DNA from: Rebecca billardiae RCC1528
Lineage: Eukaryota > Protista > Haptophyta
Length of the DNA stretch: 64,000 bases
Assembly: GCA_965240325.2 (NCBI GenBank)
Contig: OZ251228.1
Location: forward strand, 1,612,001 to 1,676,000
Direction: 5' to 3'
Shown: positions 1 through 64,000 of the stretch, piece by piece
How positions within the stretch are numbered: position 1 is the first letter of the stretch
Layout of the letters: every line of letters starts with the position of its first letter
Made by a program: the position numbers and the translations under genes
Notes under the pieces: model-generated
Told to the model about the DNA's origin: nothing
Seen by the model: the letters and a program-made list of their open reading frames with translations, nothing else
The model's database searches: none

Positions 1-301
1 CACCACTGTTTAGCTCCGAGGACATTGAACCGTCACCGTCAGGCGTCACAAGCAAGCCGCCGTCGCACGCCAATCAGTTATTGGCCAGTGCGTGCGCACA
101 GTCGACGGCTCGGCTGTCGGCACCCGGGATGACGAGTAGCGCCGAGTGGGTGCACGAATACACGCGCAATCACACTGTCGGTGAGATCACCAGAGTCATC
201 TGTCGCGTTATTATTCGTCAGTGAGTCAGGTAGCTCACCATCATCTGTGTGTCGATTGTAGTATTCGTCATCCTGCCCGTCAAACCGCTAAATAAAAGCA
301 G

Positions 302-377
302 CGCGAACCCGCTGGGGAAATATTGCGACAGCACTGGCACGGCCCGCCGACCCCCCCGCCCGCCAGGGCAGAGTTTT
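302..377 (+). repeat. Direct repeat copy 1 (~75 bp; partner at 1833-1912)
   Basis: CGCGAACCCGC...GGAAA.ATTGCGACAGCACTGGCACGGCCCGCCGACCCCCCCGCCCGCCAGGGCA.AGTTT occurs here and again at 1833-1912. Confidence 0.85.
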
Positions 378-1832
378 ATGGCGGGCCGTAGGTCCGCCCC
401 TTGTAGTGCCCGGGAAAAAGATAAGAAAAAGAAAAGGAAAAAAGAAAATCGCCTCGCAAAGAAAAGAAAATCGCCTCGCTCACTGCCGGGTCGCTTCGCT
501 CACTACCGGGCGCCCTCGCAGCTCCCACTGGGGACGCTCGGCCGAAAGAGAGTCCTGGATGGCGCGGAGCGCATGGGCCGCGCGCGCCGAATCCAACGCC
601 GGCGTGGATATCGCGCGGAGACTCCCGAGGGGGGTTTTCGCCCGATTCGCGATTGCTGCCCTCGTCGTCTCGCGTGCAGGTCAAACGGGGGCCAAAGTCG
701 ACGCGTTTGGAGGTACGCTCGGCGCGTCGACACGATCGTGCGACCTGGGGCAGTCCTCGCCCGACTTGCACGTCGAACGCTCGCACGGGCCATTGTATCA
801 AGCGCTGCGCACGACAACCGCCTCGCACGATCCACCGCCGCGCGTCGGGCTCGGTGCGGAAAGGCCCTCATCACGAGGTGTCTCGCGGGCGGGAAGCGCC
901 ATCGCACGCGACGCAAGATTTGGCGCGGCCTTCTGAACTCGATCGCCGGAATCCGCGCACCGGACTCAGTCGTCGCTCGCGGTCCCTCAGCCGAAGCCCA
1001 CGTCCGGCCTGCATGGCGTCGACGGTGACCAATGCGACGGAAGCGCAGCGCCAACGGCGTACGACGCGCAGCGGACGCACCTCCGGGGTCTGTCGCCGTG
1101 ACAGCAACCGCGTCTTCGCGAGTTGGCGACCCTCGCCGCAGCGCGACACAGACAAGCCCGTGATGCCATCCGCAGAGAGATGAATCGTTGAGCATGCAAC
1201 ATCGCCGCGCCATCCTCGTCCATGGCGCAGGCGCTGCGGGACGAGGCGGACGTCGTCACGCCGGTGACGGATGCGCTGCGATTCGTGTGCCTGCGTGAGC
1301 AGCTCGTGCCCAATCTCGATCGCGAGTGGCACACGCTGTCGCTGTGCGCGCGCGCGCGCACAACCAACAGCTCCTCGTGCCGCCAAACACGCGGGCGCCA
1401 GACCTGTCGAAAAGGCGAAGAGCGACGACCGCGTGAACGTCAACGCGCTCGTGCTCAGCGTGGCGGCCGTGTACGACGTCAACGCGACCTGCGCCGAGCC
1501 CATCATGCCCGGAGCGGACATCGGCAAGCATCCTCGCAACGACCGCTCTCGGCTGGCGGCAGGAGGACATGCACACGATCTACTCTGGCGGCTTCGTCGG
1601 CGGCGAGGCGCTCGATTACGCCATCGCGGTCGAGATGCGGCACATACAGCGCGTACCCGCGCTCGCGCGGAGCAACGGGCTACCCGCCCCGCCCCGCGTG
1701 CTGCACATTCCCTCGTGGGTGCGGGCCTTGCTGATGCGCACAGACGTGTGCGTCACGTCGGGCCGGAGAACTTCAGGTGTCACTGGTCCTCGGACTGTCC
1801 GTCGCCCACGGCCACGAGCGAATGTGGAAAGA

Positions 1833-1912
1833 CGCGAACCCGCAGTAGAGAGGAAACATTGCGACAGCACTGGCACGGCCCGCCGACCCCCCCGCCCGCC
1901 AGGGCACAGTTT
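1833..1912 (+). repeat. Direct repeat copy 2
   Basis: Core of about 49 bp is identical to 322-370. Confidence 0.85.
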
Positions 1913-2214
1913 AATAAAGGCCAGTCGGGCCACTGCGGACCCGAGCGGCAGCGGCGCGGACTGATCTAAGTAACTTTCTTACAGAGTTACATGAGACTGC
2001 CTGGGTGCCTGCCGAGCTAGGCGTCAGGTCGAGTGGCGCAATGCTGCGACGCGGGAGTCTGAGCTCAGAACGCGGCCCGCCTAGTCAGGTCAGCGGGTCG
2101 GCGGAAGCATTGACACCACGAATAGAAGCGCCGCCAGCTCTCGGTCCCAGGCCATGCCGGCGTGCCGTAATCCCGGCGTCTCCGATCTGACGCAGGCGGC
2201 ATCGGGCGATGCCA

Positions 2215-5200
2215 TCACATGAGACCGCCGAGGAAGTTGCTCGCCGCCTGCGCGTTGGCACGCGCGTTCTCCACGGCCCGATGGTCGTTGCCCGAGTCCC
2301 ATCCCGAGTCGAGGCTCTGCTGGTTTGGCCACGACGAGACGGGCGGCGGCAGCGGCTCCGGCCGCGGTGGCGGCGGCGGTGGCGCGTTCTGTGCGCGCGA
2401 GGGCGAGGGAGTCGGGCGCGCGGCCGCCGGTGTTGAGTGGCGCGGCGCGCGGCCTCCCGCGCGCGCCGCCGCGGCTGCGCACCTGCCAGTTCCGCTTGAA
2501 CCAGCGCAGCATCTCCTCGAGGCTCGAGTGCACGACGCTGCGGAGCCGGAAGCCCGCCGGCTTGACCGAGACAAGCTCGTGCTTCACAGACTTGGAGGGC
2601 ACGTATGAGAGGACGAGGTGGCCGGGCGCCTTGTCGCACACGGACACGCGGTACGGGATCGAGGCGGGCGCCTCGGCCTTCTCGCGCCGCAGCAGCGAGT
2701 CCACCTCCGCCTGCTTCTTGTGCAGGAACTTGCGGTGCGTCATCGCCTCGGAGACGAGGTCGGAGATGGGCGCGGCGTATCTCGCGTGGATCTCGTCAAG
2801 CGCCTCAAAGGCCTCGCCCTCCGAGCGGCCCTCGGCGTAGCCAACGACGAGGGTGCGCCCGAGCTGCTCGGCGGACGGCTTGTCGCGCTCGAGCACGTCC
2901 ACGTGCAGGATCGTCTCCGGCGCCCACACCCACGACATGGTGAGGTGGTCGTCCCCCTTGGAGGAGGGCCTGAACAAGACATCTCCGGGCGTGCCTGCGC
3001 GCGGCGGACGGTCGGGCGCGGCGCGGGGCGCGGCGCGGGGCGCGCGTGCAAGTGGGCGCCGGCCGCGGCCCCGCGCGCGCACGGCGCGGCGCCGCCGCTC
3101 CGCGCGCGCACCCTGCTTGAGGATCTCGCACGCGCGCTCGTACAGCACGTTCTGAAACAGCGGGTGCGTGATGCGCCGCTTCAGCACCTGCGCGGACCAA
3201 AAACAAACAAGCACGCGCGGCGGAAAAAAAAACGGGGGCGGAAAAAAAAACGGGGGCGCCGGGCGCGCCGGCGCGCGCGGCGCGGAGGCGGAGCGCAGGT
3301 GTCGGGTCGGGCGCGGCAGCACGGGCAGGCAGGCGAGCGGCGGCGTGGACGCGGTACGGTGCGGTGCGTCGGCGCGCGCGGCGCGGCGTGCCTTTGGCGC
3401 AGCGGGCCGCTCGTCGTGCGCGCGCTGCTCGGCAACCGAGCGGAAATCTGCCCTCGCGAGATCGCCGCCTCGGCACGAGATTGTGACCTCGCACTTGGCC
3501 TGGTCGATGTCGTTTGGGCTGAGCACGACGCAGTGGAAGGTGGCGCCCACCGCCACGGGCATCTCCGACTGCTCGTACCCGTCCGACATCTCGTTCGACA
3601 TGAGCTCCGCCGGCAGGAACGCCTGCATGCCGTTGTCGAGCGCGCACCACATTCCGCTCACGCGCTCGCGCGTGCCCTGGCGCACCGCGCGCGCGACCAG
3701 AAGGCCACCTGCGCGCGCGCCGCGCGCGGCGAGCGGCGCCGCGGCCGTTCGGGTGAGAGCGCGGTAGCAGCGCAGCAGCGCAGCAGCGCACCGCGCTCGC
3801 GCTCGCCCGCTCCCCTCGGCGCGCGCCCGCGCTCGCCCGCGCTCGCCCGCCCCCGTCCCCCGCGCGCGTGGCGCTGCGCGCGCGCGCGCACTCGTGAGCG
3901 TGCGCGTTGTCTCGCCGGTCAGCTGCTCGAAGAGGGGCTCGGCGCGGAGCAGCTCGACCTGGGGCGCGTCGGAGCCGTCGAGCGGCGGCGGCGCGTCCGG
4001 CGAGGGCGCGACGAGCACCTCGCGCGGGTCGGCGTACGGCTCGATCAGCGCCGCCTGCATCGCGGTCAGCTGCAGCTCGAGTTCGCGTGGCTCTGCCACC
4101 GTCTGCACTCCACCGATCTCCTCGCCGCGCAGGTGTCGCGCGTACTCGACGACCTCGAGCTGGTTGAGCTCGTCGCGCTTGCCGATGGTGGCGGAGACGG
4201 CCTCGTTGATCGCGCCCTCCTCCTCCGGCAGGTCCTCCTCGTCGTCGTCCGCCGCCGCCTGCACGCACAGCTGCCGGGCGAACTCGTAGTGCTCGGGGTG
4301 CACGCGCGTCATCTCGAGGGTTGGGACCACCTCCGCGTCGTCGTCGAGCGGCGCGAAGAAAATGAAGGGGGCGAGGTTGCGGTAGACGGTGGGCCCGAGG
4401 AGGCCGCGCTCGAGCAGGCCGGCGCGGCTCGCCACGTCGTTCCCCAGCTGCGCGAGCGTCACCAGCTGCTCGAACAGCCGCGCCGCCTTGCGCGGGCCCA
4501 GCCCCGGGACGAACTGCAGAACGTGCCGCGCGTGCGAGCCGTGCGCGACGACCCACGGAAGGTTCACGCCGAGCCGCGCGACGGTGGAGACGAGGCGCGC
4601 GCGCAGCGCGGCGACGAGCGCCTCGCGCGGCACGGCGGACTGCAGCGGGTGCAGGTGCAGCGCCGCGAGCGCCTCGCCGCCCGCCCCCGCCACGTGCGCC
4701 AGCTCGAGCACGAAGTCCTGCGCGGCGCGGCCGAGCGAGACGGCGCGCCACAGCAGCGCGTGCCGGTCGCCGAGCTCGCGCGCCGCTTCCTCGGACGCGG
4801 CGTAGAGCGCGGGCACCTCCTCCGAGCCGTAGACGACGCGGAAGGGCGCGGCGGCGTTCATCTCCGCCAGCGACATCGGGAACGCCGCCGGCCCGTCCAC
4901 GTCGTGGAACGGCTCCCTGAACACGGCGTCGCGGCCGAGCGGTCCTTCGACCATCTCTGTGCGGCCGAGCGGGTGCGCGCACGTGTTGTACGCGGTGAAG
5001 CCGTCGTCGCCGTGGACGGCGCGCACGGCGAGCGCGCGCGAGAGGTGCTCGAGCTCGGTGCGCAGCTCGCGGCAGCGCAGGTGCGACGCGCCGATCACGA
5101 CGAACGACGGCGAGCCGAGCTCCGTCGGCCCGAGGAAGTCTGCCAGCTTGCTCAGCTCGTCCGCCTTGCGGCTCCGGTCGACCTCCGACCGAGTACGCCA

Positions 5201-8034
5201 CTCGCGCCGCTCGGCGCGGCCGAGCTCGTCGAGCCTGGCGGGGAGCAGCCGCGCGGAGACGTGGAGCCACTCGCAGCGCAGGTAGTCGACCAGCTCGCCG
5301 TCCGGCGCGAGCTTCGCGAACATCACCGTCGGCGAGTTGGGGTCCTTGCACGCGGCGACCAGCAGCGCGCGCGCCGCGTACGCGTGGTGCTGCAGTGGGC
5401 GCCGTTCCCAGAGCTCGCGGTCGCGCAGCGGGCGCGCGTCGGCCACGCGCTGGTCGAGCGCGTCGGCGCACGCGCGGAGCAGCGCGCGCTGCCCGTCCGC
5501 CTGCAGCTGCGCCTCGAGCGCGCGCCCCGTCCGCTCGTACAGCAGCCCGGTGAGCGCGCGCGCCAGCAGCAGGCAGCGCTGTCCGTTCCAGCTGGCGCGC
5601 GCCTCGCCCTCCGGGTCGGCCTCGGGCAGCGGGTCGTCCGCAGAGGGGCAGAAGGCGCGGAGCATCTCGGCGTAGAGCTCGTCGCGCTCGAGCGCGCCGT
5701 ACTCGGGCATCGCCACGCGCACGCTGCACAGGCCCTCCGACTCGGCGCGCTTCGCGCGCAGCACGCTCAGCAGCGCCCGTTCGCGCTCGGCAACAGGCAG
5801 CAGGTGCTGTGACACTGGCCGGTCCGCGCCCGCGCGCGCGCCGCGCGCGCGCACGAGCCTACGGAGCGGCTCGCCGTTGTACCGGCGGAGCTCGGCGTGC
5901 TCGTGCGCGGCGTCGATCAGCTTCTCGCCCTTCTCCGTCAGCTCGACCGTCAGCATCGCGCGCTCCACCACGTGCTCCCGGACATACTCCCGGACTTCGG
6001 GCTCGGACGCAAGCTGGTGCGCCGCCAGCTCGCGCATCGCGGCGAGCGCGTCCGACGCGAGTCCGGTGGGGAGTCCGGGGGGCGGCTTGCCGCCGTGCTC
6101 GTCGATCGCCGCGGCCATGAACGCCTCGGCCGCGCCCTCCGCCGTGTCCACCGCCTCGACCACCGCGTGCGTCGGCCAGCCGTCCTTCAGGTTGTCCGCG
6201 AACTGGGCAGACGTCAGCCCGAGCTGGGAGAGTAGCGCCTCCACGCCGGAGCGCTGCGCGGCCTCGAGCAGCCCGTGCTTGAGCGGCCGGCCGTCCGGCC
6301 CGGCGGTGCTGCCCGCGGCGCCGCCGAGCCCGCGCTCGCGCGCCGCGCCGAGCCGCAGCCCGAGGTGCTCGCCCAGGTCCGCCAGCCGCTCCTCGTCCGT
6401 TACTGCCTCGAGCGCGCGCGTAACCGACTGGTCCTCCGCCGAGCCCTCGGCCACGCCCAGCCGCGCGCGCCCCTTGGACCAGAGCGCGCGCAGCTCGGCG
6501 CGCCTGCCGGCGAGCTTGGCCCAGCGCTCGTCGAGGCGCTGCGCGCGCCGCGCCGACGGGGCCGAGCGGCGCCGCGCGCGGAGGGCCGCGCTCAGCCGCG
6601 CGGCGAGGCGGGGCGCCGCAGCAGCCGCGGCCGTGCGCGCGCGCGCGCGCCGCGCGCGCGCGCGCGCACGGCGCCTTCGCGCGCGCCGGGCGTCGAGCGC
6701 GGCGCGCGCACCTGCACCTCCCACAGCCACTCCTCCTGCAGCGCCGGGCCGATGTCGTCCTTCCTGTGCAGCACGATCGTCGGCACCTCGAGCAGCTGCT
6801 CCCGCATGAGCCGCAGTGCGCTAGTCAGGCCAGGCACGAGCGAGGCGACGCGCTCGGCGGCGACGGCGGCGGCGGCGCCGCCGTCGGCCGCGGCGAGCCA
6901 GTCCTGCCCGCGCAGCGCGGCGATCCACTCCGCCTCGAGCCGGAGCTCGCCCTCCGCCGGCGGCGCGCGCCCCACGTGCACAGGCTGCAGCCGCTCCGGC
7001 ACGTCCGTGACTCGCGCCTGCTCGTCAGCGGGGAGCATGAACTTCTTGGCGAGCATTGAGGGCGGGTAGAGCTTGTGCATCTTGGAGGTGGTGTCCTTCG
7101 CGAGCGCGGAGCGCTGCGCCGCGCGCGCCGCGCGGCGCCGCGCCACGCGCTCCTCCTGCTTCACGCGCTGCCGCTCGAGCCGCGCGTCCTCGTCGTCGTC
7201 GTCGTCCGCGCCGTCGTCGTCGTCGTCGTCGTCGACGTCCAGACCTTCGAGCTCGGCGTCGTCGTCGTCGTCGTCGAGCGCGGCGCCGCCGAGCACGTCC
7301 GCGCGGCCGTCCGGCGCGGCCTCGCCGTTCTCCGCGCCACCCGCGTCCTCCATCGCCGCGTCGGCGCCTGCGCGGACGCGGCGGCGCGGCGCGCGGACGT
7401 GGCAGGGCGCGCGCGCGCGCGTTGGGGTAGGGCGGTGCGCGCGCCGCGCTTCCGCGCTTCCGCGCGCGCGGCGCACCCTGGTGCTTGGTCAGCGCGAGCA
7501 GCTCGGCGAGCTCCTCCGCCGTGCCGAAGATGTCCTGCGCCTCCTCAACCTCCTCCGCGCGGCCGGCGTCCTCGTCGTCCGCCCTGTCGAGCCGCACCGC
7601 GCGGCCTTCCTCGTCCACGATGAAACCGTCCTCGTCGTCCGAGCCGATCTCAGACTCCCGCTCGGCGGCGGCGGGCTCGTCGTCGGCGTCGTCCACGTCG
7701 TCGTCGCCGTCGAAGAGCTCCTGCTCGAGCTCGCGCCCCGCGCGCACGGCCTCGTCCCCCTCCTCGCCTTCGCCCGCGCCGCGCGCCGCGCCCTCCTCGC
7801 CCTCGTCCGGCACGCGCGCGCGCTTGTTCAGACGGCGGTACTTGCGCGACTCATCCTCGCGCCGCTTGAACGCGCGGCCCGTGTTCTCCTCGAGCAGGGC
7901 GTAGTCGTCCTCGTCGAGGGCGGCAGACATGTGCCGCTGGCGCTTGCGCCGCGACTTGTGGATCTGCTGATCCTCAGAGTCCTCGTCGTCGTCCCCTGCC
8001 GCCGCTTTGCCCGCGCCGCCGCCGCCGCCGCCGC

Positions 8035-8069
<35 letters not shown>

Positions 8070-8416
8070 TCATTGTCGTCGTCGTCGTCGTCGTCGCCGC
8101 TGCCGCCGCCATCTTCGTCGTCGCCATCGTCATCGTCATCGTCGCCCTCTGCCTCGGCGCCCTCCGCGCCCGGCTCATCGCCTCCTTCGCCGGCGTCGCC
8201 GTCTGCGCCGGCGTCGTCCTCCTCCGCCTGCGCGTCGTCGCCGCCCGCGTCGTCGTCATCCGCACCGCGAGCCAAGCCGGTTTCCCCAGCGTCGTCCGGC
8301 TCCCCGGACCCCAACTCGCGGTCCTCGGGCTCGTCGTCGTCCCCCCACGCCGCGTCCGTCGCTTCGGGAGCAGGGGGCACCCCGCCCCCAGCGCCGCCCG
8401 CGTGCTCGTCAGCCAT
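2215..8416 (-). CDS. SPT6: Transcription elongation factor / histone chaperone SPT6 (multi-exon, about 7 introns)
   Basis: Acidic N-terminus (LDEDDYALLEENTG, EEAQDIFG), DVPERLQ, YqgF-like AVSLGRAAQD, HhH LQFVPGLGPRKA, LEMTRVHPEHY, an S1-like region, and tandem SH2 (ITHPLFQN, FRPSSKGDDHLTMSW, MLRWFK). ATG at 8416. Introns near 7368-7476, 6540-6710, 5808-5855, 3710-3891, 3189-3391, 2995-3111 and 2389-2482. Confidence 0.95.
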
Positions 8417-8488
8417 GGATGACGAGCCCTTGCGCGCGAGCTTGGCGCGAGGAGCCGCCCGGACGCGACCTCGATGGCCCGGAACGCA

Positions 8489-9646
8489 ATGACCACCCGG
8501 CGAATATCCGGAATCTTCAGGCTCGCTTTCTTGGGAGCCGCTTGTTGCATTGGCCTCCCTTGTGCAACCCAGCATTATTATTTCATCGCGCGCCAGTCGC
8601 CTGTCGGGCCGCCCTGCAGGGCGAGGGGCCGGGGGCGACCACTGGCGCGGGGCCGAGGGATGCCGGTCGGCACTCGGCCGCTCGTATCGCTCCTGGTATC
8701 CATTTTCCGGCACCACGATGACCGAGCTGCGGTGCTCAGCTCGTTCATCAACGATCTCACGCAGCAGCGCGGGCTGAGCGAGTGTGAGGTGCTCTTCCTG
8801 AGCACGACGCCGCTCGCAGACGACATAGCAGTGGTGCAGGAGGCGGTGAGCACGCACGAGAACTTTCGGCACTTGTTCTTCGACGTCGATCCGGGCCTGT
8901 ACGGCATGTGGAACCGCGGCTGGGAGGTCTCGCGCGGCACGTACATCTCCAACCTCAACCTCGACGACAGGCTCGCACACGGCGCGCTCATGGCCAAGGT
9001 GCGCTTCCTGCAGCAGAACCCGGTGTGCGACGTGCTCTCGACGGGCGTCGTGACGAGCACCTCGCCCACGCAGTCATTCGCCGAGGCGTACCAGAAGGCG
9101 CGGGACGCCAAGCGCACCGGGCAGCGCTCGGACAACAACGTGTGGTTCCTGCTCGCCGAGAAGGGCTCGCAGTTCCTCTCGCCGGCGGACTTCTTCACGT
9201 TCAGCACGCCGCCGCGCGGCGTGCCGCTGAACACGTCGCACATCACTGGGACGCAGAACTACCCGCACAACTCGCCGGTCTGGCGCCGCGAGCTCCTCCG
9301 CCTCCCGCGCGGCGGCTTTGACCTGAGCGTCGACCCGGTGAGCGACTATGAGCTGTGGCTCCGCGCGATCTGCTCGAAGAAAGTGCTGTGCCACCTGAAC
9401 CGCGTGACGCACACGTACTTCGTCGACGTGCACTCGCACAACCGACGCGACGTCGAGACGCCCGAAGGGCGGCAGAAGCGCGTGGACACGCTCAACGGCG
9501 TCATCGACCGGCATCGCTCCTGCGTGTCAGAAGATCTGAAGGCGCGGAGCGGCGGCAGGGCGGCGGGCGATGGCAAGCCCACGCTCACCTTCAGGGCGGC
9601 GAGGTCGCAGAAAGACAAGGACTGGGACGTCGACCGCATCGGCTGA
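8489..9646 (+). CDS. Glycosyltransferase family 2-like protein with an N-terminal hydrophobic segment; intronless
   Basis: PLVSLLVSIF, DPGLYGMWNRG, YISNLNLDD (DxD-like), HNSPVWRR, FD..SDYELWLR. An alternative ATG lies at 8474. Confidence 0.8.
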   Translation: MTTRRISGIFRLAFLGAACCIGLPCATQHYYFIARQSPVGPPCRARGRGRPLARGRGMPVGTRPLVSLLVSIFRHHDDRAAVLSSFINDLTQQRGLSECEVLFLSTTPLADDIAVVQEAVSTHENFRHLFFDVDPGLYGMWNRGWEVSRGTYISNLNLDDRLAHGALMAKVRFLQQNPVCDVLSTGVVTSTSPTQSFAEAYQKARDAKRTGQRSDNNVWFLLAEKGSQFLSPADFFTFSTPPRGVPLNTSHITGTQNYPHNSPVWRRELLRLPRGGFDLSVDPVSDYELWLRAICSKKVLCHLNRVTHTYFVDVHSHNRRDVETPEGRQKRVDTLNGVIDRHRSCVSEDLKARSGGRAAGDGKPTLTFRAARSQKDKDWDVDRIG

Positions 9647-10133
9647 CGAGTTGGCGGCGCGAACGCTACGGCTGTGTGTGGCAATGCCCTCCGGGCTGGG
9701 CTGCCATTAGGCCGGCAGCGTCAGGACTCAGGTATCAGGTGACACTGACAGGTTCGGGGCCGCATCACAATCGTCACATCACAGACATCACTGTGTCGTG
9801 ATCACTCATATCATCAGTATTCAGTTTATTACGACACGTATATATATATAGGATCAGAACCGCGCCGTGAGAACCGTCGGGGCGTCGTCGGCGCCGTCGG
9901 CGGTCCAGCCCGCCGTCTCGGACCGAGTTACGACTGCTGAGTGCTGTGAGACAGCCGCCGCCAACGGTGAACGGACATGAGACAGCGACGACAGCTTAGC
10001 GATGCTGATGTCATCCGAAGTAGTTTTATACGCGTAGAACTTTGTGATGACTCACAGTTGGCTGCCACCGCGAGCAGACACATGTCACTGCGAGACAATT
10101 GTCAGCGGCGAGGCGACGACTCGGGCTGCGAGT

Positions 10134-12566
10134 CTACGACGCCGGCAGCACCACGCCCCCGCCCGCGCGCACGTACGGCCCCGTGCGGATCCACGCGTTG
10201 ATCGCGTACTTGTGCCCGAGCTGCGGCGGATCCGCCGCGTGCATCGTGCGCTCGTCCTCAAGCCCGTGCTCGTCGTGGTTGTCGAAGACGAGCGCCGCGT
10301 TCCTCTCAGGCCGGATCGACAGCCCGAGCCGAGGGAAGCGCGTGTGCCCGCCCGGGTCGGCCGGGTCGAGAGAGTTGAGGTACAACAGGAAGGTGGTCAT
10401 GCGCTTGGCGCCTGCGAGCGCGCGCGGCACGGCGCGCGGCGGGAGCGGGGGGCGGCAGCGCGCACGGCACGAGCAAGGCGCGGCCGGGCAGCCGGCCAGG
10501 CAGTGGCGTCGGGCGATGAGCGCCCACGCCGCGCGAGCGCGCCCGCGATGCGACGCTCGCCCGCGCGCACGGCGCGCGCGCCGCCGCCTCGCGCGGCGCG
10601 GCGCGCACCGCTGAAGCGATTGGACAGGTCGCAGCTGTCGAGGTAATCCGCGTGCAGCTCGTGCATCTCCGTGGGCGCGTAGTGCACGGCGTTCAGGTTC
10701 TCGATGTGCCCCCTCGGCACGCGCGCCGCCTGCGCGATCAGCGCGTACACGCGCTGCACCATGGGCACCTCGCGCGGCAGATAGGCGACCGAGGAGTTTT
10801 GGAACGTGGCGCGGTGCGTGGACAGCGCGGGCGCGCGGTGCAGCAGCGGCTGGGCGATCGCGATGAGCGCGGCGGACTCGTCGTCGGTGAGGAAGTCGTG
10901 CAGCAGGCGTACGCGCGGCGTGCTCAGCACGTGCTCGACGCGCACGTGCCGCACGCCCACCCCGGCGCCCGGGACGGCAAGCCGCAGCACGTGCCGCGCC
11001 CCGCCAACCCAAGAGTCCACACGCGGCGTCATCGCATGGTGCCTGCGCCGCGCGCGAGCGCAAGCGCGCGCGGGCGTGGCAGGCGCGCAGGCGGGCGGGC
11101 GTGAGCGGGGGCATGCGCGCGCGGCGAGCGCGAGCTCGCGCGAGGGCGAGAGGGCGTGCGGCGACCATCCCATCGCCCTCCCACCCCCAGCCCTCCGCCC
11201 GCCCGCCCGCGCCCGCCGCTGCCGCCGGAGAATTGAATAAAGCTGAAGGCGCGTGCGGCGCCCATGCTGCCTGTGCGCACCTCTGCTGGCACGCGGTGAA
11301 GTGCGCCGGGCCGAACCCGCTGAGGAGCCGCCGGCGCCACAGCGCCGGGGGCTCGTCGGCGCGCCACGGGCCCCCGGCCATGCACAGGCTGCGCAGCGTC
11401 GTCTGTCCGCCGAGCGCCTCGAGCGGGGCCGTGCCTGGGACCGCCTGCGCGGGCGTGCGATCTGGGAACCGCCTCAGCAGGCGCAGCACCGACTCTGGCC
11501 GGTGCGCCGAGCACGTGTGGAAGCAGCGCTGCAGGGTCTCGACGGCCGCCTTGCCGCTGCAGTGGCCCGAGGCGTGCAGCGAGGCGCAGTCCGGCCGCTG
11601 GTCGACGAGCGGTACGCAGAGCGGCGTCACCGGCCGACCCGCCTCGCCGAGTAGCGAGCGCCACCGCTCGGCGAGCTGAGCGCTGCTCAACCTGCCGGCG
11701 CCAGCCGCTGCGTCCGAGCCCGGCTCGGCGGCCGCGCCTGCGGCGGTGGCGAGCGCGCCACTCGCCTGCGCGACGTCGGCCGCGCCATCGAGCGGCTGCG
11801 CGCCCTCTCCGCCGTCGCCGCTCTCGCGCACCCCATCCCCGCCACCGAGGCCCGCGGCGGCAGCCGCGAGCGGCCCTGAGCTCAGGATCGCTCCGCGCGC
11901 CTCCGACGGCGCAGCCGACGCGCCCTTGGCTTGCGGCGCGGCGCCAGACGGCTGCGCGGCGCTGGCGTTCACGAGGCGCATGGCGGCGAAGTAGCGCGCG
12001 CAGCTCGCGGCGCACTGCTGCTGCATGAACGCCATCGAGCGCTGGCACTCGCCGCTGAGCGCCCAATGGCGACAGTGCTTCTGCATGTCGCTGGCGCCGT
12101 AGCCGCACGTGGCGGCGCAGTGGATCTGCATGAACGGCACGCTCGCCTCGCAGTCGCCGTGCTGCTTCCACTCGGCGCACTGCTCGTCGGAGTGGGCTGG
12201 CGTCACGTTCAGCTCGCCCGAGAGCACCGACTGCTCAGACTGCTGCGCGGCAAACGAGCGCGATCGGAAGGACGGGCGCTCGTCGCCGTGCGACTTGCAG
12301 CTCTTGCGGCAGCTGTGCAGCATGTAGACGGGGTTGCGCACGCACTCGCCCTGCGTCGCCCAGAACAGGCAGTTCTCGTTCAGGTCGACCGCCTTGCCCG
12401 AGCCCAACGCGCCGCCCGCCACATGGATCAGCACTGCGATGAGCGCGCCGCTCGCCAAGCCGACGAGCGTCCAAAACTCCCAATCGCCGGCGCCCCGCGC
12501 GGGCCCGGCAGACGAGGAGCCCCCGCGCGCCGCGCGCACGCCCTTCTTCGACGAGCGGGTCGTCAT
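10134..12566 (-). CDS. Prolyl 4-hydroxylase alpha-like 2OG-Fe(II) dioxygenase with N-terminal TM anchor and 3-4 ShK domains
   Basis: TM segment FWTLVGLASGALIAVLI. ShK repeats such as DLNENCLFWATQGECVRNPVYMLHSCRKSC. P4H motifs PRVRLLHDFLTDDE, HADY (HxD), RMTTFLLYLN, GGHTRFP, TMHAADP and KYAINAWIR. Introns about 11044-11280 and 10412-10608. Confidence 0.88.
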   Translation of the reverse strand: MTTRSSKKGVRAARGGSSSAGPARGAGDWEFWTLVGLASGALIAVLIHVAGGALGSGKAVDLNENCLFWATQGECVRNPVYMLHSCRKSCKSHGDERPSFRSRSFAAQQSEQSVLSGELNVTPAHSDEQCAEWKQHGDCEASVPFMQIHCAATCGYGASDMQKHCRHWALSGECQRSMAFMQQQCAASCARYFAAMRLVNASAAQPSGAAPQAKGASAAPSEARGAILSSGPLAAAAAGLGGGDGVRESGDGGEGAQPLDGAADVAQASGALATAAGAAAEPGSDAAAGAGRLSSAQLAERWRSLLGEAGRPVTPLCVPLVDQRPDCASLHASGHCSGKAAVETLQRCFHTCSAHRPESVLRLLRRFPDRTPAQAVPGTAPLEALGGQTTLRSLCMAGGPWRADEPPALWRRRLLSGFGPAHFTACQQRCAQAAWAPHAPSALFNSPAAAAGAGGRAEGWGWEGDGMVAARPLALARARARRARMPPLTPARLRACHARARLRSRAAQAPCDDAACGLLGWRGAARAAACRPGRRGGRAARARRARAEHAARTPAARLPHRRRVRRAHRDRPAAAAPRARAVHAPRHVPKLLGRLSAARGAHGAARVRADRAGGARAEGAHREPERRALRAHGDARAARGLPRQLRPVQSLQRCAPRRARRRRARRARGRASHRGRARAAWALIARRHCLAGCPAAPCSCRARCRPPLPPRAVPRALAGAKRMTTFLLYLNSLDPADPGGHTRFPRLGLSIRPERNAALVFDNHDEHGLEDERTMHAADPPQLGHKYAINAWIRTGPYVRAGGGVVLPAS

Positions 12567-12747
12567 CCACCCGCCGTCCGCCTGCGTGGGCGCCCGCTCA
12601 CGACGATGGCGACCCCGCCGTGGTCGGCACGCAGGTCCTACAAGTGGTTCCGGTGCAAGACAAGACGCAAGCTGAGCTTTCGGTTGCGACTTGCGCCCTC
12701 GCGAGCGGCGGCATCGCGGCGGCCGGCGGCACCGCGCTGGCGCGAAC

Positions 12748-15151
12748 ATGTTCCGATGCTGCATGGGTGGCGACAAGGGCGGCGCGGCGGGTGGCGAGGA
12801 GGCGAATCGTGACACCATCGACGAGGCGAATGCCGCCCCAGCACAGCCCACGGAGCGCGCGGAGGCGCCGACGGCGGGCTCGCCGCGCAGCGCGCCGCGC
12901 GCTCCGCCCGGCTCCGGGCTGCTCAAGCGCGCGGACATTCGGTCGTTGCCCCTCGCGGAGCAGGAGCGCGTGTGCGACGCGCTGGACGAGATGGTGCGCA
13001 CCGGCGAGTACTTCCGCCTCGCCTCGTACCACGGCTGGCCGAACGAGTTCTGCGCGCACAACGAGGAGCACTTCCCGGTGTGGCACAGAGGGTACCTCGT
13101 CGAGTTCGAGCGTGCGCTGAGCCAGGCGGACCGCTCGCTCGGCCGCGACGGCTCGATCGGGCTGCCGTACTGGGACGGCGGCCAGCCCGTCGTGAACGGC
13201 GAGACGCTCCCGGCCGTCCTGCGCCGCCGCTGGGGCACGCTGCCGAGCCAGCTCCGAGATCAGATCGCGCGCCACCCGCAGGCCGCGGGCGCGGCGCGGC
13301 TGCTCGAGACGGGGTACGCGCTCCACGGGGAGGCGCGCGTGCGGCAGGGCATCGCGCCGATGGCGCAGCGCTACGCGCTCTGCCTGCTCGAGGCCGAGCA
13401 CTGGCGGCACGCGTCCAACCGCTTCTCCGGCCGCGCGGGCGGCGTGTCGCTTGAGGACCCTCACAACACCGGGCACGTAGCGCTTGGCTTCCCGATGACG
13501 TCGGTGGGCTTCGCGGCGTTCCACCCGATCTTCTTCATGCACCACTGCCAGGTGGACCGCGTGTACGAGTCCTACCTCCGGACCGAGCCGGACTCGGCGG
13601 CGGAGTTTGCCGCGACGCAGGCGATGCTGCAGGAGCAGAACGCGGAGGGCAACCGGTTCGTCGCGCCGCTCGAGCCGTTCTCGCATCCGCGCACCGGCGC
13701 GCAGCTAGTGCCTGCGGACTGCTTCGACGCGCGCGCGCTCGGCTTCGAGTACGACGCGCTGCTCGCGCCGCCGCCCGTCGAGCGCCAGCTCCGCGAGCGC
13801 CCCACCCTTGTGCTGCTGCCCGCAGTCACCAAGGGCATGACGAATTTCCGCTCGTTCCAGCTGCATGCGTTTGTGGTGCCCGCGGCCGAGGCTGCTGCCT
13901 TCCACCCGCCAGCCGCGGCGGAGGGCGTCGAGCTGTGGGCGCAGCACCCGGCGTACGGCGGGACGGGCGCGCACTTTGGCGGCAAGGGTGCGCGCGCGCC
14001 GCCATCCCCCCCCCCGCGCGCGCGCCGCGCCGTCGTGCGCCCAACCGCCCGAAGGGGGCGGCGCGCAGCGCGCACGCGCGCTGCTCATCAGCGCACGCGC
14101 GCGCGCGCTCACGCCAACCCGCGCGCGCGCGCCGGCGGTGCTCGCGCACGCAGGCGCCGAGTGCGCCAACTGCCTCGACGCCAAGCCCTTTGACATCACA
14201 ATCGACGTGAGCGACGCCGTGCGCCGCGCGCGCACGCCGCGCTCCGAGCTCGTCGCCGTCGTGCTCGCGCTCGGCGAGGATGGCGAGCTGTCGCGCGCCG
14301 AGCACGTCGGCCTGCCCGCGCCGCGACTCGTCGGACCCACGTTCGAGTCGGAGGCGCCGATCGCGCTGGGCGCGCACGGCGCGGACGTCGCCGCGGCGCA
14401 GCGGCTGCTGCACAAGCTTGGCTTTGCCGAGGTGTGCGGGCGCGTCGACGGCGAGCTCGGCCCGCACATGGCTGCCGCGCTCAAGCTGTACCAGCGCTCG
14501 CACGGGCTCGAGCGCTCGGGCGCGCTCGACGCGGCGGTGCGCGCGTCGCTGGTGCGCACGCGCTTCGACCTGCACAGCGAGCTGCCGGGGGAGGACGACA
14601 CGCCGCGGCGCACGCCGCAGGGCGAGCTGCTGAGCGAGGCCGCGCGCGTGCCCTACCACGTCGGCGTCAGCCCGGGGTACCTCCCGCGCGCGCGCGCACT
14701 CGAGGAGATCACGTCCGCATTCGCGCAGTGGGCGGACGCGGGCGGCGTGAAGTTTGTGCGCGTGGCGGAGCGCGCGGACGCGCTCATCGTCGTCGAGTGG
14801 TCCGACAACACGCGGCAGAACGAGCTGCGCTTCGACGGCCCGGGCGGCGCGCTCGCCATCGTCGACGTGCCCAGCGGCGCGCAGGCCGGGCCGCAGCCGG
14901 CCCCGTGGCACCTTACGCTCGACGCGAGCGAGCGCTGGACGCTGCAGGGCGAGCCAGAGCCTCGGCCCGGCTCCTTCGTGCTGCTGCCGGTCGTCCTGCA
15001 CGAGGTGGGGCACCTGCTCGGGCTGGCGCACTCGGCGGCGACGGCGGACGAGGTGATGAGCCCGTACTATGAGCCGGGACGCGTCAGGCTCAGCGCGCGA
15101 GACCGCGCGCGTGCGCACGCTCTTCAGTCCCCGCAGCGCTTCAGCCGGTGA
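12748..15151 (+). CDS. Tyrosinase (type-3 copper) + tyrosinase C-terminal domain + PG-binding-like domain + matrixin (M10) metallopeptidase fusion; 2 exons
   Basis: CuA: SYHG, CAH, FPVWHR; LPYWD; CuB: PHNTGH, HPIFFMHHCQVDR; CANC. PG_binding-like DVAAAQRLL..DGELGPHMAAALKLYQRSHGL..G.LD. M10 motifs FDGPGG, HEVGHLLGLAHS and Met-turn VMSPYY. GT-AG intron 13988-14153 joins the two reading frames. Confidence 0.88.
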
Positions 15152-15181
15152 CTCGGGTGAGACAGAGACGGGTGAATCCGT

Positions 15182-18100
15182 TAGGGGGGCCCACTGGCCG
15201 CTGTGAGGCTGGCGCGCCACTGTTAGAGGCCTGTCTACGAGGGTCAGACGCTCAAACTTGGACTGGTTTATGACTCTAGGTACCTAATGGGACCAATCAG
15301 ACACGTTGGTGCAGTCATCAGAGGATTGTGCTCGGCCGCGCGCCAAGCGCGCGGCCGCGCCGGCCCCACGCGACCCGTTCGGCAGCAGTCGGTGGGGGCA
15401 GCGGCGGCGCGAGACTTCGCCGCGGCGGCCGCCTCGGCGCTCTCACGGCCGGATCCGGCGTCAGAGAGTCGTCAGCCACTCGCCCGTGCGCGCATCCTGC
15501 AGATCGTACACAGGTACCAGCGCGTCCGCGTCATCGAGCGCGGTGCGGACGACCGCCACCTCGTTGCCGCTGAGCAGCTTGCTGAGCTTGCCGTAGCTCC
15601 AGACGCGACACGCCTCGTCGTCGATCTCAGTCTCCAGCAGCGCGCGCACGAACAGCCCCTTCTTGGCCGTCGACGGTGGCGGCGCCTTCGACAAGATCGC
15701 CTCGCGCGGGACGACGCGCGGCTCGGCACCGACGGGCTCCACGACGTACTTGTCGGCGCTCTGGTCGACGCTCTTGATGACGCCCGAGAAGGTGTCCGTG
15801 TCCTCCGAGTCGGACGACACGGGCAGCTGCACGATGACGCGCGTGCCCACCTCGAGCGGAGAGTCGATCAGCGCCTGCACCTTGTCGTCCCACGCGATGA
15901 GCGCCTCGCCGTCGGCCACCTTGAGGAGCTGGTCGAGCATCGCCATGGTCTCAGCGTCGTTCGAGAGGTCGGAGAGCGGCTGCCAGGAGGGCGGCCAGTG
16001 CTTGAGCTCGGGCCGGCCGTCGTCGTCCTCGATCGCGTAGCCGTCCTCGTCCACCTCGTCGGTTGGCTCCCAGCCCACGAGCACCTCCGGCCCCGTGGCG
16101 CCCATGCGGAAGTCGTGCAGGCCCGTGATGTCCCAGTACTGCCTCCGCTTCGGCTTCGGCGCCCGCCGCCGCTTGGCCGCGGGCTCGCCAGTGCCGCGCC
16201 GGCGCGGAGCGCCCTTCTGCGAGCGCGCGATGGGGTGTGGGCGCCGGGCGCGAGCAGCGATCAGACACGCGAGGCACGCGCGCTACGGCGAGGGCACGCG
16301 CCGGCAAAGCTGAGCGGCGCGGCGCGCACCCGGCCCGCCGACTCCATCAGCTGGGCGTACGGCACGTCCTTGGCCGCCTCGCCATACTTGCCCACGACGA
16401 GGTCGGCGAGCATCCCCATCAGCTTCTCCTTCTTGCCCGACCTCGACTTGGGCACGACCTTGGACTTGTCGACGAAGCGGAAGACGTCAATCTGGTCGAG
16501 GAGCGCCGGCGCCGACAGCGCGCTCTCCGCCGGAGCGAGCTGCGACCAGCGCGTCACGCGCGACGGCGCCACCTCCTCGACGATCCGATTCTTGTGCTGC
16601 TCCTCCTTGTCGCGCTTGGCCGTCAGCTTGGCCTTGCGCTCGAGCTTCTTCGGCCGCGAGAGCGCCGCGTGGCGCGCGAGGCGGCCGATGAGCGTGCTGC
16701 CGTTGACGGCGTCATCCTGCCGCTTGAACTTGCGGGAAACCTCCAAGGCGAGCTTCCTCTCCTCCGGGCACAGGCCAATGAGGAAGGTGCCCGTCTTGTT
16801 CGCCTTCGCGCGCACCTTGCTCGCGAGGTTGTGCGCGTTCGTCGTGCGCCCCGTGCGCTGCGCCTCGCCGAGCATCCCTGAGCGAGGCGCGCGGGCCCGG
16901 ACACGCAGGGCGTCAGCTGCGCGCGCGGCGAGAGTCGCACGCGCAGCGCGTGCGCACTGGCCGCGCACTCACCTGCGATGCGCTCACACGGCGCACCGGT
17001 CGTGTGCGCGTTGCGCAGCGCGAGCGCGCGCTGCTCGTCCAGGTCGCGCATCGAGCCGAGCAGGTCGGCGAGCGGATCGTCGGGCGTCGCGAGCTCGAGC
17101 TGCCAGCGCACGGTGAAGTGGTTGAAGCGAGTGGCGAACGCGGCGCAAAAGACTTCGATGAAGCGCTTCGTGAGATTGCACTGCTCCCAGTGCACGCCGT
17201 GCGCGCCGCGCCGCTCAGCTTCGCAGCGCTCACGGAGCAGCTCGTCCACCATCGCCATCCGCTTGCGTCCCGTGAAGAGATCCACCTCGCGCCGCATGAA
17301 GCGGGTGGCGTCCACGCCGATGGACTTGGCCACGTCGTACACGCGCGTGCAGACGTCCTGCAGCTCGGTGGCCACGGTGCCCTCGCTCTCCACGCGGTGC
17401 AGCTCGGCGAGCACCTGCGTGTAGAAGAACGGGCCGCAGATGCCCTTGGCGTAGATGGCCGCCTGGTACTCGGGCCGCGTCAGGCAGTTGTACGAGTAGC
17501 GGTGCGAGGCCGACAGCTTCTCGCCGCATGCCAGCTCGTCTTCGGTGAAGAGGATCCAGAGGTACATGAGCCGGCACGCCGCCGTGCAGTTCTGCGGGGC
17601 AGCGCCGATCGCGGGGCCAGCCGCGCGCGCGTGCGTCCGCTCAGCCGCGCTCTTGCGGCGCGGCGCGGCGTGGCGCGGCGCGGCGCGGCGCGCACCAGAG
17701 TGGTCGCGCCACCACGCGCGCCGCACGTGCGCCCAAAGCCGGTGACGAGGCCGCGGATCTGCTCCGCGGTCCAGCGGATGCCGTCATCGCGCTCGTTGTT
17801 GTAGTCAATGACGAACTTGATGAACCGCTCGAAGAGGCTCCAGTCCTTCGTCGCGACGCGCGCAAACATCTTGGTGAGCGTGTGGATCAGGTGGTTGAGC
17901 GGCCGCGTGCGCAGCGAGTAGCCGCCGCTGTCCTTCTGCACCTTACCTGCGGGCCGAGGCGGGCCGAGACGCGGCGGGGCGGCGCGAGGCGGCGGGCCCG
18001 GGCAGAGCAGACCCGGGCGGGGCGGGGCGGGGCGGGACGCGGCGGGGCGCGCGCGCGAGGTGAGTGTGTGCTGCTGCGTCCGCGCTGAGAGCGGCGCACG

Positions 18101-21100
18101 ACGGGCATCGCGCGCACCGTCCTTGGTCGCGGACGGCTGGTGCCCGCTCAGGCTCGTGTACTCCCCGTCGATAAACCCGGCGGGCAGCACCTGCAGCAGC
18201 GCGTCCTCGACGGCGTCCGAGCCCGCGGTCAGCGCGTGCATCACCGCGTGCAGCAGGCAGTTGATGTACTCAAGCTTGTCGAGCACGCGCTGCCGCCGCT
18301 CCGCCGTCGGACGGCGGCGATACAGGCGGATCGCCTCGATCAGGTCGCCGTGCGTTGTCAAGAGCTCCTCCGCGATTGCGTTCGCGCGCCGCTCGGGCTC
18401 GGGCGCCTTCTCCTCCTCCTCCGCCTCCGCCTCCGCCTCCGCCTCCGCCTCCGCCTGCACCTCCATCGGATCGGCGCCGGCGCGCTCGTCCGGCCGCGTG
18501 GTCTCGGCGGTGCTGCCGCCCTCGTTGCCAGTCACCGGCGCGCCGTCGCTAGCGAGCTGCGCCGCCGCGACGTTGAAGGACTGCTGCACCGTCTGGCCCT
18601 GCTCATCCACCACGGTCACGGTGAAGCTGCCGGCCTGGCCGTCGAGCGCGCGCGCCAGCTCGAGCGCGATATCCTTCTGCTCGTCCGCCAAGGCAGTCGC
18701 CTGCTTCATGATCCCGAGCTGCTCCGCCGCCTTCTGCTCGGCCGAGGCGCTGTCCGTGATGACGACGCTCAAGATCCGCTCCGAGATCAGATCGCTCTTG
18801 GCGAGCGCGACGCCGTCGATCGCCCCGACGCCCAGGCCAGTCAGGTGCGCGACGACCTTGGCGATCTGCTTGAGCGCCTTCGAGTAGCCCGTGGCGATAT
18901 CCTTGCCCGTGTCGTGTCCGTCGGTATGCAAGATGTGCAGCGCCAACGAGCCGCTCTCCGTCCTGAGCGTCGCCATGTTGAAGTGCATGCCGGCAGTCGC
19001 CGCGCCGTCGAAGCAGGCGGCTCCAGCGACGCCCTCCGGGCCCTCGCCGCGCTCGATGGCCTTGTTGAGGTCGGCGGAGATATGGACCGCGGCTTGGAAG
19101 TCGGCGACATGGTCACCGAGCGCAGTAAGCCGCTGCGCCGTCGTGCGGCTCGGGATCCCGACCACGGCGCGGCTGCCGTCCTTGCGCGCCCGCTTGCTGC
19201 GCGCGCCGTCCATGTTGATGCCAGCGGCCTGCAGCAGCGTCTCGGCCGCCTGGGTCAGCCTGTTCGAGGCGATGCCCAACTCGGTGTTGCACTGGAGGAA
19301 CGCCGCCTGCAGATCGGCCCCTGCGAGCGGCGGCGAGGCGCACAACGCGGGGGATGGGCCGGTGAGTGGTGCAGCCGGCCGCGCGCGGCGGCGGCGCGCT
19401 CGACGCCCGTCCGCGGCCGCACAGCCGCGCGGCCGCACGCGCGCGCTGCGGCGCGGCACTCACTCCTCTTGCGCATGTCCTTGGCGGTCGGGTTGGACAC
19501 GCTGCGGCTCGCGCCGAGCTGCTGGTTGAGCTTCTTCACCTCAGCATCGGCTTTGCAGAGCTGCGAGCTGAGCTCGTCCCGCTGGGCAGTCGCCGCCTTG
19601 TGCGCCGCCTCCGCGTCGGCAAGCTCGCGCTGCGTGTCCTCGAGACCGGCCGGGTCGATGATCCGCTGCTCGAGGTCGAGAGCCTGCTCGCGCGCCTCCT
19701 GGAGCTTGCGCTCCGCCTTCTTCGACTCCGCGTCGGCCTGCCTGCGCGCATTCTTCACCTCACGCTTGGCCTCGGACTTGGCGTACGCCGCCGAGCCCGC
19801 CGCGCGCTTGGCCTTGCTGTTTGCGCGCTCGGCGTCGCCCTTGAGCTTCACCTTGTCCGCCTCGAGCTGCACCACCTTCGCCTCGCTCTGGCGCAGCTGC
19901 GTCTGCATCTCCGGGCCTCGCAGCCGCTTCCGCGACTCGAGCGTGCCCTTGAGCGTCTCGATCTTCTCGGAGTGGTTGGTGGAGACGGACCGCCAATACC
20001 CGCACGCCTTCCTCGCGGCCACGAGCTGCTTCTGCTTGCTCTTCAGCCCGTTCTCCGTGCGCTGCGTCTCGGCGCGGGCGCGCTCCGACTCGATGCGCGC
20101 GGCGTCGGCCGCCTTTACCGCCTCGCCCAGCGCCGCCTGCACCTTCGCCAGCTCCTCCGCCTGCTCGTCGATCGTCGCCTGCAGCGCCGCGCGCTGCTGC
20201 TCGAGCTGCTCCGCGTGCGCGCGCTCCGCCTCCTTCAGCGCGGCCGCCTGCTGCTTCTTCCGCTGCTCGAGCTGCTCGAAGGCGTGTTCGGCCTTGTCGT
20301 CGCTGCGCACCGCGGCGAACACGATCTCCTCATTCTGCTTGACCGCGTCGGCCACGCGCCGCTCGGCCGCGGCCAGGTCCTTCTGGTGCGCCGCGCGCTC
20401 GCGCTCCCAGCGCTTGCGCTCGTCCTCGAGCTTGCGCGTCGCGCCGAGCTCGCGCTCGGCGGCCGCCGCGAGCTGCTGCTCGGCCTGCTCGAGCTGCTCG
20501 CCGAGCGCGGCGCACTCGAGCTCGATGGCGCGGCACTTGGTCACGGCGGCATCGCACTTGTAGTACAGCCCCTCGTACGACAGCGGCACGTCCGGGCGCT
20601 TGCCCTCGCTGCTGATGCGCACGGCATCGCCCGCGATCCTCGGCGGCTGCAGCTCGGGCGGCGGCTGCCGCTGCGCGCGCGTGCGCGCGCGCGCCTCCTC
20701 GAAGCTCACCAAGCCCGAGGCGGAGCCCGTCTTCACGGGCGACTGGCTGCGCGCGAGATCCCGCTGCTGGGGTGCGCCGGCCGGGCCGTGCGCATCCGCG
20801 ATCGGCGGCGTCGAGCGCGGGGTGCTGCGCGCAGCAGCAGCCGGGCGCTGGTCGGCGGGGCGCGGAGCGGCTCCGCCGAGCGCGACCGGCGGCGTCTGCG
20901 GCAGCACACGCGCGAACGCCTCGCGCGTGACGCCGGCGTCGAAGCGCGCGGCGCAGCTCTCCGCCTCCGCCTGCGCCGCGTCGGGCCGCGCCCGCTTGCG
21001 GTTGCGCTCCACGGTGCGGAGCATCGTGGCATGCCGGTCAACCTTGACCTGCAGCGCACAGCCCATCTCGCGGAGCGTGCCGTAGAGGTCGTGCTGGCTG

Positions 21101-21937
21101 TTGATCGGACGGCGAAGGGGGACTCCAAAGAAGTTCGCGACCACCAGCGAGAACGTCACCTTCTGCGAGCAGATCCCCACGTTCTCGAGGTGCGCCTTGA
21201 TCTCACGATCGCGATCGCTCGGCCTGGGCTTGTAGATGCTGCGAACGACGCCGTAGAGCGCGCGCGCGGAGTCAAAGTCGAGCTTCTCGGGTGGGTCAGC
21301 GCGCGAAGCAGAGGCAGCAGGCGATGGATACTCCTCCAGGAATCGCCGAGCGCCCTTCTCGACCGCGTACACCTTGTCCGTGGCTCCCACGGCGGAGGAG
21401 GCCTGTTTGCCGTCGCCGGACGCTCGCGCACCGTCGGCCGGCGCGGCGGCGGTGCTGGGCTCGGAAGGTGGTGAAGCCGTGCCCGACGACGCGACCACAC
21501 CTGCATACGTCTGTACCAGCACCGCGCGCGGCTGTACCAGCTCGTCCACGCCGCTGGTGCTCGCAGGTTGGGGGAAGTTGCACATCTCGATTCAAACTCA
21601 CAGCTCGCGTACTGGTCGTTCCAGATGCCACGTTCAAATTTCGAATCGCGACGGCGGTTGGAGTCCGGGTACTCGCTCCTCTCGCCCGTCCGGACTCACC
21701 GCCATGGCGACGGGGCGCCACTGGGTGCCGCATGGCGCCGCCGAGGGCGCGGGCGTCGACGCCGTCGACCTGCTGATGGCCCGACGCCGTCCAACTTCGA
21801 CGCTGAATCCGGTGCTCGCCGCGGCTCCGCCGGGGCTGTCCGGAAGAGAGGTTCAGCGGCGACGCTGACGGTCGCTGAGCGGCCCTTTTCGGGTGAAAAT
21901 CATTTTTTACGTGCGATAAATCCAGTGGGCCCACCTA
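15182..21937 (-). mobile_element. Complete cut-and-paste DNA transposon (hAT-like), 6756 bp, 16-bp TIRs, 7-bp TSD AATCCGT
   Basis: Left TIR TAGGGGGGCCCACTGG (15182-15197). Right TIR CCAGTGGGCCCACCTA (21922-21937), 15/16 match. AATCCGT sits at 15175-15181 and 21938-21944. Contains a transposase gene. Confidence 0.92.
15461..21585 (-). CDS. hAT-like DDE transposase with long coiled coil and C-terminal chromodomain-like and tandem Tudor-like domains (6 exons, ~1800 aa)
   Basis: Approximate exons 21585-19464, 19320-18118, 17947-17696, 17591-16973, 16877-16330 and 16216-15461, all GT-AG and frame-consistent. Motifs CFDG (D), VITDSASAE (D), INCLLH (CxxH) and TTGAPCERIAG (E). Confidence 0.85.
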
Positions 21938-22208
21938 AATCCGTGAATCGCGCGTGTCACTGCTTAAGTTCATGTCGTAGTCACGTACTGCGCAAGTGAC
22001 GGACTTGTCGTCCGGCGGCGGAGCAGAGTGCCGGCCAGTAGTCAGGAGCTGTGACGTCCGCCGCTAGCAGATCGGTGACATGCTGACAGTAGTGGCGACT
22101 TGGCGGCGGGCAGCCTGCTGAGGCTGCTCTGAGTCTGACTGACGTCAGATGTACATTGCTGCGGCCGCCCCGTGATGAGGGCATCCAGCCCACGGTGCCG
22201 CTCGCAGC

Positions 22209-23738
22209 TCAGTAGCTCACCGTCGTCTCGTCCGCGATGATGTCCTCCACCAGGTCGATGACGCCGAGGGCGTCCGCCACCAGCGGCCGTTCGGCGCGCG
22301 CGGCCGCGCCGCCGCCACCGCCGGGCGGCGCCGAGCCCACCGGCTCGGACGCTGAGCCAGCGCGCTTGCGCGCGGGCGGCGCGTCGTCGAGGGCGTTGGC
22401 CGGCGTCGCCGTCGCATCCGCCACGCCGCGCTGGGCCTGCCCGCACGCCGGCGCGCGGCGCAGCACGCGCGCCACGTCGGCGTGGCCGTTGGCGTCGGCG
22501 ACGTCCGAGGCCGTCCGACCCTCCGCGTCGGCCGCGGCCGCGTCCGCGCCGTGCTCGAGCAGAAGCGCAGCGACGGCGGCGTCGTTGCGCCTGGCGGCGA
22601 CGTGGAGCGCCGTGCCGCCCCGCCCGGCGTCGGCGTCCGCGCCGGCGCGAGCGTCCGCGGGCACGCCGGCGCGCAGCAGCGCGTCGCACGCGGGCGCAAG
22701 CCCGCGCGCCGCCGCGAGCGGCAGCAGCGACGGCTCGGCGCGCGCGGCGTGTGGCGCAGCGTCTGCGATGGCGGCCGCAGCTTCGGCGTGCCCGTGGGCG
22801 ATGGCGAGGCGCAGCGCGCTCTCGGGCGCGCGCGCGATCTCCACGGCGGGCGCGCCCTCCCCTCCGGCCGCGGCCGCGCCGCTGCCGTCCCCGCCCGGCT
22901 CGCGCGCGCCCGCGCCCGCGCGCGCGGCGGCGGCGCCCTCCGGCAGAGGCAGCGCACCCGCGCGCAGCAGCAGACGGCACACACTCGCGTGGCCGCGCCG
23001 CGCGGCGAGCGCGAGCGGCGACGCGGGCTCGGTGGCGAGCGCGAGCTCGGGCGCGCGCGCGAGCAGCGCCTCGACGCCCGCGCTGAAGCCCGCCTCCGCG
23101 GCCGCGAGGAAGGGCGTGCGCGCCGCCGTCTCGTCGGTGGCGCGAGAGTAGACAACGGCCGCGGCCGGCGTCGGGTCGACGTCGGCGCGCGCCAGGAGCG
23201 CGCCGGTGAGGCGCGGCAGGGCCTCGACCACGGCGAAGAGCAGCGCGGTGCAGCCGTGCTCGTTGGCGGCGCCCGCGCTCGCGCCGAGCTCGAGCAGCCG
23301 CAGCGCCACGCCCTCGTGCCCGTAGTACGCCGCGCAGAGGAGCGGGGTGTTTTCCCACATCGATCGGCGCTCGAGGTCAATCGCCGCGCCGTGCTCGCGG
23401 CAGAGGGCGGAGACGGCGTCGACGTCGCCGTCCTTCACCGCGCGCAGGAAGTTCCGTGCCGCGTTGGCCTGCGGCGCTGGGCTAGGCCGCGGGGCCGCCA
23501 CCTCGGTCGCGGGCGCGCTGCCGCCGCCAAGGACAGCGGCGGCGGCGGCGGCGGGCGGGGCCGCGTGCTGCGCGCTCGGCTGCGGCGCGCGCTCGGCGTG
23601 CGGCGCGTCGGCGGCGGCCGCCCCTGCCACAAACGGCGCGACCTGCGGGAATGAGCCGCCCGCGCGCGGCGCGTCCTCCACCGCGCCCTGGGCGCGTCTG
23701 CGCCTCGCGCGCGGCAGGCAGCAGTTTGAGTGCGACAT
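22209..23738 (-). CDS. Ankyrin repeat protein (5' end uncertain)
   Basis: TPLLCAAYYGHEGVALRLLELGA, GCTALLFA, GGTALHVAARRNDAAVAALLLEHGAD, DAEGRTASDVA. Confidence 0.85.
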   Translation of the reverse strand: MSHSNCCLPRARRRRAQGAVEDAPRAGGSFPQVAPFVAGAAAADAPHAERAPQPSAQHAAPPAAAAAAVLGGGSAPATEVAAPRPSPAPQANAARNFLRAVKDGDVDAVSALCREHGAAIDLERRSMWENTPLLCAAYYGHEGVALRLLELGASAGAANEHGCTALLFAVVEALPRLTGALLARADVDPTPAAAVVYSRATDETAARTPFLAAAEAGFSAGVEALLARAPELALATEPASPLALAARRGHASVCRLLLRAGALPLPEGAAAARAGAGAREPGGDGSGAAAAGGEGAPAVEIARAPESALRLAIAHGHAEAAAAIADAAPHAARAEPSLLPLAAARGLAPACDALLRAGVPADARAGADADAGRGGTALHVAARRNDAAVAALLLEHGADAAAADAEGRTASDVADANGHADVARVLRRAPACGQAQRGVADATATPANALDDAPPARKRAGSASEPVGSAPPGGGGGAAARAERPLVADALGVIDLVEDIIADETTVSY

Positions 23739-23961
23739 CGCCCACTACGGCCAGGGCTGCCGCCTCCCTCAGCGGCTGGGTCCGGGCGCGCACGAGACCG
23801 AAGATCGAGATCTCCTCGTCCGGACCGGCTTCGCAGCGGCGCACCTCGGTCGGGACGCCGCTCGCAGCTCGAGGCAGCGCTCAGCGTGGCCTGACGAACC
23901 CAAGCACATTCCTTCGCTGCTTGGCCTTGCTGCGCGCCGAAGCGTTCGAGCAAGCACGACC

Positions 23962-26900
23962 ATGGAGGGCGAGGGCAGCACGCCGGGCGGCGCCATGCCG
24001 GGCGGCGCGGCTCCACACGCCACCGACGCGCAGCCCGCGCCACAGGCCCCGGTGAGCCTCCCCGGCGCGAGCGCGGGCGAGGGCGGCGCGGCCGCGCAAA
24101 CGACGCCGGCCGCGGGCGCGCCCACGCCGCCGCCTCCGCACGCGGAGGCGGAGGCGCACGCGCCGCCGCCGTCCGCGATGGCAGGATCGTACCCCACCGC
24201 CGAGCCCACCCCGCCCGCGAGCGCCGGCGCCGCGGGCGCCACCTCCGCCGCGGGCGCGCCGCTTGGCGGATGCGCGCCGTGCGCGTACGGCGGCGGCGCA
24301 TCGCCGCTCACGGCGCGGCACGACGTGCCGGGCGCGGCGTCGCCGGTCGCGCAGCGCGTGCTCGTGGGCGCCGCCGGCGCGCCGCACGTCCCCGCGCCCG
24401 CCGCGCCGCACGCCGCCGCCGCGGGCAACCCGCCCGCGCCAAGCCCGCTGCAGCCGCAGCAGCCGCCTGAGGCAGCTGTCGCGTACGCCGGCGGCGCCGG
24501 CGCGGCGGCGGCGCAGCCGCAGCCCGGCGGCGGCTGCGGCGGCGGCGCGGCGGCGATGGCCGCGCCTCCGCCGGCCGGGTACGCTCCCCACGCCGCGTAC
24601 GCGCAGCCCGCCCCCGGCGGCGCCACGGAGGGCCCGGCCGAAGCCGCGGCGCAGCATGCGCCGCCGCAGCCGCCGCAGCCGCCGCAGCCGCAGCAGCAGC
24701 AGCCGCCGCCGCAGCAGGCCGCGCTGCGCGCGCCTCCGGGCGCGACGCACCTGGGCGTGCCGGGCGGGCTGCCGCCGGTGGGCTGCGCCGCGGCGCACCT
24801 GCCCGTGGGCGGCGCGATGCACCCTCTCAGCTCGCCGGTCACACCCACCGTCGGAGGCTTCCGCCCGTACGGCGCGCAACTGGCGGCGTGCGTCGGCGGC
24901 GCGGCGGCGGGCACGGCGGCCGCGGCCGAGCTGGCTGGCACGGCGGCCTCGCCCGCAGCCGCCGCGCTCGGCTCGGCGGGCGCGGCGGCGGAGGGCGCGG
25001 CCGCGCACGACGCGTGCGCCGCGCCGCCGCCGTACGCTGTGGCGGTGGCGGACAGCTCCGCCGCCGCCGCTGCCGGCTGCTGCGCCGACGCCGCCGCCGC
25101 CGCCGCCGGCCACGTGCCGCCCGCGGAGGGTGCGGGCGTGGCGTACCACACGGCGGCGGGCCATCCGGCCGTCGGCGCGGAGCCGCCCAGGCCGCCGCCG
25201 CCGGGCGCGCAGCTCCCGCCCGCCGAGCGCGCGGCCGCAGCAGTCAAGCAGGAGGAGGGTGCCGCAGTGGGCGTCGGCGGCGCCGCCATGGAAGCTGGCG
25301 GCGGCGGCGGCGCGCCGCAGCCGTCGCCTCCGCCCGCGGGGTACGCGCACGCGGGCGTGCCCACGCCGATGGCGCCGCCGCCGGCGCAGCAGCCGCAGCC
25401 CGCGGCCGCCGCGGCGGAGGACGGTGCGCTCGCGCCGCCGCCGCCCGCCGCGGGCGGCTGCGCGCACCCTTCCGCGCCGCTGGCGGCGGCGGCGCCGCCG
25501 GCCGCGCCGCCGGCGGGCGTGGCGGCGGCGGCGCAGCCGCCCGCCCCTCTCGGCGCGGCGGGCGCGGCGGCGCCGCCGCCGCCGCCCGCGGTGGTGCCGC
25601 CGCCCGAGCCCGCGCCGAAGCAGCTCAAGGTGGAGGACGCGCTCGCGTACCTCGACCAGGTCAAGATCCGCTTCGAGAAGCAGGTGCGCGCCGTGTGCGC
25701 GCCGTGTGCGCGTCGTGTGCGCGCCGTGTGCGCGCCGCCGCACGCGAACGCGCGACCACGAAACGCATCGGCACGGATGTGCATGCTGCATGCATGCATG
25801 CATGCCCGCTGCCGCGCCGGCGTGTGCGGCGGTGTGCTGTGCGCGTGCTGTGCTGTGGCCGCTCTGTGGGGCGGGGCGGGGCGGCGGGCAGCTCCCGCCG
25901 CGCGCATGGCGCCGCCGCCTGCTGAGCTGTGAGCCCACCTCCTCCCAGCGGTCTGCTGCTGCTGACGCCTGCCCGCCCGCCCGCGCTCTGCCGCGCGCAC
26001 ACACGCCTGCTGCGCGCGCACACCACGCGCGCGTGCGTGCGTGCGCGCGCGCGTGTGTGTGCTGTGTGCGCGTGCCCTCCCCTCACCCCGCGCTCGCAGC
26101 CCTCGATCTACAACCAGTTCCTCGACATCATGAAGGAGTTCAAGGCGCAGACCATCGACACCCCCGGAGTCATCCGCCGAGTGCTGCAGCTCTTCGGCGG
26201 GAACAACGGGCTCATCCTCGGCTTCAACACCTTCCTGCCGCCCGGCTACCGCATCGAGATCCTGCACGACGGTGTGCGGCGCGGGGGCGGAGTCCGGGGG
26301 TTCGTGCAGTGGTGGGGGGGCGCTGGGGCGGGGGGGCAGCGGAGGCCAACGGCCGCCCGCTGCTCGGCGCCGGGTCAGCCCGCGCCGGCGGCGCTCGCGT
26401 GTGACGTGACAGTCAGTCAGTCAGTCAGTCAGTCAGTCAGTCAGTCAGTCAGTCAGTCACCAGTCAGCCGCGAGCCCTGCTCACCGCCGCCCACCGCACG
26501 CGCCCCACCCTGCCCTCCCCCCTTCCCTCCCCCCGCCCCGCGCAGCCACCGCCCCCGACGGCACCGGCCAGCGCGTGCACGTGACCTACCCGCCCACCTC
26601 ACCCACCACGCCCGGCGGCGGATGCGGTGTGTCGCTCGGCGCGGGGTGCGCGCCGGGCGGCGGCGGCGCGATGTGCCCGCCTGGCGGCGCGCTGGGCGCG
26701 CGCCCCGCGCCTGGCTGCGTCGGCGCGGCGGACCCGGCGGGCGCGCTCGGCGGCGGCGGCGGCGGCGCGCCCGGCGCCATGCACCCGCCGCCGCCAGGCG
26801 CCGCCGCCGGCGCCGCAGCGGCCGGCGGCGGCGGCGGCGCGCACCCTGGCGTGCCGACCAATCTGCCGAAGCGGCAGCAGGTGGAGTTCGACCAGGCGAT

Positions 26901-29900
26901 CTCGTACGTGACCAAGATCAAGCAGCGCTTCCAGCGCCAGCCCGAGACGTACAAGAAGTTCCTCGCCATCCTACACACTTATCAGCAGGAGCAAAAATCC
27001 ATCAAGGAAGTCTACGAGCGTGTGCGGCTGCTGTTCGAAGACCACCCCGACTTGCTCGACGAGTTTCGGCAGTTCCTGCCGGGGCCGGAGGCGCGCGCGG
27101 ACGGCGGCGACGGGCCGCTCGACGAGCGAGGCCGGCCGCTGCCGTACGGCGCGGCGGGCGCGGCGCCGGGGATGTGGGGGGCGGGCCTGGGCGGGCGCGT
27201 GGGCTTGGACGGCGGCCGAGGCCGCGGGCGCGGCGGCCGCGCCGCGGACCGCGGCGGCCGCGCCAACGGCGGCGGCGCGGCGTACGGCGGCGCGGGCGCG
27301 CTCGCGCCGCTGAGCGAGGAGGCGGTGGCGGCGTTCTTCTTCCGCTGCCGCCGCTCGCTGCCCAAGCACGCCTTCTTCGAGCTGCTCAAGTGTACGCGCA
27401 CGCACGCGCACGCACGCGCGCGCGCGCCTGCGTAGCGCCGCGCGCGCGCGCGTGCGTGCGCGCGCGGCGGCGCGACGGCGGGCGGCGCGTGCGCCCCGCC
27501 CCGCCCCCCGCGGCCTCACCCACCCTGCCCCCCGCCCCTCCTCCTGCGCGCAGGCACGGACATGTACTCGCGGCGCATCGTCGACGGCTGGCGGCTGATG
27601 GCGCTGGTGAGGCCGTTGTTTGTGCCCGGCCACGAGGCTCTCTTCTCACTGTACGCACAGCTCATCCGGCCCGAGCACTGCGCCGCGTTCGACGAGGTGC
27701 GCGCGCGCGCGCACACGCGCCCGCACACGCGCGCCACGCGCCGGGCGCGCGCGCGCGCGCTGGCGCATGCGCGCGCGCGGGCGCGCGCGCGCGGGTGCGC
27801 GTGGCTTGGCGGGCGGGCTGGCGCGTCGCGCGGCGTGACGCTCACGCGGAGGCACCCTCGCGCGCGCGCCGCTCACCCGCGCCGTGTGTCGTCGCGCGTG
27901 CGCCCCCCCCCGGGCCCGGATGATGTTCTGATTCCCTTCTCTGTTTGTGCGCGGCGCGCTTTGGGCTTGTTGGGGCGGGGAATGAACGACCTCTGCTGCG
28001 CGCTGCTTGTTTTTTTCATGTTTTTTATTTAACAAAATCATTGTGCTCTGGCTTGCGTGCGTGCTTGCTCGTGCTTCTGATGGCGTGCCTCCTCTGCTCG
28101 TGCAGGTGGGTCCGGAGGACGAGGACGACGGCGACGACGCGTACGGCGCAGACGCGGTGGCGGGCTCGGCCGCTCCCGGGCCAGGCAGCGTCGTGGACGG
28201 CGACCTCGACCAGCTCGCCGCCGACCCGGCGACTGCGCAGCGCCGGCTGACGGAGGCGCTCGCGCGGTGCGAGGAGCAGTCGGCCGCGCTCGCGTCCGCG
28301 CTCGACATGCGCGCCAAGTCCGAGGACCACCTCACGCGGCTGCGCAGCCTGGTGGCGCGCGCGCCGGAGGGGCACAAGCTGCACTTTGCCACGCCGCCGC
28401 TGCCGCCCGCGCTCACCAAGATGCTCCACCAGGTGTGTGCCGTGCGCGCTGTGTGTGTGTGTGTGCTGTGCGTGCGGGTGTGTGACCACAGCGCAGTACA
28501 GCGCAGCACAGCACAGCGCTGCGTGTGTGCGTGCGTGCGTGCGTGCGTGCTGCGTGTGTGTGTGCGTGCGTGCGTGCGTGTGTCCCTCCCGCCTAAGGCA
28601 CAGCCCGGCACAGCCGCGCGCGCGCCGCCCGCGCGCGCGCGCTCACGCGCCACCCGCCGCCTTCTCCCTCGCTCGCGCGCGCGCCCAGCTGTACGGCGCG
28701 GCGCACGCGCCCTCGGTGGCCGAGGCGCTCGAGACGGCGCCCGAGGCGGCGGCCGCGGTCGTGCTCGGCCGACTCTCTCAGAAGCGGGACGAATGGAGCG
28801 CGGCCGCGGCGGAGGTGGACACGCGGCTGGCCGGTGGGACTGGTGCGCTCGCGCGGCCGGGCTCGACCGCCGACGGGCTCGGCGGCGGCGCGCTCGGCGC
28901 GCTGCTCGACTCGCAACTGAGCGACGAGCGCGCGCTCTCGACCGCGGCGCTGGTCGCGGACATGCACGCGCGCGCCGCGCCGCCGCCCGCGCACGCGCCG
29001 CCGGGCGCGCCGCCGGGCGGCGACGGCGGCGGCGGCGGCGGCGGCTCCAGCGCCGGCGGCGACGAGCCCGCCGCCGCGCCGGCCGCGCCGAGCGAGCCGG
29101 TGCCACTGACCGGCGCGCCGCGGCTCACGCTCGAGCTCGAGTGCGCGCCCGAGGCCGCGTCTGTGCACCGTGACTTGCTTCGGCTGATGAGCGCGGCGGC
29201 GGAGGCACGCGCTCGGCCGGCGGGCGGCGGCGCGGCGCTCGGCGTGACGCCTCCTGCTCGCTCGCGCTCGCTGGGCTCCGACGTCGCAGCGGGCGCCGCG
29301 GGCTCGCCTGGCGCGCTGCGCCGCGCGGGCTCGCCCGCGCACGGCTGCGCCGCCGCGCCGCCCACGCCGCCCCAGCCCGCCGCCACCTCCGCCCTCGCCG
29401 TGCACGCGCTGTGGGCTGAGTTGATCCTGCCCCTGTTCGGGCTCGGCCTCGGAGGCGGCGGCGGCGGCGGCGGCGCGGCCAAGTCGGATGGCGGCGGCGG
29501 CGGCGCGCCGGGGGCGAGTGCCGGCGCCGAGCCCGCGGGCGCGCGCCCGATGGAGGTGGACCCCGCCTCGCCCGCCCCCGGCGGCGGCGGCGGGCCGCCG
29601 CCGCCGCCCGCCGCCATGCCCGCCACCAAGCCGCTGTGTACTTGGGCGCCAACGGACGGCGCTGTCACGCTGGGCGAGCCGCCGGCGCCCGGGGTACCGC
29701 GCACCGCGATCACGCTCGCCGGCGGGCTCCGCTCGCTGCCGATGCGCCACGCCAAGGCGCTCGAGGCGCACCTCTTCGCCGACCGGCTGCTGCACGCGTT
29801 CGTTCGACTGTACGCCGTGGCGTTTGAACGGCTCTGCCGCGCGCGCCGAATCCTCGCCGCGCCGCCCGCAGCCAAGCTGGGCAGCGCGGCGGGCGCGGGC

Positions 29901-31813
29901 GCGGCGGGCGGCGGCGCGGCGGCGCCCGCGGCGGCGGCGGGCGCGGGCGCCGCCGCGCCCGCCGCCGCCGACGCCGCGCCCGCGAGCGCCGCGCCCGCCG
30001 CCGACGCCGACGCGCCCGCCGCCGCCGCAGCCGACGCGGCCGGCGCGCCCGCGCCCGCCGCTGCGCCGATGGCGGTGGATGGCGAGGCGGAGGCGAGCGG
30101 TGCGCCGCCAGCCGCCGACGCGGACGCGGACGCCGACGCGGCGAGGCGGGCGGGCGGCGATGGCGCGGGCGCGCCCGCCGCGGGCGCGGCGGCGAGCGGC
30201 GACGGCGGCGCGGACGGCGCGCCCGCCGCCGACGCCGACGCGGACGCGCCCGCGGCCGCCGGCGCGCCCGCGAGCACGCCCGGCGCGCCCGCGAGCGCCG
30301 CGCCGGCGGACGCGGACGGCGCGCCGGCGCCCGCGGCGCCCACCGCTCGCGCCGCGAGCCCCGAGCCCGCCGAGCCGGAGATCGACCTGAGCACGCCCGC
30401 CGTCGACTCGCCCGGCTACGAGCGCGCGCTCGCGCTGCTGCAGACGGCGGTGACGGGCGCGGTCGCAGCCGCGTCGACGCCCGCGGCCGGCGTCGCGGGC
30501 GCGGCGGGCGGCGGCGTGGCGGCTGCGCACCTAGCAGTCGTCGAGCGCGCCACCGCCGAGCTTGGTAGCCTGCAGCCCGCGCTCGCGGCGCTCCACCGGC
30601 TGATCGCTCGGCTGCCGAGGCTCGCAGAGGTGCGTGTCGCGCGCGAAGCGCGGCGGCGCGCGGCGGCGCGCGCGCGCGCCCTCAGGAGGTCGCACGCACG
30701 CGCTGCGCTGACAGCGCCTTGCCGCTCGCGCGGCGCGCACGCGCGCTGCGCCGCCGCCCGCTCCCGCCCGCCGCGCGCGCGCGCCAGGCGGTGCACGCGC
30801 GCCCGCTGCCCAAGGCGCTGCGCGGCCTCTTCACCTACGAGCGCGCGCGCGTCGCCGCGCACGCCTACTCCGGGCACACATACCGCGCCAACGCGCTCGG
30901 CCTCGTGCGCAGCGCGAACCGGTGTGCGCGCGCGGCGCGCGCGCGCGCACACATGCGCGTCCACGCGCGAGCGCGCGCGCGCGCACTCGCGCCCTAGCTC
31001 GCCGCATCTTGGCGGCGCGAGCGCGCGCGTGCGCGCGCTCGACCCGCCCGCCCAGCGCGCGCTGACGCGCCGACGCGGCGCCTCGCGCGCGCCCCGCCCC
31101 GCTCCGGCCCGGCCGCGCAGCCGCGAGTACTTCAGCGTGTGCACCCAGCGCGTCGGCGCGCGTATCTCGCGGCTCGAGATTGCCGTGCACACACTCCCGG
31201 CCGCGCACGCCGCTCTGCCCGTGCCGGTGCGCGCGCGCGCGCGCGCGCGGCGCGGCGCGCGCGCGCGCCGAGCGAGCGGGCGCCGCGCTCACGCGCGCGC
31301 CCGCCACCGCCGCCGCCACCGCCGCTTGCTCGCGCGCGCTCGGCTGCGCAGGCCGAGCCACACCCGGCGGCCGAGCCGGGCCTAGGCGCGGACGGCGCGG
31401 ACGGCGCCGGCGCCAACGGCGGCGCGCCGCCCGCCCCCCTGGGGGCACGCGCCGCGGCGGACGCAGCCGGCGCAAAGGGCGCGGCGCCGCGCGCGCGCGC
31501 GCGCGCGCGCCGCCCGCTGCACCCGTGCGCGCCGCGCGCCGCCGCGCCCGCCGCCCCGGCCGTGTGCGTCGCCAACCGGCTCGAGCTCTTGCCGGCGGTG
31601 CTCGGCGCCGGCCCGCCGCCCGACGCGGCCGCGCGCGCGCCCGACGCGCGCGCGCCGCTGTTCGTCGCCGGCACGACGGACGTGCTCGAGCACCGCCGGA
31701 CCGGCGCGCCCAAGCGCAAGCGCGCCAGCCTCGCCGAGGCGAACGGCGAGGTGCGCGCGCGCCGGTGCGCGCGCCTCGAGCAGATTGCGAGCGCGCTCGT
31801 CTCGCGCGGCTGA
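23962..31813 (+). CDS. SIN3: Paired amphipathic helix protein, Sin3-like corepressor (multi-exon)
   Basis: PAH1 [14 protein letters not shown]..|..[32 protein letters not shown]2 [31 protein letters not shown]3-like segment and HID-like ARCEE / [13 protein letters not shown]. Long Ala/Pro low-complexity tracts. The 3' exons are approximate. Confidence 0.85.
26411..26466 (+). repeat. (AGTC)n microsatellite in Sin3 intron
   Basis: About 12 tandem AGTC units. Confidence 0.95.
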
Positions 31814-33054
31814 GGCTCGGTGACGCGGGTGACGGCATGCACCCACTACGGCTACGCCGGTCTGTCGTGGCCGAGTGGGAGTACGGGCGTGCTCTTGCGT
31901 CTGAGGTCATGGGTTCAAACCAGTCGTTTCCAGGTCTCTCTTCGGAGAGCGTGCGATGAAGGATGGCGCGGCAACCTGCCACAGTGAGCCTTACGCACGT
32001 TATAAAACAAATAAACTGTAGTTACAGCAGCGCAGGCCGCCGCCGGAGTGGCGCAGTGCCAACGCGATCAGCAGAGCCTTTTTTTTTTCTGAGATCGCCA
32101 TATATATATACGGCATACAGTAGCCGGCCGAGTAGAGCGCATATACGTGATACGCCAGAGTCGCCAGACGACGACAGCGCAGCTGCTTATTCGCCATGCC
32201 CGTCCAGAGGCGCGCGGACGTGGGTGCCAGACGGGCCGCCCACGGACGTGCCCACTACTAGTGCCACTAGTCACTATACGGACGTACGGTACGGGCCATG
32301 CTACGTCCGTGCCTCTGGACGGGCATTGAGCCGCGGCGAGGTCGCCAAATCGCGTGGCGTGGTCCCAGAGAAGCAGGCTGCTACTATCCCTGACCAGCTT
32401 GCTAGCCATGCCGGTCGTTGATCACCCCGCCGTTCACAGGCGCGCACACTACGCCACTACGCGTACTGTAATCGGCTGTAAGTGTAACACTAGTGCTGTT
32501 AACTGTATTCGCACGGCAGCCGCCTGTCGCCTCAGGCTCAGTGGCGGATCGGCGGTCACACGACTACCGCGCAGCCAACATTGATAGATCGCCAGACTCA
32601 CGAGGGGTCAGACAGAAGATTGATAGGTCTGCACCCTGCAGCACCCTCACATGGCATGCCCCGGAGGTCAGCACGGCCGTCAGAAGGGTGATCATAGCCG
32701 CTACGCGCCGGTCACACCGGATGACGTGGACGTGGACGTGAGAGTGGTCGAAAAGTCGGAAGGCAAGCTGTCACTCCACTCACACTCACGCGCTCGTACG
32801 ACCACGCCAACCTGCCTACGCCACGCCCCAGTGACCCGGCCGTGGCGCTCGCGCCCTGGCCCCTGGATCGCGTTGGGACGCATCCGCGCCCGCCATGGCT
32901 TCCCTTGCGGCCGAGGACCCATGCCGCGACTGGTCAGAAGTCCCCATCAGGCCATCACGCACGGCCCTTATTGCATCACGGCTTCGCGGGGGACCCCCGT
33001 GTAGTGCGGGAGACTACGCGCCCTTATTTGCCGCGCGCTCCCGTCGGGGCTACG

Positions 33055-35325
33055 CCGCCGGGCGCCGCGCGCGCCAGCCGGTGCGCAGAGCACAAGCTCG
33101 CCGGCATGGTCCGCGAGTGTGACCACGCAGGCTGCACCAAGGCGCCTTCATTCGGCATGCCGGGCGAGACGCGCGGCAGCCGGTGCGGTGCGCACAGGCT
33201 GGCCGGCATGGTCAACGTGGTGAACCGCAAGTGTGATCACGCGGGCTGCACCACGGAGCCTTCATTCGGCATGCCGGGCGAGACGCGCGCGCGCGCCAGC
33301 CGGTGCGCCACGCACAAGCTGACCGGCATGGTCAACGTGGTGGGCCGCACGTGCGATCACGTTGGCTGCACCAAGCGGCCTTCATTCAACATACCGGGCG
33401 AGACGCGCGCCAGCCGGTGCGCAGCGCACAAGCTGGCCGGCATGGTCGACGTGGTGAACCGCAGGTGCGCTGAGGCTGGCTGCACAAAGAAGCCTGTATT
33501 TGGCATGGCAGGCGGTGAGCGGCCCAGCCGATGCGCAGCGCACATGCTGGCCGGCATGGTCAGCATCTCGACACCCAAGTGTGATCACGCGGGCTGCACC
33601 GAGGGGCCTGTGTACCGCATGCCGGGCGACGCGCGCGCCAGCCGGTGCGCAGAGCACAAGCTGGCCGGCATGGTCCACGTGGTGAGCCGCAAGTGCAGTG
33701 TGGCCGGCTGCAAAAAGTGGCCTTCGTTCGGCATGCAAGGCGACTCGCGCGCCAGCCGGTGCGTTGCGCACAAGCTGGATGGCATGGTCAGCATCTCGAC
33801 ACCCAAGTGTGATCACGCGGGCTGCACCGAGGGGGCTTTGTTCGGCGTGCAGGGCGACGCGCGCGCCAGCCGGTGCGCTACGCACAAGCTGGATGGCATG
33901 GTGAATGTGTCGACCCTGGCAGCGTGTGATCACGCCGGCTGCACCAAGGCGCCTTCACTCGGCATGCCGGGCGCCGCGCGCGCCAGCCGGTGCGCAGAGC
34001 ACAAGCTGGCCGGCATGGTCCACGTGGTGAGCCGCAAGTGCAGTGTGGCCGGCTGCAAAAAGTGGCCTTCGTTCGGCATGCAAGGCGACTCGCGCGCCAG
34101 CCGGTGCGTTGCGCACAAGCTGGATGGCATGGTGGTAGCGGCGTGGCTCAAGTGTGATCACCCGGGCTGCACCGAGGGGCCTTTGTACCGCATGCCGGGC
34201 GACGCGCGCGCCAGCCGGTGCGCAGAGCACAAGCTGGCCGGCATGGTCCGCAAGTGTGATCACGCAGGCTGCACCAAGTGGCCTTCATTCGGCATGCCGG
34301 GCGACGCGCGCCCCAGCCGGTGCGCAGAGCACAAGCTGGCCGGCATGGTCGACTTGGTGCACCCCAAGTGCGATCACGCGGGCTGCACCAAGGGGCCTGT
34401 GTACGGCTTGGCGGGCGACGCGCCCGCCAGCCGGTGCGCAGAGCACAAGCTGGCCGGCATGGTCTGCAAGTGTGATCACGCAGGCTGCACCAAGGGGCCT
34501 TTGTACGGTATGGGGCCTTTGTACGGCATGTCGGGCGATGCGCGCGCCAGCCGGTGCGCAGAGCACAAGCTGGCCGGCATGGTCTGCAAGTGTGATCGCG
34601 CGGGCTGCACCAAGGGGCCTTTGTACGGCTTGCCGGGCGACAGGCGCGCCAGCCGGTGCGCAGAGCACAAGCTGGCCGGCATGGTTTGTTGGCTCACCGT
34701 CCCCAAGCGCAGGCTGGAGCATGGCACCGGCGACCAGGGCACGCGTGCCGCGAAGCGACTGCACGGTGACGCCAGCTGCGTTGCCGCTGTTCCGTACGCC
34801 GCCCCGCAGCTGCCCCAACCGCCGCCACTGGTTGCAGCCAGCATCGTCCCCTGGCGCTCGCCAGTTGGCACGATCCATCCGGTTGGCGACGGGGCGGTCA
34901 ATGGTGGTGCCTGGGCCCTGGACGAGCGGCATGGGTGTGGTAATGCAGGCGACGCAACCCGGGCTGCCCCTGGCTGGGCTGGCATCGACGACCAGGGACT
35001 ACCAGCAAGCACCAACACCACCGCTGCGCCAGCACTACCATCATCATCCATGGCGGCGGGAGCACGACGGCAGCAAGCACTGGGTGACACGATTGGGATG
35101 CCCGACACGATCTGCCCCGTGCCGGCCGCGCTCGTGGTGACGGGCGCGGGGTGGTGCGGAGCGACGGTGGGAACGAGAGGCGAGGCGAGAGCAGCGTCGT
35201 CGGCAGTCGTCGAGGTGTGCTCAGGAGCAGGAGCAGAGGCAGCGGCGGACACCGGGGTTAGGTGGTTAGGCAAGGTCCGCCGAGGACGATGGCTAGTGGT
35301 CGAGGGTCGTGAGACACGAAGCTAG
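33055..35325 (+). CDS. EsV-1-7-type cysteine-rich tandem repeat protein (14 full repeats plus one half repeat), intronless in this span
   Basis: Units of 34-40 aa, CDHAGCTKxPxFGxPGxxRASRCAxHKLAGMV, match the EsV-1-7 repeat pattern. The first in-frame ATG is 33106, after the half repeat, so the true start is uncertain. Confidence 0.8.
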   Translation, partial: PPGAARASRCAEHKLAGMVRECDHAGCTKAPSFGMPGETRGSRCGAHRLAGMVNVVNRKCDHAGCTTEPSFGMPGETRARASRCATHKLTGMVNVVGRTCDHVGCTKRPSFNIPGETRASRCAAHKLAGMVDVVNRRCAEAGCTKKPVFGMAGGERPSRCAAHMLAGMVSISTPKCDHAGCTEGPVYRMPGDARASRCAEHKLAGMVHVVSRKCSVAGCKKWPSFGMQGDSRASRCVAHKLDGMVSISTPKCDHAGCTEGALFGVQGDARASRCATHKLDGMVNVSTLAACDHAGCTKAPSLGMPGAARASRCAEHKLAGMVHVVSRKCSVAGCKKWPSFGMQGDSRASRCVAHKLDGMVVAAWLKCDHPGCTEGPLYRMPGDARASRCAEHKLAGMVRKCDHAGCTKWPSFGMPGDARPSRCAEHKLAGMVDLVHPKCDHAGCTKGPVYGLAGDAPASRCAEHKLAGMVCKCDHAGCTKGPLYGMGPLYGMSGDARASRCAEHKLAGMVCKCDRAGCTKGPLYGLPGDRRASRCAEHKLAGMVCWLTVPKRRLEHGTGDQGTRAAKRLHGDASCVAAVPYAAPQLPQPPPLVAASIVPWRSPVGTIHPVGDGAVNGGAWALDERHGCGNAGDATRAAPGWAGIDDQGLPASTNTTAAPALPSSSMAAGARRQQALGDTIGMPDTICPVPAALVVTGAGWCGATVGTRGEARAASSAVVEVCSGAGAEAAADTGVRWLGKVRRGRWLVVEGRETRS

Positions 35326-35403
35326 CGAGTCAAGACGAGTCGGACAGACGTGTCACGTGAGACGTCAGACGAGAGTCGCCCCGCATAACCTTGAACTGAC
35401 CCG

Positions 35404-35434
35404 GCCGCTGGCGCTATGGCATAGCGCCAGCGGC
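35404..35434. repeat. Perfect 15-bp-stem palindrome with single-G centre
   Basis: GCCGCTGGCGCTATG-G-CATAGCGCCAGCGGC. Confidence 0.9.
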
Positions 35435-36705
35435 AGGCCGGGTGATCCGTCTGCTAATGCCTATATGTCGAGCCTATGATCGGCTACGCCGATCTTCGGG
35501 TAGTAAACAACAAAGTTGATGATGAGGGCGTGACACGGCCCTCTGAGTTGTCGCCGTTCTGACACAATCAGTATTACTGTAATTATTCCAGTCGTACTCG
35601 TAGACGTACAGGTATTTCAGTCTTCACCTACTAATCACCGTTCGTCACGAATCGCGCAGCCCACCACGTCCACGAGTCACGTAGTTGTGAGCCGAGCAGC
35701 CGGCTTGTGTGACTTGCCTCGCAAGCAGCAACTGCCTGCTCGCACTACTGCCTGAGCTAGTAGTAGATCATGGAATACTGTCGTACTGTGTATTATATAT
35801 ATATATATTGGCCCGCGGTGCAGGGCGGAGCGCGCAGCGTGGAGCCCGCACCAGCGGGCCCGAACCACGTTTCAAAAAGATCTTTGATCAAGAAAAAAGG
35901 GACGGGGGGCGGCGGAAAAAAAGGGACGGGGGCGATTTTTAGGGCTGGCGGAGACCGAGTTTCGAGTTTTTGAGATCGCATTGAGAGGTCTATCAGGCCA
36001 AAAAAAAGCGCGCCCAGCTGATTCCCTTAAGTAAAGTGCGATCTGGACGTCAGCTGGACGTGACATTAGTGTAACGGTTCGTTACGAGCGAATCGTACTC
36101 GTCTTCCCGGATCGCGTGACGTCCGGACTGGGCCACATCCGGATCGTCGGAGGTGACGTGCCCCGGCACGATGGGCGATGGCGGATATGCGGGACGGCGC
36201 CTGCACGTGCCTCCGGACCCGCCTCCCGCTTGCTGCTCACGCAGTCAGCTGCGACCGTGGCGCATGATCGCAGAAGCAGTGCCGGCAGTACGGCCTGCAT
36301 CAGCTAGTGCCGCGCCGTCGTGGCGCGCGCGGTACGGTTGCGCGTTTGCAGCGCTCGCCACTCGCCCTCGGCGACGGCACGCGCGTGCGGCTCAGGTGTG
36401 TCAAATGCGGTCTCGTCGGCGCGCTTTCGCCTGCCACCTCGTGCACCCGTGCCGCCAGTTTCATCGTCTTCATGAGGACTGCTGCTGCTGTCGCCATCCG
36501 CTCTCCATCACCCCGAGTCGCCGGTCGCGCGGCGCGCGCGGTAGGCACTACTGCCACTAGGCAGGGCGTACGGTCACTCACCCGTGCAACGGGTCAAGTG
36601 GCCAGAGTACGTCTGGTCGTTGGCTGGCACGGGCCGCAGCGCTAAAGCACCCTGCTGTCACACCCGACTCCTTCAGTACTCCGAGCTCCGCGGCACGACT
36701 CACTC

Positions 36706-36851
36706 GGCACGATCGCGGACGGGTCGGATCCGAGCTGATCAGCCAGAGTTGGACACAGTTTGGCAGCTACTAGTAGTAATTCCGATGCCGATGGCACGAT
36801 CGCGGACGGGTCGGATCCGAGCTGATCAGCCAGTTGGACATTTGGCAGCTA
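36706..36851 (+). repeat. Near-tandem direct repeat, 2 x ~60 bp
   Basis: GGCACGATCGCGGACGGGTCGGATCCGAGCTGATCAGCCAG at 36706 and 36793, each followed by TTGGACA..TTTGGCAGCTA. Confidence 0.9.
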
Positions 36852-37554
36852 GTTGTCAGACGGACGTCCGATTTGACGACCGGTGCCGGGTGCGGTCTCA
36901 GGTCCGCTGCTGTGATTGTGTGAAGTGTGAATGAGTCTCGCGGTCGCGCAGGCAGGGCGACGGTCGGACTAATATAGCTTCAGTCATCTCAGAACCGACT
37001 TCAACTGGCGAACTGCCACTACGGCGGAGAGCCGCGATTGCACGGCCACCGCGGGCCCCCAACTGCGTTGATTCTATGCAGAAAAGGACCGCGGAACGCG
37101 GTCATATATTATATATATTTAATATATACGAATAGCAGAGTTAGAGAGAGAGAGAGAGAGAGATGCTACTAGTACCGTACTACTGAAACGAACCGTTGCG
37201 ACGAGCGATTATGTTTTCCGGCGCTTATGATGACGACGAGATTGCCGCTTAACCGATGGCGATGGCAGCGACGCCCCGGGCCACACTTTGACTTTGCCGG
37301 GCAGCCTGCGGGCTGCGGCCGGTCTCGCCCACGGCGGCAGTTGGAGCAGTCATTGGTGGCCCATCAGACTGGGCAAGCTCAGCCCGCACGCAGCTGAGCT
37401 CGCGAGCAAATCGGCGCTCAGGCTCGAGGATCCTCCCCGTCCCTGCGGCCGGTTCGGCGCTGGCCGGTCGAAAGCTGAGCACTTGGAGCCGCCAGTCCGT
37501 GAGCTGGCGATTCGGCAGCGCTCTGTGCTCGGTGCTGCCGGCCCAAGCGCAGGC

Positions 37555-39018
37555 TCACTGCGGCGGCGCCTTGCGAGGGTCCGGGTACGTCATTCTGCGC
37601 GCACGCGCGCCACGCGTGGGGCAGGCGCCGCGCGCGCGAGGCCACGCGGTCAGAGCCCGCGCGCCGCGCTTCGCAGGCGCAGCGGCCGAAACACGCGCCG
37701 GCCGGCCGCGCACGCGCCGCGGCGCGCTGCGCGCGCTCTCACCTCGTCTGGAACTCGTTGGTGACGGCGTTGTACGTGAGCAGGAAGGCCACCTCGCCGA
37801 AGCCGAGGAGGTACTTGAGCACGTTCTGCGCCATCAGCCCGGCGATGATCGAGTCCGTGGTGGCGAGCGAGGCGGCGCACACGCCAGGCCGCTTTTCAAA
37901 CGCCTGCTTGATCGGCGCCGCCTCGAGCCCGCCCGTGCGCCCGGGGATGATGAGCTGCACGGAGCCGGACATCGCGTCGTCCGCGCACACGCCGTCCATG
38001 AAGGGCAGCTGCAGCTCCTCGCCCACCGCCTCGAGCGCTTGCCGCGCCGCCATGTTGTCCACGCACCCCAGCAGCAGGTTGACCGGGGAGTTCCGGTCGA
38101 TCCCGCCGGTCGCCAGGCTCTCGGCCAGCTTGGCGCGGTTCTCGTCGAGCGAGATGTCCATGTTGTGCACCTGCGGCGGGGGCGGAAGAGGGCGAGCCCG
38201 GCCGAAGCCGCGCGTGAGGACGCGCCGCCGGCACGCGCAGCGGGTGCGATGCGCCGCGCTGGCCATGCCGCAGGTGCGCGAGCGCGTGCGCGTGCTGCCG
38301 GCCGCTGCCGGCCGCACCTCGAAGATCGTGTCAGGGCACAGCTCCGAGCAGTAGTGGCGCACAGCCATGGTCTTGTTCCACCCGGCCTGCTCGGGGCGGA
38401 AGAACATCTTGTTCATGTTCGCCAGCTCGATCGTGTCGTGGTCGAAGATGATCACCTTGCCCACGCCGCAGCGCGTGAGCATCTCACACACGGCGACGCC
38501 CACGCCGCCAACGCCGACGATCGCGACCGAGAAGTCGCGGATGCGCTCGTAGTTCTTGACGACGCCCATCGTCTTGAGGGCCATGAGCCTCGAGTACGGC
38601 TGCGCGATCGGTCGGCGCGCGCCGGGGGGATCGGGGCGTGAGGAGCCCGCGCGGCCGCACCAGCGGCGGCGGCGGCGCCACGCGGTGCGCGCACGTTCGT
38701 GTCGACCACCTCGGCGCTCATCGTCTCCATCTTCTGCCGGCGCACGCGGCGGGGGCCGGTGGTCGACGAGTACATTCGGACCACCTCCTGAATCTCCTTC
38801 ACCTGATTCTGGATCCGCCCGACCTGCTGTCGCAGGTCGGAGGTCGTGACCTGCTCGAGCACGGGCCGACAGCGCACGCACGCCGGCGGACGAGCGCGTC
38901 ACGTGGCGCGCAGCCGGCGACGCTGGCGGGGCCCCGGCAGGCGGTGGGAGACGCGTCCATGGAGCTGCGCGCGCACCTTGATGTCATGCGCCGGCCCGAC
39001 GGCCCCACCCGACTCCAT
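37555..39018 (-). CDS. UBA5: UBA5-like UFM1-activating E1 enzyme, atypical (5 exons)
   Basis: MSAEVVDTN|PYSRLMALKTMG, VGVGGVG, EMLTRCGVGK, ELANMN, GCVDNMAAR, GVCAASL (catalytic Cys), QNVLKYLLGFGEV. Inferred start MESGG at 39018. Last exon MTYPDPRKAPPQ*. Confidence 0.88.
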
Positions 39019-40085
39019 CGCGTCGCCTTGGGCTCGCTACCCGCCGCAAGCGCGCTCACACGGGCGCACTGGTCGTTTGGGCAGAGCTGCCCTTTTTGAG
39101 TGCTGCTCTGGTGAGCAGTGGCTCCGCTGCGCATCGATGGCGTCGCTAAAGCACCGGACTGGACAGGAGCACCGGACTATACCGTCGGTGAGACGGTGAC
39201 TATGGGGGTACCGAGGGTTGCCACTGGCTCTGACTAGTGACTATTGACTACCACAGCTAGGGTGCTCACTAGTGACTCTGACGACCACCTGAGGGTGCTG
39301 ACTCTGGTTAGTACCACCGATGATGCAGCTAGTAGCTACTCTCTCTCTCTCCTATTAATGAGTGCACAGCGGTGGCACCGCAACGAGTCGGAGTCCTGAG
39401 GCCAGTCGGCTGCGGACGGCCGATTGAAGAGTGAAGTCTGACGACCGTGTCGTCGACTGTGTGCCAATCCCTGGGCGTACGCCGGTACGGTCATTACAAG
39501 TGTCATCCGACATCCGGTCGGCGTCCGGACTGACCCTGGGGACTCACTCACTCAGGAGGCACGGCGGAGCCTGCCAGCGGCCTCCGGGTGCCACTCTTAG
39601 ACACTGCGGTCTGACTAGCTACTCTGCTAAGTCAGAGTGTCACTGGGCAGCAGTATTTCAGCACCGGGCAGCGAGGGGGGCGGGGCGGGGGCTGCCGCCA
39701 GCCGATGACTCCAGGGTGCTGCGCACGATGCAAGTCATTACTAAGTCAAAATGCGCCAGCGCACAGCGTTGCCAGCAGTCAGCTGCCCCGAGTCCGCGAT
39801 GATATCATGATACGTGTCAGAATAATAATGATATAATGACGAGCATGACTTGCCAGTCAACTGCCGTGTGGGGTGTCGCGGCGGGCGGCCAGAGTCGGTC
39901 GTCCGGGAGCGGACTGCCCGAGCCGTACTACGACTGTACGTCCTGTGAGCCGTCCGACTATACGGTAATTAACTGAGAACTCTTACTACAGTAGTCGTAG
40001 AGTGTACTGTGTAGTTAGTGCGCGCTGTCTTAGCAGTGGCGCGCCAGCCAGTCAAATTGTATTAGCAGCTCATCAATCATCAGCG

Positions 40086-40271
<186 letters not shown>

Positions 40272-42061
40272 CACCTTGAAAAAACGCCACCAGCGTTCGT
40301 GGCCACATTGAGAAGTTTTTCACGGCTCATTGATCGACGCTAAGCAAGAATCCACCACTAAGGCAGGTCGGCCAAGGGAATCACGTCCATCGATACGCGA
40401 CCAATCAACAGGCTCCATTCGATTTACTCATGATTCCGGCGAGGCTGGTAATGCGGGTAGATGAAATGGCGCTGTCTGATTGGTCAGCCGTTGCTATCAT
40501 TCCTTCGCGGCATCCAATCATCTGCAACTCTGAATCGAAGAACAAGGGGCCCGGTCACTTTCGCAAGCTGCGCTTATCGGAAAGCGGGCGGTCGCCCCTC
40601 CGAGCAGAGCGAGGGTAGAGCTCGCACTCGCTCCGCCGGGGGGGGGGTGGGGCTGGGCGGCACGCATCACGTGAGGTCGTGCAGCCGTTCCGTTGCCCTG
40701 CTGCGGGCGTGTGCTGCCTGGGCTGCGGCAGATCAGCACTATGATTCAGCCTGCCACGCAAGTGCTCCTCCTTGACACCGTCTCCGGGTCTGGAAGTCAT
40801 GCGCGCCGGCCCCGAGCGCCCGATCCGCTGCCAGCCGCGTGTCGGCATGGCGCAAGCGTGCGCGCGCATGATGCGCGACACTGTGAGTCGGTGTCGCGGC
40901 TGCCATCGACGAATATAGCTCTTCATGGGCGCATATGGTGGTAATCCGCCCGAAGTCCGCCGACGCATTCACTTGCAGTGGCACGAAGGCTTGCGCGCTC
41001 TCCGACTCACTCCGAGTCCGCGGTCCGGCGACTGGTCAGCTTTTGGCCTGTCTGCGCAGACGCGCGGGCGCGTACTGGCGAGAGCGCGTTAGGGCTGCTT
41101 AAGCTGCAGATCAGTACTACGCTTGTCTTCGCCGCACACCCGCTCCTCCTTGACGACATCTCAGCGTCTCAAAGCCATGCGCGCCACCCGTTGGGCGGAC
41201 AAAGCAGCGGCCGAGTCCAGTGAACTATCAGCGGCGAGTGCGCACGCGCGTGATGAGCGACAGGGTGGACTGCAGGCGTGACCACTACAGGCGAATGCAG
41301 CCTTACTTGGCACACATTGAGCCGCCTGAATCGTATCCACCCGTAGATTTGTCGCGCACCAAAGGCGTGCACGCTCTCAAGCCCGGCGCCGTCCGATTGA
41401 CTTCCGGCGACGGCCCGCCGGTTCTGTGCGGATGGTCGTCAGCTCTCTGCACAGACGTGTGGGCCCAAGCTGGCGCGAAGGATCGCGCGGTAATCAGGGC
41501 GACGCTCGTTCACGTCCCACAGCGGATCGCCCCCCCTATATCTCTCACTGTGCACGCGCACTTCCGTCCCTATTGACCTGCTACTGCCGAATGACGGGCC
41601 CGGACGTCTGCCGCTTCCGCTCGCGGTTGCACGCCGCCGCGTGCAACCCTTGGAGACCCGCAGGCGGTGGGAAGGGAGAACGCTCGCAGGGCGGCGTCAC
41701 GCGTGATGCTGTTCTGCCGCAGCCCATGCAGCGCGCGCCCACTGCAGGGCAACGCGGCGGCGGACGCGTTTCGTGCGGCCCAGTACAACGTGACGGTGGC
41801 GGCGGACGGGCGAAGGGCAAAAAGCGCCGCCTCCGTCCTCCAACGAAGACCCACGCGGCTAGCGAAAGGGTCCACTCCCGAAATCCCTTTGCTGGAGCTT
41901 GCGCATCTGCGGCTTCGGCGCCTATCGTCCGAGATTCGCACGCTTCCCAACTTGATTATCGCCGCAGGTAAGTGCACCTTAGGCGATCAAAAAATGAGCC
42001 CTATGCAGTTCACGTGAGAACGAATGTAGAGGGCCACGGACGCTGGTGGCGTTTTTTCAAG

Positions 42062-42064
<3 letters not shown>
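40272..42064. mobile_element. Non-autonomous TIR element (1793 bp, 33-bp TIRs, CAC..GTG ends) in a TA microsatellite
   Basis: CACCTTGAAAAAACGCCACCAGCGTTCGTGGCC (40272-40304) matches the reverse complement of 42032-42064 at 32/33. Flanked by AT repeats on both sides. No recognisable transposase. Confidence 0.88.

Positions 42065-42104
<40 letters not shown>
42065..42104 (+). repeat. (AT)n microsatellite
   Basis: About 20 units. Confidence 0.98.
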
Positions 42105-42109
<5 letters not shown>

Positions 42110-42288
42110 GGCACACAGACGACGCTCAGAGACGCAAGCCGGTTCTTACTGGCTACGAGTATATTGGTAGCCAGAGACCAAGACCACGACGAGCCCGACG
42201 CGCGGATTCGACCGTGCACGACCGGCGCCACACTCATCGTCAGACCAGAGACTGAGAGAGTGCTGCCAACGAGTACGCAAGTGACTGC

Positions 42289-44003
42289 TCATGCAGCCGC
42301 ACCGTCGCTGGCACCGCAGCCAGCCTGGGCTCTCAGGAACGGCACGAGATGTTCACTGGCGAGCCAGGTGAGGGCACATAGCAGAACGGCGGAGCGCACA
42401 TGGGGCAGCGGCTTGTACGGCTTTTGCCACAGCCAGTTCAGCCACGTGGGCTCAAACGCAAAGCAGAGCGCACGCCTCACCGGTGCGGTGGTCAGGAGGT
42501 AGGCGGCACTCACGCTCAGCCCTGCGATCAGCACCAGCATGAGCGGCGATGCGCATGCACGCACGCCTAGCGCATTGAACAGGCGCCGGACGTAGGGAAG
42601 GAAGCACAGCTCTTGCATCAGGTACGCATACAGCACGTGGCGCCCACTGCGGGAGAAGGCAGTGGGCCGGTTGGGCATGAGCAGCACGAACGAGCCCCCG
42701 ACCAGCAGCGCGAGCAGGTGGTACGCGGCACGCGAGGTCCACCAGTAGTAATACCGCAGCTGGCACGCCTGGCGCAGGGCCACTGCCTCGCCCCCCACCT
42801 GATGGTGAGCGCAGATCTCGTTGAGTGCCTCCGCGGAGAAGTAGCTGCGGTGGGACATGCGCTTCGACCACGTGACCAGGCTCACTGCGGTGAAGTGGCC
42901 GCCGTGCGTCGGAGCATCGCACTCGTCGGGCAAGCCGTACGCCAGCCACACGCAGATGCAAATCCAGAGGCAGTGCAGCGCGGCTGCAGCACCCCGGATC
43001 TGCGGGCGGACTTGCGTGAACGCCGAGTACGGTGTGATGTGCCCAAGGATGAATGCAGGGAGCATGCCGATGACTGTATCCCCGTGCCACGAGCCAAGGC
43101 GGGGGATCATCCAGTACCCGCCATACCACGAGATGAAGCACGCGAGGCCGAGGAGCACGCGCCGGTCGGGCACCGTTCGTAGGAACGGCAGCAGCATCTT
43201 CCACGTCATCCAGCACTCGAGATACCTGCGCGCGTCGGTGGGGGAGCGCGCCGGAGGTCAGTGCAGGGGCTGCTGAGCAACACTGGCGCGCTGCCATAGG
43301 GCAGACAGGGTGCCGCACGCGCCACGCGACGACTGGCTTGCTGAGCGACCAGTTGGGCAGCTGCACGGCCGCATCGGATGCGTCCGCGCTCGTGCCGCAC
43401 GCACCACGCGACGACTGGCTTGCTGTGCGACCAGTTGGGCAGCTGCACGGCCGCATCGGATGCGTCCGCGCTCGTGAACGCGGCGTATGCCCAGCGCATA
43501 TTGAGGTTCCAAATCGTGTTGAGCACTACGTAGGTTGCCATGGTGGTGGACATCACGCGCTGCGCGCGCTCTGGCGTGAGCTCGCCCTTGGAGACGACCC
43601 CGCTCAGGAAAGCAAACGTGATCATGGCAAACGAGTTGACCCAAGCCGCGTACGCAGCTTGCCACCCAGTCTTCGTCATGCCCGACACCCACTGGAGTGC
43701 GTGGTGGCAGAAGATGGCTGCGTTGAGAAAGAACTTGGCATGATTGATGGTGTGCAACTCGACTTGTGGCTCGGTGGATGGCGTTGGGCCCGTTGAGTCG
43801 GCAGCGTGTGCATCACCATGCGGCTTGACACAGGCCAAGGGCGGGCTCTCTGCGTCCGACCGTGCCGCCCCTTCGGGTAGAATGCACTCTGCTTCTTTTG
43901 TCCGCGCCCGGACGGCGTTGACGACTCGGCATGCGACCAAGACAAGCGCGAGGGCGAGAATAAGCACTGCAGACTGTTCGGGCGTGATGAAGTAGTACTC
44001 GTC
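42289..44003 (-). CDS. Acyltransferase family 3 (OafA/YkrP-like) multi-pass membrane protein; 5' end unresolved
   Basis: INHAKFFLNAAIFCHH, NSFAMITFAFLSG..SK, PVVAW|YLECWMTWKMLLPF, LPAFILG, SRSGRHVLYAYLMQ, plus many TM helices. Intron about 43226-43404. Confidence 0.72.
43310..43476. repeat. 82-bp tandem duplication spanning an exon end and donor site
   Basis: 43310-43391 and 43392-43473 differ at 2 positions. Confidence 0.92.
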
Positions 44004-46398
44004 TGGCAGCACGTCAGCGAAGACAGGAGCACGGTGCGCGCAGCGGCAATGCGAGCTCGCCGGCACGGCACAGAACCCCATCCTGTCCGCGTTCGCGCCG
44101 ATTCTACCTATACCCCGGAACGCCGCAGAAAAGGGCGGGAACCGGACACGTCGGTGGTCGGCCGTCCGGCGATGGCGGTACACGCTGCCCTCGCGTGTTC
44201 GATCGGCTTCTTCAACATCCGCGGCGCACGTCTGCGCCGATGGGCCCGCCGCTCACGCGCGAGCGCGAGGCACCGAGTGCATCGACGCTTGCCGGGAACT
44301 CTGGCAAGAGCCCGAGCAGTGGCCGCGCGATCCCTCACGACGACGGCTCGCATGATGGCTCAGAGGAGGAGCCGAACCTCCGCTACCAGCCATATCCGCT
44401 GCAGGTCGAGGTCGGGGTCGGAGAGCGTGGACTGCGAGAACGGCGCCTCACAGGACATTATCGCATGCCAGGTATGGCAGTGTGGGGAATGCAACGACAG
44501 GCAGGGCCCTGGCGCGTGCATGTACGCGCAGCTGGTGCAACGCGGAGCGCAACCAGGGCGGCAGAGGCCTCGGGCTGCACAGCTACCCCCAGCTGTCGTT
44601 CGGCTTCGAGCTGCGCAACCGCGGGCTCAATGCGGCAGCAGGGGCGCTGTAGCAGCGACTCGAGGGCGCGGTGCCCGGGTTCGTGCCGAAGAAGGGCAGA
44701 CACATACGACCACAGATCCGCATGCAGCCCCTTCCGGCACGCGGTGGAGACAGTACGCGCACCTGCTGCGCGGGCGGCCGCACGAGGTTGACGCGGCACC
44801 GGCCGCACGGGTCTCCGAGTACAAGGGGCTGCACACACGGGCGGCCGCGGCCCGGGCAACACGAGGCGCGGGTGCGTCGGATGCGGCGCGCGCGTCTGCA
44901 AGCGCTTCAAGCCATTCTGGTCACACGCGCGGCAGCACCGCATGCCCCAGCCGCAGCTGCCGCCGCCGTCGGAGGACGAGCGAGTCGTGACTTGTGGAGT
45001 CTAATCATTCCCGCCAAATCCCGAGCTTGCACCTGCGAGCGCGCCTGCTGCGGCACCCGCCGCCACGGCGCCCGCTGCTGCCCACGGTGCGCCTCGCGGC
45101 CGCGGCGCGCAACGGTCTCTCAGCCTCGGCGCGCGCGCCGAGGGGCAGGGCGGCCCGGCCGCGCGCGCGGCAGTAGGCAGCCCACCGCGGGGGGCGAAGC
45201 GCACGCGCCACGCGGAGAGCAACTCGCCACTGCGGCAGCTGTCACTATCAAGCCCGGAGCACCGGCGTAAGCGCCGCCAATCAGAGCCGCCGCTTGTGCT
45301 CAATCGCTTGGCAGAGGCGTCAGTCGCGTCACCGAGCAAGCGGGCACGACCCGCGCGCCGTCGTGCGTCGCTGCCTGCCGCCTAGCCTCAGAGGCGGTCA
45401 GTATCGGCCGCGCGCGTGGCAAGTGTGGCCAGCGGGGCGTTAGACGCGCGCATAGCCTTCGTCCCGCGTGATGCAGCCGTTGGCTAGCTTTCAGATGGCC
45501 GCCGCCCTGGCAGACGAGCCTTTTCTGCCCACACGGCCAGCCTCGCGAGTAGCGCCACTCGTGCGACGTCGCGCCAGCGGGCTCCTCAGAGGGTAGCTCG
45601 ACGGCGAGCCTCGCGCTCGCTCGCCATCGCCATTCTTAGCGTGCCCGCCGGTTGGGCCGCCCAGAGCACTCACGTGGCCCGACGGCACGCGCCGTGTACA
45701 CCTTAATTAAGAACGCCCATTATATGGCCGTAAGCGTCATGTGACGAAACTGTAACTACCATGTAACTCCGCGGCGTTCCGGGCTACACGCCTTCTGGAC
45801 TGATACCGAATCCGGATTGCCGGGTTTTCCACCGGATTTCGGGCCTAACGGCCATTTCGGTCATCAAACATCTCATACAGTTACTACTCGCCTCGCGTCG
45901 CGATCGATCGTGCGCGCGCGGCCGCGCAGTCTGATCTCTTCGCTATTTCTTATATATAACTACGGGATTCATCAACGACTACTTGGACGCCCGCTCGAAC
46001 TTATAAACGGGACTCGCGGGCGCCCTCTCGACCTCGGGCAGCAGCTCACCCGCCACGCCGCTGCCAGCGCCCGCTGTCGTTCGTTGCTCAAATCCCAACA
46101 TAGCTAACCTGATCGTAGTTCCACTTGATCATCGTGCCCGTGCCAGTGGTCGTCTACTCCACGACGCCGCGCGCCGCGACCATCCAGCTCCAAAGTCCAG
46201 TCGTACCCGACGCCTTGTACGAGCCGGGCATGGCGGAGTGGCTAGACATATACATCCTCACCAACGTAGCAGTAGGCACTGATGCGTAGCTTGATGTCGT
46301 TCCATACTGTACAGTACGTGCACTGCTCTGTACAGTTGCAGTCTGCGCCGCCCAGCTCTCCACTCTCGCCACTCTGGCACTCTCGCCCTGCAGCCCTG

Positions 46399-49300
46399 CT
46401 ACTGCTCCGCCTTCTGCTGCTCCTTGCGCCCCCATGGCTGTGCCTGCAGCAGCTGCTGCTGCTGCGCCTGCAGCTGCAGCTGCTGCGCCTGCAACTGCTG
46501 CTGCTGCAGCTGCAGCTGCTGCTGCTGCAGCTGCAGCTGCTGCTGCTGCAGCTGCAGCTGCTGCTGCTGCTGCGCCTGCAGCTCCTGCTGCTGCGCCTGC
46601 AGCACCTGCTGCTCGGCCTGCAGCACCTGCTGCGCCTGTAGCTGCCGCTGCTGCGCCTGCAGCTCCGTGCGAAGCTGCGTGACCAGCTCGCCGCTCTTGC
46701 CGCCGTCGCGCGCAGCGTCGTCGACTGAGCGCTCCAGCCGGTCGGGCCCCTGGGTGCCGCCGCCTCCAGCCAGCAGCGCAGTATGCAGCGCTGCGTCGGC
46801 CGCGCCACTCTCTGCCACCGCAGGCGAGCTCCGCTCCGCCAGTCGCGCGCGCTTGGCTGCCGGGCCCTCGTCCAAGACGACCCTGGCATCCACCGCCGCT
46901 TCGGAAGGCGTGCGCGCAGCTGCAACCTCCGCCTCCGCCTCCTCTCCTCCCTCCGGCTCTGCGCCGGAGGCGGACGCCTCCCTGCGGGCGCAGGGCGGCG
47001 CCGCACGACGCACTCGCGTGAGCGACGGCGGAAGGCAGGCTCGATGGCAGAGCAGCGAGGCGCACGCATCTACCCAGGCTTCCCCCGCCACTCTCCTCGT
47101 CCGCGCGCCACACTGGGCGGGTGCCGGGTGCTGCAGCGCTGCCGGCGCGCACCCGGGCGGCATCTGCTCGGGGCGTGCGTCGGTGTTCGCCTCGACGGCC
47201 TCCTTGATGCGATTCTCGAGCTTGGCACTCACGTCGGTGTAACTGTGCACGCAGGGGGCGGCGCGGGGTGGGGCGTGTGCGATCGGTGAGCGGGGCATGG
47301 GACCCAGCGCTGCCCAGTGCCCACACCTGCGCACCACATGCGAACAATCCCCGCACGCGTACAGTACGCCTGGGCGAGCGGGCGGTGCGCGCTTGCCCGC
47401 GGTACGCGCGAGCCCGCGCGCACGCCACCGCCGCGGCGCATTCGGCTCGGCGCACGAGCCAACGCGACACCCTCCCTCCATCACCGCCCGCGTGCCAGGC
47501 GCGCCGTGCCGAGTGCCCACGCCAGCGCTCACAGGAGGCTCAGCGTCCGCAGGCGCGTCTTGCCCGTCTCGAGGGCGGTGTGGAGGTGCATTCCACCCTT
47601 ATCTGTCACGCCGGTGTGACTGCGCGCAGGGGCGACGCGGGGCGGCGTGCGTGTAAGCGGCGGAAGCGGCGCTGGACCCGGGCGTGGCCTGCGCGTGCTC
47701 ACCGCATGCGCCCAGTCCCCTCACCGCGCGCGCATGCATCGGCGGTTCGGCGCGCGCGCGGCCAGTGTGCTCACGCGAGTGCGTGCGCCGGTGCACATCG
47801 CCACCGCCACGACGCCAGAAGTCCCCCTTGCCGCCTTGCGGCCCAGCGCTCACCTGAGATCCAGCGTCCGGAGGCGCGTCTTGCCCTTTCCGAGGGCGGT
47901 GGCGAGGTGCATGGCACCCGCATCGTCCACGCCGGTGTCACTGCGCGCAGGGGCGACGCGGGGGACGGTGCGCGTCAGCGGCGGAGGCGGCGCCACCTCT
48001 GTGTGCAAGTACTACATGCAGCATGCAGCCCGTCCTGCCTCACCGCCCGCGCGCACACCGCGCCGCGTCGAGTGCCTATGCCAGCGCTCACCTAAGAACC
48101 AGCGTCTCCAGGCATGTCTTGCCCGTGCCGAGCGCGGAGGCGAGCTGCGCGACACCCGCGCCACCCACGTCCTTGCAGCCACTGCGCGCAGTGGCCGACG
48201 CAGGGCCGCCAGGGCGCGGTGCAAGCGTGAGCTGCGGACGTGGCGCGAACAATGCGCTGACTGTATTCGCCTCGGGCCTCGGCGCACGATGCAACGCGAC
48301 ACCCTCCCTCCCTCGCCACCCGTGCGCCACGCGCGCCGCGCCGAGCGCCCACGCCAGCGCTCACAAGAGGTCCAGCTTCAGCAGGCCAGTCTTGCCCGTC
48401 CCGAGCGCGGAGGCGAGCTGCGCGACCCCCTCGTCAGACACGCGGGTGAAACTGCGCGCGCAAAAGGGGCAGTGTGGGGCAGGCGGGCGGCGCTCGCGTG
48501 AGCAGCGGGCGCGCAGAGAGACCCGGCGCAGTCCGCACTTGCGCGCCGCATGCTGCAGGCCTGCAACCACGCGCGAAGAGGTGCACACGCGCCGTCCGCA
48601 TGCGCGCCCTCGTGCACGCCGCAGCCCTCACGCCGGCGGTGCGTCCATCGGCGCGGCGCGGCGCGAGGCGCCGAGCGGCGCGCCAGGCGCATGACGGCTC
48701 GCGCTGAGCCACCTCCGTGTGCAAGTATGTAGCATGCAGCTCATCCTTCCTCACCGCCCGCGCGCCACGCGCGTCGCGCCGAGGGCCTACGCCAGCGCTC
48801 ACCTGAGAATCAGCGTCTCCAGGCACGTCTTGCCCGTGCCGAGCGCGGTGGCTAGGTAGTTGACGCCCCTGTCAGCCAGGCCGGTGTTAAAGCTACGTGC
48901 AGGGGCAGTGCGGGGCGGCGCGCGCGTGAGCCGCGGAGGCGGCGCTAGCCCCTGGCGCAGCCCGCACGTGCGTAACGCATGTGCCCATCCTCTCCGCGCA
49001 CGGGCATACACCGGCAACCGCGCCCACGCCGCCACTGCCGCCACGGGCAGCGGCGGCTGCGCGGTGTGCTGCTGCGCTGCGCGACGCGCGCGTTAGCGCA
49101 CGTGCGCCCCGCGCGCCGCCCCGCGTGCGCACACCAGCGCTCACCTGAAATTCAGCGTCTGCAGGCGAGTCTTGCCCGTCGCGAGGGCGTTGGCGAGGTG
49201 CTTGACACCAGCATCGGTCACGCCAGTTTCACTGCGCAAAGGGGCGGTGCGGGGAGGCGCTCGGCGGAACGTCGGAAATGGAACGGGACCCGGGGCTGGT

Positions 49301-50181
49301 CGCACATGCGTAACGCGTGTGCTCGCCCTCCCCACGCACGCGCACGCATTCGCACACGCGCTCGCGCCGCCGCTGCCGCCACGGACAGCGGCGGCGGCGC
49401 GGTGTGCCGTGTGCGGCACGGCGCACAGACCTGCGCGACAGGCGCACTTCAGCCCGTGCCCATTTGGCACCGCGCGCGCAATGCAGCGTAACATCCTCCC
49501 TCGCCGCCCATGCACCACGCGCGCGTCCGCGAGCGCACACGCCCGCGCTCACCGAAGGTTCAGCACCTGCAGGCGAATCTTGCCCTTTCCGCGGGAGGTG
49601 GCCATGCATCTCTTGAAGACGGTGGCGAGCTGCTTGGCACCCACGTCACCCACGCCCATGCGACTGCGCACAGCGGGCGGCGCGGGGTGGCGAGCACGTG
49701 AGCGGCGGAAGCGTCTTGGGACGTGATGATATCTATGCTTGCGCAATGCGTGATGCGCCTGCCCTCCTGTCGCGAGGGCGCGCATCGGTGCATGCGTGCC
49801 TCCCATGCGCTCGCGACCCCCCGCGCAAGCCGCGAGCGGCGGCGCTGCACGCGGCGATGCGCGACGCCGCCGAGCGGTCCGCCTGCACGCGCATATTGTA
49901 GCAAGGCACCAATCCCCCTCACCGCCCGCGCGCCACCCGCCGAGCAAGCCCCACCACTCGGCGCGTTACCTGAGGTCGAGGTACACGAGGAATCTCGACG
50001 TGCCCAGCAGATCGAGCACGCCAGTCCACGTCGTGCTGCCGAAGGAGATCGCCGATTTGCGCGAGAGAACGACCTTGCTCGCCTTGTGCAGCGCCTCCGC
50101 GTCGCCTTCACCCCACTTCTTGGCGAGCTCCTCGAGGGGAGAGGCTTCCTCGCCGGAGTCGCACGACTCCTTCTCAAACAT
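46399..50181 (-). CDS. RNI-like leucine-rich repeat protein, one LRR per exon, with C-terminal poly-Q/Leu coiled coil
   Basis: Exons 50181-49970, 49663-49553, 49231-49145, 48892-48803, 48451-48365, 48181-48092, 47940-47854, 47619-47533 and 47242-46399. Repeat consensus xxGVxDxGxxxLAxALxxGKTxLxTLxL. Confidence 0.85.
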
Positions 50182-51071
50182 GCCGGTGGGGCTGGCGGTC
50201 GCGCGGGAACGAGTGAACGACCAGTTTCGGACAAGCGCTGTGTCCACCGTGGACACGCTCAAGCCCGCGGGCCGGACACGACACTTTGACTTTCCGTTGG
50301 TCGGTCCGGGCCCCGGTCTCGATTCGCTGAAAGACGCTACTGTATGAGACGAAGAGCCGCCTGGCCCCGGGGTCAGGGTGGGTGAGTGGGTGACCTAGCG
50401 GCTACTGTTCTGATTAGAAGCCTGTTGGCTCTTTAGTCATAGCTAGCTCTAGCGCCAGCCACCGTCAATGGTAGCTACTGCTGTCTACTACTGATTATAA
50501 TGCTGCTGCAGTCATCCTAACTAGAGCTAAGTCAAGCTGCGATGATGATCGACATCAGTTCCCGTTGAGTGCGTTCAGTGCTGAGTCTAATGCGGCCAGA
50601 CACTCAGTCGGATGATAGAGCACTGATGAGTGATGTCTGATCTGTACGTCATCCCAGCCCGCTCATAGTCGGCACCGTCACACTTCAATCATCATCATAG
50701 CTGTAGTCATAGTAACGATTCATGCCGGCTGAAGGGCCGTGCCCCGCAGTCACTGGCGTCAGGCGGTCCGTGAGCCTGTGGATTCGGTGGACCGCGCTGG
50801 CAGTGTCACGTGAGACACGTGACGTCTGCCAGCGAGTAGTGACCACAGCTGGTAGTATTAGCAGTATAGTACTCGTGACAGTCGGTCAGTAACGACAGGT
50901 AATAACTTATATTAAATAAATATAACGTGACTCACGTGCCGGCCCTCCGTGAGTCACTCGTCGAATGAGGAATTTCGCGATGTAATAACTAGGCGTATAA
51001 GTGTACGTATCCGCGAAGGGGCGAGTTCTCAGGGCCGTACGGGTTTCCTAGACGCGAGTGGCACGACGACG

Positions 51072-51188
<117 letters not shown>

Positions 51189-51628
51189 ATACGGATCTGA
51201 CGGGTTCGTCCTCGTCGGAGCGGGGATCACGGCTCTCAGTATTACTCCGCCGGGACGGCTACACTCGGAACGACTGTTATTAGCTATAGCATTGTCGCCG
51301 TAGTATTGGCTTGGCATCGGCTTCCAAGCCGAGCTTCCACCGATCGATCCGGATTATCAGTCAGCAGGCTCGTAACCCTGCGTCGCAGCTCGCGCAGCCT
51401 GCCCTCGCCGCAGCCGCGCCGGGCTCACGGGCGGGGCGTGGTGCCGCCCCCGTCAGGGCGCGAGCACCGCCTCGCCGCCGACTCCTCGAGGCGCCCACCG
51501 CTCGGGCGCAGCCCTCCCGGCGCCATCGCGCGCCAGCGAGCCCGCTTTGCCCCGCGGCGTGCGCACTGCACACGCAGCGCTCAGCGCCAGGCTCATTCGA
51601 GCGGCACGCACACCGCGCAGCGCCAGGC

Positions 51629-53233
51629 TCAGAGCAACACGTACAGCACCCAGTTGAGCGCAGCGCGCATGCGGCCGAGCACGTCGTACGTGGAGAGGAG
51701 CGACTCCCACACGACGCCGAGGAGGCAGGCGATCCAGAAGTTGGGCATCGGGCCGTTGATCGCGTTGAGGTGGAGCGAGAGCAGCAGCCCGCACTGCGCC
51801 AGGCTCAGCGCGGCGAGCACCACGCAGCCGAGCGCGCGCCGGCGCGGGCTGCTCCGGTGCGCGCGGCGCGCGAGCATCGCCGCGCGGAACGCCCACTGCC
51901 CGGTTGTCAGCAGCGGCAGGAGCAGCAGGAACGCCTTGGTGCACAGCGCGAGCGCGTAGCCGTACCGCTCGCCCTGCGTGCGTGCGTGCGTGCGTGCGTG
52001 ACGGGGCGGGCGGGCGTGCGCGCGCGGCGCGGCGCGCGTGAGCCCGCGTGCGAGCCGAGCCCGCGGCGTGCGGTGCGCCGACGCGCGGCGCGCGCCGGGC
52101 GCGAGCGCGGCGGCGGCCGGCCAGCGGACCGCGGCGCGGGCCGGGCGCGGTTCCCCCCCGCGCGCGCGCACCGCAAGCCAGCGGAAGAGCCCGCCCGCGC
52201 AGCTGCCGATCCCGCCGCGCGAGCGCACGGCGATCTCGCCCACCGGTGCGAACTGCACCCCGAGCGGCTTGAGCCTCCGGTTCACGTCCGGCCACCAGCG
52301 CGAGGGCGTGCCGTCCGCGCCGAGCAGGAAGAGCGCCACGCCGGACGCAAACGACGCGCAGAGCGACGGGTCGTTGCCCAGGCGGCCGAGGGAGGAGAAG
52401 GTGGCGCCGAGCAGCGCGATGTTCGCGATCGCCGCGACGTCGCGCAGCGACCACGACCACGCGAGCGAGAGCATCTTCCCCGCCTGGTGCGAGCTGATCG
52501 CGTTGGCGGAGACGCCGAGCACGCAGTGCAGCATGCCGCTGAGCGCCGTGAGCAGGTGCAGCCCCTCCGGGCCGACCATCGGCACCTTGCGCAGCAGCGA
52601 GGAGGTGAGCATCACGAAGAAGAGGCCTGCGCCGCGCGGCGGCGGGGGCGGGCAGGGAGGCGCGCGCCGCGCGCCCGCGCGCAGAGGCCGCGCCGCGCGT
52701 CGGGGCGTGCCCGCGCCGCGCGCGCCGCTGCGCGCGCGGGTGCGCGCGGCGGCCGCGCGCGCGCACCCGCGCGCGGCGGCGGGCGGCCGCGTCGCGCGCC
52801 GCGCCGCGCGCCGCGCCGCGCGCGCACCGTTGTACGCCTGGCCTGTGGCCAGGAGCGTGAGGAGGGGGAAGACGGGCTTCGTGAGCGCGAGCAGGACGTC
52901 AAACTGCACGTGGTGCGCCGCGCGCATGCGCGCCTGCGTGAGCGTCACGCCGTGCCCGGGGCCCTTGAGCGAGACCACGTCGCGCAGCGCCGCGGGCAGC
53001 ACGCCGAGGCCGCCCTGGGAGAGTGCCATCTCGAACGCGGCGCTGGACGCCGGGCCGTCCTCCTCGGCCGCGGCGTCGTCCCCTAGCAGCGCGGCCTGCG
53101 TGGCCTTCTGTTTCTCGGCGGCCGTGGGCTCGCGCTCGCGCTTGTGCTTGCGCGAGGTCCGCGGCAGCGCGCTCGCGCCCGCGCGCCCCTCGACGCTCTC
53201 GGGCGCGCCGCGCGGCGCCGCGGGCGCAGCCTG

Positions 53234-53288
<55 letters not shown>

Positions 53289-54009
53289 TGGCCGGGGCTC
53301 TCCTCCGCACCGGGCTCGGCGGGGCCGAGCGCCGCGCGCACGGTGCGCGCGAACACGCCGATGCGCACGGCGGGCGTGACGAAGAAGCGCAGCAGCGTCG
53401 GCAGCGGGCCAATCACGGCACTCGCCGTGACGCTTGCGAGCAGCACGGCGGGCGGCTGCGACGTGAGCGCGCCCAGGATGGCGCGGAGGAAGCGGAGGAG
53501 CATGAGCAGCAGCAGCACGATGGAGATGGTGTGCGTCAGCCCCGCCTCGAACGTGACCAGCGCGACGAAGAACGTCTTCAGCCCCTGCAGCACCTCGCCC
53601 GCCGAGAGCATGCCGAGCTCGCCGCAGAGCTGGCGCGCGCCGTCCCATAGCGCCAGCTCGAGGCTGCTCGACATGCACGACGCGACGGTCTCGTTGCGCG
53701 CGGCCGTGGCCGCGTCGACGCGCGCGAAGAGCTCGCTCTTCGCCGCCGTCGCGCGGTTGAGCAGCAGCGTCCCCCGCCGCTTCCCGTCAGGGATCCCAAA
53801 GTGCGCCACCTTGTCCTCGTGCGTGCACATCGAGATGACGCGGAACGCGCCGCGCGCGTCCGACTTGGAGACGGGCGAGGGCGTGGCGAGGACGGCGCAC
53901 GGGGACTCGTACAACAGGTGCAGCTTCGTGCTGGCGTACAGGCAGATGATGAGCGACACCCACCACGGCCACACCTGCCACCGGAAGCACGCGCGGATGC
54001 GCTCCAGCT

Positions 54010-54041
<32 letters not shown>

Positions 54042-54145
54042 TCTGGGGGCGCCTCATCCTTCTCCGCATTGCCGCGTCGCTGAGCGCGCTTCTTGCTGCC
54101 CGAGGCCACCGGGGCGGGTGGCGGTGGCTGCCGGCGCCGGAGCAT
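51629..54145 (-). CDS. Uncharacterised multi-pass membrane protein (about 2 introns)
   Basis: Multiple hydrophobic helices (WWVSLIICL, ISIVLLLLMLL, FWIACLLGVVW). Introns about 52628-52827 and 51975-52171. No family recognised. Confidence 0.65.
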
Positions 54146-54255
54146 GGAGGAGCCCCGGCGACCCGACCGGGACGGTGATGACGATGGATGCCACGGAGAC
54201 GCGACACCTGGGTGACGGGAGGACAGATCATAAAAAAAGTTAAAAACCATATATT

Positions 54256-54579
54256 CGTGCCCCAGGCCGAGGCGGTGCTCCATCCCGGCCCCGCTCCCGT
54301 AGGGGGGCAGGGCTGCGGGTGGCGCACTGTCTGACCTGGACGGAAGGCGCGGACGCATTCTATGTGTCTGTTGCACTCTGAGCCTGACGCTTGTCCGATG
54401 CTGCCACGTCGTTATATATTTAACGACGTGGCAGCATCGGACAAGCGTCAGGCTCAGAGTGCAACAGACACATAGAATGCGTCCGCGCCTTCCGTCCAGG
54501 TCAGACAGTGCGCCACCCGCAGCCCTGCCCCCCTACGGGAGCGGGGCCGGGATGGAGCACCGCCTCGGCCTGGGGCACG
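54256..54579. repeat. Long inverted repeat: 159-bp arms, 6-nt TATATT spacer
   Basis: 54256-54414 is the reverse complement of 54421-54579. The ORF track shows the identical peptide MQQTHRMRPRLPS.. on both strands. Confidence 0.97.
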
Positions 54580-55688
54580 CGGCGGCGACGGCAGATGCCG
54601 CCGCGGCCGAGCGCCTTCCGGAGCACTTGGATGAGGGTGAGGTCGTAGTCGATGTCGCCGCCCGCCGACCTAGCGGCGAGCAGCTCCGGCAAGCGGCAGC
54701 CGCGGCTGTCGCCCCCGTGCGCCCGCGTGGGCGCCTGGATGAGGATGAGGTCGTAGTACGCGTCGCCGCGCGCCGGCCAAGCGGCGCGCAGCAACGACGA
54801 AGGGTTTTTCCTGCTCGAAAAAAGCGCTTTTCCCGGGGGAAAATAGTTATCGCCAGAAATATTTTCAATTTCGTTCTGAACGAAAAATCTTAAGGAAAAT
54901 AATCAGCATGCCAATATCATTCGACGAACCGATGCCCTTTCGGAGTATCATCGTTGATAAGAATCGTCCATGTTCTCGAAAACATTTATGGAAGCTGCTC
55001 ATGACAATCCCTTCTCGGGCAATCGCGATATTTATTATATGGCTCGACTCATCAGGGTAAGGTACACTTGATCGCAGGGAACATTCCATTAACAGGCAAA
55101 CATTCCGTTGACGGGCATCCCCACCCTTAAAACTACTATAGTATTGATAGGGATCCACCGGTTCGCACGATCTTTGATATATTGCTGATACGCTGCGTAT
55201 CCATCAATCGTGAGTAATTGACGACAACGAACGACTGGCACGACTTTCTCAAGGCACCCAGCAGTCGTTCGTAGTAGCCTCCGTTTGATGATCGATGACT
55301 CGATTTGATGAGGAGCCGGGAAAAGACGAAGCAGTGTGAGACGTGAAGCTTCACGCGAATCGTGTGCGAACAGTTTTCATTAGTCATAATCATAGGTCTA
55401 TCATTCTGTTCATCATCTAACTGACCGATGACTACGGTCAGGATACGTTTACATCTTACCCCACGTCTACGCGCGGCTACGTCAAATCACCGATCGTCGA
55501 ATAGGAGCACGGTAATCACTATCCACGTCGCACGGAGCGCCCCGAGATTGCTTTTCGATGCGCGCGGGGGGTGCCTTGCATAGAGGCTGGCCAGGGGTAG
55601 TGGACCGTGCCACCTTCGTCCCGCACACGCGCGGCAAACACAAAGGTGCCGGCAGACGCCTTCAGCACCCCGCCCCGAGTGGGCGACG

Positions 55689-57507
55689 ATGATGAGCACA
55701 TCCCGGGACGAATCGAATGATGATGGCGACGACAAGGCCGGCCTCGCGCGTCGCGGATGGGCCGCAGATGAGGACGAGCGCCTGCGCGCCGCCATCGCGC
55801 AGCACGGCGCACACAAGTGGGCACTGATCGCGGCCGCGGTCGGCACGCGCCGCGAGAAGCAGGTGGGTGCCGCACCATCCGCGCTGGCATGCCGGCAGCG
55901 CCCGCGGAGCCGCTGGCGTCCTGGATGTGGGGCAGCTGTGTCCGTGGCATGGTCGTGCGCATCGACGGCCCCGTCCCCGCCCACCCTCTCCGTCGCTTGA
56001 CACGATGTGCCCCCCGCCCCCCCCCCCCCATCACCCAACTGACGTCGCGGCTCGGCTGCGGTCGTCGCGCAGTGCCGCGAGCGCTGGCACAACCACCTCA
56101 AGCCAGACGTGAAGAAAGGCGATTGGACCGCCGAAGAAGACAAGCTCATCCTCGACGCCGTCTCTGAGCACGGCACGGTGCGTGTCGGCCCCGCGGAACC
56201 GCGCCGCGTGGCATCCCCATGCCCGCCCGCCCGCGCCACGCTGTCGCGCGCGCCGCGGCTCACGCGGCCGTGCTCCTCCCCCCCGGCCCCTCTCCCGGGG
56301 TGGACCGTGCTCTCGCGGCGTGGGCCATCGGTTCGTTCGTTCAGGCCTGGTCGCGCATCGCCGAGGAGCTCCCTGGGCGCACCGACCACGCCGTGAAGAA
56401 CCGCTTTAACGCGATGATGCGGCGCAAGCGCTCGGTCAACACAGGCGTGTCACGCACGGGCGAGCCCGAGCCGACGTGCATGGTGCGCACGAGCAGCGTG
56501 GGCGGCGTCACCCCCACGCCGTCCGCCGCGGCGGCCTACGGCTTCGTCTCCTCGCCGCTCGCGCGCTCGGGGCGCGCGTCCGCCGCGATCGTCGGCGGTG
56601 CTGCGGCGTCGCACTCGATCTCCGCAGCGGACGGCGGCGTGGGCGATAGCGGCCGCGACGCGCAGCAGCAGATGGCGCGGCTGCACGAGTTTGGGATGGG
56701 GAGCCAGCCGGATCTGACGCTCGCGCACGACCAGGTCAGCGCCCACGCGGGCGTGCACGGCGCGAACGCGCAGCCCGAAGAGCAGAACGAGCCGCCGACG
56801 ACGCGGCGCGCGCACAGCGCTCCATCGCTTCTCAACACCGCGGAGGCGGCGCTCGCGGCGCAGCGCGCCGGGCTCGTCGGCGGGGCGCCCATGGGGCCGC
56901 GGCCGCCGCAGCTCGGCGCCGATCCCGCCGGCTTTCGGCCGGACCAGCGCCACCTCCAGCTCGCCGGCCTCGGCGGGATGCAGGCGGGATCCGTGAACGC
57001 AGCCATTGGCCAGCCCATCGGCGCGGCCGGCGGCGGGCCTGCGCAGGGCGTGCCCGGCGCAGCCGGTTGGGCGGGGCCACCCGCGCTTGGCGAGGCGCAC
57101 GCGGCTCTGCGTGGCGCGCCGATGCACGAGCCGCGCGAGCGCGTCAAGCAGCTCGCCGCGCAGCTCGTCGCCGCGTCGGACATGCTCGGCTCTGGCGGGC
57201 TGCCCACGCGCGCGGGCGCGGAGCACGTCGTCGATGGTATCATCTCTGAGCTGCGCAACTTGCTCGCGGCGCGCGTGCCGGGCATCGAGGCGCTAGCGAG
57301 CCTGGTGCGCACGGCGCCGATCATGCTGCCGCACGGCGCCGACGCGGCCGACGGCGCGGACGGGCTCGAGCCGCTCGCCAAGCGGCAGCGCCTGCCGAGC
57401 AGCGGGGCCATGGGCGGCGGCGGCGGCGGCATGCCAATGCACGCGGGGATGTGCGGTGGTGGCCTGGGCAGCGGTCTGAGCGCAGCCCCGCTGTCCTACC
57501 CTGCGGT

Positions 57508-57544
<37 letters not shown>

Positions 57545-57642
57545 CAACAACAATGGCAGCAGCACCAGAGCACGCTCGCCGCGCTGCAGATGCGCGCCAT
57601 GCTGGCGGGCGACAGCTCGGCAGCCATGGGGCTGCAGCACGC

Positions 57643-57682
<40 letters not shown>

Positions 57683-58312
57683 TTGCTGATGCAGCAGCAC
57701 GCGCAGCACCAGCACGCGCAGCACCAGCACGCGCAGCACCAGCAGCACCAGCAGCTCCTCATGTTGCTGCGGCAGCAGCAGCAGCTCCAGCAGCAGTCGA
57801 ACGTGCCACCGCCAGGCTTCGATCCCTCCCAGCTCGCGGGCCACCCGGCGCTGCCGGCGGCACTGGCTGCGCTTGGCTTCAACCAAGGCCACCTGCCGCA
57901 GTCCGGCCTCACCAGCGCACCGATGAGGACGGGCAACCCGTCCGATCGGCCCGGGGCCACGCCCGCCGCGACGCAGGCGGCCATCCTCGCCGCGCTCGCG
58001 CAAGCCGGCGCCGTGCCCACCTCGACCGCGGCGCCCAGCGGCCGATACGGCGCCGCGGACGAGCAGTACGGCTCGGCGCTCAGGGTTGAAGGGTGGGCAG
58101 ACCCGTCGGCGGCGCTCAAGGTGAGCAGCGGCCTCGACGCGCAGCCGGAGCACGTGTGGTCGTCGCCGCACGCGTCGCACACGCAGCAGCGGCAGCCCGC
58201 GTGCAACTGGGCGGGCGCAAATCCGGGCAGCATGGGCGACGCACAGGACATCCTGTCCAGCTTCATGCTGCAGCTCGCAGAAGGCGAGGATGCGCTGCCG
58301 ACGAGCACGTGA
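55689..58312 (+). CDS. R2R3-MYB transcription factor with poly-Q tracts (3 exons)
   Basis: RGWAADEDERL..KWALIA..REKQ|CRERWHNHLKPDVKKGDWTAEEDKLI..|AWSRIAEELPGRTDHAVKNRFN. Exons about 55689-55862, 56073-56177 and 56345-58312. Confidence 0.93.
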
Positions 58313-59089
58313 GCGCGGCGGCGCGCCGCTCGGTGCGGCGCCGGCAGCCTCGCGCGCGAGCCCGGCACCCGGGCCTGCGCCGCGTCGGCTCGTCGGCTCG
58401 CTGCACTGTGGCCGCTGCCGGGCACCCCTCGCTCGCACTGCCCCGGAGCCCAGGGCTCCTCAGCGCAGACGAGAACACCCCGGCACCTCTCCCATACTCG
58501 CGCCACGTGCGACGTGGGCCGCGCGTCGCACGCTCACCATCGACCACCCGCCACCAGCTCGAGGCAGCCATCCCATCTCCGGCTGCCCGCGTCTGTGACC
58601 AGGTGGCAGATTTCTCGGCATCGTAGCCGGCGCAGGGACCCGTCCAGGTATGCATGCCCTCCGGCCTCCGCGCACTCGTCGTCAGAGTGCGGAGCCGCTG
58701 CATGAGCCGCAGACAAGCAGTCCCTGACCGCGCCGGCAGGCTCCGCTCTCTGCCATCTCCGCACGGATCGAGCTACTGATGGCTGGCTGCATCACGGCCA
58801 CCAGCATCTCAGCCCTCAGTCAGGTGACGATTTCAGCGTCTGCCGATCACTGGGCGTACTGTCCGGAAACGGTTGAAAGTGTCGTCATGCACTCATAGGC
58901 CGATGAGCACACGGAGCTGAGCCGCCGCGCGGGCCCGGCCCGCCGCGGCGGCCGGGCCCCGGGGCCGCGGCGGGCCGTGCCGCCGCTCCGGGCTCGGGCC
59001 GGAATAACTCGTGTGCCGCCTATATGACTCATACTCGGACGCGATCAGCTTTTGTCATCAAACGATGACATCATCAAGTACGACTGCTG

Positions 59090-59195
59090 TACAGTTTACT
59101 AAGAATAAGAGACGCACACAGCTAAGGCAGGCGAGATCGACGCCCGCCAACTGTCACCGCCCACGAAGCCGTCGCCGATGGTAGCGCCGCCGGAA
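59090..59195 (+). repeat. Dispersed direct repeat copy 1 (partner at 60352-60476)
   Basis: TACAGTTTACT..AAGAATAAGAGACG..CAGGCGAGATCGACGCCCGCCAACTGTCACCGCCCA..GCGCCGCCGGAA. Confidence 0.9.
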
Positions 59196-59394
59196 GAAGT
59201 AAACCGGACTTTGCCGAGGATATCGAGCAGGACTGTTGTCGGTGTTGTTTTTTATTTGCCTTTTGGCTTTATTTCCGGTTCAGCGGTTGATGAAGCTTGG
59301 AAGAGTTGAGAGCGGGGGGCAGCTTTGGCTTGTCACCCACCCGCTAAACGCGGAGCGTTGGCCTCAAGGGGGGCACGCACGCTCGCGCGGCGGG

Positions 59395-59992
59395 ATGGCG
59401 AAGAAGAGCGCGTTCGAGTCCAAGTCGATCGCAAAGCGGCTGGCAGTCTTCATCCCGGCATTCTATCTGGCCTTCTTCGGCGTCACACTGGTGGTCCTCC
59501 TCGCGAGCCGCATCCCGCTGAGAGCAGTCGATGTGTTCCGGTTGCCGTTCGAGTGGGCAGAGTTCACGCCTGTGGGGCAGCCAAGGGAGCTAGGTGAGCC
59601 GGCCCCACCGAGCCAACTGCGCATTGGAGTATCCTGCCGCGCATGTCCGTGCGTCTCCGTGCCTGAGCAGTGCCCGCGCCCCCCTCGCACGCCGCCACCT
59701 GCGTTGCCGCGCACCGCCCACAGCACCCTTCATCGCAATGGTCGTGACGTTCCTCACATTGGGCCCGCTGCTCATCTTCTCCGTCGTTCGCACGACGAAG
59801 CAGTGCTGGGACTTCACCGCGACGCTGTGGTTGGTGCACTTGGCGCTCACGTGCCTCGTCACCCTCTCGTTCCCGCTCAACTGGGTGTGGTGGGTCGTGT
59901 TTGTGCCCTGCGGCGTGCTCATGAGCACGGGCGGCGAGCTTGCGTGCTACTACGTGATCGACATGCGCGAGATAGCCACAGACCATACGTGA
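59395..59992 (+). CDS. SYS1: SYS1-family Golgi integral membrane protein (2 exons)
   Basis: VRTTKQCWDFTATLWLVHL, FPLNWVWW, GELAC..MREI. Intron 59594-59723. Confidence 0.8.
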
Positions 59993-60051
59993 GACTCGCT
60001 GCACATCGGACCGAGCCGGTGTGATTCTGTGAATAAGCAGTGGCGTGAGAC

Positions 60052-60098
60052 TCGGTCCGTCGACGGTGTCGGTGGCACCGACACCGTCGACGGACCGA
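60052..60098. repeat. Perfect 23-bp-stem palindrome with single-G centre
   Basis: TCGGTCCGTCGACGGTGTCGGTG-G-CACCGACACCGTCGACGGACCGA. Confidence 0.95.
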
Positions 60099-60351
60099 CT
60101 ACCGAGGCCGTCCTCGGCGGAATCAGTGATGACGGTTCAATGTCACGACATCATTAGTCAGTCTGTCAGAGTGACTCACACCGGCGGGAACATTTGTCGC
60201 CCGGTGTGAGTTAATTTCAGAACTGATGACTACTCGATGCAGCAGACCGGACTGACGGACTGTCCGCGAGTCAGTACAGCTCACACTGTCAATTCACTAT
60301 TCACTGTGTCTGTGCCTGTGGCAGGTGCCGTGGCCGTGCAGTGTCATCAAG

Positions 60352-60476
60352 CTACAGTTTACTACTATATATATAAGAATAAGAGACGACGCACACAGCT
60401 CAGGCAGGCGAGATCGACGCCCGCCAACTGTCACCGCCCATGGAGCCGTCGTCGCCGATGGCTGCGCCGCCGGAAA
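60352..60476 (+). repeat. Dispersed direct repeat copy 2
   Basis: Matches 59090-59195 with small indels. Confidence 0.9.
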
Positions 60477-60570
60477 ATTCGTTCAGCCGTCCGCCTGCGA
60501 GGCCTGGATGAGGGCTGCGGCCGCCTCGCGGCGCGCCAGCGCCCGTCGACGTCGTCCTCGCCCCACCGTC

Positions 60571-60638
60571 GTCCACAAAACGTCGTCGTCCGAACTCGCC
60601 GACTGGGCGCCGAGTTCGGACGACGACGTTTTGTGGAC
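60571..60638. repeat. Perfect 28-bp-stem hairpin, 12-nt loop
   Basis: GTCCACAAAACGTCGTCGTCCGAACTCG / CGAGTTCGGACGACGACGTTTTGTGGAC. Confidence 0.95.
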
Positions 60639-60902
60639 CAGTGGTGTCCACCCTTGGTACTACAGTTTTACTTTCATTTTAGTTTATTATTTCGGACGAT
60701 CGACTCATCAGTCTGAGTCGTAGTATCGCAGCAGTAGCTAATGAGTCACGGAGCTGATGACGTCGATGACGACAGACGATGAAGTGCTAAGCTGCTAGAT
60801 GAGACTTGAGACTTGGTGACAGCATGCATGCGCGCGCGGTGATGCAGCTCAGCCGACCGATTAGTCTACCTATATTCGAGTGACAGAGCTTGAAGCCTCG
60901 CG

Positions 60903-63900
60903 TCAGTGGCCAACGCTGCGCCCGTACTGCTTCTTGAGCAGCGGCATGGCGGCACCCCGCGCCAGCGGCTGCGGCGCCGAATCCGCGTCAGGCGCCGGGC
61001 GCTTGCTGCCCTGCAAAGGCGACGCGGCTGGCGGCGCGCCCGCAGAGTGCGCGGGCCGGGAGCTGGCCGCCGGTCCGGCCGAGGGGCCGGCCGAGGCTCC
61101 GCCCGCTGCGTGCGGGCCGGAGGGCCGGGAGGCGGCGGCGAGCGCGAATTGCTTCTTGGGTGGCAGCGCACTCGACGCAGATGCCGCCGTCGAGGCAGGC
61201 GCGCTCGGCGGCGGCGGGGCGGGCGCGTGCGCGCCGCGTGGCGCGGGCGGCCTCGCCGCCGCGCCGCCCGTGCCGCCCTTGCGCTGGTACACGTCCAGCA
61301 CCGCCTTGATCCGCTTGAACATCGCCTCCTTCGCCCCGTCCGCATCCGGGTTGAACCCGGGCGGCGCGTTCCTGAAGAGCGAGCTGTCGGCGAACATCTG
61401 CCGATTGCTCCCAAAGCCGTGCTCAGCCGAGCCGCGGATCAGGTCCTCGTCGTTGGCCGGCGACGTCCACCAGGGTGGCAGCCCGTCGGCCTTGCCGACG
61501 GCGAGCGAGCGGAGGCGCGAGCGCGAGGCCTTGAGCACGTTCTCGCACAGTACCAGCCGCGTGAGCTTGTTCTTCGCCTTCTTCATCTTGTCCGGGTCGC
61601 CGCACTTGGACAGACGCTGCGCCCGGCACGGCGCGGCGCGGCGCGCGCGGCAGCGCGGTCGAGAGGGGCGCGCGCGCGCGCTCCTCACAGCGGGCAGGGG
61701 ACAGAGTCCGGCGCAGGCCGCGGCGCGCGCGCGCCTCCAGGGCGGGGCTCCAGCGCGCGCGCGCGCGCGCACGCACCTCCCACTCGGCGTGCATCCCAGC
61801 CGCCGCCGCGCCCAGCTGCGCGTCGCTCAGCCCGTGTGCGCGCCCAAGCTCCGCGCTCAGCGCCGCGCCGAGCCGCGCCGGCTCGCCCGCGGTGTCCAGA
61901 CGTCCGAATTTGAGGAGCGTCTTGCTCAGCGCGGCCTTGACGTCGGCGGGCAGCGAGGGCATTGCGGCGGGCGGCGGCGACGCCTCCGCCGCGGACGCCG
62001 TCGGCGTCGCCCTCAGCCGGGGCCCGCCGTTCGGAGGCGGGGTGCCCTCCTGCGAGTGGCGCGGCGCGCCGTGCGCGCGGCCGCCTGCCGCACTCTCCTG
62101 CGCTCGCGCGGAGGGAAAAGCGGGGGCCGGTCCGCGGGGCGGGGGCGATGCGGGCGCGCGCTGAGCCGAGGCGAGCGGCGAGCGGCGAGCGGCGAGCGGC
62201 GAGCGGCGAGCGCACGCGGCGCGGCGCGTGCTCGGACCGCAGGCTGGCTGGCGCACGCGCGCGCGCGCGCGCGGGCGCACCTGCGCTCGCGGCCGCTCCG
62301 TCGGCCGGTGCTGCTGTTTTGCGCTCGGCGCGGCGGGCTGCCGCCTGCTCGCCTCCGCGCCGTCGCCGCCGCGCAGCAGGTAGCGGAAGCGCCGGTCGAG
62401 GGCATCGCGCGAGGGCCAGGGCACGGCACCGGGCGGCCGCGCCGGCGCGGCCGCGCCCTCCTGCTCGCCCTCCGCGTCCACCAGCGCGATCCTCGAGAGC
62501 ACACCCACGAGCGTCGTATCTCGGCGCACGAGATCGTACCCGTTGAGGCCATACAGCCAGAGGCCGACGATCAGGCAGCGGTCCTCCGGCACGCCCCAGC
62601 CGGCGACGAGCGTGGGCGTGCGGCCGGGCAGCTGCGCGGCGTTGGGCACCTCGAGCGCGCTCAGCTCGCGCAGCCGCGCCGCGTACTGCTCGAGCACGCG
62701 CTCCGGGATCACCTCGGCGCCCGCGCCGGCGGCCGCCGCCGCGTCCGCGCCGCCGCCCTCGCCGCCAAACGCGAGCGCGCCTTCGCGCGTGTACGGTGGC
62801 GGCGCGCCCAGCCGGTCGAGCTCGGCGCCGGCCGCGTCGAGGCCGAGCCCCTTCGCGACGAAGCTGTGCAGCTCCCACGCCGCCTGCATCTTCTCCAGGT
62901 ACGTCGTCGCGTTGCGCGCCACGCGCTCGAGGAACTTGGTCTCTCGCAGCACTGCGTCAGTGGCGCCCGTCTTGGCCTCGCGGTCGATGGCGAGCGCCGC
63001 GACGCGGAAGTCGGCGACGGTCGAGCCGGACTTGGTGAGGCAGAGCGCGGCGAAGCCGCTCGCCACCGCGCGCTGCTCGGTGACGGGCTTGCCGTAGCAC
63101 GTGCCCTCGTGCCCCGGCGTCGGCGTCGCGAGCTCGCACCGCCGCAGCCGCGTCGGGCCGAAGCGCAGGATCCCGCCGATGAAGACGTCTCGAGCTTTCT
63201 TGGACCACGCGCCCGAGACGCGCGAGCCCGCGCCGCCGCCCGCCTTGGCGTCGGCGTCGGCGTAGGACTCGTCGTCGTCGTCGTCGTCCGAGCGGCCGCC
63301 CGCGCCGCCCGCGCCGCTGTCCATCCCGAACCGCGACACCGTCCGCCGCTGCCTGTCGCCCAGCGACTCGAGCTGCTTCGGCTCGAACGTGAGCCCAATC
63401 TTGGCCCAGAAGTCGTCGTCGTCGACATTGATCTCGCGCGCGCCCGCGCCGCCCGACGAGACGAAGGTGGCCTTGGCGAAGGTGGAGCCCGCCTCGGCGA
63501 GGGAGTCGTACGTCTTGACGCGCGACGAGCGCTCCAGGATCTCGTCGATGTCCGCCTCGTTGAACCGCGCCGACGCGTCGTCCTCGCCCTCGTCGTTGAA
63601 GATGTGATACGCGCCGTGCTTGAGCAGCGTGTCGATCTCCTTGTTCGTCAGCTTGTCCGGCCGCCCGCCGCCCGCGGCGGCGGCGGCGGCGGCCTCGGCG
63701 GCGTTGCCGCGGTCGATGCCGCCGAGCACGGCGTGGTCGAGCCCCAGCTTGATCGACGCGCGGCGGAACATCTCCATCTCGTACGTGTTGCGCGTGATGA
63801 GCCGGTACACCTTGACCGCGTGCGTCTGGCCGATCCGGTGGCAGCGCGCCTGCGCCTGGATGTCGTTCTGCGGGTTCCAGTCCGAGTCGTAGATCACGAC

Positions 63901-64000
63901 GGTGTCGGCGGCGGTGAGGTTGATGCCGAGCCCGCCCGCGCGCGTGCACAGCAGGAACACGAAGATCTCCGAGCCCGGCCGCGAGAACCGGTCGATCGCC
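60903..64000 (-). CDS. CHD-family SNF2 chromatin remodeller (CHD6-9-like), 3' part; runs off the window
   Basis: [78 protein letters not shown], and SANT/SLIDE-like [14 protein letters not shown] and [14 protein letters not shown]. Confidence 0.92.

Follow-up and report, generated by a model that had tools for sequence, protein, structure and literature searches.

The window, by which we mean the whole 64,000-nucleotide stretch of Rebecca billardiae RCC1528 DNA that was analyzed, contains at positions 12748-15151 (+ strand, as are all features below) what reads as one two-exon gene encoding a single 745-residue protein. In this protein, a type-3 copper tyrosinase with a predicted cap domain is followed by a unit that resembles a matrix metalloproteinase (MMP) zymogen. 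Release of the cap by the fused protease, that is, self-activation, is a plausible candidate mechanism that fits the data. In fungi, plants, and molluscs, latent tyrosinases and polyphenol oxidases (PPOs) become active when a C-terminal cap is removed or displaced; we know of no protease that has been established as the activator of the fungal latent tyrosinases. A natural fusion of a capped tyrosinase with a protease offers an activation candidate that is directly testable within one recombinant protein, and, if the mechanism is true, this would be the first identified protease that activates a capped tyrosinase.

Exon 1 (12748..13987) begins at the first ATG of its open frame and encodes residues 1-413 together with the first base of Gly414. 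After the start codon, it covers an acidic/Pro-rich N-terminal region, the tyrosinase core, a linker, and the first two thirds of the cap. The intron (13988..14153) is 166 nt long, is bounded by GT..AG, lies in phase 1, and is approximately 80% GC with (GC)n runs. Exon 2 (14154..15151) encodes the end of the cap with its CANC motif, the MMP pro-domain, the switch region, and the M10 catalytic domain, and ends with a TGA stop at 15149-15151. The spliced coding sequence of 2238 nt is translated into 745 residues with this single terminal TGA. At the junction, exon 1 ends with ...HFGGK, the split codon gives Gly, and exon 2 starts with AECANC; the resulting FGGKGAECANC aligned without gaps with FGGKGADCANC of the intronless homologue P0002. 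P0002 and P0003 share 51-55% identity with the window protein, and each is encoded on a genomic contig by one uninterrupted ORF. Furthermore, a paralogue in the same genome (C5) crosses the same junction in one unbroken ORF (L011:3664-4983) that spans LGFEYD, FGGKATECAGC, and the pro-domain, into HEV. The splice could be fixed to the residue because P0002, P0003, and the C5 ORF are colinear and gap-free; the placement is thus supported by homologues, with homology as its whole basis. All modules were colinear in one chain, and both tyrosinase loci of the 72-Mb genome have a same-strand M10 domain downstream. The initial annotation had joined tyrosinase and protease in frame across one intron, and the intronless homologues agree with that junction.

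The tyrosinase central domain (PF00264) was located at 13006..13578 (residues 87-277), and a Pfam search of window:12748-13986 gave 104.2 bits against a cut-off of 22.6 (E 1.7e-29). The CuA site (13027-13095) comprises H95, a thioether-type C102-x-H104 motif, and H113, and the CuB site (13462-13548) comprises H239, H243, and the H265/H266 pair. In the 22 relatives that were aligned, the copper His residues are invariant or at least 90% conserved, and the C-x-H of the thioether-type motif (C102-A-H104 in the window protein) is kept in 21. The six copper His residues and the CxH motif of the initial annotation were thereby located, and so was its LGFEYD motif, at residues 331-336, where it is conserved in the family. 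Judged by these motifs, the N-terminal half belongs to the type-3 copper tyrosinases, specifically to the thioether-bearing type of fungi and mollusc hemocyanins, and oxidase activity is predicted for it.

The LGFEYD motif (13738-13755) marks the end of the core and, together with the core-cap linker ALLAPPPVERQLRERP, occupies 13738..13803, a candidate processing site. The family linker follows the motif LPPxPxxxQ[LM]RExP and has no textbook MMP motif with Pro at P3. In the structural model of P0003, the linker-equivalent RQLR (303-306) has pLDDT<50, and the sole other internal segment of this kind is 585-591, in the S-loop region. The linker is thus predicted to be flexible, as modeled for P0003, yet it is conserved in sequence; cleavage would occur here. 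The cap (shield) domain follows at 13804..14350 (residues 353-479) and is split by the intron. It contains F410 in FGGKG (13975-13987 + 14154-14155), a segment conserved in the family as FGG[KR], and C417-x-x-C420 (C417-A-N-C420; 14162-14173), whose CxxC is conserved likewise, so that the fungal-style C-terminal domain with CANC that had been annotated is present and shared by the family. The cap is kept in every family member. When the cap domain alone was searched by sequence against the PDB, no meaningful match was obtained, and it is recognizable by fold only; in the relatives, Pfam Tyrosinase_C gave sub-threshold matches (E 0.06-0.11).

The whole-protein fold was read from P0003 as a proxy (54% identical), the window's own model being that of the exon-2 part (window:14345-15148). 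The P0003 model (pLDDT 85.7, pTM 0.84) superposed with its core and cap (25-432) as a rigid body on the Octopus hemocyanin functional unit (FU) 1js8 (Z 33.8, rmsd 3.1, 336 of 382 residues), on latent abPPO4 (4oua_B, Z 27.9), and on the Aspergillus oryzae pro-tyrosinase (6jub/3w6w, Z about 26.5). Active cap-less tyrosinases matched it over the core only (12-300). In the model, a beta-sandwich cap with the conserved Phe and CxxC is predicted to cover the active site in the manner of latent pro-tyrosinases, and the capped oxidase is probably inactive. The latent fungal enzymes abPPO4 (4OUA, Agaricus bisporus) and MelB (3W6W, A. oryzae) resemble the window protein in the thioether-type CuA and the exposed linker. 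They are also alike in the YG/YxY end-of-core motif and in a beta-sandwich cap where a Phe precedes the CxxC by a few residues (PMC4157443), and in the rigid superposition of core and cap onto the P0003 model (Z 26-28). F410, a candidate placeholder residue for the active site, lies 7 residues upstream of C417, and its counterpart in abPPO4 is Phe454 relative to Cys462 (PMC4157443). However, abPPO4 and MelB have no protease domain, whereas the window protein carries one in the same chain, and its cap shows no detectable sequence similarity to theirs.

The C-terminal half begins with a three-helix domain of PG_binding_1 type at 14378..14551 (Pfam E 1e-10), followed by the segment TRFDLHS at 14558..14578 and the Peptidase_M10 catalytic domain at 14648..15115 (E 4.5e-23); in the search of window:14156-15148, the latter scored 82.3 bits against a cut-off of 24. 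The catalytic domain includes HEVGHLLGLAHS (residues 696-707, 14999-15034), with H696, E697, H700, and H706, and the Met-turn VMSPYY (15053-15070). Both had been annotated as matrixin features and both are present; HExxHxxGxxH and the Met-turn are invariant in the 22 relatives. The PG_binding_1 domain (PF01471) had been described as PG-binding-like. The Pfam match bears out the domain, but we read it as an MMP pro-domain: it aligns colinearly with pro-MMPs, and this eukaryotic protein has no signal peptide; a role in peptidoglycan binding was rejected on the same two grounds. The pro-domain was colinear with that of pro-MMP-9, and the family profile matched pro-MMP-3, pro-MMP-1, and pro-MMP-7 across both the pro-domain and the catalytic domain. 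Structural matches to pro-MMP-10 and pro-MMP-9 had TMt 0.76-0.78 at rmsd 3.5-4, and the pro-domain plus catalytic domain of the window's own model fitted pro-MMP-9 and pro-MMP-2 loosely (rmsd 7.6-8.5 A over 205-217 residues). A search of a protein-cluster atlas returned generic PG_binding+M10 clusters only, with a score of about 0.75.

The window's own model of the MMP unit (pLDDT 87.7) matched karilysin (Z 19.5, rmsd 2.8, 164/166) and human MMP-1, -8, and -12 (Z about 19, rmsd 2.2-2.3); the catalytic-domain matches to karilysin, MMP-1, and MMP-12 spanned Z 18.9-19.5 and rmsd 2.2-2.8 A over 154-164 residues. Residues 73-264 of this model aligned with residues 21-199 of pro-karilysin (4r3v). 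In the karilysin alignment, the positions that we take, from MMP numbering (MMP-3, MMP-8), to be the structural-zinc ligands His, Asp, His, and His read R, N, I, and T. The loss annotated as AHA replaced by AIV is consequently wider than first described, with all four ligand positions changed. The Ca-site residues of the S-loop (FDGPGG...LDxxERW) are kept. A PRCGxPD cysteine switch was not found, and no family member has a Cys at the switch position. TRFDLHS aligned with PRCGVPD of pro-MMP-9, with F551 opposite the switch Cys (RTRF vs TPRC), in agreement with the replacement that had been annotated. In the family, this segment reads R-[FMNYHK]-D, and R550 and D552 are at least 90% conserved; the R-F-D segment is of low confidence in the window MMP model (pLDDT <50, model residues 77-80). 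D552 is a candidate aspartate switch that may bind the zinc. Karilysin likewise lacks a Cys switch, and latency by an Asp switch has been established for it and for astacins (PMC9629494). With the M10A MMPs and karilysin, the window unit shares a Pfam M10 match above threshold, the pro-domain fold, HExxHxxGxxH, the Met-turn, and the S-loop Ca-site residues. Unlike MMPs, it has R, N, I, and T at the structural-zinc positions, has no Cys switch, signal peptide, or hemopexin domain, and is fused behind a tyrosinase. From its motifs, the C-terminal half is assigned as an MMP zymogen-like unit with an intact HExxHxxGxxH/Met-turn center and without a Cys switch or a structural zinc site. A matrixin that naturally lacks both is relevant to MMP latency and stability.

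The N-terminus MFRCCMGG (12748..12771) is a candidate S-acylation site at Cys4 and Cys5. MFRCC aligned with MLCCC of P0002 and MGNWC of P0003; starts among the relatives include MLCCC, MGNWCSS, MGNNICG, MGAGASS, and MGAAASV, and other relatives carry C2 domains. The S-acylation suggested in the initial annotation is strengthened by the orthologue N-termini MLCCC and MGNWCSS, acylation itself being a prediction. If translation began at Met6 instead, the N-terminus would read MGGDKG. The window protein has neither a hydrophobic N-terminus nor a TM segment (maximum Kyte-Doolittle value 0.09 over 12 residues, first 60), consistent with the earlier reading that a signal peptide is absent, and a hydropathy scan, made with no dedicated predictor, found no signal peptide or TM segment in any family member. 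Instead of a signal peptide, the family members have acylation motifs, C2 domains, or EF-hands. Therefore, the protein is probably intracellular and membrane-anchored through acylation.

At least 20 proteins combine PF00264, PF01471, and PF00413; their sources are Gonium, Volvox, Edaphochlamys, C. schloesseri, Ostreobium, Durusdinium, and metagenomes (volvocine green algae, Ostreobium, and Symbiodiniaceae). Complete or at least 90% conservation was seen in this family for the copper His residues, CxH, FGG[KR], CxxC, HExxHxxGxxH, and the Met-turn. Separate trees of the tyrosinase-plus-cap half and the pro-MMP half gave the same supported clades; the clade of the window protein, P0002, and P0003 had SH-aLRT 100 over the whole length and 99 / 99 for the two halves. 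Sequence comparison thus shows that, across at least 20 algal relatives, the two halves have been inherited together as a unit. The volvocine proteins (TYR-PG-ZnMc-EFh; Volvox carteri VOLCADRAFT_121539 and Gonium GPECTOR_11g263) have the same module order as the window protein and share with it the FGG[KR]/CxxC cap, the loss of the Cys switch, and the invariant catalytic residues. They differ in having a pair of EF-hands at the C-terminal end and no N-terminal Cys cluster, form a separate clade, and are ~39-43% identical to P0002 and P0003, the nearest relatives of the window protein. The C5 paralogue (C2-C2-tyrosinase-MMP) has the same fusion, the single-ORF junction, and an intact HExxH; it differs in its intron positions and in its N-terminus, where two C2 domains take the place of the acylation motif. 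In the half from cap to MMP, 345 of its residues align with the window protein at 31% identity, and it groups with the C2-bearing and dinoflagellate members, not with the window gene. P0014 has the same fusion plus a haem peroxidase domain (PF00141). Two relatives are protease-free: the MMETSP transcript P0006 consists of C2, tyrosinase, and cap only, with cap and CxxC kept, and C. eustigma P0027 is tyrosinase only. Therefore, cap handling does not universally depend on a fused protease.

The architecture, which the initial annotation took to be novel, is a conserved algal family already present, unnamed, in databases. Its novelty is weakened both by the at least 20 database proteins that share it and by the Fig. 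1a legend of Llorente et al. 2016 (PMC4707469), which lists the same domains for tyrosinase-domain proteins; to judge from that legend, the architecture was presumably drawn for a green-algal protein. Our literature search for the tyrosinase-MMP fusion, by locus tags, domain names, and algae, found the domains listed in PMC4707469 only, and no paper on the fusion. Green algae were earlier surveyed as lacking bona fide PPOs (PMC3472199), and a passage of PMC4707469 reports the same of stramenopile and haptophyte algae besides green algae. An intracellular phenoloxidase response, probably linked to Ca2+, would follow from the fusion for haptophytes, green algae, and coral-symbiont dinoflagellates.

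We propose, with about an even chance of being right, an acyl-anchored, doubly latent tyrosinase-proMMP in which a triggered protease cuts the core-cap linker and unleashes the oxidase. The protein would be made doubly latent, the conserved Asp of the R-x-D segment possibly serving as an aspartate switch, and a trigger would release the protease. The likeliest trigger would be a rise in Ca2+ at the membrane, proposed because the paralogue has C2 domains and the volvocine orthologues have EF-hands. The protease would then cut the exposed, conserved linker (...Q-[L/M]RE..., directly after the Q), in cis or in trans, and removal of the cap would unleash o-quinone production for cross-linking or defence. 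Cap release in cis would fit because the fusion is conserved, the active sites are invariant, the state is predicted to be capped, and the linker is flexible yet conserved. Points against the proposal are the protease-free relatives, the missing Pro at P3 in the linker, the loose fit of the window's own MMP model to pro-MMP-9 and pro-MMP-2, and the low confidence of its R-F-D segment. A more specific and rather doubtful form of this proposal is a one-polypeptide phenoloxidase triggered by damage: a cytosolic zymogen, tethered to the membrane by acyl groups or C2 domains, would sense Ca2+ via C2 domains, EF-hands, or the retained S-loop Ca site, and the Ca2+ would free an Asp-switch MMP that cuts the protein's own cap.

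Among the alternatives, a bifunctional enzyme is unlikely but deserves the most weight. Here, both activities would act on a common target (cell covering, scale, wound-plug material, or the contents of damaged cells), the protease trimming it and the tyrosinase oxidizing Tyr or small phenols to cross-link it, and the cap would be opened or removed otherwise. Such an enzyme predicts conservation of the fusion equally well, the haem peroxidase of P0014 fits an oxidative cross-linking toolkit, and both the protease-free P0006, with its retained cap and CxxC, and the linker without a canonical MMP site are consistent with it. However, an extracellular matrix target would need unconventional release, as no member has a signal peptide; something would still have to activate a capped tyrosinase, and the protease in the same chain is the closest candidate; and the linker between core and cap combines flexibility with sequence conservation. 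The reading of the chain as two neighboring genes (a tyrosinase, then an MMP) falsely joined, or as a kept intron that leaves a 481-residue tyrosinase without CxxC and protease, is improbable in the extreme. It draws on a prokaryote-style database gene call, P0001 (476 residues), that ends within the read-through intron. We rejected the two-gene reading, since the intron lies inside the cap domain, which therefore straddles it, the spliced product aligns with intronless homologues without gaps, the paralogue and P0002/P0003 carry the junction within one ORF, exon 2 lacks its own start codon and N-terminus as well as a gap large enough for a promoter, and the two halves co-evolve, as their matching trees indicate.

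Very improbable as well is that the copper unit is a permanently capped, hemocyanin-like module for O2 binding or sensing, or a CxxC copper-handling module, that regulates or accompanies the protease. Molluscan hemocyanin units (Octopus FU-g, 1JS8) were the best structural match of core and cap (Z 33-34) and also the top match of the copper unit, cap included, in the sequence search, and every member retains the cap. However, the genuine latent tyrosinases abPPO4 and A. oryzae MelB have the same fold and cap (Z 26-28), and it is not obvious what a unicellular alga would do with an O2 carrier. Furthermore, hemocyanins are secreted strings of 7-8 units that form oligomeric, extracellular, O2-carrying decamers, whereas the window protein has one unit plus a protease and no signal peptide. 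No tandem hemocyanin-type functional units were found in it; a single copper unit is followed by the protease, and the fold alone is in common. That the closest structural match is a hemocyanin, whose cap is permanent, is a point against the cap-removal model.

Arthropod prophenoloxidase is signal-peptide-less and latent, with a Phe placeholder, and damage or infection leads to its activation through limited proteolysis. If the damage-triggered form of the proposal is true, the family would be a functional equivalent of this cascade compressed into one chain. The similarity is one of outline only, an analogy and not membership: the arthropod PPOs are members of another type-3 copper family, and the enzymes that cut them are separate serine proteases of the clip-domain kind.

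The gene belongs to a 72-Mb eukaryotic assembly of 41 contigs, in which the window is C11:1612001-1676000. In the frame that begins at ATG 12748, Pfam recognised a Tyrosinase domain (E 1.7e-29), and in the one ending at TGA 15149-15151 it recognised PG_binding_1 (1e-10) and Peptidase_M10 (4.5e-23) domains. A canonical GT..AG intron at 13988-14153 on the + strand (166 nt, phase 1) joins both frames, and the spliced CDS of 2238 nt encodes 745 aa with one terminal stop. The fusion was tested by comparison with homologues and with the paralogue on contig C5 of the same genome, a comparative test that we grade as strong. In the alignment, exon 1 ended with ...HFGGK and exon 2 started with AECANC, with a split-codon Gly between them, and the spliced junction was gap-free against FGGKGADCANC of P0002. 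This protein (819 aa) and P0003 (669 aa) are the closest relatives, both 51-55% identical to the window protein, and each lies on a genomic contig as one continuous ORF, flanked by unrelated genes. The gap-free junction with these intronless relatives indicated that the cap, the C-terminal beta-sandwich shield over the tyrosinase core, itself spans the intron. As the cap straddles it, reading the locus as two genes is untenable. Only two tyrosinase loci were found in the genome, both with an M10 domain downstream on the same strand; at the C5 locus (L011, C5:1225000-1233000), an uninterrupted ORF (L011:3664-4983) extends from LGFEYD to the protease HEV and takes in FGGKATECAGC and the pro-domain. 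The in-frame fusion across one intron, proposed in the initial annotation, is thus borne out by the P0002 alignment and by the paralogue, in which a single ORF crosses the junction. Sequence comparison strongly supports a single fused gene from tyrosinase to M10 protease, and an artefact of the gene model is very improbable.

In this region of ~73% GC, long antisense or off-frame ORFs of up to 464 aa overlap the gene, such as 13826-15220 (-) and 12598-13686 (-), as does one of 1034 aa at 10134-13238; these are the usual by-product of such base composition, not genes. P0001 (476 aa), a gene call in the database, runs on through the intron of the window gene. The paralogue has introns at about L011:3437-3572 and 4933-5090, within the CuB region (between GFPMTSTR and YASFHPIFF) and within the HExxH motif (between LLHE and AGH), neither at the position of the window's cap intron. 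Together with the intronless P0002 and P0003, these differing sites indicated that intron positions are not common to the family.

The tyrosinase core contained the six copper His residues and the Cys-x-His thioether-type motif that had been annotated, and was closest to molluscan hemocyanin units and fungal tyrosinases in both sequence and fold. An AlphaFold model of P0003 (pLDDT 85.7, pTM 0.84) was used as a stand-in for the window protein. Residues 25-432 superposed rigidly on Octopus hemocyanin FU-g (Z 33.8 over 336 residues at rmsd 3.1 A), on latent abPPO4 (Z 27.9) and on A. oryzae pro-tyrosinase (Z about 26.5), whereas active cap-less tyrosinases matched over residues 12-300 only. Because core and cap fit the capped proteins as one rigid body and the cap-less forms match only the core, the tyrosinase is predicted to be in a shielded, latent state. 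In abPPO4, Phe454 of the cap is inserted as a substrate placeholder, CxxC lies eight residues beyond it, and the cap is severed by an unknown protease in an exposed loop that follows the YG motif (PMC4157443). The window protein has a conserved F410 seven residues upstream of C417-x-x-C420, which by analogy may be the equivalent of Phe454. The linker between core and cap carries the family-conserved motif LPPxPxxxQ[LM]RExP. In the P0003 model, pLDDT falls below 50 in just two internal stretches, the RQLR of this linker and 585-591 in the S-loop region. Flexible yet conserved, and with a hydrophobic possible P1', this linker is a reasonable candidate for the processing site.

As for the protease half, the annotated PG-binding-like domain was present, but sequence comparison identifies it as an MMP pro-domain: the family profile matched pro-MMP-3, pro-MMP-1 and pro-MMP-7 unbroken from pro-domain into catalytic domain. 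The window sequence was colinear with pro-MMP-9 and placed F551 at the switch cysteine, in agreement with the annotated replacement of the cysteine switch; no family member has Cys at this position, where R-x-D is conserved. An aspartate switch is used by the bacterial MMP karilysin and by astacins (PMC9629494). A model of the window's own MMP unit (pLDDT 87.7) aligned from R550 onward with pro-karilysin 4r3v from its pro-peptide (model residues 73-264 versus chain residues 21-199). The conserved R-x-D, the known aspartate switches and this alignment make D552 a candidate zinc latch. Caution is due on two counts: in the same model the R-x-D segment was low-confidence, and the rigid fit to pro-MMP-9 and pro-MMP-2 was loose (rmsd 7.6-8.5 A). 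A closer fit, to pro-MMP-10 and pro-MMP-9, came from the P0003 model (TMt 0.76-0.78, rmsd 3.5-4). The catalytic domain of the window protein fits the MMP fold well (Z 18.9-19.5, rmsd 2.2-2.8 A). Its structural-zinc site is lost, as suggested by AIV in place of AHA, but the change is wider, with all four positions replaced (R, N, I, T). The FDGPGG...LDxxExW residues, whose counterparts in MMP-3 make up an S-loop calcium site, are retained. The S-loop is full-length in the window protein (14858-14896, aa 649-661, VPSGAQAGPQPAP; aligned with karilysin FYPPPAGGNYAG), but it is about 12 residues shorter, by a deletion, in most relatives, P0002 and P0003 among them.

A profile search found at least 20 proteins combining PF00264, PF01471 and PF00413, and all fusion-family members are annotated as hypothetical. 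Fusions with C-terminal EF-hands came from Gonium pectorale, Volvox carteri, Edaphochlamys debaryana and Chlamydomonas schloesseri; the other named sources were Ostreobium quekettii, Durusdinium trenchii and Symbiodinium sp., and the remainder were metagenomic or Logan sequences. Some variants have N-terminal C2 domains. Among 22 members, the copper His, C-x-H, FGG[KR], CxxC, HExxHxxGxxH and the Met-turn were invariant or at least 90% conserved. Separate trees of the tyrosinase-cap and pro-MMP halves gave identical supported clades, with SH-aLRT 99 in each for {window, P0002, P0003}, indicating that the two halves have been inherited as a unit. An old duplication is suggested by the placement of the window gene and its C5 paralogue in different subfamilies. 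The initial annotation had not recognised this architecture, but these database proteins share it, and the Fig. 1a legend of Llorente et al. 2016, who argue that true PPOs are absent from green algae, lists TYR, PG, ZnMc and EFh for tyrosinase-domain proteins (PMC4707469); these domains were probably drawn for the green-algal protein. Our literature search found no paper studying or interpreting the tyrosinase-MMP fusion. The window protein therefore extends an as yet unnamed algal family by a new member, which combines the latent pro-tyrosinase and MMP zymogen kinds. P0014 (1211 aa, JGI metagenome) has a haem peroxidase domain (PF00141) joined to the tyrosinase-PG-M10 fusion, so that its domains predict three activities, oxidative or proteolytic, in a single polypeptide. 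P0006 (682 aa, an MMETSP transcript marked complete) has a C2 domain, tyrosinase and a cap with CSNC, and P0027 (Chlamydomonas eustigma, 488 aa) has tyrosinase; both are without the protease module, indicating that the protease is dispensable in some lineages or that the models are truncated.

In keeping with the annotated lack of a signal peptide, a hydropathy scan found no signal-peptide-like or transmembrane segment in the window protein or in any relative. The N-termini read MFRCC, MLCCC, MGNWCSS, MGNNICG, MGAGASS or MGAAASV, or else bear C2 domains, and volvocine members end in EF-hands. These sequence features point to a cytosolic, membrane-associated, Ca2+-responsive protein, whose N-terminus may be acylated and which may be under Ca2+ control.

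We prefer to read the protein as a doubly latent single-chain system, and give this an even chance. The fused protein would be made with tyrosinase and protease both latent; the protease would be freed, and would then uncap the tyrosinase, acting in cis or in trans. That the two enzymes instead act in parallel on a common substrate is rather unlikely, although the peroxidase-bearing P0014 and protease-less relatives such as P0006 favour it. That the copper half is a hemocyanin-like module for O2 or copper under a permanent cap is improbable.

The divergent upstream neighbour (10137-12569, -) codes for a protein with three ShK domains (E 2.5e-19) and, at its C-terminus, a prolyl-4-hydroxylase-like 2OG-Fe(II) oxygenase domain (E 9e-8). 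As the gap to the tyrosinase-MMP start is only about 180-600 bp, the two genes may share a promoter region. The neighbour of the C5 paralogue differs, being a tRNA isopentenyltransferase-like ORF.
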